From contig CBDANB010000007.1 of assembly GCA_965197395.1 (NCBI GenBank), positions 1,222,986-1,286,985 on the forward strand: a stretch of DNA of 64,000 nucleotides, given 5' to 3'. A program made the position numbers and the translations under genes. The notes beneath the pieces were generated by a model. The model saw only the letters and a program-made list of their open reading frames with translations, was not told the DNA's origin and did not search any database. Shown here piece by piece: positions 1-64,000 of the stretch; within the stretch, counting starts at the first letter, position 1, and the number at the start of each line of letters is the position of its first letter. Source of the stretch: Vicinamibacterales bacterium. GTDB lineage: Bacteria; Acidobacteriota; Vicinamibacteria; Vicinamibacterales; UBA8438.

Positions 1-344
1 CGGCCCGGGTCGCCGCCCAACCGGACGACGCCGTCACGCATCGCGGCAAGGTCGACCACTGCGGGCACCCCGGTGAAATCCTGCAGTAGGACCCGCGCCG
101 GCATGAAGGCAATCTCTGCCGCGAGCCCTGGCGTCCAGCGGGCGAGCGCCTCGATGTCGTCCGCCGTCACCGAACCGCCGTCCTCACGGCGGAGCATGTT
201 CTCCAGCAGGATCTTGAGTGAATACGGCAGCCGGCCCACGGTGGGATAGCCGTTGGATTCGAGCGCGCGGAGGTTGTACAGCTCGACGGTGGTACCGTCG
301 CCGGCAGGCAGTGCCTGGCGCGTGCCAAAGGAGTTGAGGCTCAT
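1..344 (-). CDS. acnA: aconitate hydratase (AcnA), N-terminal fragment; the gene continues past the window start
   Basis: Own minus-strand translation from the ATG at 344-342: MSLNSFGTRQALPAGDGTTVELYNLRALESNGYPTVGRLPYSLKILLENMLRREDGG...EIAFMPARVLLQDFTGVPAVVDLAAMRD. This carries the typical aconitase A N-terminal motifs LPYSLKILLEN and PARVLLQDFTGVP. It is absent from the ORF track because it runs off the edge. Confidence 0.85.
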   Translation of the reverse strand, partial: MSLNSFGTRQALPAGDGTTVELYNLRALESNGYPTVGRLPYSLKILLENMLRREDGGSVTADDIEALARWTPGLAAEIAFMPARVLLQDFTGVPAVVDLAAMRDGVVRLGGDPG

Positions 345-487
345 GGTCTGTCTGTACCAGCGAGGTCCCCAGCGGCGATGCACGTAAGCGCCGGGTTTAG
401 AATGCCGTCGACTCGTCGGACGGAATCCTCAATGATCCTTCACGATCGACCTGTGACGCAAGGCCCCGCCCGACCGGGTGGACGCCC

Positions 488-1366
488 ATGACCCGACCGC
501 GTCTCGGCGCGCACATGTCGATCGCCGGCGGCGTGCCGTGCGCGATCGAACGCGCGGTCGCGACGGGGTGCGAAGCCCTGCAGATCTTCACGAAGAACTC
601 GAACCAGTGGCGCGCCCGGCCGATCCCTGACGCGGAGATCGAAGATTTCCGCGCGAGGGCGCACGCGAGCAGCATCGACTCGATCGTGTCGCATGCGAGC
701 TATCTGATCAACCTGGCGGCGCCCGATCGCGCCCTGCGCCAGCGGTCGATCGCGGCGCTGGAGGACGAGCTCCACCGGGGAGACCAGCTCGGACTCTCCG
801 GCGTCGTCCTCCACCCGGGGGCGTACACGACCGGCACGGAACAGGACGGGGTGAAGTGGATCGCCGAAGGAATCGCCCACGCGCAGTCCCGCCAGACAGG
901 CCGCACGCCGGTGGTGCTCGAGCATACGGCGGGGCAGGGCACGATGCTCGGGCATCGGTTCGAGCAGCTACGCGCGATGATCGACGACCTCGACGACGCG
1001 GCGCACGTGACGATTTGTCTGGACACGTGCCACCTGGTCGCCGCCGGTTACGACATCGTCTCGGAGACCGGCTATCGCCGAGTGTGCGACGAGTTCGACG
1101 CCGTGCTCGGGTTCGATCGCCTGACGGTCGTGCATCTCAACGACTCGAAGAAGCCGCTCGGCAGCCGCGTCGACCGCCACGACAACATCGGACAGGGCTG
1201 CATCGGCACGGAGCCGTTCCGCAGGCTGCTGCGGGACCCGCGGTTCGCACACATGCCGATGGTGCTCGAGACGCCCAAGGCCGGACGTGGCCAACCGCCC
1301 GGGACCGACGCCGATCCCCAGGACCTCGAGAACCTCGCGCTCTTGCGACGACTCCGCGATGAATGA
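488..1366 (+). CDS. nfo: deoxyribonuclease IV (endonuclease IV, AP endonuclease family 2)
   Basis: 292-aa ORF. The N-terminus LGAHMSIAGG...ALQIFTKNSNQW and the motifs HASYLINLA and HLNDSK are typical of Nfo. Confidence 0.9.
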   Translation: MTRPRLGAHMSIAGGVPCAIERAVATGCEALQIFTKNSNQWRARPIPDAEIEDFRARAHASSIDSIVSHASYLINLAAPDRALRQRSIAALEDELHRGDQLGLSGVVLHPGAYTTGTEQDGVKWIAEGIAHAQSRQTGRTPVVLEHTAGQGTMLGHRFEQLRAMIDDLDDAAHVTICLDTCHLVAAGYDIVSETGYRRVCDEFDAVLGFDRLTVVHLNDSKKPLGSRVDRHDNIGQGCIGTEPFRRLLRDPRFAHMPMVLETPKAGRGQPPGTDADPQDLENLALLRRLRDE

Positions 1367-1404
1367 GGGCGCCACGGCTCCCGACCAACGGCCTGTCGCG
1401 CAGG

Positions 1405-1956
1405 TCACTCCGATTCGCTGAACACCTCGGCTTCGAACGTCCACACCCTGGCGCCGCGCGTCCAGGCATCCTCCGGCAGACCGGCCTTGCGACAGGTCTG
1501 GCCCAGGAATGTGCGCGCGTCCCAGCCCCACTCGACCGCCACCTGCGGCAACAGCAGACCGCGATGCGCGCCGTCGTCGACGACCAGGCCGTGGCGGCCC
1601 ACATCGATCGCGGTTGCGTCTCGGAGCTCGGTCAGCGGGCCGAGCACGGAGACCTCGAACACGACGTCGGCGAGCTCGACGCGCGACAGCGCAGGGAAGC
1701 GCGGATCCTCGGTTGCCGCGGAAACGGCGACACGACGGACGATGTCGGCCAGCGGCGCGTCGGCGTCGACGTGACCGATGCAGCCGCGGAGCGCCCCCGC
1801 CAGGTGGATCGTAACGAACGCGCCAGCCCGGCGGCGCAGTGTGTCGGCGTCGCCGGTGTCCGCCGTGCCGTCGGGTCGCGGGTGGTCGAGTCTCGCGGCC
1901 ACCGCGCCGCGCGCAATCAACAGTAGACGCCGTCCTTCAGCGTCGGACAGACCCAT
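1405..1956 (-). CDS. AMMECR1 domain protein (AmmeMemoRadiSam system protein A-like)
   Basis: 183-aa ORF with GAFVTI...LRGCIGH and LLPQVA motifs characteristic of the AMMECR1 family. It lies 5 nt downstream of a Memo-like gene. Confidence 0.85.
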   Translation of the reverse strand: MGLSDAEGRRLLLIARGAVAARLDHPRPDGTADTGDADTLRRRAGAFVTIHLAGALRGCIGHVDADAPLADIVRRVAVSAATEDPRFPALSRVELADVVFEVSVLGPLTELRDATAIDVGRHGLVVDDGAHRGLLLPQVAVEWGWDARTFLGQTCRKAGLPEDAWTRGARVWTFEAEVFSESE

Positions 1957-1960
1957 CCGC

Positions 1961-2821
1961 TCACTCCATCACGGCCGCGAGGTATCCGACCACCTGCCGC
2001 TTGTCACCCGACACGTCCCCGGAATCGGCGCGCATGAGCACCTGGCCCCGTGTCGCGCCGAGCGCACGTGCGGCCCGCATCACGCTGATCGCGGCTCCCC
2101 CCCCGCAGGCCACCGAGCGTCCGCGCTCGGGCTCCGGATACCGCTCGAACTCGGTCAGCAGCCCATCCGCGTCGAATCGTTCCACGAAGCCAGCAACGCG
2201 CCCGTCAAGCTCGGCTGCTCGGTCGGCGTCGAAATAGTGCGACAGATCGGTGCTGGCCACGAGCAGCGCTCTGGTGTCGGCCAACGTCTCGGCGAGCAGG
2301 TCGGCGAGGGCGAGGATGGTCGAGCGCACCTGATAGCCGACGACCAGCGGCACGATGGGCGTGTCGGGAAGGACCCGCCGCAGAAACGGCAGCTGGAGCT
2401 CGAGTGAGTGCTCTCGTGCATGGGCCTCAGGGTTGAGTACGACCAACGGAGATCGCGTATGAAGACGCGCCGCCAGCGCGGCATCGACCGTTATCGGCCC
2501 GAGTGGCGTGTCGAACGCGCCGCGCGCATAGACGGACACGCCGTCGAATCCGACGAAGTGAGACGGGCCGACCAGCACGACGACGTCGTATGGCCCGCCC
2601 CGCACCGCAGCATACGCGTGCGCCGCAACCGGCCCCGAATAGATCAGCCCGGCGTGCGGCGCGATGAGCGCACGGACACGCGGCCGGCGACTCTCGCTCG
2701 CGCGATGGAGGTAGCCATCCACCTCAGCTGAGAGAGCCCCCCCGTCCGCCGGATACCACGTACCGGCGACGGCGGCCGGCCGTAGCGGCTCGAGTGCCTC
2801 TTCCTGGCGCTGGGGTCCCAT
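1961..2821 (-). CDS. MEMO1-family protein (AmmeMemoRadiSam system protein B-like)
   Basis: The ORF track gives 1961..2869. I prefer the internal ATG at 2821 (MGPQRQEE...). AGTWYP, APHAGLIYSG and GPSH motifs fit the Memo family. Confidence 0.8.
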   Translation of the reverse strand: MGPQRQEEALEPLRPAAVAGTWYPADGGALSAEVDGYLHRASESRRPRVRALIAPHAGLIYSGPVAAHAYAAVRGGPYDVVVLVGPSHFVGFDGVSVYARGAFDTPLGPITVDAALAARLHTRSPLVVLNPEAHAREHSLELQLPFLRRVLPDTPIVPLVVGYQVRSTILALADLLAETLADTRALLVASTDLSHYFDADRAAELDGRVAGFVERFDADGLLTEFERYPEPERGRSVACGGGAAISVMRAARALGATRGQVLMRADSGDVSGDKRQVVGYLAAVME

Positions 2822-2969
2822 GAGATCGTCCGTTCGCGTGTGCTGGCGGTGGCCGCGCTCACGGCCCATTCCGTCGACGAGACGCGTCGTCGCGCAGGTC
2901 GCACGCCGCGCGCGCTGCGTTGACCGCCGACAGCCACTCTACTATTCTGGCCTCGAGTCCCCCCGTGAG

Positions 2970-3860
2970 GTGAGCGTGACCCGAATCGCTGTGTCGTGCG
3001 CCGTCGCGATCCTGTCGATCTTGCTGTCGGTTGGTCTCGCCGCGCAAGACTACGTCGCGGAGACCGAGTCGTGGCGCGCCGAGCGGGAGGCGCGTCTCAC
3101 GGCCGACGACGGGTGGTTGACGGTCGCGGGTCTCTTCTTCCTCACGGAGGGCGAGAACAGCTTCGGGTCGTCGCCAGTCAACGACATTGTGATCCGCACC
3201 GGGCCTGAGCGTGCGGGCATCGTCACCCTGGACGACGGGCGGATCACGGTGCGTGCCGCCGTGGGCACCACGCTGTCGGTAGACGGACAAGATGTCGTGT
3301 CCGCGCGGCTGTGGCCGTTCGAGGGCAACGACCGTCCGACGATCACGGTGGGACCGCTCAGCCTGTTCGCGCATTACAGCGGCGAGCGCCTGGCCATTCG
3401 GATGCGGGACCGCGACAGCGATATCCTCCGACAGTTCCGCGGACTGCAATGGTTTCCCGTCGACGACCGCTACCGCGTGCGCGGCCGATACGTGCCGCAC
3501 GACGAACCGGTAACGATTACGCTCCCGAACATCCTCGGAGACGTCGAGGTGTTTCAGAGCAGCGGATCGGTGGCGCTGCGTGTCGGCGGACGCGCGCTGC
3601 GTATGATGGCGATCGACTCGGGCGATCGGCTGTGGTTCATCTTCCGGGATATGACGAGCGGGACCGAGACCTATCCGGCGGCGCGCTTTCTGTACGCGGA
3701 CGCCCCGGCGAACGGGGTGACCGTCGTCGACTTCAACCGGGCCTACAACCCGCCCTGCGCGTTCAACCCGTATACCACCTGTCCGCTGCCGCCGCCGGAG
3801 AATCGCCTACCGATTCGGATCGAAGCCGGCGAGATGGACTACCACGCCGCGAACGAATGA
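2970..3860 (+). CDS. DUF1684 domain protein with N-terminal signal/TM segment
   Basis: The track ORF is 2820..3860. The likely start is a GTG at 2970 or 2976, just before the hydrophobic segment IAVSCAVAILSILLSVGLAA. WRAEREARL...DGWLTVAGLFFL resembles DUF1684. Confidence 0.7.
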   Translation: MSVTRIAVSCAVAILSILLSVGLAAQDYVAETESWRAEREARLTADDGWLTVAGLFFLTEGENSFGSSPVNDIVIRTGPERAGIVTLDDGRITVRAAVGTTLSVDGQDVVSARLWPFEGNDRPTITVGPLSLFAHYSGERLAIRMRDRDSDILRQFRGLQWFPVDDRYRVRGRYVPHDEPVTITLPNILGDVEVFQSSGSVALRVGGRALRMMAIDSGDRLWFIFRDMTSGTETYPAARFLYADAPANGVTVVDFNRAYNPPCAFNPYTTCPLPPPENRLPIRIEAGEMDYHAANE

Positions 3861-3974
3861 GTGAAGTGCGCGACCGAGCGCTGTGCGCACTCGCATCCCA
3901 CGGTCGGTGACGACGGGCTGGCGCGAGAAGCCTTGACCGAGGATCGGTGACGGCTGAGGGCGGGGGCGCCCAGA

Positions 3975-4226
3975 TCAGGCGAAGCCGGCCAGTTCGGCCG
4001 ACACGATCTTCTGGCACTCCGGACAGGCGAGCACCCGCCCGCGTCTCGGCAAGGTCGAGGTGAAGTTCACCCGGGTGCGCAGCAATCGTACGACCTTGAG
4101 CACGTCGAGATCGGCCTCGCAGTGCGGGCACTTGACGGAGTTCTCCAGCGTGTACTCGGCCTCGGCCTCTCGACCGGACAGGCCCTCCGACCCCACCGCG
4201 ATCTCGCGAACGTCGGCGTCAGACAT
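3975..4226 (-). CDS. small zinc-ribbon protein, function unknown
   Basis: 83 aa with high GC3 throughout. It has two CxxC pairs (CPHC...CPEC). Confidence 0.6.
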   Translation of the reverse strand: MSDADVREIAVGSEGLSGREAEAEYTLENSVKCPHCEADLDVLKVVRLLRTRVNFTSTLPRRGRVLACPECQKIVSAELAGFA

Positions 4227-4315
4227 GGCACCCAGCGTCCGGCCCTCTCCGGTTGACGGGACGCACTCTCCCTATTGTCGGCCGAATGGGGTCCGAGCGC
4301 CACCCGGTGGGCTGG

Positions 4316-5191
4316 CTACGTCGCTCGCGCATACAGATCCAGCACTCCGCCCGCACGCGCGGCCTCGAGCGGCGTCCTGATCGCGGCGGTCACCCACCAC
4401 GGGCGCCCCGCTCGCTCGAGCACCGGGGTCTCTACCCGCGTCACCTCGAACCCGGCCGCGGCAACGATCCGCGTGAGCGTCGCCGGCGTGAAGAACCAGA
4501 GGTGGTGAAGCGCGCCGTAATGTTTCCATCGCTGGCGCTTGAGACCCAGGCGGCTCTGCCAGCTCTTCAGACGCGGACTCAATCCAGCCATATTGGGCAC
4601 GCCCACGAATAGAATACCATCGGCGGCGAGGAGCCCTCGGGCGCGTCTGAGCTCCTCGAGCGGGTTCTGCGTGTGCTCGAGCACGTGGTTGAACCTGACA
4701 ACGTCGAAGCGGGTGGCGTCGTCGAACCCAATGTGCGGGAGCTCACCTTCCCAGAGGCGCACGCCCGTATCCCGCGCCGCCGCCGTCAGCGTCACATCGG
4801 TGCCGTCCACGTGCCAGCCGTCGTCCACCGCGAAGCGGATGAACGCCCCGGCTCCACAGCCCACGTCGAGCAGTGCGCGGCGCGGCGGGGGGAGGAGACC
4901 CGTGAGCGTCGCGAGTTGCCGCGCATAGTGTCGGCGCCGGGCGGGATCGATGGCGCGGTCAGCAGCCGGATGGTATGCGGCGCCGTAGACCGCTGTCGCG
5001 AGTTGCTCGAAGATCGGACGGGGGTGCTGGAATTCGAGCCCGCAGCGCGCGCAGCGCGCGAGCGACAACCCCTGGAAGTCGACACCAATGGCGCGAGGCG
5101 GGCACTGACACATCGGGCACGCCACCGCTTCTCGCGCCGACAGCGCCGCGTCCACCTCGACGCGCGACCGACCAAAGAGCGAACCGGTCAT
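4316..5191 (-). CDS. class I SAM-dependent methyltransferase with N-terminal zinc-ribbon
   Basis: 291 aa. It has CPMCQC...CARCG Cys pairs and the SAM-binding motif LLDVGCGAGAF. Confidence 0.8.
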   Translation of the reverse strand: MTGSLFGRSRVEVDAALSAREAVACPMCQCPPRAIGVDFQGLSLARCARCGLEFQHPRPIFEQLATAVYGAAYHPAADRAIDPARRRHYARQLATLTGLLPPPRRALLDVGCGAGAFIRFAVDDGWHVDGTDVTLTAAARDTGVRLWEGELPHIGFDDATRFDVVRFNHVLEHTQNPLEELRRARGLLAADGILFVGVPNMAGLSPRLKSWQSRLGLKRQRWKHYGALHHLWFFTPATLTRIVAAAGFEVTRVETPVLERAGRPWWVTAAIRTPLEAARAGGVLDLYARAT

Positions 5192-5197
5192 TCTCTA

Positions 5198-5286
5198 GAT
5201 GGGGCTGCGCCCCAAGCCCCCGCGACCGCTGCGTGGGGACCCCGAGTGCCCCACTCCGCGGCCGCACGGCGCGCCGTGCGCGCCTG
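5198..5286 (+). repeat. REP-like extragenic palindromic element, copy A
   Basis: About 90 bp, nearly identical to the reverse complement of 12961-13049. It contains three stem-loops: GGGGCT..AGCCCC, GTGGGG(5233-5238)/CCCCAC(5249-5254), and GGCGCGC-CGT-GCGCGCC. Confidence 0.8.
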
Positions 5287-5324
5287 GCCGTCGACACCGA
5301 TCCATCTCGCTCCGGCCTGACCCA

Positions 5325-5375
5325 GATGGGGCTTCGCCCCAAGCTCCCACGCTGTGCGCCGTGCTTCGGCGCGAC
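5325..5375 (+). repeat. partial second copy of the REP-like element (head only)
   Basis: It repeats GATGGGGCTTCGCCCCAAGC, then diverges into a different GC hairpin (GCGCCG-TGCTT-CGGCGC). Confidence 0.55.
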
Positions 5376-5473
5376 GTGTCTCTTTTGCACACGTGACGGA
5401 CAGTCGAAACACCTCGTCAATCATGGCATGCCCCCCGTACCGCGCGCCCGAGCCGGGGTGCTACGATCCGCGC

Positions 5474-5788
5474 ATGGCCGAGCGCTTGACGCGGGCGGAG
5501 GTCGAGCGCATCGCCGCGCTGGCACATCTAGAGCTCACAGCGGACGAGGCGGAGCGATTCACCAGACAGCTTGGTGACATCCTCGATTACGCGGAGCGGC
5601 TACGCCACGTCGATACGACCGGGACGACCGAGAGCTGGCGCCCAAGCGCGCCGGAGTCCGCACTACGGGCGGACACGGTGCGCCCATCGCTGGGTCCGCG
5701 TGATGCGCTGGCCAACGCCCCAGACGCCTCGCCAGCCGACCGGGACTCGGACACCGGCTTCTTTCGGGTACCCCGGGTGATCGGTTGA
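5474..5788 (+). CDS. gatC: Asp-tRNA(Asn)/Glu-tRNA(Gln) amidotransferase subunit C
   Basis: Internal ATG at 5474 within track ORF 5354..5788. [43 protein letters not shown] is a typical GatC. It sits directly upstream of gatA. Confidence 0.85.
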
Positions 5789-7323
5789 TGCCGCCGAACG
5801 CGGCGCCCGACGAGTGGACCGTCGCGACGATTCGCGCCGCGGTGGCCAGCGGCGACCGCTCGGCCGTCGACGTGTGCCAGACCTACCTCGACTGGATCGC
5901 CGAGGCTGACGGATACCTGAACGCCATGACCCTGGTGCTCCGAGACGAAGCCCTTGCTCGGGCCGCCGAGGTCGACGCGCGCCGTGCCGAATGGCGCGAT
6001 CGACCACTGCTCGGGGTCCCCATCACGATCAAGGACGTCATCTGCACGCGCGGTCACCCAACGACGGCCGCGTCGCGCATGCTCGAGGGGTTCCGGCCGC
6101 CATACGACGCGACGGTCGTTGCGCGCCTACGCGCGGCGGGCGCCATCGTGATCGGTAAGACCAACTGCGACGAGTTCGCGATGGGGTCGTCCACCGAGCA
6201 TTCGGCCTACGGGCCCACCCGCAACCCGTGGGCACCGAGCCGCACGCCAGGTGGGTCGAGCGGCGGGGCAGCCGCTGCGGTCGCGGCCCGGTTTGCGCCG
6301 GCCTCGATCGCCTCCGATACCGGCGGCTCGATCCGCCAACCCGCAGCGTTTTGCGGCGTCGTCGGTCTCAAGCCGACCTATGGTCGCGTCTCCCGCTACG
6401 GCCTCCTCGCCTTTGGATCGTCGCTCGATCAGATTGGCCCGATCACGCTGACGGTCGCCGATGCGGCGACCGTCTTCGAGGCGATCGCGGGTGCCGATCC
6501 CTGCGACGCGACGTCTGTCGATACGCCTGTCGCCCCCGTCGACGCCAACCTGACGCGTGGGACCGCCGGCACGCGTATCGGGGTGCCGCGCGCCGTCCTC
6601 GATGCGAGTGACGCGTGTCTCGATGCACACGTGCGGCAGTCGTTCGAGTCGGCGCTCGGCAGGCTGGCGGAGCTCGGCGCGGACGTGGTCGACATCGAGC
6701 TTCCGCACGCCGGATATGCCGTGCCGGTCTACTACCTGGTCGCGCCAGCCGAAGCGAGCGCCAACCTCGCCCGATACGACGGCGTGCGATTCGGTTTCCG
6801 CGCGGCGCCGGCCGAACCGGACAGCCTGCCGACGGCCTCGCTGGCGGGCATGTATGACCGGACGCGACACGCGGGATTCGGCGCCGAGGTGAAGCGGAGA
6901 ATCATGCTCGGCACCTACGCGTTGAGCGCCGGGTACTACGACGCGTACTACCGAAAAGCCCAGCAGGTGCGAAGCCTGATCCGCCGTGACTACGACGTCG
7001 CGTTCGCCGACCAGGGCGTCGACGTCGTCGCCATCCCGACGACCCCGTCGCCGGCGTTCGCCCTCGGTGAGCGCACGGACGACCCGCTCTCGATGTATCT
7101 CGGCGATGTCTTCACCGTGAGCGCCAACCTGACCGGGCTACCCGCGATCAGCCTGCCGGCTGGCCTGACGGCGGACGGGCTCCCGACGGGGTTCCAGCTG
7201 ATCGGCCGCCCATTCGACGAGTCGATGCTCTTCCGACTCGGCGGAGCGCTCGAGCGTGCGGCGCCATGGTGGCGCGAACGACCGTCCGTGGCGGGATTCG
7301 GGGGCGAAGACCCCGTCTCGTGA
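5788..7323 (+). CDS. gatA: Asp-tRNA(Asn)/Glu-tRNA(Gln) amidotransferase subunit A (amidase signature)
   Basis: The track ORF starts at the TTG at 5785. The ATG at 5788 overlaps the gatC stop (TGATG). The amidase signature [12 protein letters not shown]...[11 protein letters not shown] is present. Confidence 0.93.
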
Positions 7324-7334
7324 GAAGCCCGTGG

Positions 7335-7661
7335 CTAGGCGGCCGCGGCGGGGCGGAAGAGCACGGCGAAGACTCCCCACACGACGGCGGCGAGCAGCAG
7401 CAACGGAAGCAATGGAAGGACGACGGTGACGGCCAGCGCGACGAGACCCGCGGCCGCAACAAGGGGAACGATGGCGACGCCAACGAGGCCGCCGAACACG
7501 GCCTTGACCAGCAGCAACGGCAAGAGCAGCATCCAGCCGATGAGTCGGAGCGGCAACAGGACGAGCCAGACCAAAGCTTTCAGGACCATCAGCATCGTGA
7601 CCACCATTCCGGCGACCACGAGTCCGGCGACGAGGAGCGCGATGAGGGCAACAATCTCCAT
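7335..7661 (-). CDS. highly hydrophobic small membrane protein, unknown function
   Basis: 108 aa, almost entirely L/V/A TM segments. GC3 is high across the ORF. Confidence 0.5.
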   Translation of the reverse strand: MEIVALIALLVAGLVVAGMVVTMLMVLKALVWLVLLPLRLIGWMLLLPLLLVKAVFGGLVGVAIVPLVAAAGLVALAVTVVLPLLPLLLLAAVVWGVFAVLFRPAAAA

Positions 7662-7667
7662 CGTGTG

Positions 7668-7931
7668 CTAATCCTTACGGCCGGCCTGCTCCAGAAGCTC
7701 CGGGGTCCGGAGTTGGTCCGCCGGCCCGCGAGGCGCGTCCGGAGACAGGTATCCGAATCCGCGTTTCTGCTCGTCATACAGGTTGCGCACGATGAGCGAA
7801 TCGCGCTGGGACCGAAACTTCAACTTCGTGAAGCCGAAGACAAAGACGAAGCCGATGAAGAGGAACAGCACGAACCCGGTCGACAGGAGCAGGCCTTGCA
7901 ACGCGCCGACCGCGATCTCGAACGGCGTCAC
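7668..7931 (-). CDS. small membrane protein, unknown function
   Basis: 87 aa. The GTG start overlaps the rpoZ stop (GTGA). It has one TM segment (LLLSTGFVLFLFIGFVFVFGF) and high GC3. Confidence 0.55.
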   Translation of the reverse strand: MTPFEIAVGALQGLLLSTGFVLFLFIGFVFVFGFTKLKFRSQRDSLIVRNLYDEQKRGFGYLSPDAPRGPADQLRTPELLEQAGRKD

Positions 7932-8254
7932 GCGCCCCCGCTTCCGGGCGGCTTGGGCTCCGGCACTTCATAGAGGACCAACCCGCCGTCCACCTCGCGC
8001 ATCGCCACTCGCTCGAGCTTGCTCTGTGGATCGGGGCGCACGCCGGTCTCGGGATCGGGTGTGAGATGCTTCAGGCGCGGCAACGCGCCGCGCCGCAGCT
8101 GCTTTGCCCGCTGCGCGGCCACGTCGACGTAGAGGAAGCGGCTTTCGATCGGCGGGAGTGGGTCGCGCTCGACCGGCGGCTCCGGTTCGGCACTGGCGCC
8201 GGAGTCGATGTCCGTTACGGATTCCGCCTCGGTCAGCCCGTCTTCTTCACTCAT
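7928..8254 (-). CDS. rpoZ: DNA-directed RNA polymerase subunit omega
   Basis: Internal ATG at 8254 of track ORF 7928..8395. SRFLYVDVAAQRAKQLRRGA and RVAMREVDGGLV parallel the E. coli omega motifs NRFDLVLVAARRARQM and IALREIEEGLI. Confidence 0.8.
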   Translation of the reverse strand: MSEEDGLTEAESVTDIDSGASAEPEPPVERDPLPPIESRFLYVDVAAQRAKQLRRGALPRLKHLTPDPETGVRPDPQSKLERVAMREVDGGLVLYEVPEPKPPGSGGA

Positions 8255-8471
8255 AGCCGTCAAGAATACGCGAAACGGTTGGGCGCTGTCTCCCATGATC
8301 TGATGGCCACGGCGCGCCGATCCCCGGTACAGCTTCGAACCACTCCCCATTGAGCACGTAGTACGCGGGCTCGCCAGCGATATACAGCACGACACCCCCG
8401 ATGTCGTCGGTCACGGGCACGATCGATCGCGCATCGAGGTCCGTGCGTCGAGGATGGGCTTGGTCGGTCAT
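8247..8471 (-). CDS. hypothetical small protein (uncertain)
   Basis: 74-aa ORF. The first ~45 codons have high GC3 and the last ~30 drop to about half. The stop overlaps the rpoZ start by 8 nt. Confidence 0.35.
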   Translation of the reverse strand: MTDQAHPRRTDLDARSIVPVTDDIGGVVLYIAGEPAYYVLNGEWFEAVPGIGAPWPSDHGRQRPTVSRILDGYE

Positions 8472-8520
8472 CGGCTCGTGTGACTGCCGCCTCCTGTCGA
8501 GGGGAAAGGTAAACCGATCG

Positions 8521-8589
8521 TAGCGAATATATTATTGGTTGTAAAGTATAAAATATTAGTTATATATACTCATATCATAGGCATAAAGT
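8521..8589. promoter_or_regulatory. AT-rich island (about 22% G+C) in a divergent intergenic region; probable divergent promoters
   Basis: I counted 15 G/C in 68 nt. It contains TTGTAA-N16-TATATA on the plus strand (8539-8566) and several TATA-like hexamers on both strands. It lies between the rpoZ operon (minus) and the ymdB operon (plus). Confidence 0.45.
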
Positions 8590-8634
8590 CGGACTCCGCC
8601 AGGTAGGGCGTCTGATGTGAACGATTTATGAGGA

Positions 8635-9483
8635 ATGTGCGATCATGAGTCGAAAGTGCGCATTCTGTTTGTTGGGGACATCGTGGGTAAACCCGGGCGC
8701 GAGATCGCCCGGCGTGCCATCCCGCCGCTGGTTGATCGTCGCGAGATAGATCTGGTCATTGCCAACGTGGAGAACGCGGCCGGCGGCAACGGCATCACGC
8801 GCGACACGGCCGAGGCGCTGCGTGACGCTGGCATCGGCGTTATGACGACCGGAAACCACGTCTGGGACAAGAAAGAGGCGCTGAGCTATATCGAGCTGGA
8901 GCCGCGGCTGCTCCGGCCTGCGAACTACCCCGCCGGGGTTCCGGGCCGTGGCCGCTATGTGGCGCGCACGGCGGACGGCATCGCGGTCGGCGTCATCAAC
9001 GTGATGGGACGGATATTCATGAACCCCCTCGACAATCCCTTTCACGTGGTCCGTGACGAAATCGAGGCGGTACGCGCCGACGCGGACGTCCGCGTCGTGC
9101 TCGTCGACTTCCACGCCGAGGCGACATCCGAAAAGGTCGCGATGGGGTGGCATCTCGACGGCGACGTGACGGCGGTCGTCGGGACGCATACGCACGTGCA
9201 GACCGCCGACGCGCGGATCCTGCCGGAGGGAACTGCGTATATCACCGACGTCGGCATGACCGGCCCGTGCGATTCCGTCATTGGCGTCGACACCCGGCCG
9301 GCGTTGAAACGTTTTCTCGACGGGATGCCGGCCCGTTTCGACACGGCGACCGGGAACCCACACCTCAATGCGGTCATCGTGACGGCGGACGCAGCGACTG
9401 GCCTGGCGAACGGTATCGAGCGGCTCGACTTGTCGGCGCACGACGTCGAGGCGCTCACGCACCACGTGGTATCGGTTCCGTGA
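8635..9483 (+). CDS. ymdB: YmdB-family metallophosphoesterase (TIGR00282-like, 2',3'-cyclic-nucleotide phosphodiesterase family)
   Basis: 282 aa. (V)RILFVGDIVGKPGR...ANVENAAGGNGIT...TGNHVWD is typical of the family. The family-typical N-terminus suggests the GTG at 8656 as an alternative start. Confidence 0.88.
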   Translation: MCDHESKVRILFVGDIVGKPGREIARRAIPPLVDRREIDLVIANVENAAGGNGITRDTAEALRDAGIGVMTTGNHVWDKKEALSYIELEPRLLRPANYPAGVPGRGRYVARTADGIAVGVINVMGRIFMNPLDNPFHVVRDEIEAVRADADVRVVLVDFHAEATSEKVAMGWHLDGDVTAVVGTHTHVQTADARILPEGTAYITDVGMTGPCDSVIGVDTRPALKRFLDGMPARFDTATGNPHLNAVIVTADAATGLANGIERLDLSAHDVEALTHHVVSVP

Positions 9484-10922
9484 CCGACCGCCTCCCCTTC
9501 GACCAGCCCGATCCCGGACCGACGCCGCGCCCGGGTCCTGATCCTGATCTTGGTCCGGGTCCTGATCCGACGCCCGGGATCCGCCCGCGCATCCCCCGTC
9601 GCGTGTACACCGTGACCGAGCTGACGTCCTCGATACGCCAGCTGCTCGAGTCGAGCTACGCGGAGGTGTGGGTCGAAGGCGAGATCTCCAACTGCCGCAC
9701 ATGGAAGACCGGTCATCTGTATTTCACGCTGAAGGATGGTGGTGCGCAGATCCGCGCCGTCATGTTTCGGTCGGCGCTGCGATATCTCCGCTTCGGCGCA
9801 GAGGATGGTCTGCAGGTGGTCGCCAGGGGTCGTCTCGGGGTCTATGAACCGAAGGGCGAATACCAACTGGTCGCCGAGCATCTCGAGCCGCGAGGGCTCG
9901 GCGCGCTGCAATTGGCCTTCGATCAGCTGCGCCGCAAACTCGCAGAGGAGGGGCTCTTTGACGCCGCACGCAAGCGACCGCTACCGGCGCTGCCACGTAA
10001 GATCGGTGTGGTCACGTCGCTCGACGGCGCGGCGCTGCGCGACATCATTCAGGTGCTCGGCCGCCGGTATCCGAACGCGCATCTGGTGATCAGCGCGACG
10101 CGCGTGCAAGGAGAGGGCGCGGCGCCGGACATCGTCCGGGCGCTCGGACGTCTGCAACGCGTCGAGCGGATCGACGTGGTCATCGTCGGACGGGGAGGCG
10201 GTTCGATGGAAGACCTGTGGGCGTTCAACGATGAGCGGGTGGCGCGCGCCGTCGTCGCATCACCGGTGCCGGTCATCGCGGCCGTCGGCCACGAATCGGA
10301 CTACACGATCACCGATTTCGTCGCTGACCTGCGTGCGCCCACCCCATCGGCAGCGGCGGAGATGGTCGTGACGCGCAAGGAGGACATGGTCGACCGCATC
10401 AATCGCGCCGCCGCCAGGCTCGCGACCGGGGTGCGACGCGACATCGAGCGCCGACGCGTCAGGGTGCAGGCGGTCGCGAGCCGACCCGGCCTCGCGGGTT
10501 GGCCGGCGCGGCTGGTGCTGCGCGGTCGGCACACAGGAGAGCTGACACATCGTCTTGCCGGTGCGGCGAGGGCGGCCGTGAACGGACGTGAGCGTCGCGC
10601 GCACGCACTGGGCCTCCGATTGCAAGCGCTCGATCTCCGGCGGCGACTCGCCGAGATTCGCGCGCGTCTCACGGCCGCGCGGACAGGGCTCGTACGTGGC
10701 GTCGGCGATGTCTGTACGACGCGCACGACAGGCCTGGCGAGACTCGCGGGGCGGCTGGATGCGCTCAACCCGTTGGGCGTGCTCGCGCGCGGCTACGCCG
10801 TTTGCTGGAACGACACCCGGACGTCCATCCTCCGTGACAGCGCGGGTGTCGCCGTCGGCGACACCGTCCGCGTCACGCTGCATCGTGGCGAGCTCGAGTG
10901 CGACGTCAGGAAGACCGAGTGA
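9480..10922 (+). CDS. xseA: exodeoxyribonuclease VII large subunit
   Basis: The GTG at 9480 overlaps the ymdB stop (GTGA). The core begins VYTVTELTSSIRQLLESSYAEVWVEGEISN. The alternative GTG at 9603 would remove a Pro/Asp-rich 41-aa N-terminal extension. Confidence 0.88.
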   Translation: MTDRLPFDQPDPGPTPRPGPDPDLGPGPDPTPGIRPRIPRRVYTVTELTSSIRQLLESSYAEVWVEGEISNCRTWKTGHLYFTLKDGGAQIRAVMFRSALRYLRFGAEDGLQVVARGRLGVYEPKGEYQLVAEHLEPRGLGALQLAFDQLRRKLAEEGLFDAARKRPLPALPRKIGVVTSLDGAALRDIIQVLGRRYPNAHLVISATRVQGEGAAPDIVRALGRLQRVERIDVVIVGRGGGSMEDLWAFNDERVARAVVASPVPVIAAVGHESDYTITDFVADLRAPTPSAAAEMVVTRKEDMVDRINRAAARLATGVRRDIERRRVRVQAVASRPGLAGWPARLVLRGRHTGELTHRLAGAARAAVNGRERRAHALGLRLQALDLRRRLAEIRARLTAARTGLVRGVGDVCTTRTTGLARLAGRLDALNPLGVLARGYAVCWNDTRTSILRDSAGVAVGDTVRVTLHRGELECDVRKTE

Positions 10923-11161
10923 CGGAGCCGACGATCACCGACTTCGAGACGGCTCTTGCAGAGCTGGAGTCACTCGTCAAGACGCTGGAGGACGGACAGC
11001 TGACGCTCGACAAATCGCTCGAGCTCTTCGAGCGCGGCATCGAGCTGTCCCGGTACTGTCACACGCGGCTCGAAGAAGCGGAGCGTCGGATCGAGGTCGT
11101 GACCGAGCGGGGGGAGACCCGCCCCGCACCCTCCTCACTCACCGCGAACGAGGACGAGTGA
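10898..11161 (+). CDS. xseB: exodeoxyribonuclease VII small subunit
   Basis: FETALAELESLVKTLEDGQLTLDKSLELFERGIELSRYC is typical XseB. The start is either the ATG at 10898 or the GTG at 10919, which overlaps the xseA stop. Confidence 0.85.
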   Translation: MRRQEDRVTEPTITDFETALAELESLVKTLEDGQLTLDKSLELFERGIELSRYCHTRLEEAERRIEVVTERGETRPAPSSLTANEDE

Positions 11162-12117
11162 CGGCAACCTTCGATCGTGTGCCGCTCGAGCGATACCTGC
11201 GGTCGCGACGTGCCGATATCGACGCCGCGCTGGAGGGGTTCCTTCCTGCGCAACCGGCCTGCCCGCCGCTCATGGCCGAGGCCATGCGCTACAGCCTGTT
11301 CGCCGGCGGCAAGCGTCTGCGGCCCATCCTGACGCTCGCCGCGGCCGAGGCCATGCCTGCCGCCCAGGGTCGCGACGCGTGCGACCTCGCGATGCCGGCG
11401 GCCTGCGCCATCGAGATGATTCACACCTACTCGCTGATCCACGACGATCTTCCGGCGATGGATGACGACACCATGCGGCGCGGCCGCCCAACGTCGCACG
11501 TCATCTATGGCGACGGTATCGCCGTGCTGGCGGGCGATGCGTTGCTAACCGAGGCGTTCGGCGTGCTTGCGCGATATCCGCGAACCGATGAGCCGGACGT
11601 GGTGTCGAGAAAGGTCCGCGCGCTCGATCGCGTGGCCGAGGCGTCGGGCGTTGTCGGGATGGTGGGCGGCCAGGCGATCGACCTCGAAGCCACCGGTCTC
11701 GTGGGCGCCGAGCGGCTCTCGACCATCGACGGCGCGCTCGACGGCACCGCGCTCAGCGCGATGCATGCGCGTAAGACCGGCGCGCTCATTCGCGCCGCGG
11801 CGGTCGCCGGCGCGCTGATGGCGGGAGCGCCGGCGACCGTGGTGACGGCGGTTGACGACTATGCGACGCACCTCGGTCTCGCGTTCCAGATCGTCGATGA
11901 CATTCTCGATGTCGAGGGCGGCGAGGCGGAGCTCGGCAAGACCGCCGGCAAGGACGCCGTGGCCGGCAAACCGACCTACCCAGCCCACTATGGGGTGGAG
12001 GAGTCGCGCCGCCTGGCCGCGCAGTCGATCGCCGGCGCCAAGGACGCGCTGGCGACCGGCCATCTCGGCGGGCGCCTCCAGGACATTGCAGATTGGGTAC
12101 TGACGCGATCACATTGA
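11158..12117 (+). CDS. ispA: polyprenyl diphosphate synthase (farnesyl/geranylgeranyl diphosphate synthase)
   Basis: The GTG at 11158 overlaps the xseB stop (GTGA). GGKRLRP, the first DDxxD (LIHDDLPAMDDDTMRRGRPT) and the second DDxxD (FQIVDDILD) are present. Confidence 0.88.
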   Translation: MTATFDRVPLERYLRSRRADIDAALEGFLPAQPACPPLMAEAMRYSLFAGGKRLRPILTLAAAEAMPAAQGRDACDLAMPAACAIEMIHTYSLIHDDLPAMDDDTMRRGRPTSHVIYGDGIAVLAGDALLTEAFGVLARYPRTDEPDVVSRKVRALDRVAEASGVVGMVGGQAIDLEATGLVGAERLSTIDGALDGTALSAMHARKTGALIRAAAVAGALMAGAPATVVTAVDDYATHLGLAFQIVDDILDVEGGEAELGKTAGKDAVAGKPTYPAHYGVEESRRLAAQSIAGAKDALATGHLGGRLQDIADWVLTRSH

Positions 12118-12163
12118 CGCGGACGCAGGCCGCCGTGGAGCCCTGAGCCTTGAGCCCTAGCCG

Positions 12164-12916
<753 letters not shown>

Positions 12917-12960
12917 CTGCTCGCAACCTGTGCCAACGAGTTGAGTGTTGCGGGAGACAG

Positions 12961-13049
12961 CAGGCGCGCACAGCGCGCCTCGCGACCGCGGAGCGGGGCA
13001 CTCGGGGTCCCCGCGCAGCGGTCGCGGGGGCTTGGGGAGAAGCCCCATC
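12961..13049 (-). repeat. REP-like extragenic palindromic element, copy B (inverted relative to copy A)
   Basis: Its reverse complement aligns with 5198-5286 over about 90 bp. The middle stem here is GCGGGG/CCCCGC, against GTGGGG/CCCCAC in copy A. It ends 7 nt before the nadK ATG. Confidence 0.8.
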
Positions 13050-13055
13050 CAGAAG

Positions 13056-13967
13056 ATGACGGCACCAACGGCGCCCGAGCGCATCGGGCCAATCACGACG
13101 GTTGGCCTCGTCGCGAAGACCCACTCTCCAAACGCCACGCAGGTTGTCCGCGATGCGGTCGCCTGGCTCGACGCGCGCGGCATTGAGAGCGTCGTCGAGG
13201 CCGACACGGCGCAGCAGGCGGGTCTCGCCGACCGATATCCGCGCTGCGCGAAAGACGATCTACCGACGGCCGCGGATCTCGCGCTCGTGATCGGCGGCGA
13301 CGGCACGCTGCTCGACGTCGCCCACCGGATTGCCGGCACCGCACCTGACACGCCGATTCTCGCGGTCAACTGCGGGAGCCTCGGCTTTCTGACCGAGATC
13401 ACGCTCCCCGAGCTTCACGCCGCGCTCGCTTCGGTGATCGCGGGCGACGCCCGTGTCGACCAACGCCGGATGCTTCGCTCCGAGGTCCTGCGCGACGGGC
13501 ACCCGACCGCCGAGCGTCTCGTCCTGAACGACGTCGTCATCGGGAAATCGGCACGGTCCAACATCATCGAGATGTCGATTTCGGTCGGCGACCAATTCGT
13601 CACGACCAGTCGCGCGGACGGCATCATCGTGGCGACGCCCACCGGATCGACGGCGTACAACCTGGCGGCCGGCGGCCCGATCGTCCACCCGGCCGTCGAT
13701 GCGCTCGTCATCACGCCGATCGCCCCGCACACGCTCACCAACCGACCGATCGTCATCGCCACTGCGGCGCCCGTGACCATTCAGCCGGACCTCGCGGGGT
13801 CGCACCGCGAGGCGGTCGCGAGCTTCGACGGCCAGTTCACCGTCGAGCTCACCGACGGCGACGTGGTCGTCGTCGCCGCGGCGCCGCGCGCGCTGCGCGT
13901 CGTGCGGGCTGAATCGCGCAACTACTTCGCCGTGCTTCGCGAGAAGCTGAAATGGGGCGAGCGATGA
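13056..13967 (+). CDS. nadK: NAD(+) kinase
   Basis: Internal ATG at 13056 of track ORF 12945..13967. GGDGTLL, NCGSLGFLTE and ATPTGSTAYNLAAGGPIV motifs are present. Confidence 0.9.
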   Translation: MTAPTAPERIGPITTVGLVAKTHSPNATQVVRDAVAWLDARGIESVVEADTAQQAGLADRYPRCAKDDLPTAADLALVIGGDGTLLDVAHRIAGTAPDTPILAVNCGSLGFLTEITLPELHAALASVIAGDARVDQRRMLRSEVLRDGHPTAERLVLNDVVIGKSARSNIIEMSISVGDQFVTTSRADGIIVATPTGSTAYNLAAGGPIVHPAVDALVITPIAPHTLTNRPIVIATAAPVTIQPDLAGSHREAVASFDGQFTVELTDGDVVVVAAAPRALRVVRAESRNYFAVLREKLKWGER

Positions 13968-14016
13968 GCGGCCTCGTCGGGCGATGACCCCGTCGTGGAT
14001 GGAAAGCTGACGAGCG

Positions 14017-14982
14017 ATGCCGCGTCAGATCAGCCTCGACACCATTCGCGACGCGACGCGCCACATCTACACCGTGGCGCGGCGCACGCCGCTCGTGCGC
14101 CTGGATGCCACGGCAGTACCCACCGCCGGCGCTACCGATATCCATCTGAAACTCGAAACGCTCCAGCCGATCGGCTCGTTCAAGATCCGAGGGGCGTCCA
14201 ACGCCGTCCGGCAACTCACCCAGGCCGAGCGGTCGCGGGGCGTCTGGACCGTGAGCGCGGGCAACGCCGCGCAGGGCGTGGCGCTCGCCGCGCGGGCCGC
14301 AGACCTCGCGTGCTCGGTGCTGGTCATCGACGCGGCGCCGCAGACCAAGCGCGATGCGATCGCGCGTCTGGGCGCCACGATGGTCACCGCGAGTTACGAC
14401 GAGTGCTGGGATGTCGTCGAACGGCGTGTCGCCGACCGCCTGCCGGGGTGTTTCGTGCATCCGTTTGACGATGACGCGTTCATCAGCGGCAACGGGACCA
14501 TCGGACTGGAGCTCGTCGAGGACCTCCCCGATGTGGACGCCGTAGTGACATCGGTTGGCGGCGGTGGCCTGCTGGCCGGCGTGGCCACCGCCGTGCGGGC
14601 GCTCAAGCCGGACACGAAGATCTTCGCGGCCGAGCCGGAGACCGCCGCGCCGCTCGCGTGCTCGCTCGCGGCCGGCACCGCACGAACGTTCGATGGGTGG
14701 CGTGCGTCGTTCGTCGACGGCTGCGGCGGGAAGTCGGTGACCCCGACGATGTGGCCGCTGCTCCGCGACCTCGTCGATGGCGCCATCGTGGTCTCGCTCG
14801 AAGAGGTGAGACGGGCAATGCGACTCATCGCTACCCGCGCGCACGTCATCACGGAGGGCGCCGGCGCGTGCGCGGTCGCCGCCGCACTGAGCGGGCGCGC
14901 GGGCGGCGGACGGATTGCAGCCGTCGTCTCCGGCGGCAACATCGATCTGCCAACGTTTGCTCGACTCGTCACCGAGGCCTAG
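14017..14982 (+). CDS. PLP-dependent threonine/serine dehydratase family enzyme
   Basis: 321 aa. It has the PLP-lysine motif LQPIGSFKIRGA and the glycine-rich loop VGGGGLLAG. Confidence 0.8.
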   Translation: MPRQISLDTIRDATRHIYTVARRTPLVRLDATAVPTAGATDIHLKLETLQPIGSFKIRGASNAVRQLTQAERSRGVWTVSAGNAAQGVALAARAADLACSVLVIDAAPQTKRDAIARLGATMVTASYDECWDVVERRVADRLPGCFVHPFDDDAFISGNGTIGLELVEDLPDVDAVVTSVGGGGLLAGVATAVRALKPDTKIFAAEPETAAPLACSLAAGTARTFDGWRASFVDGCGGKSVTPTMWPLLRDLVDGAIVVSLEEVRRAMRLIATRAHVITEGAGACAVAAALSGRAGGGRIAAVVSGGNIDLPTFARLVTEA

Positions 14983-14984
14983 CG

Positions 14985-17162
14985 ATGGCCAACCTGCCGC
15001 AGCGTATCGGCCGTCTGCACGAGCTAGCCAACGACTTGTGGTGGACCTGGAATCGCCACGCGCGTGAGGTCTTCCGCCGCCTCGACTACCCTCTCTGGCG
15101 CTCGACCGCGCACAACCCGGTGCACATGCTGCGACTCCTCCCGGCAGACCAACTCGCGCGAGTCGCGCAGGACGCGCCGTTCCTCGAGCTCTATGACAGC
15201 GCCCTCGCCGACCTCGAACAGACGCGGACAGCCGAAGGCACGTGGTGGCGCCGCGAGGTCGGCGCACTGCCGGGCCGTTCGATCGCCTACTTCTCCGCCG
15301 AGTTCGCGCTCCACCAGTCGCTGCCGATCTACGCCGGCGGCCTGGGGGTGCTGGCCGGCGACATCTGCAAAGAGGCCAGCGACCTTGGTCTCCCGTTGAT
15401 CGGCGTCGGGTTCATGTATCCCCAGGGCTATTTCCACCAGCACCTCTCGGCAGAGGGGTGGCAACAGGAGGAGTACGAGCAGATCGACTGGGCCAACGCG
15501 CCGATCGAACGCGCGACCACACGCGACGGTCGTCCGTGCGTGCTCCCCGTGCCGCTTGGCAACCGCACGGTTGCCGTCGCGGTCTGGCGGGTCCGTCTCG
15601 GTCGGACCAAGCTTTACCTGCTCGACACGGGCCTCGAAGAAAACGCGCCGTGGGACCGCGAGCTCTCGGCTCGGCTCTACGCCGGCGACGCCGAAGCTCG
15701 CGTTCAGCAAGAGATCATTCTCGGCATCGGCGGGGTGCTCGCGCTCCGGGCTCTCGGGTCCGACCCGGCCGTGTGGCACCTGAACGAGGGGCATGCGGCG
15801 TTTGTTGCCCTGCAGCGAATTCGCGAGCTGACCGATCGGGGACGCAGCTTCGACGAAGCCGTGGCCGAGGTGCGGCGCACCACCGTGTTCACGACCCACA
15901 CCCCGGTGCCCGCTGGCCACGATGCGTTTCCGTTTCAACTCGTCGAGCGCCACCTCGCCGGCTGCTGGGGCACCCTGGGCGCGCACCGCGAAGCGTTCCT
16001 CGCGCTCGGCCACTACGACAGTGGGACTGGCTCGCTCTTTAATATGACCGCGCTCGCGCTCCGGACCGCCGACCACGCCAACGCGGTGAGCCGCGTACAC
16101 CGCGAGGTAACGCGCGACATGTGGGGCCCCATCTGGCCCCAGGTCCCCGCCGCCGAACGGCCAGTGCGGTCGCTGACCAACGGCGTGCACATCGGGACCT
16201 GGGTCGCGCCCACCGTCGCGCTCTTGTTCGATCGCTATCTCGGCGCCGACTGGCACGACCGACAAGAGGACGCGGCGGTGTGGGACCGGGTCCACGAGAT
16301 TCCGGATGCGGAGCTCTGGACGGCGCGACGCGCGCTGCGAAGCTATCTGTTCGCGTTCCTTCGGGAACGGGCGCGGCGACGATGGACCGACGAACGCGTC
16401 AGCACCGGTCGAGTGGTCGCGGCCGGGACGCTGCTCGACCCCGCCGCGCTCACGATCGGCTTCGCGCGCCGCTTTACCGGCTACAAGCGGCCCGAGCTGC
16501 TCTTTCGCGATCCCGACAGGCTGGCCGGCATCCTCAACGCCGCCAAGCGTCCCGTCCAAATCGTCTTCGCCGGCAAGTCGCATCCCGCTGATGAGGCGGG
16601 GAAGCACCTGCTCCAGCGGGTCTATCGGGGAGCCATCGATGCGGCGTTCGGCGGACGGATTGCGTTCGTCGACGACTACGACCTGCACGTCGCGCACTTC
16701 ATCGTGCAGGGGTGCGACGTGTGGCTGAACAACCCGCGGAAACCGCTCGAGGCGAGCGGCACGAGCGGGATGAAGGCATCACTCAACGGTGTGCCGCACC
16801 TCAGCATTGGGGATGGCTGGTGGGCAGAGGGCTACACCGGCGCGAACGGGTGGACGATCGAGGCTGCCATGCCGATCGGCTCCAGCGAGGCGGCCGCTGA
16901 CGCCGCAGACGCCGAGGCGTTGTATCGATTGCTGGAGGACGCGGTCGTCCCCGCGTTCTACGATCGTGACGACCGCGGGATCCCCACACGGTGGCTGGCC
17001 ATCGTCCGCGAAGCGATTCGCACCGTTGCACCGAGCTTCAGCGCACGGCGAATGGTGAAGCAGTACGTGAACGAGATGTACAGGCCTGCCCTCGCGGATG
17101 CGCTCCGCTCGTCCGCGACCGGTGCGTCGTCCGCCAGCCCGGCGAGACTCACGCCCCGCTGA
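14985..17162 (+). CDS. glgP: alpha-glucan phosphorylase (GT35, maltodextrin/glycogen phosphorylase family)
   Basis: Internal ATG at 14985 of track ORF 14658..17162. LANDLWWTWN, YFSAEFALH, AGGLGVLAGD and EASGTSGMKA (PLP lysine region) are present. Confidence 0.9.
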   Translation: MANLPQRIGRLHELANDLWWTWNRHAREVFRRLDYPLWRSTAHNPVHMLRLLPADQLARVAQDAPFLELYDSALADLEQTRTAEGTWWRREVGALPGRSIAYFSAEFALHQSLPIYAGGLGVLAGDICKEASDLGLPLIGVGFMYPQGYFHQHLSAEGWQQEEYEQIDWANAPIERATTRDGRPCVLPVPLGNRTVAVAVWRVRLGRTKLYLLDTGLEENAPWDRELSARLYAGDAEARVQQEIILGIGGVLALRALGSDPAVWHLNEGHAAFVALQRIRELTDRGRSFDEAVAEVRRTTVFTTHTPVPAGHDAFPFQLVERHLAGCWGTLGAHREAFLALGHYDSGTGSLFNMTALALRTADHANAVSRVHREVTRDMWGPIWPQVPAAERPVRSLTNGVHIGTWVAPTVALLFDRYLGADWHDRQEDAAVWDRVHEIPDAELWTARRALRSYLFAFLRERARRRWTDERVSTGRVVAAGTLLDPAALTIGFARRFTGYKRPELLFRDPDRLAGILNAAKRPVQIVFAGKSHPADEAGKHLLQRVYRGAIDAAFGGRIAFVDDYDLHVAHFIVQGCDVWLNNPRKPLEASGTSGMKASLNGVPHLSIGDGWWAEGYTGANGWTIEAAMPIGSSEAAADAADAEALYRLLEDAVVPAFYDRDDRGIPTRWLAIVREAIRTVAPSFSARRMVKQYVNEMYRPALADALRSSATGASSASPARLTPR

Positions 17163-17541
17163 TCGGCGGGTGATAGATGATCTGGATCGTGTTGCCGTCA
17201 GGATCGCGGACATAACACGAGCGGGCGCCGTCTCGATGTGTTCGGGGCGTCGCGACGAGGCTGACACCCTGATCATCGAGATACGTCGCCCACGCGTCGA
17301 CCTCGTGTGCCGTCCGGACGACCAGTCCCAGATGGTCGAGTGCCGTGTGCGCAGGGCTGCCGGCGGTGGATCGGTGGAGCGCGAGGTTGTCGCTGCCAGA
17401 CGTCAGGTAGACGTTGTCCACGTCGGGCTCCCATTCGACGCGGAATCCGAGCAGGTCGACGTAGAACCGCTTCATGTCGTCGAACGCCACGGCGTGCAGC
17501 GCGAGATGCCGAATCCCCAGGTGGGACGGTCGCTGATCCAT
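17149..17541 (-). CDS. VOC/glyoxalase-family protein
   Basis: Probable start at MDQRPSHLGIRHLALHA. RDPDGNTIQI is typical of glyoxalase/bleomycin-resistance folds. Its 3' end overlaps the glgP end by 14 nt (convergent). Confidence 0.78.
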   Translation of the reverse strand: MDQRPSHLGIRHLALHAVAFDDMKRFYVDLLGFRVEWEPDVDNVYLTSGSDNLALHRSTAGSPAHTALDHLGLVVRTAHEVDAWATYLDDQGVSLVATPRTHRDGARSCYVRDPDGNTIQIIYHPPISGA

Positions 17542-17662
17542 GGTGGCATCGTACCGACAGTTCCGCGCAGCGTGCAAAACAACACGTGCGGCGCGCCCGC
17601 TCTTGATTCGGTGATACAGGCCACTACGCCCAGAATCCGCTTCTGGGGTTAAGATTCACCGC

Positions 17663-18121
17663 ATGTCTCCGCGGTCCGCGGCCCAGGCTCGTTGCGCGTT
17701 GTGCGGTGCCAAGGAGGTGTCCGAGCCGCGCGGTGAAGAGAAGTATTGCCACGACTGCTGGGACAAGAAGATTGCGGTCGAGGATGTCGTCGCACGCGAG
17801 TTCGCGCTGAAACGCTACATCCGCGCCCATAGCGCGGAGAAGTACCTGGTGTATCACTCGACCCAGAAGCGGCCGTGCGGCCAGCTCATCGTCGTGGACG
17901 ACGGTTACGACCTCTTCCTCAGCCTCATCCTCTACCCAAGCTTCGCCTGGGACGAGCCGGCGTATCATCTGGAGGGCGACCCGGAGGGGCGTGCATTCGC
18001 CGAGCTCCTCGTCGACGTCGTCGCCGCCGAGGTCATCGAGCCGTGGGGCGGCGGGAAGTGGCACCTGGAAATCTTTCGGTCCGCCAGCCCCGAGCCGGAG
18101 GACTGGAACGGAGAAATGTGA
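17663..18121 (+). CDS. hypothetical protein with N-terminal CxxC...CxxC motif
   Basis: 152 aa with high GC3 across the ORF. CALCG...CHDCW is present. I recognise no family. Confidence 0.6.
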   Translation: MSPRSAAQARCALCGAKEVSEPRGEEKYCHDCWDKKIAVEDVVAREFALKRYIRAHSAEKYLVYHSTQKRPCGQLIVVDDGYDLFLSLILYPSFAWDEPAYHLEGDPEGRAFAELLVDVVAAEVIEPWGGGKWHLEIFRSASPEPEDWNGEM

Positions 18122-18205
18122 GCGTCTCGGCGGCCGGTTGAGGTTTCCGGCGCCGGGACCAACCGGTTATAATCTCGCTTCACCCGTGGTGAGCCTGGAG
18201 GAGAT

Positions 18206-18778
18206 GTGATGAATCGCCTGAGCCGTGCGCTGGTGTTCGGTGTCATGGTCACGATCGCCGCGACGGCCGCCTGCGGCGGCGCGCCGGCCGAGGAGGCCGC
18301 AGCCCCAGAGACCGGCATCCCACCGCCCGATCCGGCAGCGGCCGCGGCCGCGCGCCGTCTGGCCTCCCGACTCGGCTCGGGCGTCAAGCTCGTGCCAACG
18401 CAGCGCGGCCTCGCCGAGATCGCGTATACGCAGCCGATCGCCCGGCGCGAGAGTGGCTTCATCATCACGTCGATGCGGATCAAGAACCTCGCCGAGAACG
18501 CGATCGCGGGCTTCGCAGTCGACGAGTTCTGGTTCGACGCCGACGGCAACACCGTGACCGGCGACCAGGTGCGATTCCGCGAGCCGATCATGTCTGGCCA
18601 GATCCTGGACATCGAGCTCCGCGTGCCGCGCGTGGCAGCCATGGACCGCAGCAACTACGAATTCTCGCATCAGAACGGCGACATCAAGGCCACGCTGTTC
18701 GACGAGATCGAGGATCCGCCCGAGCCAGAGGAAGAGGAAGGCGAGGAATCGGACGACGAGTCCGAGGACGCTCGCTGA
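18206..18778 (+). CDS. putative lipoprotein with acidic C-terminal tail
   Basis: Signal peptide plus lipobox-like IAATAAC. A GGAGGAG RBS precedes the start. The C-terminus is EDPPEPEEEEGEESDDESEDAR. Confidence 0.6.
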   Translation: MMNRLSRALVFGVMVTIAATAACGGAPAEEAAAPETGIPPPDPAAAAAARRLASRLGSGVKLVPTQRGLAEIAYTQPIARRESGFIITSMRIKNLAENAIAGFAVDEFWFDADGNTVTGDQVRFREPIMSGQILDIELRVPRVAAMDRSNYEFSHQNGDIKATLFDEIEDPPEPEEEEGEESDDESEDAR

Positions 18779-18899
18779 CAGCGGCGCACACGTGGCTCGT
18801 GACGGGGCCTGCGGGTGCACCGGCTCGTCGTCTAACGTTGCAGGTTTCTTCACGGCCGCCAGACCTGCCGTGGGGCGGCGGCGTCCTGCCTGGTGATCC

Positions 18900-20090
18900 A
18901 TGGCCACCGCGACACTCGACGTCTTGGGCATCCAGGACGCTCTACGCGATGACGGTCTCGATGGGTGGCTGCTGTACGACTTTCATGGGTCCAACCCCAT
19001 CGCACGTCGCGTCGTCGGGTTGGTGGGGAGCGAGAAGCTCACCACACGCGGGTGGTACTACCTGATTCGGGCCGATGGGGCGCCCCGCGCCCTGGTGCAT
19101 CGCATCGAGCGTGACAGCCTCGAACATCTGCCTGGCGAGCGCCATCTGTACGCGGGACGGGACGAGCTGGCAAGCGGACTCGACACGCTGCTCTCCGGCG
19201 TGAACCGCGTCGCGATGGAGTACTCACCGGCGTGCGCCATTCCCTACGTCTCTCGGGTTGACGCTGGCACGGTTGACCGAATCCGGGCGCTGGGCGCAAC
19301 CGTCGTCTCGTCCGGCGATCTTGTACAACGCTTCGAGGCGGTATGGGACACGGCGGCCCTCGAGAGCCACACCGACGCGTCCGCGCGTCTTCACCGCATC
19401 AAGGATCGCGCGTTCGCGAAGATTGGCGCGGATGTGGGGAATGGGACGCTCACGGAGCTCGCTGTCCAGCGTGCAATGGTTGGGTGGTTCGCCGACGAAG
19501 GGCTCGTCAGCGACTCGCCACCCGTCGTGGCCGCGCAGGAAAATAGTGGCAACCCCCACTATCTGCCAACTGCGACACGACACCGGGCCATCGGGACGGA
19601 CGAGCTCGTGCTGCTCGACCTGTGGGGCAAGCTCGACAGGCCGGGCGCCGTCTTCGCCGACATCACGTGGGTGGGGTACACCGGTCGGACGGTGCCGTCT
19701 GCATACGCGACACCGTTCGGCGTCGCGCGTGACGCGCGCGACGCCGCGGTTGCGCTGGTCCAGGATCGGGTGCGCGCCGGGCGATCGCTGTGCGGTTGGG
19801 AGGTCGATCGTGCGGCGCGGACGGTGATCGACGCCGCAGGCTACGGGGCCCAATTCGTGCACCGGACGGGGCACAGTCTTGGAGAAGCGGTGCACGGGAA
19901 CGGCGTCCATATGGATGACTTCGAGACCCACGACGACCGCCGGCTGCTGAACGGGACCGGCTTTACGATTGAGCCGGGAATCTACTTCGATGAATTCGGG
20001 GTCAGAACCGAGTTGAACATGTACGTGGGGCCAACCGAGGCAACGGTCACCGGGCCGATGCAGGCCCACGTCGTCTCGCTCTTGTCGTGA
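18900..20090 (+). CDS. M24-family metallopeptidase (Xaa-Pro aminopeptidase-like)
   Basis: 396 aa. It shows pita-bread-fold metal-ligand motifs (DLWG...DITWVG, HRTGHSLG, FTIEPG). Confidence 0.82.
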   Translation: MATATLDVLGIQDALRDDGLDGWLLYDFHGSNPIARRVVGLVGSEKLTTRGWYYLIRADGAPRALVHRIERDSLEHLPGERHLYAGRDELASGLDTLLSGVNRVAMEYSPACAIPYVSRVDAGTVDRIRALGATVVSSGDLVQRFEAVWDTAALESHTDASARLHRIKDRAFAKIGADVGNGTLTELAVQRAMVGWFADEGLVSDSPPVVAAQENSGNPHYLPTATRHRAIGTDELVLLDLWGKLDRPGAVFADITWVGYTGRTVPSAYATPFGVARDARDAAVALVQDRVRAGRSLCGWEVDRAARTVIDAAGYGAQFVHRTGHSLGEAVHGNGVHMDDFETHDDRRLLNGTGFTIEPGIYFDEFGVRTELNMYVGPTEATVTGPMQAHVVSLLS

Positions 20091-20168
20091 GGGGACTAGC
20101 CGTGGCGAAAGCGGTTGCGGTAACGTAGTACGTGTAGTCGTTCCGCTGGGATCTAGTTGGAGGAAGCG

Positions 20169-21677
20169 ATGTCGACACACAGGACCACGCTGTTTTCCGG
20201 AGTCTTGATCGTGGTGGCGTCGATGGCCATTGGCATGGTCATCGCGTCGCGATTCAACCTCACGCCGGCGTCCTCGGCCCAGGGCGTGCAGATCCCGGCG
20301 ATGAACAGTGCGCCGATTTCCGGCGACATCGGCGCGACGACGTTTCGCGACATCGCGCAGGCGCAGACCGCGATGGTGGTCAACATCCGCACCGAGTCGC
20401 AACAGACGACGAACCAGCTCAACGATTTCTTTGGCGGTGACGAGTTCTTCCGCCGTTTCTTTGGCCCCGGCCAGCCGCCACAACAGCGCCAGCCGCGGGA
20501 GGAGACCGTGCGGGCCGCCGGGACCGGCTTCGTCATCGACGACACCGGGCTCATCATGACCAACAACCACGTCGTCGCGGAGGCGACCAAGATCGAGATC
20601 GACTTCTTCGGCGATGAGGAGGGCGAGACGTTCGAGGCACGCGTCCTCGGCCGAGACCAGCTGACCGACACCGCCCTCCTCGAGCTGGTGGAGCATCCGA
20701 ACTGGGAGCTCCCGGTCGCACAATTCGGTGACTCCAGTCAGATGGCGCCCGGCGACTGGGTCATGGCCATCGGTAACCCGTTCAGCCTCGGCCACACCGT
20801 GACCGTCGGCGTCATCTCGGCCATCGGTCGACCGTTTCAGCCCGTCCGTGGTCGCGACACGGAGATGATCCAGACGGACGCCGCCATCAACCCGGGAAAT
20901 TCCGGTGGCCCGCTCCTGAACGTGCGGGGCGAAGTGATCGGGATGAACACTGCGATCGTCAGCGACCGGATGGCGAACGTCGGCATCGGCTTCGCCGTGC
21001 CAATCAACACGGTCCGCGAGCTGCTGGCCGAGCTCCGCACCGGCAAGGTGACGCGCGGAGTCATTGGCGTTGGGATTCAGAACGTCGATCGGGATGGATA
21101 CGAGGACCTCGGGCTCGACGAGCCGCGCGGCGCGGTGGTGTCACAGGTGAACGACGGCCAACCCGCCGACGATGCTGGTATGCAGCCGGGCGACGTCATC
21201 GTCGCCTTCAACGGCAGCCCTGTTGAGAACGTGGAGGACCTGCAAGGACGCGTGGTCGCGACCCGACCCGGCATGACCGTTCCGGTCGACGTCGTGCGCG
21301 CCGGCGAGCCGATGACGTTGCGCGTCACGATCGGCGAGCTCGATCTCGAGACTGAGGGACGCACCGTCGCGGACGCGGCCGAGGAGATCAGCGAGGGCTT
21401 TGGCATGACGCTGCAGGACCTGACGCCGCAAATCGCGTCGCGCCTCCGCCTGCCTGGTGACACGACCGGCGCGGTCGTGGTCGATGTCGCGCGCGGGAGC
21501 ACGGCAGCGTCGGTCGGCGTGCAGCCCGGCGACGTCATCGTCACCGTGAATCGGGTCGAGGTGGCGTCAGCGGCGGAAGCGACGGCCCAGCTCAACGGCG
21601 TTGCGTCCGGCCGCACCGCGTTCCTCCTGGTCCAGCGGGGCGAGACGAGGGTCTTCCTCCAGGTTCCCAAGGAATAA
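20169..21677 (+). CDS. htrA: HtrA/DegP-family serine protease with two PDZ domains
   Basis: The ATG at 20169 is preceded by GGAGGA; the track start at 20157 is a TTG. GTGFVID...TNNHVV and the catalytic GNSGGPLLN are present, with two PDZ-like repeats. Confidence 0.9.
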   Translation: MSTHRTTLFSGVLIVVASMAIGMVIASRFNLTPASSAQGVQIPAMNSAPISGDIGATTFRDIAQAQTAMVVNIRTESQQTTNQLNDFFGGDEFFRRFFGPGQPPQQRQPREETVRAAGTGFVIDDTGLIMTNNHVVAEATKIEIDFFGDEEGETFEARVLGRDQLTDTALLELVEHPNWELPVAQFGDSSQMAPGDWVMAIGNPFSLGHTVTVGVISAIGRPFQPVRGRDTEMIQTDAAINPGNSGGPLLNVRGEVIGMNTAIVSDRMANVGIGFAVPINTVRELLAELRTGKVTRGVIGVGIQNVDRDGYEDLGLDEPRGAVVSQVNDGQPADDAGMQPGDVIVAFNGSPVENVEDLQGRVVATRPGMTVPVDVVRAGEPMTLRVTIGELDLETEGRTVADAAEEISEGFGMTLQDLTPQIASRLRLPGDTTGAVVVDVARGSTAASVGVQPGDVIVTVNRVEVASAAEATAQLNGVASGRTAFLLVQRGETRVFLQVPKE

Positions 21678-21679
21678 CG

Positions 21680-22834
21680 TTGACGGTGCGCGACGTGATC
21701 GCGCAGCGGATCCGCGCGTCGGGTCCGCTGCCCTTCGCGTCGTACGCCGAGCTGGCGCTCTATCATCCGACGCTCGGCTACTACGCACACGCGGCCCAGC
21801 GTTCCGGTCGGGCCGTGGATTTCCACACCAGCGTCGACCTCGGCCCACTCTTTGGCGAGTTGCTGGCGTCCCAGTTCGCCGAGATGTGGCGACTGGTCAC
21901 TGCCGGGGCGCCGTCCCACACCACCTTCGATCTCGTCGAGGCAGCCGCCGGCAGCGGCCGGCTGGCGCGAGACATCCTCGACGCAGCCGCGGCCAGCGAC
22001 CCCGCGTTCTACGACGCCGTTCGGGTCCGGCTGGTCGACCGGAGTGCGGCGGCGAGAGACGCGCAGGCGGCGACGCTCGGCCCGCATGCCGCGAAGCTCG
22101 TCGCCTCGGACCCGGATCTCGCCGGCGAGACGACCGGCGTCATCTTCGCGAACGAGCTGCTCGACGCCTTCCCTCCCCACATCGTCGTCATGACGGACGA
22201 CGGTCTGCGAGAGGTCTACGTCGACCTCGCGAACCCCGGCGAGCAGTTGGTGGAGCGGCTCGGACCGCTCTCGAGCCCCGAGGTCGAAGCCCACATCGAT
22301 CGGTGGGAGATCCGGCTCGCGCCCGGCTGGCGCGCGGAGATCTCCCCCGCAACGGTAACGTGGGTACAACGCGCCGCCGACACGCTGGTGCGCGGGTTCC
22401 TCTTGCTCATCGACTACGGCCACGAAGCGGAGGAGCTCTATTCCGCCGCGCACGCGGCAGGCACGCTGACCACGTATCACCGGCACCGGGTCGACGTGAG
22501 CCCGGGCCCGGCCACCCCCGCGTGGCTCGTTGACCCCGGTGAGCGCGACATCACGACGCACGTCGATCTCACGGCGGTGCGGCGGACCGCCGAACGCGCG
22601 GGCTTGCAGACGATTGGTGTGCTCGACCAAACGTATTTTCTACTCGGCCTCGGCGCCGCGGCCAATCTCGCCGCCGCCGAGGACGACGGCGTCGCAGGGC
22701 TCAAGCGTCGGCTGGCGCTCAAATCGCTCCTCATTCCGGGCGGTCTCGGCAGCACGCATAAAGTGCTCGTCTTTGGCAAACAGGTCGGTGCGCCTCGACT
22801 CGCTGGGTGCAGCTACCCCGGCCGTCTGACGTGA
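21680..22834 (+). CDS. MidA/NDUFAF7-family SAM-dependent methyltransferase (DUF185)
   Basis: 384 aa. PLPFASYAELALYHP..GYY and ANELLDAFP are typical of the family. Confidence 0.82.
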   Translation: MTVRDVIAQRIRASGPLPFASYAELALYHPTLGYYAHAAQRSGRAVDFHTSVDLGPLFGELLASQFAEMWRLVTAGAPSHTTFDLVEAAAGSGRLARDILDAAAASDPAFYDAVRVRLVDRSAAARDAQAATLGPHAAKLVASDPDLAGETTGVIFANELLDAFPPHIVVMTDDGLREVYVDLANPGEQLVERLGPLSSPEVEAHIDRWEIRLAPGWRAEISPATVTWVQRAADTLVRGFLLLIDYGHEAEELYSAAHAAGTLTTYHRHRVDVSPGPATPAWLVDPGERDITTHVDLTAVRRTAERAGLQTIGVLDQTYFLLGLGAAANLAAAEDDGVAGLKRRLALKSLLIPGGLGSTHKVLVFGKQVGAPRLAGCSYPGRLT

Positions 22835-22846
22835 CCCAGCGCTGCC

Positions 22847-23476
22847 TTGGGTGAGCACGTGAGCTCTGAGGATAAGATGGCCACGGGGTCGCAAGTGCCG
22901 GACACGGTGGAGCGTGAGGTCAAGCTGGCGTTTGCGTCGGCTGATGAGGCGCGTGCAGCCGTCGCCGCGCTCGTCGCGTCGCCGGTGCGATCGCGCCGCA
23001 TCCAGGACGACCGTCTCCTGGACGCACCCGATGGCCGCCTGCGGAGCGCGGGCATCACGCTGCGCGTTCGTGTCGAGGGCGATCGCGACACGGCGACCGT
23101 GACGCTGAAGGGTCCGCCCAGGGCGGATCTGATGAAGGTGCGCGAGGAGCTCGAAACTGGCGTGGTCGACGGGATGTTGCTGCTACGCATGCTCGAGCGC
23201 CTCGGGTTCGTGATCTGGTTCCGGTATCAGAAGTTCCGCGAGGAGTTCGCACGTGACGGCGTGGTCATCGCGGTCGATGAAACGCCTTTTGCCACGTTTG
23301 TCGAGCTCGAGGGCGACCGCGGTGGAATCACCAGGCTTGCCGCCGCGCTCGGACGGACGCCGGATGACTACATCGTCGACTCGTATCGGCAGCTGTTCGT
23401 ACAGCACTGCCGCGCGCGCGGTCTGCCAGCAGCAGAGATGATGTTCTCCAAACCGCCCGAAGCCGTGCGTCGCTGA
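22847..23476 (+). CDS. CYTH-domain protein (class IV adenylate cyclase / triphosphatase family)
   Basis: It has the ExExK signature (EREVKL) near the N-terminus and a size consistent with the family. An ATG at 22877 is an alternative start. Confidence 0.72.
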   Translation: MGEHVSSEDKMATGSQVPDTVEREVKLAFASADEARAAVAALVASPVRSRRIQDDRLLDAPDGRLRSAGITLRVRVEGDRDTATVTLKGPPRADLMKVREELETGVVDGMLLLRMLERLGFVIWFRYQKFREEFARDGVVIAVDETPFATFVELEGDRGGITRLAAALGRTPDDYIVDSYRQLFVQHCRARGLPAAEMMFSKPPEAVRR

Positions 23477-23481
23477 GTGCG

Positions 23482-24474
23482 GTGAAGGCTCCGCTCCCGC
23501 CGGCGATCGTGCTTGCGGCCGGCATCGGTCGACGGCTCGCCCCGTTGACACGCACCCGAGCCAAGCCCGCGGTGCCGGTGGCCGGCACCCCGCTCATCCT
23601 TCGCGTGCTGGCATGGCTCGGCCGCGAGGGAGTGCGCGACGTTGTGCTCAACCTGCACCATCGGCCAGAGACGATTACCCGCGTGGTCGGCCACGGGGCG
23701 CGCGCGGGGGTCACCGTGCGCTACTCCTGGGAACCCGACATCCTCGGGTCGGCGGGCGGCCCGCGCCAGGCGCTGTCGTTGCTCGGCCCGCGCTTCTTCA
23801 TCGTCAACGGCGACACCCTCGTCGACCTGTCGCTCGACGCGCTTCGCGACGCCCACGAACGGACGGGCGCCGCCGTCACGCTCGCGGTCCGCCCCAACCC
23901 GGCGCCCGAACGCTACGGCGGCGTGCTCGTCGATGATCCGGATCGCGTGCACAGTTTCACCCGGCCCGGGCACGCGACCGCGGCGCTTTTCGTCGGCGTG
24001 CAGATGGCGGACGCGTCGGTGTTTGCCGATCTACCGGCGCGGCGCCCGGCATCGAGCGTCGGCGGCGTGTATGACGCGCTCATCGCCGATCAACCCGGCG
24101 CCGTGCGCGTCCACCCGGTCGCGACTCCCTTTCTGGACGTCGGCACCCCCGGTGATTACCTCAACGCGTGCCTCGCGCTCGCCGAGGTCGAGGCGCTCGA
24201 TCCGCTCCCCGCTGGAGACGGCTCGACCATTCACCCGAGCGCGTCGCTGACGCGGACGGCCGTCTGGGACCGCGTCGTGGTGGAGGAGCGATGTCGCGTG
24301 CACGACTGCGTCCTCGGCGACGGCGTTCGGCTGCCGGCCGGGTCGCGGCTCGAGCGACAGGTCGTGGTCAGGGCTGATGGCGCGGCACCGACGGCCGGCC
24401 AGCGGCGGCTTGGCGACCTCCTCGTGTCGCCGATCTGGCCCGAGCACTCCGGGAACCGGACCACACCCGCATGA
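23482..24474 (+). CDS. sugar-1-phosphate nucleotidyltransferase (MurU/GlmU-like N-domain plus C-terminal hexapeptide-repeat region)
   Basis: 330 aa. LAAGIGRRLAPLTRTRAKPAVPVAG is the NTP-transferase motif. The C-terminal third is beta-helix-like. Confidence 0.78.
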   Translation: MKAPLPPAIVLAAGIGRRLAPLTRTRAKPAVPVAGTPLILRVLAWLGREGVRDVVLNLHHRPETITRVVGHGARAGVTVRYSWEPDILGSAGGPRQALSLLGPRFFIVNGDTLVDLSLDALRDAHERTGAAVTLAVRPNPAPERYGGVLVDDPDRVHSFTRPGHATAALFVGVQMADASVFADLPARRPASSVGGVYDALIADQPGAVRVHPVATPFLDVGTPGDYLNACLALAEVEALDPLPAGDGSTIHPSASLTRTAVWDRVVVEERCRVHDCVLGDGVRLPAGSRLERQVVVRADGAAPTAGQRRLGDLLVSPIWPEHSGNRTTPA

Positions 24475-25493
24475 CGCACACGGACGCACCCCCCCCCGAT
24501 GTGCTCCGCCGCGCACGAGCATACGTCGCGCGCGCGGGCTGGCCGGTCAGCGACACCACGCTGGAGCTGCTGGCCGGCGACGCCTCATCGCGAGCCTTTG
24601 TTCGCGTGCGCCCGCCCCTGGTCGCCTCGCGCGTACTCATCGTCCACCCGGGGCCGATTGACGCCGCGACCGCCCCACTCGTGACGGTGGCGCGCCTATT
24701 CGAGTCGATGCGCATCGCCGTCCCGGCGGTCCTGGCCACGGACGACGGGCTCGGCGTGATCGTGGTCAGCGACCTGGGCGACGTGACGCTGGAAGCGCAT
24801 CTGCGTCACGCGTCCGCGGCGGAACGGATGGCTCGCTACGAGGAAGCCGTACGCATCATCTGCGGGCTGCAACACGAGGGAAACCGGTTGGCGTCCCCGC
24901 ACCATCCGCCGTACGACGTGGCCTTCGACGTGGAGAAGCTGAGTTGGGAGCTCGAGTTCTTCGTCGACGAGTTCCTCATCGGACACCGTGGCGTCGCGCT
25001 CAGCACCGCGGCGCGGGCGGCGCTGACCCGCGCGTTCCGTGCCCTCTCGATCACGCTGGCCGACGAACCGCGCGTCCTCTGCCACCGCGACTTCCACAGC
25101 CGGAATCTCATGCTGCACGACGGCCAACTGCACGTCATAGATTTCCAGGATGCGCGGATGGGACCCGCCACCTACGATCTGGTCTCGCTGCTCCGCGACT
25201 CCTACGTGGATCTCGACCCGGCGCTGGTCGAACACCTGATTGACCACTACGGCGCGATGGCGAGCACCGCGACATCCGCCGCCTTCCGCCGGCGATTCGA
25301 CCGCATGGCGGTGCAGCGCAACCTGAAGGCGCTTGGCACGTTCGGCCACCAAGTCATCGTGCGCGGCAACCAGCGCTATCTGGAGGGCGTGCCACGCACG
25401 CTGGGGTATCTGCGCGAGTGCTGCGCGCGCGATCAGGGTTTGTTCGGGCTCCGTGACCTGTTGGCGGCGTACCTCCCCGAACTCCGCTCGTAG
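24471..25493 (+). CDS. aminoglycoside-phosphotransferase-fold kinase, AmgK-like (anomeric MurNAc/GlcNAc kinase family)
   Basis: 340 aa. The start overlaps the upstream stop (ATGA). [13 protein letters not shown] and [21 protein letters not shown] are typical of the AmgK subgroup. Confidence 0.78.
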
Positions 25494-25588
25494 TACGCTG
25501 CACTCTCAACGGGGAACGTAGGCCGCATCGTCTCCGGAACTGCGGACATCTGGACTCCGGAAACCGGGGAACCACGGGCACGAATCGC

Positions 25589-26890
25589 ATGACGGCAGTG
25601 ACCATCTACATCGAAGACGTCGCGCGGCACACCGGCCAGGTCGTGACCCTGCGTGGGTGGCTGCATCGACGGCGGTCGAGCGGCAAGATCCACTTTCTCA
25701 CCGTGCGCGATGGCACCGGGTTCATGCAGGCGGTGCTGTCGAAATCATCCGTCGACGGCGCGACGTTCGCGAGTGCGAGCCACCTCGGCCAGGAAACCTC
25801 GCTCGTCGTCAGCGGCACCGTCCGGGCCGACCAGCGGGCGCCGGGCGGGTACGAGCTCGATGTGGCCGCGCTCGAGGTCGTCGCCGAATCGCACGACTAC
25901 CCCATCACGCCCAAGGAGCACGGCGTCGACTACCTGCTCGACCGCCGCCATCTCTGGATTCGCACCGAGCGACAGCAAGCCATTCTGCGTGTGCGGCACG
26001 AGGTCATTGACGCCATCCGCGACTTCTTCAACCGCCGCGGCTTCATTCTGGCCGACACACCGATCTTCACCCCGGCGGCGTGCGAGGGCACCACGACGCT
26101 CTTCCCCGTCGCGTATTTCGACGACCGGACGGCCTTCCTCACGCAGAGCGGACAGCTCTACAACGAAGCGAACGCGATGGCGCTCGGGCGGGTCTATTGC
26201 TTCGGTCCGACGTTTCGCGCCGAGAAGTCGAAGACACGGCGCCACCTGACGGAATTCTGGATGGTCGAGCCCGAGATGGCGTACGCCACGCTGGACGACG
26301 CCACGGATCTCGCCGAGGCGCTGGTCGTTGCCATCGTCGGACGCGTGCTCGAAACTCGACGGCGGGAGCTCGAGGTCCTCGAGCGCGATACGGCCCCCCT
26401 CGAGGGAGTCCGAACGCCGTTTCCCCGTGTGAGCTACGACGAGGCGGCACAGATACTCCGGGACCGCGGTCTGCCGTTCGAATGGGGCGGCGATTTCGGC
26501 GGACCGGATGAAACTGCCCTAGCGGAGCACTTCGACCGGCCGGTCGCGGTGCATCGTTTCCCCAGCGCGATCAAGGCCTTCTACATGAAGCCGGACCCTG
26601 AGCGGCCGGAGCTGTCGCTATCGGTCGACGTGCTCGCACCGGAGGGTTACGGCGAGATCGTCGGCGGCGGTCAACGCCTCGACGATTACGACCTGCTCCT
26701 CGAGCGCATCACCGAACAGCAACTGCCGCGAGAAGCGTTCGAGTGGTATCTGGATCTGCGACGCTACGGAACCGTCCCGCACGCCGGGTTCGGCATGGGT
26801 GTCGAGCGAGTGGTGGCGTGGCTGTGCGGCATCGACCACGTGCGCGAGACGATTCCGTATCCGCGAATGCTCTATCGCCTCACACCATAG
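25589..26890 (+). CDS. asnS: asparagine--tRNA ligase
   Basis: 433 aa. [28 protein letters not shown] matches the AsnRS motif-2 region; compare E. coli [21 protein letters not shown]. Confidence 0.9.
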
Positions 26891-26910
26891 CCGCCGCGCC
26901 TCTCCGGCCG

Positions 26911-26940
26911 TTGCCGGCGCGATTTCCCTCATGATATATT
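26911..26940 (+). promoter_or_regulatory. candidate sigma-70 promoter TTGCCG-N18-TATATT upstream of rimP
   Basis: Hexamers at 26911-26916 and 26935-26940, read directly from the sequence in an unusually AT-rich spot. Confidence 0.4.
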
Positions 26941-26970
26941 AAGGTGGGTACGTCGACGCCAAGTCCGCAG

Positions 26971-26999
26971 AAGTGGGCGCTTTTGCCCACTTTTTTTTT
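26971..26999 (+). terminator. Rho-independent terminator / possible leader attenuator
   Basis: AAGTGGGC-GCTTTT-GCCCACTT stem followed by a T9 run (26991-26999). It lies 80 nt after the asnS stop and 28 nt before the rimP start. Confidence 0.8.
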
Positions 27000-27026
27000 C
27001 GGGGCGTGATTCAGCGTGGTCAACCC

Positions 27027-27656
27027 GTGGGCCATGAAAACAGGTTGGACCAAGTTCGGGCGATCGCTCGCCGCGTCTCACGGGACTTCGGTCTCGAGAT
27101 CTTCGACGTGCAGTTGCGCCGCGAATCGATCGGTTGGGTCCTTCGCGTCGTCATCGATCGGCCTCCCCGAGCCACTGGGCCCGGCGCAGGCCGGCCTCCC
27201 CGAGCCACTGGGCCCGGCGCAGGCCGGCCTCCCCGAGCCACTGGGCCCGGCACAGGCGCGACCGGTCCCGGTGCCAGTGAGGCTGACGAGGTGAGCGTGG
27301 CCGACTGTCAGCGGGTGAGCAATGATGTCAGCGTCGTCCTCGACGCGGAGTTCACGTTCGAGCACGCCTACACGCTAGAAGTTTCATCACCGGGACTCGA
27401 TCGACCGCTGCGCCACCCAGGCGACTGCCGCCGCTTTCAAGGCCGCCGGGCTCAGTTCGTGACCTCCGAGGCCGTCGACGGGCAGCGCCACCTCGCTGGC
27501 CGCATCGCCGACGTGGAAGAGACCGCGACCTCGCCCGGGGTCGCACGTCCAGGCGTCATGCCCGGTGATGCAGCAATCGTGATCGAGGCGGGTCGGCGGG
27601 TGCATCGCATCCCCTGGGCGCTCGTGACCCGGGCTCGGCTCGAGGTGGAGTTCTAG
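27027..27656 (+). CDS. rimP: ribosome maturation factor RimP (with a repeat insertion)
   Basis: The track ORF begins at 26973, inside the terminator stem, so I prefer the GTG at 27027 (or 27006). FGLEIFDVQL...LEVSSPGLDRPL is typical RimP. Its position upstream of nusA-infB supports the call. Confidence 0.82.
   Translation: MGHENRLDQVRAIARRVSRDFGLEIFDVQLRRESIGWVLRVVIDRPPRATGPGAGRPPRATGPGAGRPPRATGPGTGATGPGASEADEVSVADCQRVSNDVSVVLDAEFTFEHAYTLEVSSPGLDRPLRHPGDCRRFQGRRAQFVTSEAVDGQRHLAGRIADVEETATSPGVARPGVMPGDAAIVIEAGRRVHRIPWALVTRARLEVEF
27161..27259 (+). repeat. in-frame tandem repeat, 3 x 33 bp, inside rimP
   Basis: The unit GCCTCCCCGAGCCACTGGGCCCGGCGCAGGCCG is identical in copies 1 and 2. Copy 3 differs near its 3' end. 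It encodes (PPRATGPGAGR)x3. Confidence 0.9.
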
Positions 27657-27694
27657 GCCCGGCCGCGCCGGACTATGCCAGCCGGAAAGACGTC

Positions 27695-29218
27695 ATGAGC
27701 AATCCGCTGCAGCAAACCATCGAGGCCCTGGCGAAGGAGAAAGGGATCGAACCAGACGTGATCATCACGGCCATTGAAGACGCCGTGTTGACGGCATCGC
27801 GCAAGTACTACAAGTCGACGGAGGACTTGCGCACGAAGTTCAACCATGACACCGGCCAGGTCGAGCTCTTCGCCGTACGGCACATCGTCGAAGAGGTGAC
27901 CGATCCGCTCACCGAGATCTCCCTGACCGAGGCGCAGGACCTCTATGGCGAGGAAGCCGAGGTCGACATGGAGATCGAGTTCCCGAAACCGACTGACGTG
28001 CTCGGTCGAATCGCCGCCCAGACCGCCAAGCAGGTCATCTTCCAGAAGGTGCGCGAGGCCGAACGCGACAACGTCTACGAGGAGTTCAGCGACCGACTTG
28101 GCGAAGTCGTCGCGGGCACGGTCAAACGGTTCGAGAACGGGGACATCATCGTCGAAGCGGGCCGCATCGAAGCGATGCTGCCGAGACGCGAGCAATCGCG
28201 CGCGGAGAACTACACGACAGGCGACCGGATCAGGGCCGTCATCCGCGAGGTCAACAAGAACACAAAGGGCCCGCAGATCATCCTGTCGCGGACCGACCCC
28301 GTCCTGCTCATCAAGCTCTTCGAGCAGGAGGTGCCGGAGATCTACGACGACACCGTGTCCATCCGGGGTGCGGTACGCGAGGCCGGGGACCGAGCGAAGG
28401 TGGCCGTGCATTCGCGCGAACGCGACGTCGACCCGGTCGGAGCCTGCGTCGGGATGAAAGGCACACGGGTCCAGGCGATCATCCGCGAGCTGCGCGGCGA
28501 AAAAATCGACATCGTCGAATGGTCCGAGGACGCCGCGCTGTTCGTGACGAACGCCATCAGCCCAGCCAGGGTGCAACGCGTCACCATCGTCGACGAGACC
28601 GAGAAGGTCATCGAGGTCGTCGTCGAGGACAGGCAGCTCTCGCTGGCGATCGGCAAGAAAGGCCAGAACGTGCGCCTGGCCGCGAAGTTGACCGGGTGGA
28701 AGATCGACATCAAGAGCGAGGAAGACAAACGGCGCGAAGTCGAAGCGCAGTTCGACGGGTTGGGCATGTCGGAGGAAGCGGCGACGTTGACGCTGCCGGG
28801 GCTGGAAGACGAGCAGTTGCGGAAGCTGAGCGACGCCGGCCTCGACACCGCGGATCGCTTGCTCGAGACCTCGGCTGCCAACCTCGCGGAGGTGGCCGGC
28901 GTCGACGAGGCCACCGCGGAGCAACTGCAGGCGGCCGTTCGCGAGCAGGTGGCCGCGGTCGAGCAGGCTGCGGCGGAGGCCTCCGCAGCGGCAGCCGCCG
29001 CCGAGGAGGCGACAACCGAGACGGTTGCGACCGAGGAGGCCTCGGCGGCACAGGCCGGCGGTGACAGCGCCCTTGACCCGGCGGCGGCCCCCGCGGCGGA
29101 GCCGGACGCGGGTCATGTGCCTGGCGAGGACGCGCCGACCTCAGACCAGGCGACAAACGCGACGCAGCCGGGCGGCGATGATGCCGCGTCGTCCGAAAGG
29201 CCCGACACCGGGCGCTGA
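27695..29218 (+). CDS. nusA: transcription termination/antitermination factor NusA (with Ala/Glu-rich C-terminal extension)
   Basis: 507 aa with N-terminal domain, S1 and KH-KH motifs (GACVGMKGTRVQAIIRELRGEKIDIV, AIGKKGQNVRLAAKLTGWKIDI). Confidence 0.95.
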   Translation: MSNPLQQTIEALAKEKGIEPDVIITAIEDAVLTASRKYYKSTEDLRTKFNHDTGQVELFAVRHIVEEVTDPLTEISLTEAQDLYGEEAEVDMEIEFPKPTDVLGRIAAQTAKQVIFQKVREAERDNVYEEFSDRLGEVVAGTVKRFENGDIIVEAGRIEAMLPRREQSRAENYTTGDRIRAVIREVNKNTKGPQIILSRTDPVLLIKLFEQEVPEIYDDTVSIRGAVREAGDRAKVAVHSRERDVDPVGACVGMKGTRVQAIIRELRGEKIDIVEWSEDAALFVTNAISPARVQRVTIVDETEKVIEVVVEDRQLSLAIGKKGQNVRLAAKLTGWKIDIKSEEDKRREVEAQFDGLGMSEEAATLTLPGLEDEQLRKLSDAGLDTADRLLETSAANLAEVAGVDEATAEQLQAAVREQVAAVEQAAAEASAAAAAAEEATTETVATEEASAAQAGGDSALDPAAAPAAEPDAGHVPGEDAPTSDQATNATQPGGDDAASSERPDTGR

Positions 29219-29226
29219 GAGAACAC

Positions 29227-32040
29227 GTGGCCACGATACGGATCTACAAAGTCGCGGAGGTGCTGGGCATCCCGAGCCAGGTGGTCATCGAGGCACTGCG
29301 CAAGGAGCACGGCATCGAGGTGAAGAGCGCGTCGAGCACGATCGAAGAGATCGTCGCTCGACAATTCGCGCAGCGCCTCGCGCGCGAGCGCGGCCTCGAG
29401 CTTCCCGGCGGCGAGCTGTTCGCGCAGAAGCCGGCTCCGCGGCGCGGCAGCAAGCGTGCGGCCGCAAAGCAGGAAGCGGCGCAACCGCCGAAGCCACGGC
29501 TCGGACCGCCCCGCCTCGTGAAGGCAGCCAAGGCTGCACGGGCCGCAGCGGCCGAAGCCGAAGCGCTGGCCGAGGTTGATGCCGATGGCTCCGAGGACGC
29601 GCAGGCACCGGATGCGGTCGCGGCGGACGCCAGCGCACCGGTGAGCGTAACGCTGGACGCCAGCGCACCGGCGACAGCGGCTGTCCCTGCCCCGCAGGAG
29701 GACGCGCCCCCCGTCGCACCAACCGCCCTGAAGACGCCGGCTCCTCCTCCTGTGCCGGCCGAGGAATCGCAGCCCGCCGAGCCCCCCCCGGCGGTCTCGC
29801 CACCGGCCGCCGCGGCAGCGGCCGCGCCGAGCACGCCGGACACGTCGTCTCCTTTGGTCGCGCCGGCACCGCCGGTTAAACCCGCGTCGCCCCCGGCCCG
29901 CGCAGCCGCGCCCGTCGCGCGATCGACGGCGACCATGGCACCACGACCCACGGGGCGGGTCGTTCCGCCCACGTTGCGATTGCGCGTCGAGGAGCCGAAA
30001 CGTGTCGCCGCGGCGCCGGCTCCGCCGGCCGGCGCCACGCGAACGGGTGTTGGCGCGCCGGGACGGATCGGGGCTCCAATGGGCCAACCGCCGCTCGGCG
30101 GCCCACGGCCATTGCCGTCACAGCCGGTCCGCCCGCCGTCGTCCAGACCGCTGCCGCCCCGACCCGCGGTCGGGTATCGACCACCGCCAAGACCCCATCA
30201 TCGGCCTGGTGGCCGTCGGTCGGCCTATCGGCGCGCTCGCCAGGCGCCGGCGCCCGCGCCACCGCCGCCGCCCATCACGCGCACCATTACGCTCGCGGAG
30301 GGCATGACGGTCAAAGATCTGGCCGACAAGCTCGAGGTGCGCGCCAAGGACGTGCTGAAGAAGCTGATCGAGAAGCGGTTGATGATGACGATCAACACGA
30401 CCCTCGACCCGGACACCGCAACGATGATCGCGCGCGAGTTCGGGGCGGACGTCAAGATGCGGTCCTTCGAGGAAGAGATGGTCGTGGTCGAGGCCGAGAT
30501 CGCGAGGCCTGAGGACGTCGTTCCGCGCGCACCGGTGGTCACCGTGATGGGGCACGTGGATCACGGCAAGACGACCCTGCTGGACGCGATTCGCGAAACG
30601 AACGTGGCCGGCGGCGAGGCAGGTGGGATCACGCAGCACATCGGCGCCTATTCGGTTGCCGTCAACGACCGCCGCGTCGTCTTTCTCGATACGCCCGGCC
30701 ACGAGGCCTTCACGCTGATGCGGGCGCGCGGCGCCAAGGTGACGGACGTCGTGGTCCTTGTCGTGGCGGCGGACGACGGCGTCATGCCACAGACCCAGGA
30801 AGCGATCGACCATGCGCGCGCGGCGGGAGTGCCCATCATCGTTGCGATCAACAAGATCGACAAGGCCAACGCCAACCTCGACCGGGTCAAGAAGGAGCTG
30901 GCGGAACGAGAGCTGACGCCCGAGGACTGGGGCGGCACGACCGTCACCGTTCCGGTCTCCGCCAAGCAGCGCGAGAACCTGGACGGTCTGCTCGAGATGA
31001 TCCTGCTCGTCACGGAAATGGGGGACCACAAGGCGAACCCGACGCGCGCTGCGACCGGCACCGTGCTGGAAGCGAAGGTCGATCGAGGCCGAGGCCCGGT
31101 GGCGACCATCCTGGTGCAAGATGGCACGCTGCACGTGGGAGACAACTTCATCGCCGGGGTTCAAGTCGGGCGGGTGCGGGCACTGATTGATGACCGGCTG
31201 GAGCAAACCAAAGAAGTCGGCCCATCGAACCCGGTCGAGGTGCTTGGGCTGACAGGACTGCCGCAGCCCGGTGACGCCTTCCAGGCCGTGGCCGACGCTG
31301 CCAAGGCGAGACAGATCGCGGTGCTCCGGCAGAACCTGGCCAAGGAAAAGACACTCGGGGGACGCGGGCAGCGGGTGACACTGGAATCGTTGCAGGCCCA
31401 GCTGTCCGAGGGCGAGGCCAAAGAGCTGCCCGTCATCATCAAGGCCGACGTGCAGGGGTCGGCCGAAGTGCTGGCCGACGCGCTCTCCAAGCTCGGTGAC
31501 GACCGCGTCAAGATTCGCGTCATTCACAGCGGTGTCGGCGCCGTGAGCGAATGGGACGTCCTGTTGGCGTCCACCTCGAACGCCGTCATCATCGGGTTCA
31601 ACGTGCGGCCGGACCGCAACGCCGCCGCAGCCTCCGAACGGGAGGGGGTTGATATCCGGCAGCACTCCGTCATCTACAACGTCACCGATGAGATCAAGAT
31701 GGCGATGGCGGGGCTCCTCGAGCCGACCGTCCGCGAGCAGCAGCTCGGGCAGGCCGAGATTCGGGAGACATTCAAGGTGCCCAAGTTCGGCACCGCCGCA
31801 GGCTGCATGGTGACGGACGGGGTCCTCACTCGGTCCGGCGATGCGCAGGCACGCGTCGTTCGCGACGGCGTCGTCGTGCACGAAGGCAAGCTCGGATCGC
31901 TGCGTCGCTTCAAAGACGACGTCAACGAGGTCAAGACGGGTTTCGAGTGCGGCGTCGCCTTCGAGCGTTTCGGCGATCTCAAGATCGGCGACGTCATCGA
32001 GGTCTTCACGATCGAGAAGGTCGCGGCAACGGTCGCCTAA
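29227..32040 (+). CDS. infB: translation initiation factor IF-2
   Basis: 937 aa with a Pro/Ala-rich N-terminal region. The GTPase motifs GHVDHGKTTLLD, DTPGHEAF and NKID are present. Confidence 0.95.
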   Translation: MATIRIYKVAEVLGIPSQVVIEALRKEHGIEVKSASSTIEEIVARQFAQRLARERGLELPGGELFAQKPAPRRGSKRAAAKQEAAQPPKPRLGPPRLVKAAKAARAAAAEAEALAEVDADGSEDAQAPDAVAADASAPVSVTLDASAPATAAVPAPQEDAPPVAPTALKTPAPPPVPAEESQPAEPPPAVSPPAAAAAAAPSTPDTSSPLVAPAPPVKPASPPARAAAPVARSTATMAPRPTGRVVPPTLRLRVEEPKRVAAAPAPPAGATRTGVGAPGRIGAPMGQPPLGGPRPLPSQPVRPPSSRPLPPRPAVGYRPPPRPHHRPGGRRSAYRRARQAPAPAPPPPPITRTITLAEGMTVKDLADKLEVRAKDVLKKLIEKRLMMTINTTLDPDTATMIAREFGADVKMRSFEEEMVVVEAEIARPEDVVPRAPVVTVMGHVDHGKTTLLDAIRETNVAGGEAGGITQHIGAYSVAVNDRRVVFLDTPGHEAFTLMRARGAKVTDVVVLVVAADDGVMPQTQEAIDHARAAGVPIIVAINKIDKANANLDRVKKELAERELTPEDWGGTTVTVPVSAKQRENLDGLLEMILLVTEMGDHKANPTRAATGTVLEAKVDRGRGPVATILVQDGTLHVGDNFIAGVQVGRVRALIDDRLEQTKEVGPSNPVEVLGLTGLPQPGDAFQAVADAAKARQIAVLRQNLAKEKTLGGRGQRVTLESLQAQLSEGEAKELPVIIKADVQGSAEVLADALSKLGDDRVKIRVIHSGVGAVSEWDVLLASTSNAVIIGFNVRPDRNAAAASEREGVDIRQHSVIYNVTDEIKMAMAGLLEPTVREQQLGQAEIRETFKVPKFGTAAGCMVTDGVLTRSGDAQARVVRDGVVVHEGKLGSLRRFKDDVNEVKTGFECGVAFERFGDLKIGDVIEVFTIEKVAATVA

Positions 32041-32052
32041 CCCGCCGGATCG

Positions 32053-32364
32053 ATGGCCGCCGTCGGGATGCTGTCCGTCGAGCTTCACTTCGCCGGCGCA
32101 CGATCGCTCAAGGACAAGCGGAGGTCACTCGCCAGCATCAAGGACCGGCTGCGCAAGCTCAACGTGGCCGTCGCCGAGCTCGACCATCACGACCTGCATC
32201 AGCGAGCGAGACTGGGCATTGTGGCCGTGGCGACTGCGCGAGACGGCGTCGACCGGCTGTTCGAGAGTGTCCTGACCGGAGATCGACCGGCGCAACGCGG
32301 GCGCCATCGTGGCGTCCGACCTCGACTGGCTCACGTAGTGTCCGGTCACAAAGGGCGCGCCTGA
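32053..32364 (+). CDS. DUF503 (YlxP-like) protein; apparent frameshift near 32272-32278
   Basis: The N-terminal 74 aa (LSVELHFAGARSLKDKRRSLASIKDRLRKLNVAVAELD) fit DUF503. After 32275 the called frame loses GC3 bias. The +1 frame is 20/20 GC3 and ends at the TAG at 32336-32338. Confidence 0.6.
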   Translation: MAAVGMLSVELHFAGARSLKDKRRSLASIKDRLRKLNVAVAELDHHDLHQRARLGIVAVATARDGVDRLFESVLTGDRPAQRGRHRGVRPRLAHVVSGHKGRA

Positions 32365-32367
32365 GAC

Positions 32368-32784
32368 ATGCCGCACGGGACTCGGATGGAGCGCGTGGCG
32401 GAGCGGATTCGCGTCGAGCTCAGCACGCTCCTGACGAGAGGCGTGCGGGACCCTGGCGTGACCGACGTGACGATCACCCACGTGAGCGTCACCCGCGACC
32501 TCCAGCGTGCCGAGGTCCGCTATACCGTGATGTCGGACGAGCAGGCGCGTCGCAGTGCCGCGCGCGGTCTGCGCCGCGCGCATGGGTTCCTGCGCCGGGC
32601 ACTCGCCGAGCGTCTCAGCCTACGCCGCGTCCCCGAACTGTCGTTCCGCTACGACGATACGGTCGAGCAGCAGGCCCGAGTCGGGCGTCTGTTCGAGGAG
32701 ATCGAGGCGGCGCGTACCGGATCGGCCGATGGCGATGACGACGGCCCGCACGACGTGGCGAAGACCGATGCCAACGAACCCTGA
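32368..32784 (+). CDS. rbfA: ribosome-binding factor A
   Basis: 138 aa. RVAERIRVELSTLLTRGVRDPG...THVSVTRDLQRAEVRY is typical RbfA. Confidence 0.88.
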   Translation: MPHGTRMERVAERIRVELSTLLTRGVRDPGVTDVTITHVSVTRDLQRAEVRYTVMSDEQARRSAARGLRRAHGFLRRALAERLSLRRVPELSFRYDDTVEQQARVGRLFEEIEAARTGSADGDDDGPHDVAKTDANEP

Positions 32785-33757
32785 CCATCCAATCCGGCAG
32801 ATTGTCGATGCACTGCGGGAACGCCAGCGCTTCGTGATTTCGTCACACGCGCGCCCGGACGGCGACTCAATCGGCTCGCAGCTCGCGCTCGCTCATGCGC
32901 TGACCGGGCTCGGAAAGACGGTGCGCATCGTCAACCACGATGCGCCGCCGGACTCGTTGCAGACGATTCCCGGCGCCGCGGCCATCGAGGTCGCGGACAC
33001 GGTGGACGGCGCCCACGACGCCGCTGTCGTCCTCGAATGTAGCTCGTTGGACCGCACCGAAGTCACGGGCCTCGACCGCCAATTCGTCATCAACATCGAT
33101 CACCATGCCGGCAACGGTATGTATGGGACGCTCAACTGGTTTGACCCCTCGGCGTGCGCCTGCGCCGAGATGGTGCACGATCTCGTGGCAGAGCTGGGTG
33201 TCGCGGTGACCCCGCAGATCGGGATCGCGCTCTACGCGGGGATCCTCACCGACACCGGCTCGTTTCGCCACGCGAATATCACGAGCCGTACGTTCGAGAT
33301 CTGCCGACGCGTGGCTGCCGCCGGCGTGGACGTCGCTGGCGTGGCGGCCGAGTTGTATCAGCGGAGCAGCGTCGGAAAACTCAGGCTGACCGGCGCGCTG
33401 CTCACGGACATGACGCTCGACGCCGACGGGCGCGTCGCGGTGCTGCATGTCGACGATGCGTTGCTCCGGCAGACCGGCTGTCCGACCGACGATCTGGACG
33501 GGCTCATCAATCTGCCGTTGTCCGCAACCGACGTCCAGGCCGTGATCATGTTCAAGTTCCTCGACGGCTCGGCGCGGGTGAGCCTCCGATCCAAGGGCAC
33601 CATCGACGTGCGAGCCGTTGCGGCGTCCTTTGGCGGCGGCGGCCATCGCAATGCGTCCGGGTTCTCGCTCGACGGGCCGCGTGAAGATGTTGTGTCTCGC
33701 GCTGTTGCCGCCGTCATCGGAGCCCTGGACACCGCGCCGGATGAGCCAGCCCGATAA
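32768..33757 (+). CDS. nrnA: DHH/DHHA1 phosphoesterase (NrnA-like oligoribonuclease / pAp phosphatase)
   Basis: Internal ATG at 32768 of track ORF 32555..33757. HARPDGDSIGS, IDHH and GGGGHRNASG (DHHA1) are present. Confidence 0.82.
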   Translation: MPTNPDHPIRQIVDALRERQRFVISSHARPDGDSIGSQLALAHALTGLGKTVRIVNHDAPPDSLQTIPGAAAIEVADTVDGAHDAAVVLECSSLDRTEVTGLDRQFVINIDHHAGNGMYGTLNWFDPSACACAEMVHDLVAELGVAVTPQIGIALYAGILTDTGSFRHANITSRTFEICRRVAAAGVDVAGVAAELYQRSSVGKLRLTGALLTDMTLDADGRVAVLHVDDALLRQTGCPTDDLDGLINLPLSATDVQAVIMFKFLDGSARVSLRSKGTIDVRAVAASFGGGGHRNASGFSLDGPREDVVSRAVAAVIGALDTAPDEPAR

Positions 33758-34694
33758 TCGATCCGTCGGCGTGGACGGCGTCCTCGTCGTCGACAAGGCG
33801 GCCGGGATGACCTCGCACGACGTCGTCTCGCGCGCGCGGCGCGCTCTCGGGACGCGTCGGGTCGGCCATGTCGGCACCCTCGACCCGATGGCGACCGGCG
33901 TGCTGCCCCTCGTCGTCGGGCGCGCCACGCGGTTGGCGTCCCTGCTGTCGGCCGGCCCGAAGGTCTACGACGGGGTCATCCGGCTCGGTGTCGTGACCGA
34001 CACGTATGACAGGACCGGCACGCAGTCTCAGCAGGTGTCCGAGGGTGGCGCAAGCCCACTGGACGCGGTCACCTCCGCCACCGTCAACGAGGCGATCGCG
34101 TCGTTCGTCGGCACCTTCGAACAGCACCCGCCGCCGTTCTCGGCCAAGAAAATCGGCGGCGTTCGAGCCTATCGACTCGCGCGGCGTCGGAAGCCGGTCG
34201 CGCCCAGGTCGGTCGAGGTGACCGTGCATGCGCTCGAAGTCGTCTCCCGCACGACCGAGCGCCTACGTTGCCGGGTCACGTGTGAACCCGGCTTCTACAT
34301 GCGAGCGCTGGCGCACGACCTGGGACGCGCACTCGGCTGCGGGGGGTGCCTGGAGACGCTCCGCCGCGAGCGGAGCGGCGCCTTCGACCTGACCGGCGCG
34401 GTGCCGGTCGATGCACTGACAAGCCGGTCAACACCCATCGCCGACCACCTCGTACCGCTCGTGCAGCTGCTGCCCGACCTGCCGAGCGCGGTGCTGACCG
34501 ACCATGGGACCCGGCGGGCCAAACACGGCAACCGGCTGTCGCGCGCGGACCTCTCGTCGTGGGATCGCGATTGGGAGAACGCGGGAGCGGGCGGCCAAGC
34601 GCGAGTCAAGCTCATCGACTCGACCGGCAACCTGCTCGCCATCGCGGACGCGGACGGAGACCGCGTTTTGCATCCCGCGATCGTTCTAGTGTAA
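33741..34694 (+). CDS. truB: tRNA pseudouridine(55) synthase
   Basis: Internal ATG at 33741 of track ORF 33618..34694. GVLVVDKAAGMTSHDVV and HVGTLDPMATGVLPLVVG (catalytic Asp) are present. Confidence 0.9.
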   Translation: MSQPDNRSVGVDGVLVVDKAAGMTSHDVVSRARRALGTRRVGHVGTLDPMATGVLPLVVGRATRLASLLSAGPKVYDGVIRLGVVTDTYDRTGTQSQQVSEGGASPLDAVTSATVNEAIASFVGTFEQHPPPFSAKKIGGVRAYRLARRRKPVAPRSVEVTVHALEVVSRTTERLRCRVTCEPGFYMRALAHDLGRALGCGGCLETLRRERSGAFDLTGAVPVDALTSRSTPIADHLVPLVQLLPDLPSAVLTDHGTRRAKHGNRLSRADLSSWDRDWENAGAGGQARVKLIDSTGNLLAIADADGDRVLHPAIVLV

Positions 34695-34748
34695 GCTTTT
34701 TCGGTTGGACAAAAGCGCGATAAACGAAAGAGGAAGAGGTAGTTACAC

Positions 34749-35018
34749 GTGGCGCTGGCCAAGGAGCGAAAGACGGAGATCATCGGGTCGTATCGCACGC
34801 ACGAGAGCGACACCGGTTCGCCAGAAGTGCAGGTCGCCATCCTCAGCGAGCGGATTGGCTATCTGACTGAGCACTTCAAGGTCCACGCCAAGGACCACCA
34901 CTCGCGCCGCGGGCTCTTACAGCTCGTTGGCCAGCGGCGGCGACTCCTCGACTACCTCAAGGGCAAGAGCTCCGAGCGATACTCGGACCTCATCAAGCGA
35001 CTCGGCATCCGCAAGTAG
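34749..35018 (+). CDS. rpsO: 30S ribosomal protein S15
   Basis: 89 aa with a GTG start after [48 protein letters not shown] is typical. Confidence 0.93.
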
Positions 35019-35043
35019 GCGCGAGATGAACCACCGGCCCTCG

Positions 35044-35062
35044 ACGGGCTGGTAGCCCTCCC
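35044..35062 (+). promoter_or_regulatory. stem-loop in the rpsO-pnp intergenic region
   Basis: CCGGCCC-TCGAC-GGGCTGG forms 7 bp including one G-U, with no U-tract. Its position is analogous to the processing/attenuation hairpins known between rpsO and pnp in other bacteria. Confidence 0.35.
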
Positions 35063-35124
35063 TCCCCGCCTGACGATTCGCTGAGCACCGTCGCCTGCGC
35101 CACCTTCAACGGGAGTCACACGTC

Positions 35125-37350
35125 ATGCATACGGCCCAAGTAAAAGTCGGCCGGGGAACCCTGACCATCGAGACCGGCAAGATCGCCAAACAGGCGGGCG
35201 GCGCGGTGACCGTGCGCTACGGCGATACGGTTGTCATCGTCACGGCCTGTTCCGCGGCGACCGCCCGCGAGGGCATCGACTTCTTGCCGCTCACGGTCGA
35301 CTACCGCGAATACGCCTACGCGTCGGGTCGGATCCCGGGCGGCTTCTTCAAGCGCGAGGGGAAGCCGACGGACAAGGAGGTCCTGACCAGTCGTCTCATC
35401 GACCGACCCATCCGACCGCTGTTTCCGCAGGGGTGGTCGCGGGAGACCCAGGTCATCGCGCTGCTGCTCTCCGCCGACGCCGAGAACGATTCGGACGTGC
35501 TTGCGCTCACCGGCGCGTCGGCTGCGCTCTCGATCTCGCCGATTCCGTTCGCGCGACCGATCGCGGCGGTACGCGTCGGCCTGATCGACGGCGAGCTGCT
35601 CATCAACCCCACCTATCCCGAGCGGAAACGTAGCGCGCTCGATCTGGTCATCGCGGGGAGCCGTGACGCGGTCGTCATGGTCGAGGCCGGGGCACGCGAG
35701 GTCAGCGAGGACGTGGTGCTCGGTGCGCTGGAGGCCGGCCACCAGGCGATCCGCGACATCGTGGGCGCGATCGAGGAGATGACGGCGGCGGTCGGCAAGC
35801 CCAAGCTGGCGGTGGTCACGGCGGAGGCCGAACCTGCCAGCGCTCAGGAGATCACGAACAAGGTCATCGAGCCCCTGCGCGAGGCGATGCGTGTCCCCGA
35901 CAAGCTCGAAAACTACGCGCGGGTCGACCAGGTGCTCGACGAGCTACTCGCGTCGCTTCCCGCAGAGGGCACCGAGCGGGACGATGCCAAGCGGGTCTTC
36001 AAGCAGCTGAAGGAAACCGTGCTGCGGAACGAGGTCCTCGAACGCGGTACGCGTCTGGATGGACGCCGGTTCGATGAGGTGCGGTCCATCTGGTCTGAGG
36101 TGGGCGTGCTGCCGCGCACGCACGGCTCGGCAATCTTTACCCGGGGCGAGACCCAAGCGCTCGTCACCGCCACGCTCGGCACGGCCGATGATCAACAAAA
36201 GATCGAGTTGGTCGACGGCGAGAGCTTCAAACGGTTCATGCTGCACTACAACTTCCCACCATTCTCGGTCGGTGAAGTGAAGTTCATGCGCGGTCCCGGC
36301 CGGCGTGAGGTGGGACATGGCAATCTCGCCGAGCGCAGTCTCCTGCCGATGATCCCCGGCGACGACGAGTTCCCCTACACCCTACGCGTCGTATCCGACA
36401 TCCTCGAGTCGAATGGGTCGTCGTCGATGGCCACGGTCTGCGGTGGCGCGCTCGCGCTGATGGATGCGGGGGTGCCGTTGAAACGGCCCGTGGCCGGGAT
36501 CGCCATGGGGCTGGTCATGGAGGAGGGCGCTGGCGATGCCGGCGCGCCGCGGCACGCGATCCTGTCCGATATCGCGGGGGCCGAGGATCACTACGGCGAT
36601 ATGGATTTCAAGGTCGCCGGAACGACCGAGGGCATCACCGCGCTCCAGATGGACATCAAGGTCGCGGGGATCACGACCGAGATCATGCGCGAGGCACTGG
36701 CGCAGGCGCGCGCCGGTAGGCTCCATATCCTGCAAGAAATGGGCGCGACGATCGCGGCACCGCGGGAATCCATCTCGGGACACGCGCCGCGCATCGTGAG
36801 CATCCAGATCCCCGTCGACAAGATTCGGGATGTCATCGGCCCGGGCGGCAAGACGATTCGTAGCATCATCGACCGCACCGGCGTCAAGATCGACGTCGAA
36901 GATAGCGGTCGCGTCAACGTGGCGTCCTCGGACGAAGCCTCGGCGCAACGGGCAATCACGATCATCGAGGAACTGACCGCAAGCCCGGAGCTGAACAAGA
37001 GCTATCTGGGCAAGGTGCAGCGCATCACGGACTTCGGCGCATTCATCGAAATCCTGCCGGGCATCGACGGGTTGCTGCACGTCTCGGAGATCGCGCACTA
37101 CCGGGTCAAGGAGGTGCGTGACGAGCTGAATGAGGGCGACCAGGTCCTGGTCAAGGTGATCAACGTCGACCCATCGGGCAAGGTTCGCTTGAGCCGAAAG
37201 GCGCTGCTGCCCGCGTCCGAGTCCGCCGACGCCCCGAGCGGCGGAGCGCCCAGCGGCGATGGCGGGCAACGGCCGGGGGGTCGCGGCGGACCTGGGGGGC
37301 GATCGCGTCCACCACGGTCGCGCGGCAACCGGGAGCCCGCAAGGCGCTAG
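35125..37350 (+). CDS. pnp: polyribonucleotide nucleotidyltransferase (PNPase)
   Basis: 741 aa with two RNase PH domains, KH and S1 (GKVQRITDFGAFIEILPGIDGLLHVSE) and an Arg/Gly-rich tail. Confidence 0.95.
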   Translation: MHTAQVKVGRGTLTIETGKIAKQAGGAVTVRYGDTVVIVTACSAATAREGIDFLPLTVDYREYAYASGRIPGGFFKREGKPTDKEVLTSRLIDRPIRPLFPQGWSRETQVIALLLSADAENDSDVLALTGASAALSISPIPFARPIAAVRVGLIDGELLINPTYPERKRSALDLVIAGSRDAVVMVEAGAREVSEDVVLGALEAGHQAIRDIVGAIEEMTAAVGKPKLAVVTAEAEPASAQEITNKVIEPLREAMRVPDKLENYARVDQVLDELLASLPAEGTERDDAKRVFKQLKETVLRNEVLERGTRLDGRRFDEVRSIWSEVGVLPRTHGSAIFTRGETQALVTATLGTADDQQKIELVDGESFKRFMLHYNFPPFSVGEVKFMRGPGRREVGHGNLAERSLLPMIPGDDEFPYTLRVVSDILESNGSSSMATVCGGALALMDAGVPLKRPVAGIAMGLVMEEGAGDAGAPRHAILSDIAGAEDHYGDMDFKVAGTTEGITALQMDIKVAGITTEIMREALAQARAGRLHILQEMGATIAAPRESISGHAPRIVSIQIPVDKIRDVIGPGGKTIRSIIDRTGVKIDVEDSGRVNVASSDEASAQRAITIIEELTASPELNKSYLGKVQRITDFGAFIEILPGIDGLLHVSEIAHYRVKEVRDELNEGDQVLVKVINVDPSGKVRLSRKALLPASESADAPSGGAPSGDGGQRPGGRGGPGGRSRPPRSRGNREPARR

Positions 37351-37354
37351 GGGC

Positions 37355-38332
37355 CTAGCGGCGGGCGGCGGCCATACGCTCGGCAAGCGGAGGGTGGGAC
37401 GAGAACCACCATGCCGCGACGCGCGACGGGCGAGCCTCCGCGAGATTCTGCGCACCGAGGCGACGCAGCCCCGACACGAAGGCCTCGCGGTTCCCGGTTA
37501 CCTCGATCGCATACCGATCCGCCCGGCGTTCATGCCGGCGCGAGAGCACGTTGGCAAGCGGCAGGACCGCGAGCGCGACGCCGGCAACACACAAGACCAG
37601 CGCCGGTAGCCCGGCGACGTCCCCGATCCCGTCGAGCCCCAGCACCGGCGAGACCGCGGTCAGCGCGTGGTGCGAGACGCAGAGCGCGAGCAGCGCGACG
37701 CCGACCTCGCACGCGATCATCTTCCAGATGTCCCCGTGTACATGGTGCGCGAGCTCGTGCGCCAGCACAACCTCGATCTCGGCGTCGCTGTAGTCCTCAA
37801 TCAGGGTATCGGACAGCAGGATACGCCGGGTCGAACCGGTGCCAACGAGGGCGGCGTTGGCCCGTGACGTCCAGGCGCCGACTCGCCACTCGTGGATGCC
37901 AATGACCGGGGCGCCTGCACGACGCGCGAGGGCCTCGAGCCTGTCCGCGAGACGTCGTCGACCGAGCGGCCGCACGCCAAACACCTTCGGCAGGAGGACG
38001 ACCGGCGCGAGGTTGGCCAGCGCGACGGACACCGCGGCAAACGCAGCGCCTCCCGCAAGCCACCACCACGTCGCCCAGTGATCAATCGCGACATAGACGA
38101 ACACCACGGCCGCGACCCAGACTACCCATCGCGCGAGCGCAGTCTGCGCGTAGCCGCGCACCCAGGCCGAGAAGCCCTCCCGCGAAAGCCCGTATCGTCG
38201 TTCCAACAGGAAGCCGGTATGGCAGACGAACGGAAGGGCCACGACCTCTGACGCGACCCCCAGTGCCGCGGCGAAGAGGACGACGACCATCGCCGCGCGC
38301 GCGCCGACCGGCACGCCCACGGCCGCCACCAC
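37355..38332 (-). CDS. M48-family zinc metallopeptidase (membrane-anchored)
   Basis: 325 aa with a GTG start. It has several TM segments and the HExxH motif (HELAHHVHGD). Confidence 0.8.
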   Translation of the reverse strand: MVAAVGVPVGARAAMVVVLFAAALGVASEVVALPFVCHTGFLLERRYGLSREGFSAWVRGYAQTALARWVVWVAAVVFVYVAIDHWATWWWLAGGAAFAAVSVALANLAPVVLLPKVFGVRPLGRRRLADRLEALARRAGAPVIGIHEWRVGAWTSRANAALVGTGSTRRILLSDTLIEDYSDAEIEVVLAHELAHHVHGDIWKMIACEVGVALLALCVSHHALTAVSPVLGLDGIGDVAGLPALVLCVAGVALAVLPLANVLSRRHERRADRYAIEVTGNREAFVSGLRRLGAQNLAEARPSRVAAWWFSSHPPLAERMAAARR

Positions 38333-38466
38333 GTGCTCCAGCGACAGCCGCGCCGCAGGCAGGAGCCCGGCGCCAAGCAGGCTCGCGAGCAGACTCGCGC
38401 GGGCGGCGACCCCCAGCGCGGTGCTGCGTCGCCTCTGCCGATGGTACCGAGTGGCCTTGTCCTCGT

Positions 38467-41400
38467 TCAGTTGATCTTGACCGAGATGAGCTTCGAGACG
38501 CCCGGCTCCTCCATGGTGACCCCGTAGAGCCGGTCGGCGATTTCCATGGTCTTGCGGTTGTGCGTGACCAGGACGAACTGCGTGCGATCCTGCAAGCCCC
38601 GGAGCATCTCCACGAAACGACCGATGTTGGCGTCGTCCAACGGCGCGTCGATCTCATCGAGCAGGCAGAACGGGCTTGGCTTGTATTTGAAGATGGCAAA
38701 CATCAACGCCATGGCCGTCAACGCCTTTTCGCCGCCCGAGAGCAGCTGAATGCTCTGTAGGCGCTTGCCGGGCGGCTGCGCGATGATGTCGATCCCGCTC
38801 TCGAGCACGTCGGTCTCGTCGAGCAAGACCAGTCCCGCGCGGCCACCGCCGAACAGGGTTTCAAACGAGTGCTGGAAATGCTCGTTGACCGCACGAAACG
38901 CGTCTTGAAACCGCTGGCGGGTCGTGACGTCGATCCGCTTGATGGCCTCACCGGTGGCGGCAATCGCGTCGAGCAGGTCCCGTCGCTGTGTCGTCAGGAA
39001 CGCGTGGCGATCCTCGAGCTCGTCGAACTGGTCGATGGCCATCATGTTGACCGGCCCGAGCCGGTCGATCTTGGCGCGCAACTGCGCCAGGATGTCATCG
39101 ACCGTGGGCGCCGCGTCGAGCCGGTCGGACACGGGCCCCCGCTCCGCCTCTCCCGCATCGTCAACCAGCTCCTCGGTCCCGCCATCCTCGTCGGTCTCGG
39201 CGCCCGCGGCGTCGGCGCCCCCACCCACGACACCCAGTAGCGCACGATCAGGCTCAATTGGACCGTCCTGCTCCAGACGCGCTACCTCGGCGATGACGTC
39301 CGCGAGATCGACCTGCAGTGTTTCGGCACACGACGAGGCCGTGTGTGCGAGATCGGCGTTGGCGGTGGCGTGGTCCACCTCCACACGGCCCACCTCCGTT
39401 CGGATGTGTTCGAGGGCATGCCGCGCGTCACGCACGTGGCGGCCTTGCTCGGCGATGCGCTCGCGGAGCCCGTCGGTCCGCTCGTCGACCAGCCGGATCT
39501 GCTGGCGGAGCCCATCGAACGCCGCCACATTGGCATCGAGCTGGCGCTCGGCCTCCTTCATCGAGGCGAGCAGCGCGCCCCGGCGCGCCACGGCACGCTG
39601 GTTCTCCGCCTCGCGCGCGCCGATGCGCTGCCGCAGATCGCTCGTTTGGTCCTCGAGTCGCCGCACGTCGGCTGCCAACGCGGTCGACCGCTCACCCAAC
39701 GCGGCGTGGGTGGCCTTGGCCACCGTCACGCGTTGGCCCAACGCGTCAACTGACTCGCGCGCCTCGAGCAAGCGGCCTTGCGCCCGCATGAAGCGCTCCT
39801 CCGCCGAAGCCTGGTCCGCTTCGAGGCGCGCAATCGCCGCGCGCGCCTCAGCCTGCTTCGCCTCGAGGCCGTCGCGCTCCTCGGTGGCCTGCCGCCGCTC
39901 ACTCGCCAGAAGGGCGTCCTTCTCCGTCAACCGGACATGCTCGTCCTCTAGCCGGCCGAGCTGCATCTCGAAACCGACCAGCGTCTTCTCGTGCGCGTGC
40001 TCGTCGGCCATCAACGCCTCGCGCCGGTCGTTGGCTCGGGCCGCGGCGGCTTCGAGCTCGGCGACCTGCTCGCGGAGGCGAGCCAGGACCGTCTCCTCGG
40101 TCACGGCCCTCGCACGTAGCGTCGCAATCTCCCGCTTGGCCGCCAGCAGACCGAGCGCGCCCGTCTTGCCGCCACCGCCAAGACGCGACGCGCCGCGAAC
40201 CACGATGCCGTTGCGCGTGACGATGGGATCGTCGGTGACCGATGCCGCCGCCAACGCATCCTCGATCGACGGCGCGAGCCAGCGGCGCTGCAGCAGACGG
40301 CGCACGACCGCCTTCCCCGGGCCACGGACGGCGACAACGTCCGCCAGTGCCCGCAACGTGGGATGCGGCGGCGCCGTCTCGGGCCCCCGCTCGTGATTGG
40401 CGCTGATAAGGAATCCGCACCGTCCGGCATCCTTCTCCGCCGCCAGCGTGATGCCGTCGAGCGCCGCCTGACGGGTGGGGACGACGACATACTGAAGCAG
40501 ATCACCCAGACACGCCTCGACGGCGGATTCGTCCGACTCGCCGACCTCGAGGTGATCGACGACCGAGCCTTGGTGCGCGATCCGGTCCTCCGACGCCAGC
40601 ACGATCCTGGCGGCGTCTGAATACGCGGCCCGTCCGGCCTCGAGCTCCTCGAGTGACTCGAGTCGTGCACGGACAGCGGCAACCTCTCGCTCGTGCACGC
40701 CCGCGTCCCGGGTCCGCGCCTCGGTTTCGGCACGGGCCACCACCAGATCCGCATCGCACGTGGCTCGCGCAGCCCGGACGCCCTCAAGTGTCGCGCGTGT
40801 GTCTCGCGCACCCGCATCCGCCCTTGCCTGCTCGTCATCGTACCGAGCGTGCTCGGTTGCCACGTCCGCCGCCTCTGCCTCGAGCTTGGCCAACGCCTGC
40901 CGGAGCCGGGTCTGTCCGGCGTCCGCGTTGGTCACGACGTTCTGGAGTGCCGTCGCCGCGGTGATCGCCGCGTACACCTCGCTGCGCGCGGCCTCTACGT
41001 CCGCTTCCTGACCCTCGATGGCGCGCTGCGCGTCCGCAAAGCGTCGTTCGTCCCCCGCCACCTGCTGCCGAGCGGCGTCATGCTCATCGAGACATCGCGC
41101 GCGTGCCGCTTGCTGGCCGGTCAGCTCGCCTCGAACAGGACCGCTCCGCTGCTGAAGCGACTCGAGCTCACCCGCGCCCGAGGTCAGCGCCTCGGTGAGT
41201 GCGGCCACCTGCTGCTGGTCGAACGCAATGCGCTGCTGACGGCGCCCGAGTTCGAGCTCCCGCTGATGGGCGCTGTCCCGCGTCGACGTCGCCGACTCGT
41301 CAGCCTCGACCAACTCGAGCCGAAGCCGTGCCTCGTCACCTTCCAGGCGAGCAAGCTGGGCGGCGCCCGCCTGCTCTCGCACCCGCGCCTCCTCGAGGCG

Positions 41401-42342
41401 GCGCTCGGCCTCCCCGATGGCGGTCTTCAGGGCGTCGCTCTTCCTGGCAAAGAACACCTTCTCCCAACGGCGCAGCTCGTCGCGCAGACGCCGATAGCGG
41501 CGCGCCTTGGCAGCCTGCCGCTTCAATGCGCTCCGCTGCTTCTCGACCTCGTAGACGATATCGTCGACACGCGTCAGGTTCTGCTGGGCAGCTTCGAGCT
41601 TGAGCTCGGCGGAGCGGCGACGTGACTTGTACTTCGTGATCCCCGCCGCCTCTTCGAGGAGCTGGCGGCGCTCAGCAGGTCGCGCGCTGAGGATCTGCCC
41701 GATCCGGCCTTGCTCGATGACCGCGTAGGCCTTCACGCCGACACCCGAGTCCATTAGCAGATCCTGGATGTCGCGCAGACGGCAGACCTGGCCATCGATG
41801 AGATACTCGCTCTCCCCCGAGCGATACAAACGCCGCCCGACCTCGATGTCGCGGCTGATGTGGGGCGGCGCGAACTCGTCGTCGTCGGTCTCCGTTTGCG
41901 CGACAGGACTGGACGCGGGGTCGCCGAGCGAGGGCGGGACCGCGGTCGCGTCGTGACCGTGTCCGAGGTTGTTCCCGGGTCCACTGCCGTTGCCGTTGCC
42001 GTTACCTCCCGCGTGAGTGACCGTTTTCTGGACGGCGCTCACGTCGTCGGCAGGACCGGCGAGCGCCGCGAGGGCTGCCGTCACCTCGGAGAGCTGTAGC
42101 CGGACTTCGGCGGCGGCGGTCGGTCGCCTCGCATCACTGCCGCTGAAGATCACGTCTTCCATCCGCTCCCCGCGGAGGCTTCGAGCACTTTGCTCGCCTA
42201 GGACCCACGTGATCGCATCGATCACGTTGCTCTTCCCGCAACCGTTGGGACCGACGATGGCCGTGACGCCGCCATCGAACGCGAGTTGGGCGCGCTCGGG
42301 GAAGCTCTTGAAACCGGCGATCTCGAGATGGTTCAGGCGCAT
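38467..42342 (-). CDS. smc: chromosome segregation protein SMC
   Basis: 1291 aa. Walker A is GPNGCGKSNVIDA, followed by long coiled coils and a hinge. The C-terminal signature is LSGGEKALTAMALMFAIF...LDEIDAPLD. A Gly/Asn-rich low-complexity insert lies in the N-terminal head. Confidence 0.95.
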   Translation of the reverse strand: MRLNHLEIAGFKSFPERAQLAFDGGVTAIVGPNGCGKSNVIDAITWVLGEQSARSLRGERMEDVIFSGSDARRPTAAAEVRLQLSEVTAALAALAGPADDVSAVQKTVTHAGGNGNGNGSGPGNNLGHGHDATAVPPSLGDPASSPVAQTETDDDEFAPPHISRDIEVGRRLYRSGESEYLIDGQVCRLRDIQDLLMDSGVGVKAYAVIEQGRIGQILSARPAERRQLLEEAAGITKYKSRRRSAELKLEAAQQNLTRVDDIVYEVEKQRSALKRQAAKARRYRRLRDELRRWEKVFFARKSDALKTAIGEAERRLEEARVREQAGAAQLARLEGDEARLRLELVEADESATSTRDSAHQRELELGRRQQRIAFDQQQVAALTEALTSGAGELESLQQRSGPVRGELTGQQAARARCLDEHDAARQQVAGDERRFADAQRAIEGQEADVEAARSEVYAAITAATALQNVVTNADAGQTRLRQALAKLEAEAADVATEHARYDDEQARADAGARDTRATLEGVRAARATCDADLVVARAETEARTRDAGVHEREVAAVRARLESLEELEAGRAAYSDAARIVLASEDRIAHQGSVVDHLEVGESDESAVEACLGDLLQYVVVPTRQAALDGITLAAEKDAGRCGFLISANHERGPETAPPHPTLRALADVVAVRGPGKAVVRRLLQRRWLAPSIEDALAAASVTDDPIVTRNGIVVRGASRLGGGGKTGALGLLAAKREIATLRARAVTEETVLARLREQVAELEAAAARANDRREALMADEHAHEKTLVGFEMQLGRLEDEHVRLTEKDALLASERRQATEERDGLEAKQAEARAAIARLEADQASAEERFMRAQGRLLEARESVDALGQRVTVAKATHAALGERSTALAADVRRLEDQTSDLRQRIGAREAENQRAVARRGALLASMKEAERQLDANVAAFDGLRQQIRLVDERTDGLRERIAEQGRHVRDARHALEHIRTEVGRVEVDHATANADLAHTASSCAETLQVDLADVIAEVARLEQDGPIEPDRALLGVVGGGADAAGAETDEDGGTEELVDDAGEAERGPVSDRLDAAPTVDDILAQLRAKIDRLGPVNMMAIDQFDELEDRHAFLTTQRRDLLDAIAATGEAIKRIDVTTRQRFQDAFRAVNEHFQHSFETLFGGGRAGLVLLDETDVLESGIDIIAQPPGKRLQSIQLLSGGEKALTAMALMFAIFKYKPSPFCLLDEIDAPLDDANIGRFVEMLRGLQDRTQFVLVTHNRKTMEIADRLYGVTMEEPGVSKLISVKIN

Positions 42343-42590
42343 CGACCCTCAAAGGTAGAGGCCGTACACAACACTGGCCGCACAGACAGGTCCATTCGCA
42401 ACCTCACCTGTCGAGCGGCTGGGAACGCTCCGACTCGGGAGTCGTGATATCGCGTCGGCAGTGCGCCGCGGTCATGCGCCGCGTCGCGACGACCGTCGGG
42501 CCACCGCGCACCCGTGTCACGGTCAAGACCCAACGTCGGCCGCAGTGTAGCAAGGGCTGACGGCGAACCGCAACCCCTGGCACTCGATCT

Positions 42591-42668
42591 ATCGGGCGGC
42601 CACGAGGCCGAGATCGCGCGACAAGGTCTACCGGGCGGCCACGAGGCCGGGATCGCGCGACAAGCGAA
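42591..42668. repeat. tandem duplication (2 x ~39 bp) of the 3' end of the S41 protease gene, including its stop codon
   Basis: ATCGGGCGGCCACGAGGCCGAGATCGCGCGACAAGGTCT is followed by ACCGGGCGGCCACGAGGCCGGGATCGCGCGACAAGCGAA. On the minus strand both copies read L-S-R-D-(L/P)-G-L-V-A-A-R-stop. Confidence 0.85.
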
Positions 42669-44247
42669 GTAACCCCTGCGCCTCGTCGAACAGTGACAGC
42701 GCGTACTGCGCCTGCGGATCTCTCCGAAAGAGGTTTTGGCGCGCTTCGGCCTGACCGAACAGCGCGAGGTCCACCTCGTAGTGGATCTTGGCCCGGATGA
42801 AATCCGCATCGGCCGCGAACTCGTCGTCATCGACCGTCAGGCCACGGCTGCGGACGTGGTCCTTGAACGCGACCATCAAGCGGTCATCGACGATGAATCC
42901 ACGGCTCACGATCTCGCGGTCGCGACCCTCCACGCTAATCCGCGTGTCGCCGGCGGCCGAGAAGCGCTCCGCAAAGCTCGCAAACTCTGCGCGGGCGGCA
43001 AGGAGCCGGCCCAACCGGGCCGGGTCGAATCCATCAATGGGCCCCGCGATGAAATAGTCTGGCTCGATCCCCCCGCCGCTGTACACTTCGCGACCGGCAT
43101 CGGTCAGCTTGCGATCGGCCGCTGCATGCGCGGGCGTTTCTTGCTCACGTAGAAAGTACGTCCGGTACTCGTCGAACGTGCCGTCCCAAGGACGCTGGAT
43201 CATGCGACCGCTCGGCGTGTAATAGCGGGCGGTCGTGAGCGCCAACCCCGCGCCGTGGCTGACGCGATAGATGGACTGCACGAGCGCCTTACCAAAGGTG
43301 GTCTCGCCGACCACCAGCGCTCGGTCGTGGTCCTGGAGCGCGCCGGCCACGATCTCCGACGCGCTGGCGCTATTCCTGTTGACCAGCACGATGACCGGCA
43401 GCCCCGCGAGGTCGCTCTCATCACCTCCATGGTAATCCTGGTCGGAATTGGCGATCCGGCCGCGCGTGTAGACGATCATGTCGCCGCGGGGCAGGAACTG
43501 GTCCGACACGTTGATGGCCTGGTCGAGCGGCCCACCCGGGTTGTCACGCAGATCCAGCACGAGCTGATCCAGGCCTTCCGCGCTGAGCCGGTCCAACGCC
43601 TGTCGCAGCTCCTCGGTACTCGTCTCCGAGAAGTCGCCGAGGCGCACATAGCCCGTCTGGTCAGCGACGATGAACGCCGCCTCGACCGTCGGGATGGTGA
43701 TCTCGTCGCGCTGCACGTCGAGGTCAATCAGCTCCTCGTAGCCGCCACGGAGAATCGAAATATTGACCGCGCTCCCCTTCGGCCCCCGCAGCCGGCCGAC
43801 CGCCTGGTCACTGCTCATCCCGATCGAGTCCTCGCCCTCGATTCGGGCAATGACGTCGCCCCGGCGAATCCCCTCTCGGTACGCCGGGGACCCCTCGAAC
43901 AGGCTCATGACGGTGATCCGCCCGTCGATGACGTTGATCGAGATCCCGAGGCCGTAGTAGCGGCCCTCCTGTCGCTCGCGGAGTCGAGCATACGACCGCG
44001 GGTCCATGAAGTTCGAGTGAGGATCGAGCGTTTGGAGCATGCCCCCGATGGCCTGGTAGACGAGCCGCTCGGTATCGACGTCGTCGACGTAGTTGGCCTC
44101 GACGGCAGCCAACGCGGAGGCAAAGGCGTCGTAGTGGCGGGACATCGTGTCCTGCTGCGCCAGGACCCGGCCGCCAAACAGCCCGCCCGCCATCGCCGAA
44201 ACGACGATTGCGCCGACACCGACGGCCAAACTCGTCACACCTCGCAT
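42628..44247 (-). CDS. S41-family C-terminal processing peptidase (PDZ-containing)
   Basis: 539 aa. It has a signal/TM segment, a PDZ region, NRNSASASEIVAGALQD (catalytic Ser) and TFGKALVQ (catalytic Lys). Confidence 0.88.
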   Translation of the reverse strand: MRGVTSLAVGVGAIVVSAMAGGLFGGRVLAQQDTMSRHYDAFASALAAVEANYVDDVDTERLVYQAIGGMLQTLDPHSNFMDPRSYARLRERQEGRYYGLGISINVIDGRITVMSLFEGSPAYREGIRRGDVIARIEGEDSIGMSSDQAVGRLRGPKGSAVNISILRGGYEELIDLDVQRDEITIPTVEAAFIVADQTGYVRLGDFSETSTEELRQALDRLSAEGLDQLVLDLRDNPGGPLDQAINVSDQFLPRGDMIVYTRGRIANSDQDYHGGDESDLAGLPVIVLVNRNSASASEIVAGALQDHDRALVVGETTFGKALVQSIYRVSHGAGLALTTARYYTPSGRMIQRPWDGTFDEYRTYFLREQETPAHAAADRKLTDAGREVYSGGGIEPDYFIAGPIDGFDPARLGRLLAARAEFASFAERFSAAGDTRISVEGRDREIVSRGFIVDDRLMVAFKDHVRSRGLTVDDDEFAADADFIRAKIHYEVDLALFGQAEARQNLFRRDPQAQYALSLFDEAQGLLRLSRDPGLVAAR

Positions 44248-44314
44248 TGGCGAATCGTATCAGATAAGCTACTGTCCAGCAATGACTTCGAGGGATCCGA
44301 GCACCTCCGAACGC

Positions 44315-44342
44315 TTGACCGCCCGCTGTCGCCGTTTATAAT
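44315..44342 (+). promoter_or_regulatory. candidate sigma-70 promoter TTGACC-N16-TATAAT upstream of tatA
   Basis: Hexamers read at 44315-44320 and 44337-44342, about 48 nt upstream of the tatA ATG. Confidence 0.5.
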
Positions 44343-44389
44343 GCTATGAGACGCGGATCGCGTTCGCGCGAAGTCTAAGGAGCACTGCC

Positions 44390-44680
44390 ATGGGCCCTAT
44401 CGGCGTGCCGGAAATGATCATCATCGGAATCATCGCGCTGGTCATCTTTGGTCCGCGCAAGCTCCCCGAGCTGGGCCGCTCGCTCGGCAAGAGCCTCGGT
44501 GAATTCAAGCGCGCGTCGAACGACCTTCGGAATACCCTCGAAGACGAGATCCGCGTCGAGAAGAAGAGCGACACCGCGGCCGTGAGCCCGAAGCCGAATC
44601 CAGCACCGACGCCGGCTCCCGCTCCCGCTCCGGCCCCAACCGCGCATTCCACGGAACCTGACGCCGGCACCACGCCGTAA
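44390..44680 (+). CDS. tatA: twin-arginine translocase TatA/E-family subunit
   Basis: 96 aa. GVPEMIIIGIIALVIFGPRKLPELGRSLGKSLGEFKRA is typical. Confidence 0.9.
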   Translation: MGPIGVPEMIIIGIIALVIFGPRKLPELGRSLGKSLGEFKRASNDLRNTLEDEIRVEKKSDTAAVSPKPNPAPTPAPAPAPAPTAHSTEPDAGTTP

Positions 44681-44699
44681 CACCGCAGGCCCACCCCCG

Positions 44700-45515
44700 A
44701 TGGCGCTGGCCCCGTTTCCTGAACAAGCCTCGCCCGACCCCGAGGACGACACTCCCCGCCCCAGCGATCCGGTCGAGCCGGATGACGCGGGCGGCAAGAT
44801 GTCGTTTCTGGATCATCTCGATGAGCTCCGGAAACGCCTAGTTGTTTCCACCATCGCGCTCGTGGTCGGCGTGCTCGTCTGCTTCGGCTTCATCGGCTTC
44901 ATCTTCGAGTTCATCATGGAGCCGCTCACCGACGTGCTGCCGGACGGGGGAACGCTCGTCTTCACCGAGCCGACCGAGGCGTTCTTCCTGAACATCAAGA
45001 TGGCGGCGCTCGCCGGGCTCATGCTCGCGACGCCGGTCATCCTCTGGCAGGTGTGGCTCTTCGTCGCGCCTGGGCTCTACGCCAAAGAAAAGAAGTTCGC
45101 GATCCCCTTTGTCGTCCTTGCCACCGGCTTCTTCATTGGGGGCGCGCTGTTCGCGCACTACATACTCTTTCCAGTCGCTTGGGCGTTCTTTGCCAGCTTC
45201 GGCAGCGACTTCCTGTCGTTCATGCCGCGTATCCAGCCGGCTTTCTCGCTGTACGTCAAGCTCGTGCTCGCCTGCGGCGTCATCTTTCAGCTCCCGACCA
45301 TCGTGTTCTTTCTCGCCCGGATGGGGGTCGTGACGCCCGGGTTCCTCATCAGGAACATCAAGTACGCGATCCTCGCCATGTCCATCTTCGCAGCGGTATT
45401 GACCCCGACCGGCGACCCCGTGACCTGGTCGCTGATGTTCCTGCCGACGTTCGCGCTCTACGGGCTGAGCATCGCGATCGCCTGGATCTTCGCGAAGCGC
45501 GGCGTCGACGAGTGA
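44700..45515 (+). CDS. tatC: twin-arginine translocase subunit TatC
   Basis: 271 aa. SFLDHLDELRKRL is followed by six TM segments. The internal ATG at MSFLDHL is an alternative start. Confidence 0.9.
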   Translation: MALAPFPEQASPDPEDDTPRPSDPVEPDDAGGKMSFLDHLDELRKRLVVSTIALVVGVLVCFGFIGFIFEFIMEPLTDVLPDGGTLVFTEPTEAFFLNIKMAALAGLMLATPVILWQVWLFVAPGLYAKEKKFAIPFVVLATGFFIGGALFAHYILFPVAWAFFASFGSDFLSFMPRIQPAFSLYVKLVLACGVIFQLPTIVFFLARMGVVTPGFLIRNIKYAILAMSIFAAVLTPTGDPVTWSLMFLPTFALYGLSIAIAWIFAKRGVDE

Positions 45516-45580
45516 GGTCGGGGCCGGTCTGTCGGACGGCACACATCAGCGTAGCGGCCCGCCTCGCCGCCGGGGATTCG

Positions 45581-45609
45581 TTGACTTGGTCCGTTGGGAT
45601 CCATACTAT
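45581..45609 (+). promoter_or_regulatory. candidate sigma-70 promoter TTGACT-N17-TACTAT upstream of the OmpA-like gene
   Basis: Hexamers at 45581-45586 and 45604-45609, about 45 nt upstream of the ATG at 45654. Confidence 0.5.
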
Positions 45610-45653
45610 TCACGGTGGTTTCATTACCTTTTTCTGGTGGGGACGTGCTGCTC

Positions 45654-47090
45654 ATGAAGACGAGACGATGGCTTGGCCGCTTGGCGGCCGTTGCCTGCAT
45701 CAGCCTGCTGGGATCCCCCGCGGCCGCCCAGTCTGACGACACTCGCCCGGCCGGATCGACGTTTCTCGGCGACACCGGATTGTGGTTCGTGCCCACCGCC
45801 GAGATCGTCGGCCACGGGCGGGTCGCAGCCAGCGCGCACCTCGCAACGTTCAATCGCGAGCAGGGGTTCACGGCGGTCCAGTCCGCTGCGGCGACGTTCG
45901 CGGTAGGGCTACGCGACCGGGTCGAGGTGTTCGGGTCGTTTCAGTTCCTGACGCGCATCGACCGCGATCTTCGGCCGATTTTTCAGCCGAACCAGATTGG
46001 CGTCGGCGGGCTCGTGACGGGCTATCCGCTGGTCACGAACGCCTTCAGCGGGAACGAGATCGGCGATTTCGTCGTCGGCGCGAAGATCAACCTCCTGTCC
46101 GAGCGCACCCGCGCGCCCTACGCGATGGCGATCCGAGGCTTCGTCAAGCTCCCAACTGGCAATGAGGCGGCGGGAACGACGACCGGTCAGACCGACGGCG
46201 GCATCGGTTTCGTCATGAGCAAGGCCTTCGCCGGTGCCGAGCTGGCAGGGCACTACGATTTCATCTTTCGGAGCGATCCGTCGACGATCAATCTCCCCCA
46301 CAGCCTGCGCTGGGGCGTCGGGGTCGGGGCGCCGGTCCGCGGGCGGGTTCGATTCTTCGGGGAACTGCTCGGCGAACGGCCGCTAAGCGCGATCACACTG
46401 ACTCAGTCCCTGGTCGGCGCCGACGGAAGCCTGTCGACCCTCGGCTCGCTCCAAAGCAGCCCACTCGATGTCATCCTCGGGCTCCAATGGAACGGTCCAC
46501 GGGGTGTCGCGCTGGGCGGCGGGATGAGCTGGGCGACACGGCACGAATCGCGGTCGCTGGTCGGCCAGTCGACGCCATCCGGCGACCGGTTCGGACTGCT
46601 CGTTCGACTAACCTATCACCCGGGCGTGAGCGTGTACGTGGCGCCACCGCCACCGCCGCCACCGGCACCGCCACCGCCACCGCCACCGCCACCGCCGCGC
46701 CGACCGCCACCGCCGCCGCCGCCAGCTGCGCCGGCGCCGGACCCGCCGCGCGAGTACGTCTTCGAGGACGTGCACTTCGACTTCGATCGCTACAGCTTGC
46801 GACCGGGCGCGGCGCGCGTGCTCGACGAGGTCGTGGCGGCGCTGCAGGATGACTCCGACCTCACCATCGAGATCGAGGGTCACACGTGCAACATCGGCAC
46901 GAACGAGTACAACGTGGCGCTCGGTGATCGGCGAGCGAACGCGGTTCAGCAGTATCTTGCGAGTCGCGGGGTCGGTGGCAACCGTCTCCGAACCGTCAGC
47001 TACGGCGAAGAGCGGCCCGCGCACGACAACGCGCGCGAAGAGACACGGCGCCTGAACCGCCGTGCCGCGCTCGTCGTTCGCCTCCGGTAG
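45654..47090 (+). CDS. outer-membrane OmpA-family protein (beta-barrel-like N-domain, polyproline linker, OmpA_C peptidoglycan-binding domain)
   Basis: The internal ATG at 45654 gives the signal peptide MKTRRWLGRLAAVACISLLGSPAAAQ. The linker is APPPPPPPAPPPPPPPPPPRRPPPPPPP. The C-terminus has IEGHTCNIGTNEYNVALGDRRANAV...NRRAALV. Confidence 0.88.
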   Translation: MKTRRWLGRLAAVACISLLGSPAAAQSDDTRPAGSTFLGDTGLWFVPTAEIVGHGRVAASAHLATFNREQGFTAVQSAAATFAVGLRDRVEVFGSFQFLTRIDRDLRPIFQPNQIGVGGLVTGYPLVTNAFSGNEIGDFVVGAKINLLSERTRAPYAMAIRGFVKLPTGNEAAGTTTGQTDGGIGFVMSKAFAGAELAGHYDFIFRSDPSTINLPHSLRWGVGVGAPVRGRVRFFGELLGERPLSAITLTQSLVGADGSLSTLGSLQSSPLDVILGLQWNGPRGVALGGGMSWATRHESRSLVGQSTPSGDRFGLLVRLTYHPGVSVYVAPPPPPPPAPPPPPPPPPPRRPPPPPPPAAPAPDPPREYVFEDVHFDFDRYSLRPGAARVLDEVVAALQDDSDLTIEIEGHTCNIGTNEYNVALGDRRANAVQQYLASRGVGGNRLRTVSYGEERPAHDNAREETRRLNRRAALVVRLR

Positions 47091-47116
47091 CGGAGTAACA
47101 GCGCGAGTTTCGTCTC

Positions 47117-47149
47117 GAGGGCGCCCGGGTCTCGGATCCGGGCGCCCTC
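47117..47149. terminator. 12-bp perfect GC hairpin between the convergent ompA-like and proS genes
   Basis: GAGGGCGCCCGG-GTCTCGGAT-CCGGGCGCCCTC. There is no clean U-tract on either strand, so terminator function is inferred from position only. Confidence 0.45.
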
Positions 47150-47185
47150 GCGTCTTGTACGGGCGGGTACCGCGCGGCTCGTGCC

Positions 47186-48637
47186 CTAGTAGGATTTGGC
47201 GAAGGCGGCGTCGGTCTGACCCACCTGACCGCATTCAACGCAGGGGCCCGACGCTGCAGGTGACTCGAGCGGGATGTTGCGAATCGTTGCCTGGGTCTCG
47301 GCCTTGATCCGTTGTTCGCACCCCGCGTCGCCGCACCAGGGGGCGATGACGAAGCCCGGTCGACCATTGAGCGCTGCGCGAAAGTCCTCGCGTGCCGAGA
47401 CACGCACCGTGTGCTCGTCGCGGAACCGAACCGCCCGCTCGAAGAGCGCGTCCTGGATGGCGCCGAGCAACGCGTCGATCCGCGACGGGAGACCGTCCGT
47501 CGGCGTGGGCATCTTCTCGCGGGTGTCGCGGCGCACCAGCATGACCTGATTCTGCTCGATGTCCCTGGGGCCGATCTCCAGTCGGACCGGCACACCCCGG
47601 AGCTCCCATTCCGCGAATTTCCACCCTGGCGAGTACTCCTCCCGGTCGTCGAGCGAGACCCGCGTCCCGGCGTCGCGCAGGGACGACGCGATCTCCTGCG
47701 CCCGTGGCAACACGGTCTCGCGCCAGTTGCCGCGAGGAATGGGCACGATCACGACCTGAAACGGCGCGATACGTGGCGGCAGGATCAAACCGCTGTCGTC
47801 TCCGTGCGTCATGATGACGGCGCCAATCAGGCGCGTCGTCATGCCCCACGACGTTTGCCAGACATACTGCACCGATTTGTCGCGGGCCTGGAACTTGATG
47901 TCGAAGACCTTCGCAAAGTTCTGGCCGAGCTGGTGCGAGGTCCCAGCCTGCAGTGCCCGCCCATCGCCCATGAGCGCCTCGATTGAGTAGGTGTGCGCCG
48001 CGCCGGCAAACTTCTCACTCTCGGTCTTCCGTCCGTCGAGGACAGGCATGGCGAGCTCGCGTTCGGCGAAGTCCTTGTAGACCGCGAGCATGCGCAGCGC
48101 CTCTGTCTCGGCCTCGGCCTCGGTTTCATGCGCTGTGTGACCCTCTTGCCACAAGAACTCCGTGGTGCGCAGAAACAGCCGGGTAACCTTCTCCCACCGC
48201 ACCACATTGGCCCACTGGTTGATGAGAATCGGCAGATCGCGCCATGACTGGATCCACTTTGCGTACATCGTGCCAATGATGGCCTCCGAGGTCGGTCGCA
48301 CGACCAGTCGTTCCTCGAGGTCCTCGTCGCCGCCGCGCGTGACCCATGCCACCTGCGGCGCGAATCCCTCAACGTGCGCGGCCTCCTTCCGCAGCAGACT
48401 CTCGGGAATGAACAGGGGGAAGTACGCGTTGACGTGGCCAGTGGCCTTGAATCGCCGGTCGAGGTCCGCTTGCATCAACTCCCAGATCGCGTAGCCGTAG
48501 GGCCGGATCACCATGCTGCCCTTGACCGGCGAGTAGTCCGCGAGCTCGGCGCGGCGTATCACGTCTGTGTACCACCGCGAGAAGTCCTGCGACTGTGGCG
48601 TAATCTCGGTGACGAAGGATTGCTGTTTGGCTGTCAT
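47186..48637 (-). CDS. proS: proline--tRNA ligase (archaeal/eukaryote-like type)
   Basis: Internal ATG at 48637 of track ORF 47186..48757. FSRWYTDVIRRAELADYSPVKG is present, with class II motifs, a C-terminal Cys-containing domain and a terminal Tyr. Confidence 0.9.
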   Translation of the reverse strand: MTAKQQSFVTEITPQSQDFSRWYTDVIRRAELADYSPVKGSMVIRPYGYAIWELMQADLDRRFKATGHVNAYFPLFIPESLLRKEAAHVEGFAPQVAWVTRGGDEDLEERLVVRPTSEAIIGTMYAKWIQSWRDLPILINQWANVVRWEKVTRLFLRTTEFLWQEGHTAHETEAEAETEALRMLAVYKDFAERELAMPVLDGRKTESEKFAGAAHTYSIEALMGDGRALQAGTSHQLGQNFAKVFDIKFQARDKSVQYVWQTSWGMTTRLIGAVIMTHGDDSGLILPPRIAPFQVVIVPIPRGNWRETVLPRAQEIASSLRDAGTRVSLDDREEYSPGWKFAEWELRGVPVRLEIGPRDIEQNQVMLVRRDTREKMPTPTDGLPSRIDALLGAIQDALFERAVRFRDEHTVRVSAREDFRAALNGRPGFVIAPWCGDAGCEQRIKAETQATIRNIPLESPAASGPCVECGQVGQTDAAFAKSY

Positions 48638-48703
48638 CGCGTGCCTGTTGCGCGTCGTGCACAGTCTATAGCGTCGGGAGCGTAGTGCTATTCTGGGCAA
48701 ACG

Positions 48704-49789
48704 ATGAAACCCGTCCGCATCGACGTCGCGACGACGTCGCGCGCCTACCAGGTGCACGTCGGTGAGGGATTGCTCGCCAGGCTCGGGCCGCTGCTCGACA
48801 AGGCTGGCGTACGCGACCGCCGATTCCTTGTCTCAAGCCCCGCGATCTGGAGAGCCCACGGTCGAACCGTCGAACAGGCGGTCCGCGGGGCGCACACGAC
48901 GCTGGTGCCGGACGGCGAGCGGTCCAAGACCATGCAGACCGTCGCCAAGATTCATGACGCGCTCCTTCGCGCCGATGCCGACCGCGCCGCCACCGTGATT
49001 GCCGTCGGCGGCGGGGTCATCGGCGACATGGTCGGATTCGCCGCGGCGACGCTGCTCCGCGGCGTGTCGCTGGCACAGGTGCCAACGACCTTGTTGGCGC
49101 AGGTCGATAGCGCGATCGGTGGCAAAGTCGGCGTCAATCATGCACTCGGCAAGAATCTCATCGGGGCGTTCCATCAGCCGGTCGTCGTCGTGGCTGACCC
49201 CTTGGTCCTCCACACCTTGCCCCGACGCGAGTTTCGGGCAGGTCTGTACGAAGTCATCAAATACGGCATGATCGCCGACCGCGATCTGTTCGACCGGGTC
49301 AGCCGTGATCTGACAGCGCTGTTCGCCCGTGCGCCCGCAGCGCTCGTGCCGCTCATCGCCACGTCGTGCCGAATCAAGGCCCGGGTTGTGGCGACCGACG
49401 AACGGGAGCACGGGCATCGCCGCGTGCTCAATCTGGGACATACCGCTGGTCACGCGATCGAAACGGTCACGCGCTACCGGCGCTTTAGACACGGTGAGGC
49501 GATCGGCTACGGCATGCTGGCTGTCGCCGACATCGCGGTCGGGCGCGGGGTGCTCGCAGCATCCCAGCGGGACATGCTCACCACGTTGATCGCTCACTTG
49601 GGCCCGCTCCCGTCCGTGAGTGACCTGTCCGCCAAGGAAGTGGTCGCGGCCATGCGCCGGGACAAGAAGGTCGTGAAGGGACGGCTCCATGTCGTGCTGC
49701 CGACCAGCATCGGGACGACCCAGATCGTTGACGACGTCGCCGAGCGAGAATTCAGCCGGTCGCTACGAGCCATCGGACTGCGCGCGTGA
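48704..49789 (+). CDS. aroB: 3-dehydroquinate synthase
   Basis: 361 aa. AVGGGVIGDMVGFAAAT, VPTTLLAQVDSAIGGKVGVNH and LNLGHTAGHAIE motifs are present. Confidence 0.9.
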   Translation: MKPVRIDVATTSRAYQVHVGEGLLARLGPLLDKAGVRDRRFLVSSPAIWRAHGRTVEQAVRGAHTTLVPDGERSKTMQTVAKIHDALLRADADRAATVIAVGGGVIGDMVGFAAATLLRGVSLAQVPTTLLAQVDSAIGGKVGVNHALGKNLIGAFHQPVVVVADPLVLHTLPRREFRAGLYEVIKYGMIADRDLFDRVSRDLTALFARAPAALVPLIATSCRIKARVVATDEREHGHRRVLNLGHTAGHAIETVTRYRRFRHGEAIGYGMLAVADIAVGRGVLAASQRDMLTTLIAHLGPLPSVSDLSAKEVVAAMRRDKKVVKGRLHVVLPTSIGTTQIVDDVAEREFSRSLRAIGLRA

Positions 49790-49823
49790 GTCCAAACTCA
49801 GAGGGGGCTACACCCTAAAAGAC

Positions 49824-51227
<1,404 letters not shown>

Positions 51228-51321
51228 CGTCGGGAACGCACTGGCGGAATGCGTCCCCAGTGTAGCAGCCCGCGTAGACAGGCTCGCTGGCGTGACCAGG
51301 CGACAGCGCGGCGCTCCTCAC

Positions 51322-51975
51322 CTACCGCACGACACCCCAGGAGAGCAGTTGCACGTAGTCGCGAACCGGCGCGCCCGATGGCGGCTCCGCTGGGGCAACG
51401 CGGACGAGCGTCGCCTGGAGCGCACGATGCGCTCGCGCCGGGCCGAACGCCGCGGCATGCGCGACCACCGCGTCGTTGCTGTCGCGCTGCGGATCGCCGT
51501 CGGCGTCTGCGGCATCGTCCGCCACCCAGACGGCGAGCATCCACTCGGGGTACCCCGCCGGGACCGCGACGATGCCGCTCAGCGATCCGTGCGCAAACAG
51601 CCGCCAGGCGAGACCCCGGCCGGCGCCGTACTCTCCCGACCCGTCGCGCCGCAGTCGAGCTGTCTCGTCTGGCAGACTCAGCCGCGACCCATCTGCCAGG
51701 CGTGGCTGGAGCGACGTCCCCCAGAAGCGCGACCGGACCGCTCCACCGAGCACTCCGTGCCACGAGACCCTCGCCTGGTTCGACGCCAGCTCGGCCACGG
51801 TCCACTCGAGGGCCGCCTCGGCGGCATACAGCCCCTCAATCGCGCGTCGATGATTCGATGCCACCGACACCTCCGTTGACGCCAGGGGCACGAGCGCGCC
51901 CACGAGTGCCACGAGGACGAGGCAAGCCATCATCGTGACGAGCAGCGCCATCCCGTCGGTACGGGTCATTCTCAC
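51322..51975 (-). CDS. PilX/GspK-like minor pilin-family protein
   Basis: 217 aa. The N-terminal hydrophobic helix GMALLVTMMACLVLVALVGAL is followed by ...NHRRAIEGLYAAEAALE, which resembles the PilX N-terminal domain pattern. The start overlaps the upstream stop (ATGA). Confidence 0.6.
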   Translation of the reverse strand: MRMTRTDGMALLVTMMACLVLVALVGALVPLASTEVSVASNHRRAIEGLYAAEAALEWTVAELASNQARVSWHGVLGGAVRSRFWGTSLQPRLADGSRLSLPDETARLRRDGSGEYGAGRGLAWRLFAHGSLSGIVAVPAGYPEWMLAVWVADDAADADGDPQRDSNDAVVAHAAAFGPARAHRALQATLVRVAPAEPPSGAPVRDYVQLLSWGVVR

Positions 51976-53018
51976 CAGGTCGCCAGGCTCCGTGGGGAAA
52001 CATCGAAGCGGGTGGCGAGATCAGGAATCGCGTCCGGCCGGACGCGAGCGGCCGACGGCGGGACCAGAAGCGGCTCGCGGATACCGCGCCACGCGACCTC
52101 CGCGACGCGGAGACGCATCTCGACGCGCACCCGACGGATGCGGAACACGTCGACGTCGAATGGGGCACCTCCCCCGCACCAGGGACCATCCACAAAACGA
52201 TCCGGGGAGAGCGCGCGAACAGCCGGCGCGGGATCGCCCGGCGGCGCTGGGGAAGCGGCGCGGGCGAGGCACGGCGCCACGACGCGCTGGCGCACGGACG
52301 GAACCGTCGTCGCCGTCGGGAGCGGACCGCCAAAGTACTCGAACCCGATGTCCACCACGCCATCGATGAACGGCAGGTCTGTGGCCCATCCATCGTGAAC
52401 ACGAAGCTGCCCGCGCCGCCGGTCGAGGTAGTAGCTACGCACCCGGACCGGCACCACCCAGGCACCGGGCGGATAGGACGCCCCCGAACCACCACCGAGA
52501 TGCCGGAGCCACACCGTGTCACGACGGGCGCGCGTGACTCGGAACATGTCGGATCGGCCCGACTCGTCGAACACGAGGGCCATCAACCGAGCGTCCACCC
52601 CGCACCGCGGCGGCCGATGGCACCCGCGGCCTGGCATGAGGGTCACCCGTGCGCGCATGCCTCCACTTGGCACCGTCGTCGCGAGCCGCGCGCCAACGGC
52701 GCCGGGGATCGCATGGAGCGTCGTCACGGCTTCGTCGTTCGCCGTCGTTCTGACCACGGCACCTCGCCCAAGACGACCCGGCACAATCGGCGCGCGGAGC
52801 CATGTCAGCGCGTGCTCATGTTCGGTCCCGACGGTTGGCCCGCTGCCGGCCATGAGCAGCTCTCGATGCAGTTGCGAGCCGGCGGCGCGCAGTCGCTGGT
52901 GCATGTCCGCGGTCTGAGGGACCGAGACGATGGCCCCGTGCGCGGGGTTCAGCAACCCGAACACCATCCCGAGCAGCGTCAGCATGAGCGCGGCCGAGAT
53001 CAAGAGCTCCACTAACAT
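51972..53018 (-). CDS. PilW-like minor pilin-family protein lacking a recognisable prepilin leader
   Basis: 348 aa starting MLVELLISAALMLTLLGMVF, a pilin-type N-terminal helix. An in-frame TAG lies three codons upstream, so no G/F cleavage site can be encoded. Confidence 0.6.
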   Translation of the reverse strand: MLVELLISAALMLTLLGMVFGLLNPAHGAIVSVPQTADMHQRLRAAGSQLHRELLMAGSGPTVGTEHEHALTWLRAPIVPGRLGRGAVVRTTANDEAVTTLHAIPGAVGARLATTVPSGGMRARVTLMPGRGCHRPPRCGVDARLMALVFDESGRSDMFRVTRARRDTVWLRHLGGGSGASYPPGAWVVPVRVRSYYLDRRRGQLRVHDGWATDLPFIDGVVDIGFEYFGGPLPTATTVPSVRQRVVAPCLARAASPAPPGDPAPAVRALSPDRFVDGPWCGGGAPFDVDVFRIRRVRVEMRLRVAEVAWRGIREPLLVPPSAARVRPDAIPDLATRFDVSPRSLATW

Positions 53019-53087
53019 TCGGTTTGCCTAGTGTCCACGACCGCCGTCTTCAACGACACTGACTCCCTCCCGCACGTTCCCGCCGGT

Positions 53088-53654
53088 CTATCTGCGCGCG
53101 CGAAGTGTGGCAATCCATGCGACTCCAGGATCTGATGGCCTCAGCGGTCGCCCGGGCGCAACCGGTGCGGCGCCGACCGCGATGACAAGCACCTGGAGCG
53201 CCAGCACGTCGCCGGCGGGTGACGCCAGCGCGCCGACCGACCAGCGCCGAACGTAGGCGGTACCAGGTGGCGGCTCACGACCCGTGCCGAGCCATGCACC
53301 CCCGGTATCGAGGAAATCGACATACCCCGCCACGTTGGTGTCCAGTGCGGCGGCCGTGGCCGGGGCGTCGCGCAGCCCCCTCCCCCGGGCCGTGGGCGGG
53401 TCGGTCGCGAGATCCGTCGTCACGTCGGACCGCGGCCCGCCCGTACGCGGATCGAACGCCCACGTAAGCGATCGGAGCTCTTCGAGCTTCTGGACCGCCA
53501 GCAGCGTCGACGTGCTGTCCGCGCCACCCGCCCCGACCGCCGCCCGCGTCATCGACACGACGTGCGCGATTCCGGTCGCGAGCCCGATGAGCAGCGTGGC
53601 GGCAATCAGCGTTTCGAAGAGCGCGAAACCGTCGGGAGATGACCGATGCGGCAC
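53088..53654 (-). CDS. PilV-like minor pilin (prepilin-type N-terminal cleavage/methylation motif)
   Basis: 188 aa with a GTG start. The leader and motif are ...SSPDG|FALFETLIAATLLIGLA. Confidence 0.65.
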   Translation of the reverse strand: MPHRSSPDGFALFETLIAATLLIGLATGIAHVVSMTRAAVGAGGADSTSTLLAVQKLEELRSLTWAFDPRTGGPRSDVTTDLATDPPTARGRGLRDAPATAAALDTNVAGYVDFLDTGGAWLGTGREPPPGTAYVRRWSVGALASPAGDVLALQVLVIAVGAAPVAPGRPLRPSDPGVAWIATLRARR

Positions 53655-53829
53655 GAAGACCGGTCAGTGCAAGGCGCGGGCCGACAGGAGACGGTGCTCG
53701 CAACCCAAGCAAGGGGGGATCGACCGACTCGCGACGGCAGAACGTACCTCGTCGTGACCCGCGGGCCGCTGCAGGAACTGCCACGCCGCGCGTGGTCTCG
53801 CGCTCGGCGCTGATGCGCCGGCGGGGGCG

Positions 53830-55104
53830 TCACGTGGCCGGCGTGAGCGGGAGGACGATGTCCATCCTGGCGCCCCCCGAGTCGGCGGTACCCGCTGTGA
53901 CCCGACCGTTGTGCGTGACGACGATCTTCTGCGTCAGCGCGAGCCCGAGGCCGGTGCCTGAGGACTTCGTCGTGAAGAACGGGCGGAAGATGCGCTCGCG
54001 TGCATCCGCGGCAATGCCTGGACCGTTGTCGGTGACCGTGACCCGGACCTCACCATGCTCGCGATCCACGGTGCCGATGAGACGGATCTGTGGCGCGACC
54101 TGAGCGTCGGCACACGCGTCGACAGCATTGCGGCACAAGTTGCTGAGCGCTTGCCGCAGCAGCACGTCATCACCTTCGACATCGGCAAGCTCGCCGCTGA
54201 GCACGACCGAGCCGCCGCGCCGCGTCACGTCACCCCGGACCTCGTCGGCGGCCCGCTCGGCCAGCTTCGCCATGCTCACCGTCGTCAGGCTGAGCTCCGC
54301 GGGCCGGGCGAACGCCAGGAAGTTGTCGACGACCTCGCGGAGAGCGACGGTCTCCTGCCGGATACCTTCGACATACGGCTTGTAATCGGACCGAAGCTTG
54401 CCGGGATCAATCAAGCGGGCGTACCCGTGGATGGTGGCCAGACCGTTGCGGAACTCATGCGCGATGCCGGCGGTGAGCTCGCCGACCCTGGCGAGGCTGT
54501 CTTGCAACCGAACGCGCTCCTCGAGCTCCATGACCGCACTCAGGTCGGTGAACAGGCAGATCGCGCCCAAGAGCTGACCGCCGTCGTCCAGCATCGGCGA
54601 GATCGAGACGCCGAGATGCGTCGCGCGGCCCGGACCTGCCGCGGCGTCGAGCTTCAGGGTGCGGCGCCCGATGGGTTGGCGCGTGGCGAGGCACTGCTCC
54701 AGGGCGCCGGTGAGCGGACTCGCGACGGGCGCGAGCAGCTCTCGAAACGACCCGTCAGCGTCACGTGTGAGCCCGAGAAGACGCCGACCGGCCGGATTCA
54801 AGATATGCACGTCGCCGCCGACGTCGACCACCAGCAGTCCAGACGCGAGGCTCGCGATAATCTGCTCGCTCAACCGCTCCGAGGCCACCGCCCGCTCCTC
54901 GGTGGCCCGCTCTTGCTTCCGGAGCCGCGCAACCGCCTGCTCGAGGGCGGTCGTGAGAAAGGTGGTTTCGGATCCCGCGTCGCGTTGCCGCCGATTCGCG
55001 GCGCGCGTCGCCAGACCCAGGCGGAGCACCGAGAACAACAGCACCCCGCTCAGCGCGGTGACGATGAGCAAGAAGACGAGCAGGAGAGGATTGGATTGGG
55101 CCAC
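53830..55104 (-). CDS. pilS: sensor histidine kinase (PilS/NtrB-like: TM, PAS-like, HisKA, HATPase_c)
   Basis: The GTG at 55104 lies 10 nt after the pilD stop and is preceded by GAAGG; the track ORF extends to 55224. The H-box is IAHEFRNGLATIHGY, and N and G boxes (DNGPGI, GTGLGLAL) are present. The symbol is assigned by context. Confidence 0.8.
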   Translation of the reverse strand: MAQSNPLLLVFLLIVTALSGVLLFSVLRLGLATRAANRRQRDAGSETTFLTTALEQAVARLRKQERATEERAVASERLSEQIIASLASGLLVVDVGGDVHILNPAGRRLLGLTRDADGSFRELLAPVASPLTGALEQCLATRQPIGRRTLKLDAAAGPGRATHLGVSISPMLDDGGQLLGAICLFTDLSAVMELEERVRLQDSLARVGELTAGIAHEFRNGLATIHGYARLIDPGKLRSDYKPYVEGIRQETVALREVVDNFLAFARPAELSLTTVSMAKLAERAADEVRGDVTRRGGSVVLSGELADVEGDDVLLRQALSNLCRNAVDACADAQVAPQIRLIGTVDREHGEVRVTVTDNGPGIAADARERIFRPFFTTKSSGTGLGLALTQKIVVTHNGRVTAGTADSGGARMDIVLPLTPAT

Positions 55105-55114
55105 CAGCGAACCT

Positions 55115-55882
55115 TCAGTAGAAGGATGCGTACCACACCACGAACGGCTCTCCCGCGACTGTGGCCACGATAGCGGCAATCGCCAGAAACGACCCGAGCG
55201 GTAACGCGTAGCGGGCGTCACCATGCCGGAGCGCCATGACGGCGAGACCAGCCAGCGAACCGAGCAGCGACGCGAGCAGGAGCGTCACCAGCATCAGCTG
55301 CCATCCCAGAAATGCCCCAATCATGCCCAGCATCTTGACGTCGCCCATGCCGAGGCCTTCTTCGCGCCGAATCCGGTAGTACGCCTCAGAGATCGCCAGG
55401 AGCGATCCCGCGCCCACCGCGACCCCGATCAGCGCATCGATCCAGCCCGGCTCGACGACGACGCTTGCCAGGAGACCGACGACAATCCCCGGGACCGTAA
55501 TCACGTTCGGGAGGATCCTGTGGCGCAGGTCGATGACGAAGAGCACCACCATAGCGCCGCTGAATGCCACCCGGGCGACGAGCAGCGGCTGCCATCCCAC
55601 ATGCCAGTACTGCAGCAGGAAGAGCGCGGCGGTCGCGACCTCCACGGCGGGATACATGAGCGAGATCGGCTCGCCGCAGGCCCGACACCGCCCGCGCAGC
55701 ACCACGTAGCCGAGCACCGGCACGTTGTCGAACCACCGGAGCGGGCGCCCGCAGGAGGGGCAGTGCGACGGCGGATTGACGATGGACCCCCCGCGGGGCA
55801 GCCGGTGGATGCAGACGTTGAGAAAGCTGCCAACGACGAGGCCGAACACGGCCAGCAGCGCGGCCCCCGTCGGCTCGCTCAT
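55115..55882 (-). CDS. pilD: prepilin peptidase (A24 family)
   Basis: 255 aa. GSFLNVCIHRLP...CPSCGRPLRWFDNVPVLGY...RGRCRACG are the zinc-ribbon Cys pairs. The catalytic Asp motifs include GMGDVKMLG. Confidence 0.9.
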   Translation of the reverse strand: MSEPTGAALLAVFGLVVGSFLNVCIHRLPRGGSIVNPPSHCPSCGRPLRWFDNVPVLGYVVLRGRCRACGEPISLMYPAVEVATAALFLLQYWHVGWQPLLVARVAFSGAMVVLFVIDLRHRILPNVITVPGIVVGLLASVVVEPGWIDALIGVAVGAGSLLAISEAYYRIRREEGLGMGDVKMLGMIGAFLGWQLMLVTLLLASLLGSLAGLAVMALRHGDARYALPLGSFLAIAAIVATVAGEPFVVWYASFY

Positions 55883-56850
55883 CGGGCCGTGGGACTTGGC
55901 GCTTGCGGATCGTCCGGCAGTGGAAACAGCGGCGATTGCGGCGAGACCGTCACCCGGCCGGTGCGCTGTAGCAGCAGATACTGGTGCCCGGCCGGGTCGA
56001 TCGGCAACCCGGTCAACGCACCAGCGGCGACGAGGTCCTCCCAGATCTCGGGGAGCCGCCCGGTGCGATCGCGGTATACCTCGATGACGCGCTCATACAG
56101 CTCGATCTGATCGAGCGCGTCGAGCTGGGCCAGGCGACGCTCGGCCTCGTTTCGGATCCAGTCATTGTCCGCCGACTCGAGCAGCTGCTGCCACAGCATT
56201 CGCGATGCGCTCCGATTGCCGCCCTCGGCCAGGGTATTGGCGGCGAGCGACTGGAGCCACCACGCCGCGCCGGGCACCTGACTGGCTCGCTCGAACCACC
56301 GCGCCGCCTCCTCGTAGTCGTGCAGCCACCAGTAGTAGACGAACCCAATGTCCTGCAGCAACTGCCACCGATCGGGCATGTTGGCGGCGCCCTTTTGAAG
56401 CAAGGCGACGGCTCGATCGGGGCGTCCCGGACCGTCGGGAAACGCCTCGGTGAGAAAAATGGCACCGAACCTGTAGGCGACGTTGAACCGGGGATCGAGG
56501 GTCGTCGTGATGTCGAGGAGGGGATATAGGAGGCTGTAGTCCTTCTCCGCATCTTCCGCCAGCCGGCCACGCCCATAGTTCTGAATCGCGCGAATCCAGT
56601 AGACGTCGGCCAGCAGCGTGTCGAACGACAACGCCATGCGTTGGAGGACGTTGCCCGACGGGACATACAAGATCTCGATGCGGGCACGCTCGGCGGCGTA
56701 CGTCCGATCGCGGACCAGCTGCACCGAGGTAAAGAGCGCGACGAGCACCCCAACGGCCACAAGGGCCGTGCCGGGACGGCCCCACCAGGCGGTGCGGCCG
56801 TCCACACTCCGACTCCCATCGCGGTTCACCGAGCCCTGGTCGCCGGTCAT
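55879..56850 (-). CDS. membrane-anchored helical-repeat (TPR-like) protein, unknown function
   Basis: Internal ATG at 56850 overlaps the permease stop (ATGA). It has one TM segment (ALVAVGVLVALFTSV) and W/Y-rich helical repeats (DVYWIRAIQNYG, FVYYWWLHDYEEAARWFERA). Confidence 0.6.
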   Translation of the reverse strand: MTGDQGSVNRDGSRSVDGRTAWWGRPGTALVAVGVLVALFTSVQLVRDRTYAAERARIEILYVPSGNVLQRMALSFDTLLADVYWIRAIQNYGRGRLAEDAEKDYSLLYPLLDITTTLDPRFNVAYRFGAIFLTEAFPDGPGRPDRAVALLQKGAANMPDRWQLLQDIGFVYYWWLHDYEEAARWFERASQVPGAAWWLQSLAANTLAEGGNRSASRMLWQQLLESADNDWIRNEAERRLAQLDALDQIELYERVIEVYRDRTGRLPEIWEDLVAAGALTGLPIDPAGHQYLLLQRTGRVTVSPQSPLFPLPDDPQAPSPTAR

Positions 56851-57653
56851 TTGAAATCTCGCCGAGTGAACACGAGCACCGCCAGCACCAGCAGCGCGGC
56901 GATGTACAGCAGTCCATAGCCGGTCGTCAACGCCATGTACTCGAACGTCACCGGCTGCGCATGGACCACCGCCGCCTTGACGTCGAACGGCGCAAAATTG
57001 GGGAGCACGTAATACAGGACACGCGCCAGATAGACCGCAGGCGCCGAGTCGACGACGTCCTGAAAATTTCGGAGGTCGGCGTTGAAATGCCCCACGACGT
57101 AGAGACCGAACGTCAGCACCGCCGACAGCATCGGGCTCGAGAACGTGGAGAAGAACACCGCCATCGCCGTCACGAGCATCAACTGGACGAAGATCAGGAA
57201 CACCGCTTTCATCAGCGCCGGGTCCATCGCCGGCGCCTCCCAGCTCCGCTTGAACTCTTCGGTCTCGATCCACGACATGTAGCCGAGCACGGCGTACATC
57301 GCCGCGACCATGACCGCCACGTTGATCGCCAGCGTCAGCACGAGGCCGGCGTATTTGCCGAGAACGAGCTCGTGGCGTCGGACCGGCTTCGACAGGATGG
57401 TGTAGATGCTCCGACGTTCCACCTCTTTGGCCACGAGGCCGATCCCGATGAACACCGCGATGAACAGGCCAAAGACGCTGGTCGCGCCGAGCGCCAGGTC
57501 CTTGATGATCTTGAGGTCCTGGCCCGCCGTGAGCTGGCCGATGAGATAGGAGGCCGAGATGAGGAGCACGGCGAACAGGACGAGGTTGTAGAGCACCTTG
57601 TCGCGAACGGAATCCCGGAATACGTGAACGGCGATCTTGGCGATGGCGCTCAT
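56847..57653 (-). CDS. ABC-2-type transporter permease
   Basis: Internal ATG at 57653 (MSAIAKIAVHVFRDSVRDKVLYN...). It has six predicted TM segments and lies immediately downstream of the ATPase. Confidence 0.8.
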   Translation of the reverse strand: MSAIAKIAVHVFRDSVRDKVLYNLVLFAVLLISASYLIGQLTAGQDLKIIKDLALGATSVFGLFIAVFIGIGLVAKEVERRSIYTILSKPVRRHELVLGKYAGLVLTLAINVAVMVAAMYAVLGYMSWIETEEFKRSWEAPAMDPALMKAVFLIFVQLMLVTAMAVFFSTFSSPMLSAVLTFGLYVVGHFNADLRNFQDVVDSAPAVYLARVLYYVLPNFAPFDVKAAVVHAQPVTFEYMALTTGYGLLYIAALLVLAVLVFTRRDFK

Positions 57654-57667
57654 GAGTGAGTCCGTAG

Positions 57668-58627
57668 CTATGCGGACGCGCGACCGGTGTCGGGCGTGGC
57701 CTCCGCGGCCGTCACCTGTCTCACGAAGAAGTCCTCGAGCGTCTCGTGGTGGGGGGTCAGCGAGACGATGCGCGCACCGCTGCCGGCAAGCTCCGTGACG
57801 ATCGCTTCGGGCGGGCGGTCGATCGGGAGCTCGATCATGTAGCGGCCCTCGGCGACGCGCGTCACGCTGGTGGCGCCGTGCCCGAGGGTGGCCGCGCGCG
57901 ATGCGTCGATCCCCGCCACGACGAGCTCCCAGCCGCGCACCTCGAGCGCGAGGTCGGCCACGCGGCCGGACGCGACGAGTCGGCCCTTCGTCAGCACCGC
58001 AACGCGGCTGCACACGGCCTGCGCGTCGCCGAGGATGTGCGAGCTGAAGAAGAGCGTCCGCCCCTCGTCGCGCAACCGCAAGATGATGTCGCGAACGTCG
58101 CGGCGTCCGAGCGGATCCAAGCCGGACATGGGTTCGTCCAGAAAGACAACCTCCGGATCGTTGATCAGCGCCTGGGCGATGCCGACACGCTGCAACATCC
58201 CCTTTGAGTACTTCCGTAGCACCCGTCGCCGCTCCGCGCCGAGGCCGACGCGGTCGAGGAGCTGCGCCGCGCGACGGCGCGACTCGGCGCCTGTGTACCC
58301 GAACAACCCTGCGAAATAGACGAGCAACTCCTCCGCGGTGACGTTGTCGTAGAAGTACGGTGTTTCCGGTAGGAAGCCGATGCGCCGGCGAACCGCCACG
58401 TCACCGGCCGGCCTGCCCAAGATTTCGGCCAGACCGGACGTCGGATAGAGGAGCTGCATGAGCAGCTTCAGCGTGGTCGTCTTCCCTGCCCCGTTCGGTC
58501 CGAGATAGCCGATGACCTCGCCTGGCTCTACATCGAGCGTCACCCGGTCGAGCGCGCGGTACGGGCGGGGACGCCAAAACCCCACCTTGAAGTCCTTGGT
58601 GAGCTCCGCGAGGCGAACGGCGCGCAT
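57668..58627 (-). CDS. ABC transporter ATP-binding protein
   Basis: 319 aa. Walker A is GPNGAGKTT, the signature is YSKGMLQR and Walker B is VVFLDEP. Confidence 0.9.
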   Translation of the reverse strand: MRAVRLAELTKDFKVGFWRPRPYRALDRVTLDVEPGEVIGYLGPNGAGKTTTLKLLMQLLYPTSGLAEILGRPAGDVAVRRRIGFLPETPYFYDNVTAEELLVYFAGLFGYTGAESRRRAAQLLDRVGLGAERRRVLRKYSKGMLQRVGIAQALINDPEVVFLDEPMSGLDPLGRRDVRDIILRLRDEGRTLFFSSHILGDAQAVCSRVAVLTKGRLVASGRVADLALEVRGWELVVAGIDASRAATLGHGATSVTRVAEGRYMIELPIDRPPEAIVTELAGSGARIVSLTPHHETLEDFFVRQVTAAEATPDTGRASA

Positions 58628-58671
58628 CCCGGCTGCTATCCCTCTGTCCCCACGATCGTGCGCCCGACCAT

Positions 58672-59925
58672 CTAAGGGGCACCGTCGGCGCGCGCGAGCT
58701 CGTAGGCGACTGCCGCGTCGAAGAACTCGGGCGCCAGACCGCCTTTGAGCACTACACCGTTGATGACGTAGGTCGGCGTGGCCTCGACCGGCAGCTGTTC
58801 GCCGCTGGCGATGTCGAGCCTGACCTGTGCGACCTCGGCCTCATACGCCGCATCGAACCGCTCGCTGGCGACGCCGGCGAGATCCGCCAGCGCGGTCACG
58901 ATCGTCTCGCGCGTGAGGGTCGCCTGATTGGCGTACAACCACTCCTCCATCTCCTGCCGCGCATCGGCGCCGACGGTATCCGCAAGGCGAACCGCGACCG
59001 CTGCCTCGCAGGCCGCGTCGTGCGGCCCGTTCGGCGACCCGTCGTTGCACTCGGGGTCAAGTGGATAGTCGAGCGTGACAAGAGCGACGGACCCCGGGTG
59101 GCTCGAGGCGTATTTCGCGAAGATCGGTCCATACAGGAGGTGGGTGTTGGCGCAGGCAGGACATTGGTAGTCGTTGAACTTGACGACCACCACCCTGGCC
59201 TCGGGGTCCTGCGCCGAATCCGGTAGCGCGAGATCGACGCGAGGCTGGGCTTCCCAGAACCGCTCGAACTCGCTCTGCTGGTCGGCCGCTGCCGCGGGCG
59301 GGGGCTCGGCCACGGCGGTCTCGCCCGGCACGGCGGCGACCATAGCCGGCGCGTCGCCCAGGCCCGCGAACCACACGGTCGCGCCTGCCGACGTCACGAT
59401 GAACGCGGCGACGAGCCCAAGGCCAACCGGTCTGGAGGCCAGGCTTCGGAGATCGGCGACCGCGGCGGCCGGGAGGCGCGTGACCGGCGTCGAGGGACCC
59501 ATGCCCGACACGATGAAGATGCCGACGACGGCCACGTAGACGATGACGCAGAGCACACAGACGACCTGGAGGACGATGAACGAGGCGTACGCCATATACA
59601 TGGCGACGGCGAGACCCACCGTGGACCACACGAGGAGATACCCGCTCACGTGCGGTTGCGACGCCGCCGGGGCCGTCGCGCCGGCGAAGGCAAGGAGGAG
59701 AACGCCGACGAACCAGATCACACCGCCGACGGCGACCGGGACTCCGGCGAGGCTCCCGTAGCGGCTCTGGTAGACGTCGGTGCAACTGATACGTGCGTTG
59801 ATGTCGCAGAACGTCGTGTAGCCCGGGTCGGTCACCATCTGCACGTGCACGTAGCTGGAGATCCCGGCGGCCACGAGGCCGCCGAGCGCCAGGACCGTCA
59901 TCCAGCGCCGAGCTCGGCTACTCAT
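58672..59925 (-). CDS. VKOR-domain / DsbA-like thioredoxin-fold fusion protein (disulfide bond formation)
   Basis: Internal ATG at 59925. The N-terminal multi-TM domain has a loop Cys pair (FCDINARISC) and CVLC in a TM helix. The C-terminal soluble domain has YQCPAC. Confidence 0.8.
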   Translation of the reverse strand: MSSRARRWMTVLALGGLVAAGISSYVHVQMVTDPGYTTFCDINARISCTDVYQSRYGSLAGVPVAVGGVIWFVGVLLLAFAGATAPAASQPHVSGYLLVWSTVGLAVAMYMAYASFIVLQVVCVLCVIVYVAVVGIFIVSGMGPSTPVTRLPAAAVADLRSLASRPVGLGLVAAFIVTSAGATVWFAGLGDAPAMVAAVPGETAVAEPPPAAAADQQSEFERFWEAQPRVDLALPDSAQDPEARVVVVKFNDYQCPACANTHLLYGPIFAKYASSHPGSVALVTLDYPLDPECNDGSPNGPHDAACEAAVAVRLADTVGADARQEMEEWLYANQATLTRETIVTALADLAGVASERFDAAYEAEVAQVRLDIASGEQLPVEATPTYVINGVVLKGGLAPEFFDAAVAYELARADGAP

Positions 59926-60127
59926 CCGTCGCACCCTCCGTTCGTTCACTGACCCACGGTGTACGCATCTGACAGTCTTGTAAAGGCTCCGGGAAGCGAC
60001 GTCAAGCCAGTGCGCAGTCGGCGCCGGCCGCGGGAGACCCGGCCCGAGAGACACGCCGTCACTCGTGATGTCGGCCGGAGGAGCCCCGGACGACAGCGGT
60101 GCGCCTCGCCAGCGGCGCTGGGGGAGA

Positions 60128-60673
60128 TTACTGAACAATCGTGCTTCCTGGCGGCGCGCCGTTCTGGGTCACCGGGAGAGCAGCGGTTGCCTGGTAGATC
60201 GTCCCGCCCTGGTTCATCCCGAAGAATCGGATGCCCCCGTTCGAAATGGGGTTGGCTCCAGCGTAGTAGGTCCACACCAGGCTCCCGGCCGCCACCCCGT
60301 TGCACGACGGCGCGGCTGCGGAGGCCAACGGCCCGGGTGTCAACGTCAAGAGATAGCTGCTCTTGGACGAGGGATCGGTCGACAGGTCGGGGCTGATGAA
60401 GCCGTCGCCTGGGCTGGCCGCGGGCGCCGTCCCGAGGACCGTGAGGGAGGGGGCATAGAATCCGAAGCCGCACGACGACGTGTACGAGTACTGCGCGCTG
60501 TTGATGATGCGAAGCGAGCCGATGGCGGCCGACTCGTTTGCGGCGGCCCTGGCTCGGTTGAGGCCCGGCAGGGCCATTGCCGCGATGAGCATCATGACCG
60601 CCAGGGCGATCATGATCTCCATCAGCGTGAAGCCACAGGGCGCCCCGATCATCACGCGGACCCTCGACGCCAT
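60128..60673 (-). CDS. type IV pilin paralog 2 (prepilin-type N-terminal methylation motif)
   Basis: 181 aa. The leader is ...MIGAPCG|FTLMEIMIALAV. It is collinear with the upstream pilin and has two conserved Cys (SSCGFGFYAP, APSCNG). Confidence 0.85.
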   Translation of the reverse strand: MASRVRVMIGAPCGFTLMEIMIALAVMMLIAAMALPGLNRARAAANESAAIGSLRIINSAQYSYTSSCGFGFYAPSLTVLGTAPAASPGDGFISPDLSTDPSSKSSYLLTLTPGPLASAAAPSCNGVAAGSLVWTYYAGANPISNGGIRFFGMNQGGTIYQATAALPVTQNGAPPGSTIVQ

Positions 60674-60720
60674 CGCACCCTGGTCCTCCCGGCCCGTTCC
60701 ACGCGTAGATTAGCATCGAC

Positions 60721-60751
60721 AAAAAAAGGGGACGCCCGCGCGGGCATCCCC
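60721..60751 (-). terminator. Rho-independent terminator after pilin paralog 1
   Basis: Minus strand: GGGGATGCCCG-CG-CGGGCGTCCCC followed by T7. It starts 24 nt after the pilin stop. Confidence 0.8.
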
Positions 60752-60774
60752 CGGTCGACTCGATGGTGTCGGCC

Positions 60775-61308
60775 CTACTGAATTGGCGCGGAGCCGGCGG
60801 GCGCTCCCTGCTGCGTCACCGGCACGGCGGCGCCGCTGATGAAGTAGATGGTCCCACCCTGGTTCGACCCGAAATTTCGCACGCCGCCACCGGCCATCGG
60901 CGCGCCGCCGACGAAGTAGGTCGAAGCCACCGCACCAACCGCAAGCCCGTTGCACGACGCGGGGGCGCCGGCAGCCGCCGCCCCGCCCGCCAACGTGATG
61001 GTGTAGCTGCTCTTGATCGACGGATCGGTGGCCAGGTCCGTGCCGATGAAGCCATCGGTGCCGGCGGCCGGCGGCGCCGCGAGGTTGACCAACGTGGGCG
61101 CGTAGAAACCACTCCCGCAGCTCGCGGCGTAGGTCGACTGGGCGCTGTTGATCGCGCGGAGCGACCCGATGGCCGATGCCTCGTTCCCCGACATACGCGC
61201 CCGGAGCAGCCCAGGCACCGCAATGGCGGCGATGATGCCGATGATCGCCACGACGATCAGCAGCTCGATCAGTGTGAATCCTTCGTTCTTCGCCATGCGC
61301 TTCTTCAT
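60775..61308 (-). CDS. pilA: type IV major pilin candidate (paralog 1)
   Basis: Internal ATG at 61308 after GGGGAGAGAG. The leader is MKKRMAKNEG|FTLIELLIVVAIIGIIAAIAVPGL. It has two Cys, its own sigma-54 promoter and its own terminator. Confidence 0.85.
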   Translation of the reverse strand: MKKRMAKNEGFTLIELLIVVAIIGIIAAIAVPGLLRARMSGNEASAIGSLRAINSAQSTYAASCGSGFYAPTLVNLAAPPAAGTDGFIGTDLATDPSIKSSYTITLAGGAAAAGAPASCNGLAVGAVASTYFVGGAPMAGGGVRNFGSNQGGTIYFISGAAVPVTQQGAPAGSAPIQ

Positions 61309-61389
61309 TGCTCTCTCCCCTGGGAACACGGTTCCGAGTCCGTTGACGCTCGAGTTTCTCATGACTCAATCTCGTTGCCCCGTATAGCA

Positions 61390-61404
61390 GCAACGGGCGT
61401 GCCA
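61390..61404 (-). promoter_or_regulatory. sigma-54 (-24/-12) promoter, exact consensus
   Basis: The minus strand reads TGGCAC-GCCCG-TTGCT, matching TGGCAC-N5-TTGCW. It lies about 82 nt upstream of the pilin ATG. Confidence 0.8.
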
Positions 61405-61508
61405 ACACGATCGACGAATCAAGCTATTTGTTAACTGACGTATATACAGATATTTACACGGTATCGTCTTCGCCTGGGCCGGTCCCCGTGGCCGGCCGAA
61501 TCGGACTA

Positions 61509-61525
61509 CTGACACTAATTGTCAG
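61509..61525. promoter_or_regulatory. inverted repeat CTGACA-N5-TGTCAG; candidate enhancer (PilR-type) binding site
   Basis: A perfect 6-bp inverted repeat containing TGTC half-sites, about 105-120 bp upstream of the -24 element. An AT-rich tract lies between them, including the IHF-like AATCAAGCTATTT at 61417-61429. Confidence 0.4.
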
Positions 61526-61645
61526 GTCCGCACGGCCAATAAGTGCCCGGGAGTGGCGTCTAGGGGGGATCGTGGAATACGTCGCGGGCGGCGCGAGGCT
61601 GCTGGCAAGGCCTCGCCGCCGCCTCGATTCACGCTTCGGTCACCG

Positions 61646-61905
61646 AAAAAAAAAGGGTCTATCCGGGTTTCCCAACGCTATTTTGGGGCCTTTCGGGATT
61701 TTTCTGGGTTTTCCGTGGATGATTTGATGGGAAAGGCCCTGTGGAAGCTCGTGGAAAACGCGCAGCGTTTTCCGAGGTGCGGTGGGCGCGTTCTGTGCGT
61801 CCACGGCGCCGGCAGCTTCCACAGGGCCCATCCGTATGCGACAAGATCGCCGCGTCCTCGGACTGCAGTCGACCCGTGAATGACTATGTTCACATCGAAG
61901 CGGCC
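61646..61905 (+). repeat. structured ~260-bp repeat, copy 1
   Basis: It starts with A9 and aligns with 63712-64000. Perfect stems:
- 61686-61694 / 61731-61739
- 61737-61749 / 61814-61826
- 61753-61761 / 61765-61773
- 61782-61789 / 61797-61804 (one G-T). Confidence 0.85.
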
Positions 61906-62057
61906 GACCTGTGCAGGCCGAACGCTCGATTTACCCAGGAAAGACAGGGATATCAGGTACTTACGCCCTTTGAGAAACTCGGATATCCCCCTGTGCCAAT
62001 AATCGGTGAGACAACCTTCCGAGTGAGATTAGTGTAGGGGCGGGGAGGGTTTGATGG

Positions 62058-62546
62058 ATGAATCGCATGCCACCAGCCGTGGAGATGGAGGCGGTCGTGG
62101 GGTCGAAGGCGGAGGGAGCCCGGCGGGCGACCGGAGCCTTCGGCCCCAACGCTACGTCAGCCGCGACGGCACCCGATCCTGAAGTGCGGGCGAAAGCCCA
62201 GCGCCGCCGGTTCACGGCGGCGTATCGGCTCCGCATTCTCAAGCAGGCGGACGCGTGCAAGCGGCCTGGCGAGCTGGGGGCGCTGCTGCGCCGAGAAGGC
62301 TTGTATAGCTCGCACTTGGCGAACTGGCGACGGCAGCGTGAGCAGGGCGCCCTGCGGGACATGCGGGGACGTCGGCGCGGCCCGACCCCACGTCCGATCG
62401 ACCCGCGTGTGAAGCAGTTGGAAGCCGAGAATCACAGGCTCGAGCGGAAGCTGCAGCGGGCCGAGACGATCATCGCCCTCCAAAAAAAAGTTGCCGAGAT
62501 CCTGGAGATCCCCCTGAAACCCCTCGACACCGACGAGACCGACTGA
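62058..62546 (+). CDS. IS3-family transposase OrfA (HTH + leucine-zipper region)
   Basis: 162 aa. RRRFTAAYRLRILKQAD...LLRREGLYSSHLANWRRQ and the C-terminal LEAENHRLERKLQRAETIIALQKKV are typical of IS3 OrfA. Confidence 0.88.
   Translation: MNRMPPAVEMEAVVGSKAEGARRATGAFGPNATSAATAPDPEVRAKAQRRRFTAAYRLRILKQADACKRPGELGALLRREGLYSSHLANWRRQREQGALRDMRGRRRGPTPRPIDPRVKQLEAENHRLERKLQRAETIIALQKKVAEILEIPLKPLDTDETD
62482..62489 (+). other. programmed -1 ribosomal frameshift slippery run (A8) of the IS3 element
   Basis: CAAAAAAAAG reads Q-K-K-V in the orfA frame. My manual translation shows the -1 frame is open from this run to the orfB ATG (KKSCRDPGDPETPRHRRDRLM...). Confidence 0.7.
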
Positions 62547-63664
62547 TGCGCGCGATCGAGGCCGTCACGGCGACGGGCGAGACGTCGGCGTTGTGTCAGA
62601 GCATCGGCGTGTCCCGCGCGTCGCTCTATCGGCGGCGCCGGCCCACGCCGCCGCCGCCGCCCCGGCGGCCCCGCGCGCCGTCGCCGCGCGCGCTGGTCGC
62701 TGCCGAACGGCGAGCCGTCCGCGACATGTTGCACAGCGCGCGGTTTGTCGATCAATCGCCCGCCGAAGTCTATGCGACGTTGCTTGAGGAGCAGACCTAC
62801 CTCTGCTCCCCGCGCACGATGTATCGGGTGCTCGCCGCGGCCGACGAAGTGCGGGAGCGCCGCGACCAGGTGCGGCATCCGGCATACGTCAAACCCGAGC
62901 TCGTCGCGACGGCGCCCAATCAGGTCTGGTCCTGGGACATCACCAAGCTGAAAGGCCCGGTCCCGTATCTCTACTACTCGCTCTACGTCATCCTCGACCT
63001 CTTCAGCCGCTACGTCGTGGGCTGGATGGTGGCGCGCCACGAGAATGCGCACTTGGCCGAGCGCTTGATCGAGCAGACCTGCGCAAAGCAGTGCATCGGG
63101 CCGCAGCAGCTCACGATTCACGCCGACCGCGGCGCGCCCATGCGCAGCAAGCTCGTCGCGCTGTTGTTCTCCGACCTCGGCATCGCGGCCAGCCACGCGC
63201 GGCCGCGCGTGAGCAATGACAATCCGTTCTCCGAGGCGCAGTTTCGCACCTTCAAGTATCGGCCGGAGTTTCCGAAGCGGTTCGGCGCACTCGAACACGC
63301 GCGCGCCCTCTGCCACGACCTCTTGGCTTGGTACAATGACGCCCACCACCACAGCGGCCTCAGCTATCTCACGCCGGCCGACGTGCATTACGGCCGCGCG
63401 TCGGCGACTCTCGACCGGCGTCACCGCACCCGCCTCGCGGCCTACGCCGCGCATCCGGAGCGATTCGTCAGCGGGCCACCACGCCCAGAAACCTTGCCGA
63501 CCGCCGTATGGATCAATCCGCCGTCGATAACGACCCGCCAGGATGCCCCAGGACCGACGACCGGCACCCCCAACGACTCGCAGCATGCGGTCGTTGCCCG
63601 GCCGCCACCGCCGTTCGATCGGTCGTCGTTGCACCGCGTCGATGGCGTGGAGTCGCTACAGTAA
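62546..63664 (+). CDS. IS3-family transposase OrfB (DDE/rve integrase core)
   Basis: 372 aa. The DDE motifs are WSWDITKL, IHADRGAPM and SNDNPFSEAQFRTFKY. HSGLSYLTPADVHYG is typical. Confidence 0.9.
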   Translation: MRAIEAVTATGETSALCQSIGVSRASLYRRRRPTPPPPPRRPRAPSPRALVAAERRAVRDMLHSARFVDQSPAEVYATLLEEQTYLCSPRTMYRVLAAADEVRERRDQVRHPAYVKPELVATAPNQVWSWDITKLKGPVPYLYYSLYVILDLFSRYVVGWMVARHENAHLAERLIEQTCAKQCIGPQQLTIHADRGAPMRSKLVALLFSDLGIAASHARPRVSNDNPFSEAQFRTFKYRPEFPKRFGALEHARALCHDLLAWYNDAHHHSGLSYLTPADVHYGRASATLDRRHRTRLAAYAAHPERFVSGPPRPETLPTAVWINPPSITTRQDAPGPTTGTPNDSQHAVVARPPPPFDRSSLHRVDGVESLQ

Positions 63665-63711
63665 ATGCTGAACCAGGTTGTCTCAAAGACGTTGACACGG
63701 CCCGTATAGCC

Positions 63712-64000
63712 AAAAAAAAGGGTCTATCCGGGTTTCCCAACGCCATTTTGGGGCCTTTCGGGGTTTTTCGTGGGTGATTTGATTGGAAAGGCCCTGTGGG
63801 AGCTCGTGGAAAACGCACAGCGTTTTCCAAGGCACGGTGGGCGCGTTCTGTGCGTCCACGGCGCCGTCAGCTTCCACAGGGCCCGTCCGTGCGCGACAAG
63901 ATGGCTCCCAGGGAGGGGGCCCATGCGTGATGTCGAACTGGACCGCTGCGTCCTCGGACTGCAGTCGACCGGCGAACAACTATGTTCGCGTCAACACCGT
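63712..64000 (+). repeat. structured repeat, copy 2 (runs to the window end)
   Basis: It starts with A8, 26 bp after the IS right end, in the same orientation as copy 1. It lacks a 10-nt loop segment and carries an extra ~45 nt (about 63903-63947) relative to copy 1. Confidence 0.85.

Follow-up and report, generated by a model that had tools for sequence, protein, structure and literature searches.

A repeat in the 64-kb stretch of DNA that we analysed at full length (the window) is an ISL3-type non-autonomous transposon (MITE), present as two side-by-side copies, and it carries a three-way-junction module that is common to at least nine unrelated kinds of mobile element. At least four plasmid lineages have diverged copies of the module, which adjoin AT-rich repeats, iterons and a rep gene, and the best-conserved 9-mer of the module matches the DnaA-box consensus. 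Because the fold is common to mobile elements and a plasmid replication origin, the module is a candidate DnaA recruiter. From comparison of sequences we tentatively suggest that it may be a site for DnaA-dependent unwinding or helicase loading that derives from an origin and has been captured by mobile elements.

Tandem MITEs in a pilin-gene terminator

The features of the repeat are listed in Table 1. We are highly confident of its overall anatomy, tandem MITEs of which one is split by an IS. When rejoined across the inserted IS, MITE copy 1 measures 336 bp, its last four bases (AGCC, 63708-11) lying on the far side of the IS. Its left inverted repeat, GGGTCTATCCGGGTTTCCCAAC at 61655-76, is 22 nt long and identical to the ends of autonomous ISL3 elements (L005, L007); the right inverted repeat starts at ~61969. 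The left repeat and the right tip, ..CGGATATAGCC, are identical to the two ends of L007, whose gene matches the NCBIfam ISL3 model with 286.5 bits (cut-off 180). Joined to 63708-11, copy 1 ends in ..CTCGGATATAGCC, exactly as do L013, L042 and L083, and all five MITE copies (these three and the two in the window) have identical tips and differing flanks. The MITEs are 336-375 bp in size and contain no transposase gene. The 8-bp AT-rich target duplication typical of ISL3 is present as A8 on both sides of copy 1 (61647-54, 63712-19); AT-rich sequence also forms the left flank of the other copies, and no clean duplication is seen at L013, L042 and L083. In each MITE, a three-way junction of ~95 nt lies ~80 nt inside the left inverted repeat, with an A-rich GATGA flank before it. 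Copy 2 runs into the window edge, and its right-hand junction lies beyond the window end.

Table 1 Features of the repeat and of the element that splits it, in window coordinates
Feature	Position	Strand	Basis or detail
A8 target-site duplication, left of MITE copy 1	61647..61654	.	within A9 run 61646-54
MITE copy 1, left 332 bp	61655..61986	+	ISL3-type inverted repeats
Helix 1	61685-94 / 61730-39		GGGGCCTTTC pairs with GGAAAGGCCC
Three-way-junction module, copy 1	61735..61828	+	P1 61735-49/61814-28, P2 61751-75, P3 61776-61810
Helix 2	61735-49 / 61814-28		GGCCCTGTGGAAGCT pairs with AGCTTCCACAGGGCC
Helix 3	61753-73		GGAAAACGC-GCA-GCGTTTTCC
Helix 4	61782-61804		GTGGGCGC-GTTCTGT-GCGTCCAC
Candidate DnaA boxes, module copy 1	61750-58; 61815-23		CGTGGAAAA; GCTTCCACA; box scoring
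TAT, left copy of 3-bp IS3 target duplication	61984..61986	.	TAT again at 63705-07
IS3-family IS, 1718 bp, splitting MITE copy 1	61987..63704	+	ORFs, NCBIfam, TAT duplication
TAT (right IS3 target duplication) and AGCC (last four bases of MITE copy 1)	63705..63711	+	TAT 63705-07, AGCC 63708-11
A8 target-site duplication common to copy 1 right end and copy 2 left end	63712..63719	.	
MITE copy 2, ended by window edge	63720..64000	+	junction 63790-63883
Three-way-junction module, copy 2	63790..63883	+	covariance model

In a related strain (L003) the insertion site is empty: a hairpin, GGGGATGCCCGCGCGGGCATCCCC, is followed by T9 and then by cggtgaccg, and the terminator is uninterrupted. In the window, the flank cggtcaccg precedes the A-run, matching the empty-site flank of L003, and the A9 run at 61646-54 corresponds, on the - strand, to the T9 of the pilin-gene terminator. 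The MITE entered the T-run of this terminator twice, in tandem. Because the MITEs inserted into the T-run, the A-run is target duplication and not part of the element.

A first-pass annotation had described the repeat as a unit of ~260 bp at 61646-61905 that begins with the A-run, with a second copy at 63712-64000. The helices and the second copy are there, but the bounds have shifted: the element occupies 61655-61986 plus 63708-11, the A-run is the pilin terminator T9 known from L003, duplicated as the 8-bp target site, and copy 2 begins at 63720. The lower GC that it noted is borne out (0.57 versus 0.68 for the window). Its roughly one dozen substitutions and single 10-nt indel become, on counting, 20 substitutions and two indels (10 and 41 nt), the copies being 92% identical over aligned bases (218/238); because of the indels, the ORFs differ between the two copies. 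It had also proposed a novel mobile element. The repeat is mobile, but of a known kind, an ISL3-derived MITE with inverted repeats, 8-bp AT-rich duplications and no transposase.

The element that splits copy 1 has the features of the IS3 family: orfA (62058-62546) and orfB (62546-63664), an A8 slippery run (62482-89), an rve-type DDE domain, a 3-bp duplication, and an NCBIfam IS3 match of 164.6 bits against a cut-off of 160. Excising 61987-63707 recreates the MITE tip of L013, L042 and L083, and the insertion is later than that of MITE copy 1. Identical copies of the IS in other contexts (L001, L002) have no MITE alongside, which rules out that the IS3 element and the repeat are a single unit. 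We also considered the 5' domains of a group II intron, since L001 has an RT/maturase gene after this IS; the intron there starts with GTGCG and has no sequence relation to the repeat.

Overall, the window MITEs resemble other ISL3-derived MITEs in having terminal inverted repeats that fit both tips of autonomous ISL3 elements, the 8-bp AT-rich duplication, no transposase, several differing flanks and an empty site in a relative. They differ in bearing a conserved structured module that is not specific to ISL3: Halieaceae ISL3 elements have the identical 22-nt repeat but lack the module.

A three-way junction common to mobile elements and plasmids

All four helices listed by the first-pass annotation were found in the sequence. 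The first of them (GGGCCTTTC/GAAAGGCCC) is not part of the common module but specific to this MITE family, and it competes with the base of P1. The covariance model matches copy 1 at 61724-61840 (98.3 bits) and copy 2 at 63779-63895 (99.6 bits), both on the + strand. Compared with shuffles, the 104-nt core has z = -8.5 (+ strand) and -7.9 (- strand) when folded as RNA, and -8.1 and -6.7, respectively, when folded as DNA. Six differences between the two copies fall inside the junction, three of them in helices: A>G at 61745 turns A-U into G.U, T>C at 61778 turns U.G into C-G, and G>A at 61779 breaks a pair. The change at 61745 had been recognised correctly, though as the sole stem change. That substitutions spare the stems, as had been claimed, holds in a 104-sequence alignment, which carries the claim; the window pair alone proves little on this point.

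More than 120 metagenome contigs from soil and sediment contain the junction; they were gathered with an exact 21-mer in P3, so that the conservation of P3 is overstated. The fold is almost certainly real. The folding and covariation check that the earlier annotation had called for, run on the 104-sequence alignment, gave 98% of cells paired and compensatory change in 23 of 37 pairs, with a covariation score of 0.333 compared to 0.03-0.075 for slid controls; none of 500 shuffles was as good. In 24 sequences, P2 has changed from GTGG/CCA to GTGC/GCA, which keeps the pairing and loses the DnaA box. The + strand, which had been named as the RNA strand on which the G-U pair would be tolerated, folds better and scores 98-129 bits with the covariance model versus ~20 for the - strand. 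No ORF with the local codon bias had been noted in the element, and no reading frame is conserved across the 104 module copies: ORFs run through the fold in all three frames (24, 18 and 10 sequences), and 52 are without ATGA. Two further structures were tried and rejected. An extra helix GATGA/TCTTC pairs in only 45% of cells (TCTTC is the 3' flank of the fold in about half of the copies), and single-sequence folds predict no upstream hairpin consistently across all families.

The earlier failure to place the element in a known RNA family also stands: an Rfam covariance-model search of the whole window gave no match at the gathering threshold, and matches elsewhere at E<10 were at chance level. 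No paper containing the module sequence was found in a full-text literature search, and the module had no match among PLSDB plasmids and INPHARED phages. In IMG/VR, the exact 21-mer had no match and the 21 hits of a degenerate pattern were chance matches, not one of which the covariance model confirmed.

The carriers, named from Pfam and NCBIfam, are IS3, IS481, IS21, IS256, IS110, ISL3 and ISNCY elements (the last named to the level of ISNCY, of which IS1202 is a group) together with tyrosine- and serine-recombinase elements. Each element has one module, 45-200 nt inside one terminal repeat, and in every case the better-folding strand reads inward. This arrangement of one copy, near an end and inward-reading, extends across ~18 sublineages. 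In more than 10 loci, inverted-repeat pairs enclose the module together with the transposase gene. A recombinase gene lies directly downstream of the motif, in the motif's orientation, in 91 of 122 loci, and the remaining loci are mostly contig-end fragments or MITEs. With filters off, no second, weaker module was found at the other IS end. All nameable carrier families covered by a published list of circle-forming families are on that list (bioRxiv 10.1101/2023.06.07.543989); IS481 is not listed. Families usually classed as cut-and-paste were absent from the 91 classified loci. The neighbours of the module are transposase genes, and no integron cassette arrays were found.

On plasmids, the diverged modules score 31-46 bits (E-values 1e-6 to 3e-11), and all of them fold as the same junction; P3 is there a plain hairpin without box words, yet is always present. 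The plasmid family with the diverged module comes from the same habitats as the module-bearing elements. In L174, L181-184, L185 and L186, rep is preceded at a distance of 260-380 nt by a native diverged module that has no ISL3 repeat. In L031, the module is accompanied by an AT-rich stretch, four iterons, a 330-aa ORF and ParA. This ORF has no direct match in Pfam, NCBIfam, PHROGs or PDB sequences; only two distant homologues of it show Pfam RepA_C or RPA. TTTTCCACAGCCTGTGGAAAA occurs among the iterons of L187. In more distant rep homologues (45-55% identity) the module is absent.

DnaA-box features and possible roles of the module

A 9-mer spanning the P1/P2 junction matches TTWTNCACA, the general DnaA-box consensus, which we assume to hold for this lineage, at 9/9 positions in 27 of 101 sequences and at 8/9 in 53 of 101; in the background, such matches occur at a rate of 9e-5 per position. 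The module contains six TGTGG and TCCAC(A) words in three inverted pairs. Of the six box-like sites, a single one makes a good DnaA box; the remainder match at 5-7 of 9 positions. Between the strongest box, TGTGGRAAA (reverse complement TTTYCCACA), and A-centred triplets there are ~13 nt, which is the spacing of the DnaA-box/DnaA-trio unwinding unit, and a weak box lies 3-4 nt from the triplets, within the 16 bp expected between a DnaA box and the trios. The flank has the consensus NAA AAM GAT GAK, with A at the middle position in 46-68 of 101 sequences and a distal part that is simply A-rich. Its box-adjacent triplets read GAT 5'->3', not the preferred 3'-GAT-5'; two are clear, where such a unit would have at least three NAN triplets, and the rest of the flank is A-rich. 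Only L186, with (TAG)4-CCC-TGTGGGAAC, has a convincing trio pattern. The sequence thus places a candidate DnaA box within the stem of a one-strand fold, kept by compensatory change, as in an A-site-type signal.

If the module does serve replication, DnaA on its boxes would open the AT-rich stretch beside the element tip; alternatively, DnaA might bind the folded displaced strand, as with the ABC-primosome 'A-site' hairpin. By either route, DnaB would be loaded on the inward-running strand, which would be the lagging-strand template for a fork entering from the flank, and such a fork would be what the copy-out step in circle-forming IS families needs. In recombinase-type elements, the module might let the excised circle be copied. 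It is conceivable, though open to considerable doubt, that nine or more families in soil Acidobacteriota-like bacteria each captured the same foldable DnaA-box/DnaA-trio plasmid-origin module and placed it inside one end for copy-out or circle copying. Against copy-out, in the IS3-family element IS2 the fork would enter at the end opposite to the module-bearing end of the IS3 elements described here. We also know of no replication need for the movement of IS110, tyrosine- or serine-recombinase elements, all of which carry the module.

The iteron- and rep-adjacent diverged copies and the DnaA-box consensus in the arms make a DNA-level replication role likelier than a structured RNA. Of the structured RNA proposed by the first-pass annotation, the conserved single-strand fold with its compensatory changes therefore stays, while its action as RNA on the inward-reading strand is rather unlikely. 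Such an RNA could insulate against or process transcripts reading in from the flank, stabilise, as a 5' structure, an inward transcript (the transposase mRNA in elements with the gene downstream, an antisense RNA in those with a convergent gene) or be small RNA cargo. Strong covariation would suit it, as would the many G.U pairs that recur at fixed positions in each of the three arms, although ssDNA and RNA folds are indistinguishable by comparative analysis (PMC5737381). The + strand folds far better as RNA (in L124, -77 versus -55 kcal/mol for the - strand), transcription reading in from the flank would run inward as well, the fold has stop codons and a purine-rich box immediately on its 5' side, and structured RNAs have precedent in IS ends, for example in IS200 (PMC4513863). 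However, no U-tract directly follows the fold as in an intrinsic terminator, there was no terminator call in 61400-64000, and no sigma-70-like promoter was found upstream of the module in the window. Relative to the gene, the module is upstream in certain families but downstream and antisense in others, which does not suit any one regulatory logic. On plasmids, an AT-rich region and iterons separate it from rep, which is a DNA-level origin layout. The T in each ..TCCAC arm is invariant opposite G or A and almost never in a G-C pair, which points to sequence-specific reading rather than pairing alone. Finally, the module is retained in a MITE, where there is no transposase to regulate, and this fits a cis-acting DNA role.

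A site acting only as duplex DNA, an inverted array of DnaA boxes or other host-protein sites near one transposon end, is improbable. Transposition would then depend on how much DnaA is present or on the cell cycle, as with the DnaA site at the Tn5 outside end (PMC3347997), and the hairpin potential would be a by-product of inverted boxes. The three inverted pairs of box words are as it predicts, and the module sits where DnaA boxes sit in iteron plasmids. Yet covariation extends outside the boxes (P1 base, P2 interior, P3 base), the 24 sequences with altered P2 drop the box words in both arms together and retain pairing, and the plasmid P3 persists as a hairpin without them. It is more improbable still that the junction is a selfish REP/REPIN or IS200/IS605-derived hairpin, moved in trans by an HUH transposase and nested in the elements. 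P2 and P3 are indeed near-duplicate imperfect palindromes on one strand, inside a third of the same type; the semi-conserved GATGA at the 5' edge could be a target word, and the homology edges across families are fairly sharp. Against this, essentially all copies are in mobile elements or plasmid origins and none in ordinary intergenic DNA, as seen in the recombinase genes of most loci and in the window, whose only two copies are both in MITEs, with no solitary hairpins. The module is also always single, terminal and inward-reading, and the loci read showed no Y1/HUH transposase gene.

Relation to known systems

A close parallel to the replication role that we prefer is the ABC-primosome 'A site', a single-strand initiation signal formed by an ssDNA hairpin whose stem contains a DnaA box (Masai and Arai, via PMC6127211). 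Like the A site, the module is a one-strand fold with the DnaA-box consensus in a stem, is orientation-dependent and adjoins a plasmid origin, and it is proposed to have the same outcome, namely that DnaB is loaded on ssDNA in a DnaA-dependent way. The module differs in being a three-way junction with up to six box-like words instead of one hairpin with one box, in lying inside transposable elements and in being known from sequence alone. Bacterial origins have a basal unwinding system of tandem DnaA boxes and DnaA-trios at a set spacing (PMC8287927). The module resembles it in having a strong and a weak box in tandem, ~13 nt from the strong box to the A-centred triplets, the 3' end of the triplet strand toward the boxes and an AT-rich stretch beyond, and in the (TAG)4-CCC-box of L186. 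In contrast, most IS copies have only two clear triplets, GAT 5'->3' and not TAG; the boxes double as helix arms, which the unwinding system does not need; and the module is found at a plasmid origin or transposon end, not at oriC.

The Tn5/IS50 outside end contains a DnaA-binding site (PMC3347997) and is thus also a host initiator site at one end of a transposable element, but it is a single duplex box in a 19-bp end of a cut-and-paste element, without a fold and not shared across families. The sso of rolling-circle plasmids and integron attC sites are, like the module, non-coding strand- and orientation-specific ssDNA folds, conserved more in structure than in sequence, and cassettes that move between unrelated replicons of the same hosts. 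They differ in that sso is read by RNA polymerase and has conserved loops of its own, and each attC site is one hairpin, located in a cassette array that comes with an integrase; both contexts are absent here.

To our knowledge, how circle-forming IS recruit the replisome for copy-out has not been worked out. A module that is conserved, portable and fixed in orientation, and that has DnaA-box features next to the entry end, would offer a direct handle on this recruitment. If our reading is correct, this would be the first time that a cis-acting element for replication initiation is described in insertion sequences, and it would answer how copy-out replication starts. The module is also, whatever its role, a clear example of the exchange of one non-coding module between many unrelated families of mobile elements and a plasmid origin inside a single host group; as far as we know, such exchange is known for plasmid single-strand origins and not for IS elements. 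Should the module act as RNA instead, it would still be an undescribed, well-supported structured motif with more than 100 representatives. In annotation, its covariance model can be used to mark IS ends and plasmid origins in poorly studied soil lineages.

A probable tandem pair of ISL3-type MITEs at a pilin-gene terminator

The first-pass annotation described a hairpin-dense, lower-GC repeat of ~260 bp (61646-61905), beginning with an A-run and present in a second copy, as a candidate structured RNA or novel mobile or regulatory element. The helices it listed are present in the sequence, the GC fraction is 0.57, compared with 0.68 in the whole window, and the second copy aligns with the first over ~240 nt, with 218 identities and 20 mismatches among aligned bases and one segment private to each copy. 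The A-run, in contrast, is no part of the element. A related strain (L003, ENA ERZ25067264) has the same two pilin genes with neither repeat nor IS between them; there, the upstream pilin gene ends in a terminator hairpin, GGGGATGCCCGCGCGGGCATCCCC, followed by a T9 run and then cggtgaccgaagcg, and in the window the matching cggtcaccg adjoins an A9 run. The A-run is thus the T-run of the terminator and lies outside the repeat.

Directly after the A-run stands a 22-mer, GGGTCTATCCGGGTTTCCCAAC, found at 29 sites in species-representative genomes: ~20 in one Halieaceae MAG and the others in Desulfobacterales, Latescibacterota and two Vicinamibacterales MAGs, among others. Its flanks are AT-rich and different at each copy, and outside Vicinamibacterales the interior is unrelated. 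At one locus, L007, a 1.45-kb element begins on its left with the 22-mer; its opposite end reads ..CCGGATATAGCC, and its gene encodes an ISL3-family transposase (286.5 bits, cut-off 180). Three further loci (L013, L042 and L083) share the window sequence over 336-375 bp, ending ..CTCGGATATAGCC before unrelated flanks, and copy 1 reads ..CTCGGATAT at 61986, directly before an IS3-family element. Removing this IS and one TAT in silico restored the canonical MITE tip exactly; the boundaries of the IS derive from this reconstruction of the TAT duplication, unconfirmed by the loci L001 and L002 (also ENA sample ERZ25067264). These carry protein-identical copies of the IS with no repeat alongside, and the IS is independent of the repeat.

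The window therefore very probably holds a tandem pair of ISL3-type MITEs, copy 1 being split by an IS. Both MITEs entered the same A/T run, each with an 8-bp duplication, and the right inverted repeat of copy 1 was later invaded by the IS3-family IS. With its ISL3-type tips the repeat is indeed mobile, but it is no novel kind of element: the MITE itself is ordinary, and such elements are already known. The cross-phylum conservation of the tip is unusually strict, the 22 nt being identical in Halieaceae, other Gammaproteobacteria, Desulfobacterales, Latescibacterota and Vicinamibacterales around differing interiors.

Several other features were seen at these loci. The IS3-family IS has an A8 run within orfA and an ATGA overlap of the orfA stop and orfB start, and its L001 copy directly adjoins a group II intron and genes of ISL3 and IS110. 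Between its pilin genes, L003 carries a group II intron 5 nt past the hairpin CTGACAATTAGTGTCAG. Class C group II introns insert after terminator-like stem-loops, and the position matches that pattern. A sub-threshold Rfam 'Transposase-2' match on a GC-rich native intergenic hairpin is probably due to chance, since L003 has the same hairpin. Elsewhere, GCC/ACC-rich repeats may encode a Gly-rich repeat on the - strand.

Coordinates and scores of features in the window and in compared loci
Feature	Position	Details
GCC/ACC-rich repeats	46634-46747	9-12 nt, seven overlapping copies
Uninterrupted counterpart of L003 intron site	61503/61504	
'Transposase-2' match	61583-61637 (-)	15.6 bits, E=7
MITE copy 1	61655-61986, 63708-11	
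Segment in copy 1 only	61696-61705	10 nt
Junction, copy 1	61735-61828	94 nt
Helix change	61745	A>G, A-U to G.U
Helix change	61778	T>C, U.G to C-G
Helix change	61779	G>A, pair broken
IS3-family element	61987-63704	1718 bp; orfA + orfB; NCBIfam IS3, 164.6 bits
A8 run in orfA	62482-89	
orfA/orfB overlap	62543-46	
TAT AGCC	63705-11	between IS and A8
A8	63712-19	precedes MITE copy 2
MITE copy 2	63720-64000 (window end)	
Junction, copy 2	63790-63883	
Segment in copy 2 only	63903-63943	41 nt
Group II intron	L003 5525-7528	RT/maturase gene 6018-7346
Apparent group II intron 5' end	L121 337-460	
Inverted DnaA-box words	L187 ~2130-2160	
Plasmid origin	L031 1220-1400; L174 2750-2930	L181, L185, L186 likewise
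Native plasmid copy	L174	41.5 bits, E 9e-10
Native plasmid copy	L181-184	30.6 bits, E 1e-6
Native plasmid copy	L185	34.4 bits, E 6e-8
Native plasmid copy	L186	45.9 bits, E 3e-11
IS beside origin junction	L174 1-1556; L181-183 494-1747; L184 1-1213; L186 526-1869; L031 88-477	

A conserved three-way junction within the repeat

A 104-nt core of the repeat folds into one long helix enclosing two hairpins, with RNA folding z-scores of -8.5 (+ strand) and -7.9 (- strand), and similar values for DNA. The earlier claim that a single inter-copy change falls in a stem was too generous, since three of the six differences in the 94-nt junction lie within helices, and an argument from conservation cannot be carried by two copies. 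An exact 21-mer of the second hairpin, P3 (GGGCGCGTTCTGTGCGTCCAC), retrieved further copies on at least 120 JGI metagenome contigs, a set ascertained by that 21-mer, in which homology is restricted to ~120-170 nt. The taxonomic range of the module was read from two Vicinamibacterales MAGs and from GC content.

A MAFFT alignment of 97 distinct copies yielded a three-way junction, with P1 closing the P2 and P3 hairpins and double changes in 18 of 37 pairs. When 104 copies were aligned to a covariance model, 98% of cells were paired, bearing out the view that the stems resist substitution; compensatory changes occurred in 23 of the 37 pairs (417 cells), and none of 500 shuffles did as well. When the partners were shifted by 1-3 columns, pairing fell to 38-53%, and the covariation score, 0.333 in the true register, fell to 0.03-0.075. 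The copies in L090 (two) and L083, detected by the model alone without the 21-mer, vary in the P3 loop or stem and keep the pairing. Model scores were 98-129 bits on the + strand and ~20 on the - strand. All three arms share the form 5'-GTGG(G/A)...TCCA(C)-3', and one fixed arm position is G.U or A-U, almost never G-C. Protein coding was rejected, as ORFs crossing the fold fall in all three frames. The junction is almost certainly a selected fold. It appears to be undescribed: Rfam has no family matching the repeat or the module, a full-text literature search found no paper containing its sequence, and PLSDB, INPHARED and IMG/VR gave no match.

Some copies are altered. Three (L079, L088 and L097) retain both hairpins, P2 and P3, together with the P1 3' arm, and have unrelated sequence in place of the P1 5' arm (..CCGGTTCATCTTATC|TGTGGGAAAC..); they look decayed or rearranged. 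At L121, compared with L061, an apparent group II intron 5' end (GTGTGCCGAGCATG..) on the folding strand directly follows the P3 hairpin inside the junction and replaces the P1 3' arm, which suggests that another mobile element recognises P3 as a stem-loop, in DNA or in RNA.

The module in insertion sequences and at plasmid origins

In elements of the IS481, IS256, IS3, IS21 and ISNCY types, inverted-repeat pairs enclose the motif and a transposase gene, and within a class the flanks diverge just beyond these repeats. At 91 of 122 loci the motif is immediately followed, in its own orientation, by a transposase or recombinase gene; most others are contig-end fragments, MITEs or the plasmid contig L031. 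The gene is on the opposite strand to the motif in IS3 (18 loci), IS256 (14), ISNCY (8), IS481 (7) and 15 IS21 loci, and on the same strand in IS110 (9), ISL3 (8), IS481-like (3), tyrosine recombinase (2) and 7 IS21 loci, so that, depending on the family, the module lies either upstream of the gene or, in antisense, downstream of it. Two loci (L038 and L133) pair it with large serine recombinases. The module always lies 45-200 nt from the nearest element end, with the same strand reading inward, in one copy per element; none was found at the opposite end even with search filters off, and within the window the two MITE copies are the only ones. Published circle-forming families include IS3, IS21, IS256, IS110, ISL3 and IS1202, and every nameable carrier family covered by that list is on it (bioRxiv 10.1101/2023.06.07.543989); the IS1202 entry bears on the ISNCY carriers only if the ISNCY matches belong to the IS1202 group, and IS481 is absent. 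No family usually classed as cut-and-paste occurred among the classified loci.

L031, a contig of a Vicinamibacterales MAG, carries the ISL3 repeat and module and, after them, an AT-rich stretch containing (A/T)ACTG repeats, four iterons spaced 22-31 nt, a 330-aa ORF and a ParA gene. The ORF had no direct family match; two of its 100 homologues match Pfam RepA_C or RPA, and the homologues' contigs, several flagged circular, carry ParA/ParB and toxin-antitoxin genes. In four rep lineages a model search revealed diverged module copies that lack the ISL3 repeat and lie 260-380 nt upstream of rep, each with the same P1+P2+P3 fold and with ACTG repeats and iterons next. Import by a neighbouring IS was rejected, because the IS genes upstream differ per locus and neither their side nor their strand agrees with the carrier arrangement. 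These plasmid copies are likely homologous and native. L031 is a hybrid, following MITE sequence through the module and then switching to native ..CAGTTTCCACAG..GCTAATACTG. In more distant rep homologues the model search did not find the junction; in L187, one such homologue's locus, TTTTCCACAGCCTGTGGAAAA stands among the iterons.

In this plasmid family the Rep is unannotated and the origin distinctive: 4-5 (A/T)ACTG words, at ~10-11-nt spacing within the AT-rich stretch, precede four iterons of type GACTTTCGGGGGCTCATTCACG. L187, of the same Rep family, also carries two perfect inverted DnaA-box words, TTTTCCACA-GCC-TGTGGAAAA, among the iterons. IS21, IS256, rve-type and IS3 elements, differing among plasmids, lie directly upstream of the origin junction; this site is an insertion hot spot, from which an IS could have acquired the module.

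DnaA-box features and a possible role in replication

Across the P1/P2 junction the + strand reads TGTGG(G/A)AAA, the reverse complement of TTTYCCACA. Against TTWTNCACA, a general consensus that may not be the host's, this site matches at 9/9 in 27 of 101 and at 8/9 in 53 of 101, compared with a background rate in the window of 9e-5 per position; for the five other arm words the agreement is 5-7 of 9. The consensus immediately 5' of P1 is A-rich, then reads GATGA(K), or NAA AAM GAT GAK as triplets, from which the P1 5' arm (a weak box) is 3-4 nt and the strong box ~13 nt away. Further upstream, several families have a CT-rich, low-GC stretch, GTTCTTCGTTCTTC.., in common. The module shows the arrangement and spacing of the DnaA-box/DnaA-trio unwinding unit, in which the spacer peaks at 10-13 bp and the weaker box is nearer the trios (PMC8287927). 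The plasmid locus L186 has a clean version, (TAG)4-CCC-TGTGGGAAC-T-TGTGGAAAG. DnaA-trios read TAG, however, whereas most IS copies have two clear triplets only, reading GAT, and there the likeness is suggestive only.

In copy-out transposition, synthesis into the element starts from the 3'-OH that remains in the flank, and the displaced strand runs 5'->3' inward; DnaB must travel on that strand, in that direction. The strand and position of the module fit this geometry. DnaA might bind the module and open the AT-rich stretch that separates the boxes from the element tip, or might act on the folded displaced strand, as at the ABC primosome A-site, where DnaA bound to a hairpin with a box brings DnaB-DnaC to SSB-coated ssDNA (PMC6127211); either action would lead to DnaB loading on the inward-running strand. 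We put forward such a DnaA-dependent replication function tentatively, at somewhat below even chances. The single strong box among the module words does not fit it well, nor does carriage by IS110 and recombinase-type elements, which are not known to require replication. That the module acts as RNA instead we consider unlikely. Comparative methods cannot separate RNA from ssDNA folds (PMC5737381). Retention of the module in a MITE fits a cis-acting DNA role.

In concept, this putative replication signal comes closest to initiation signals of the A-site type, to the unwinding unit of boxes and trios, to the Tn5 end with its DnaA site (PMC3347997) and to the single-strand origins that rolling-circle plasmids carry like cassettes. 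What is new relative to these systems is a foldable, origin-like module common to many IS families.
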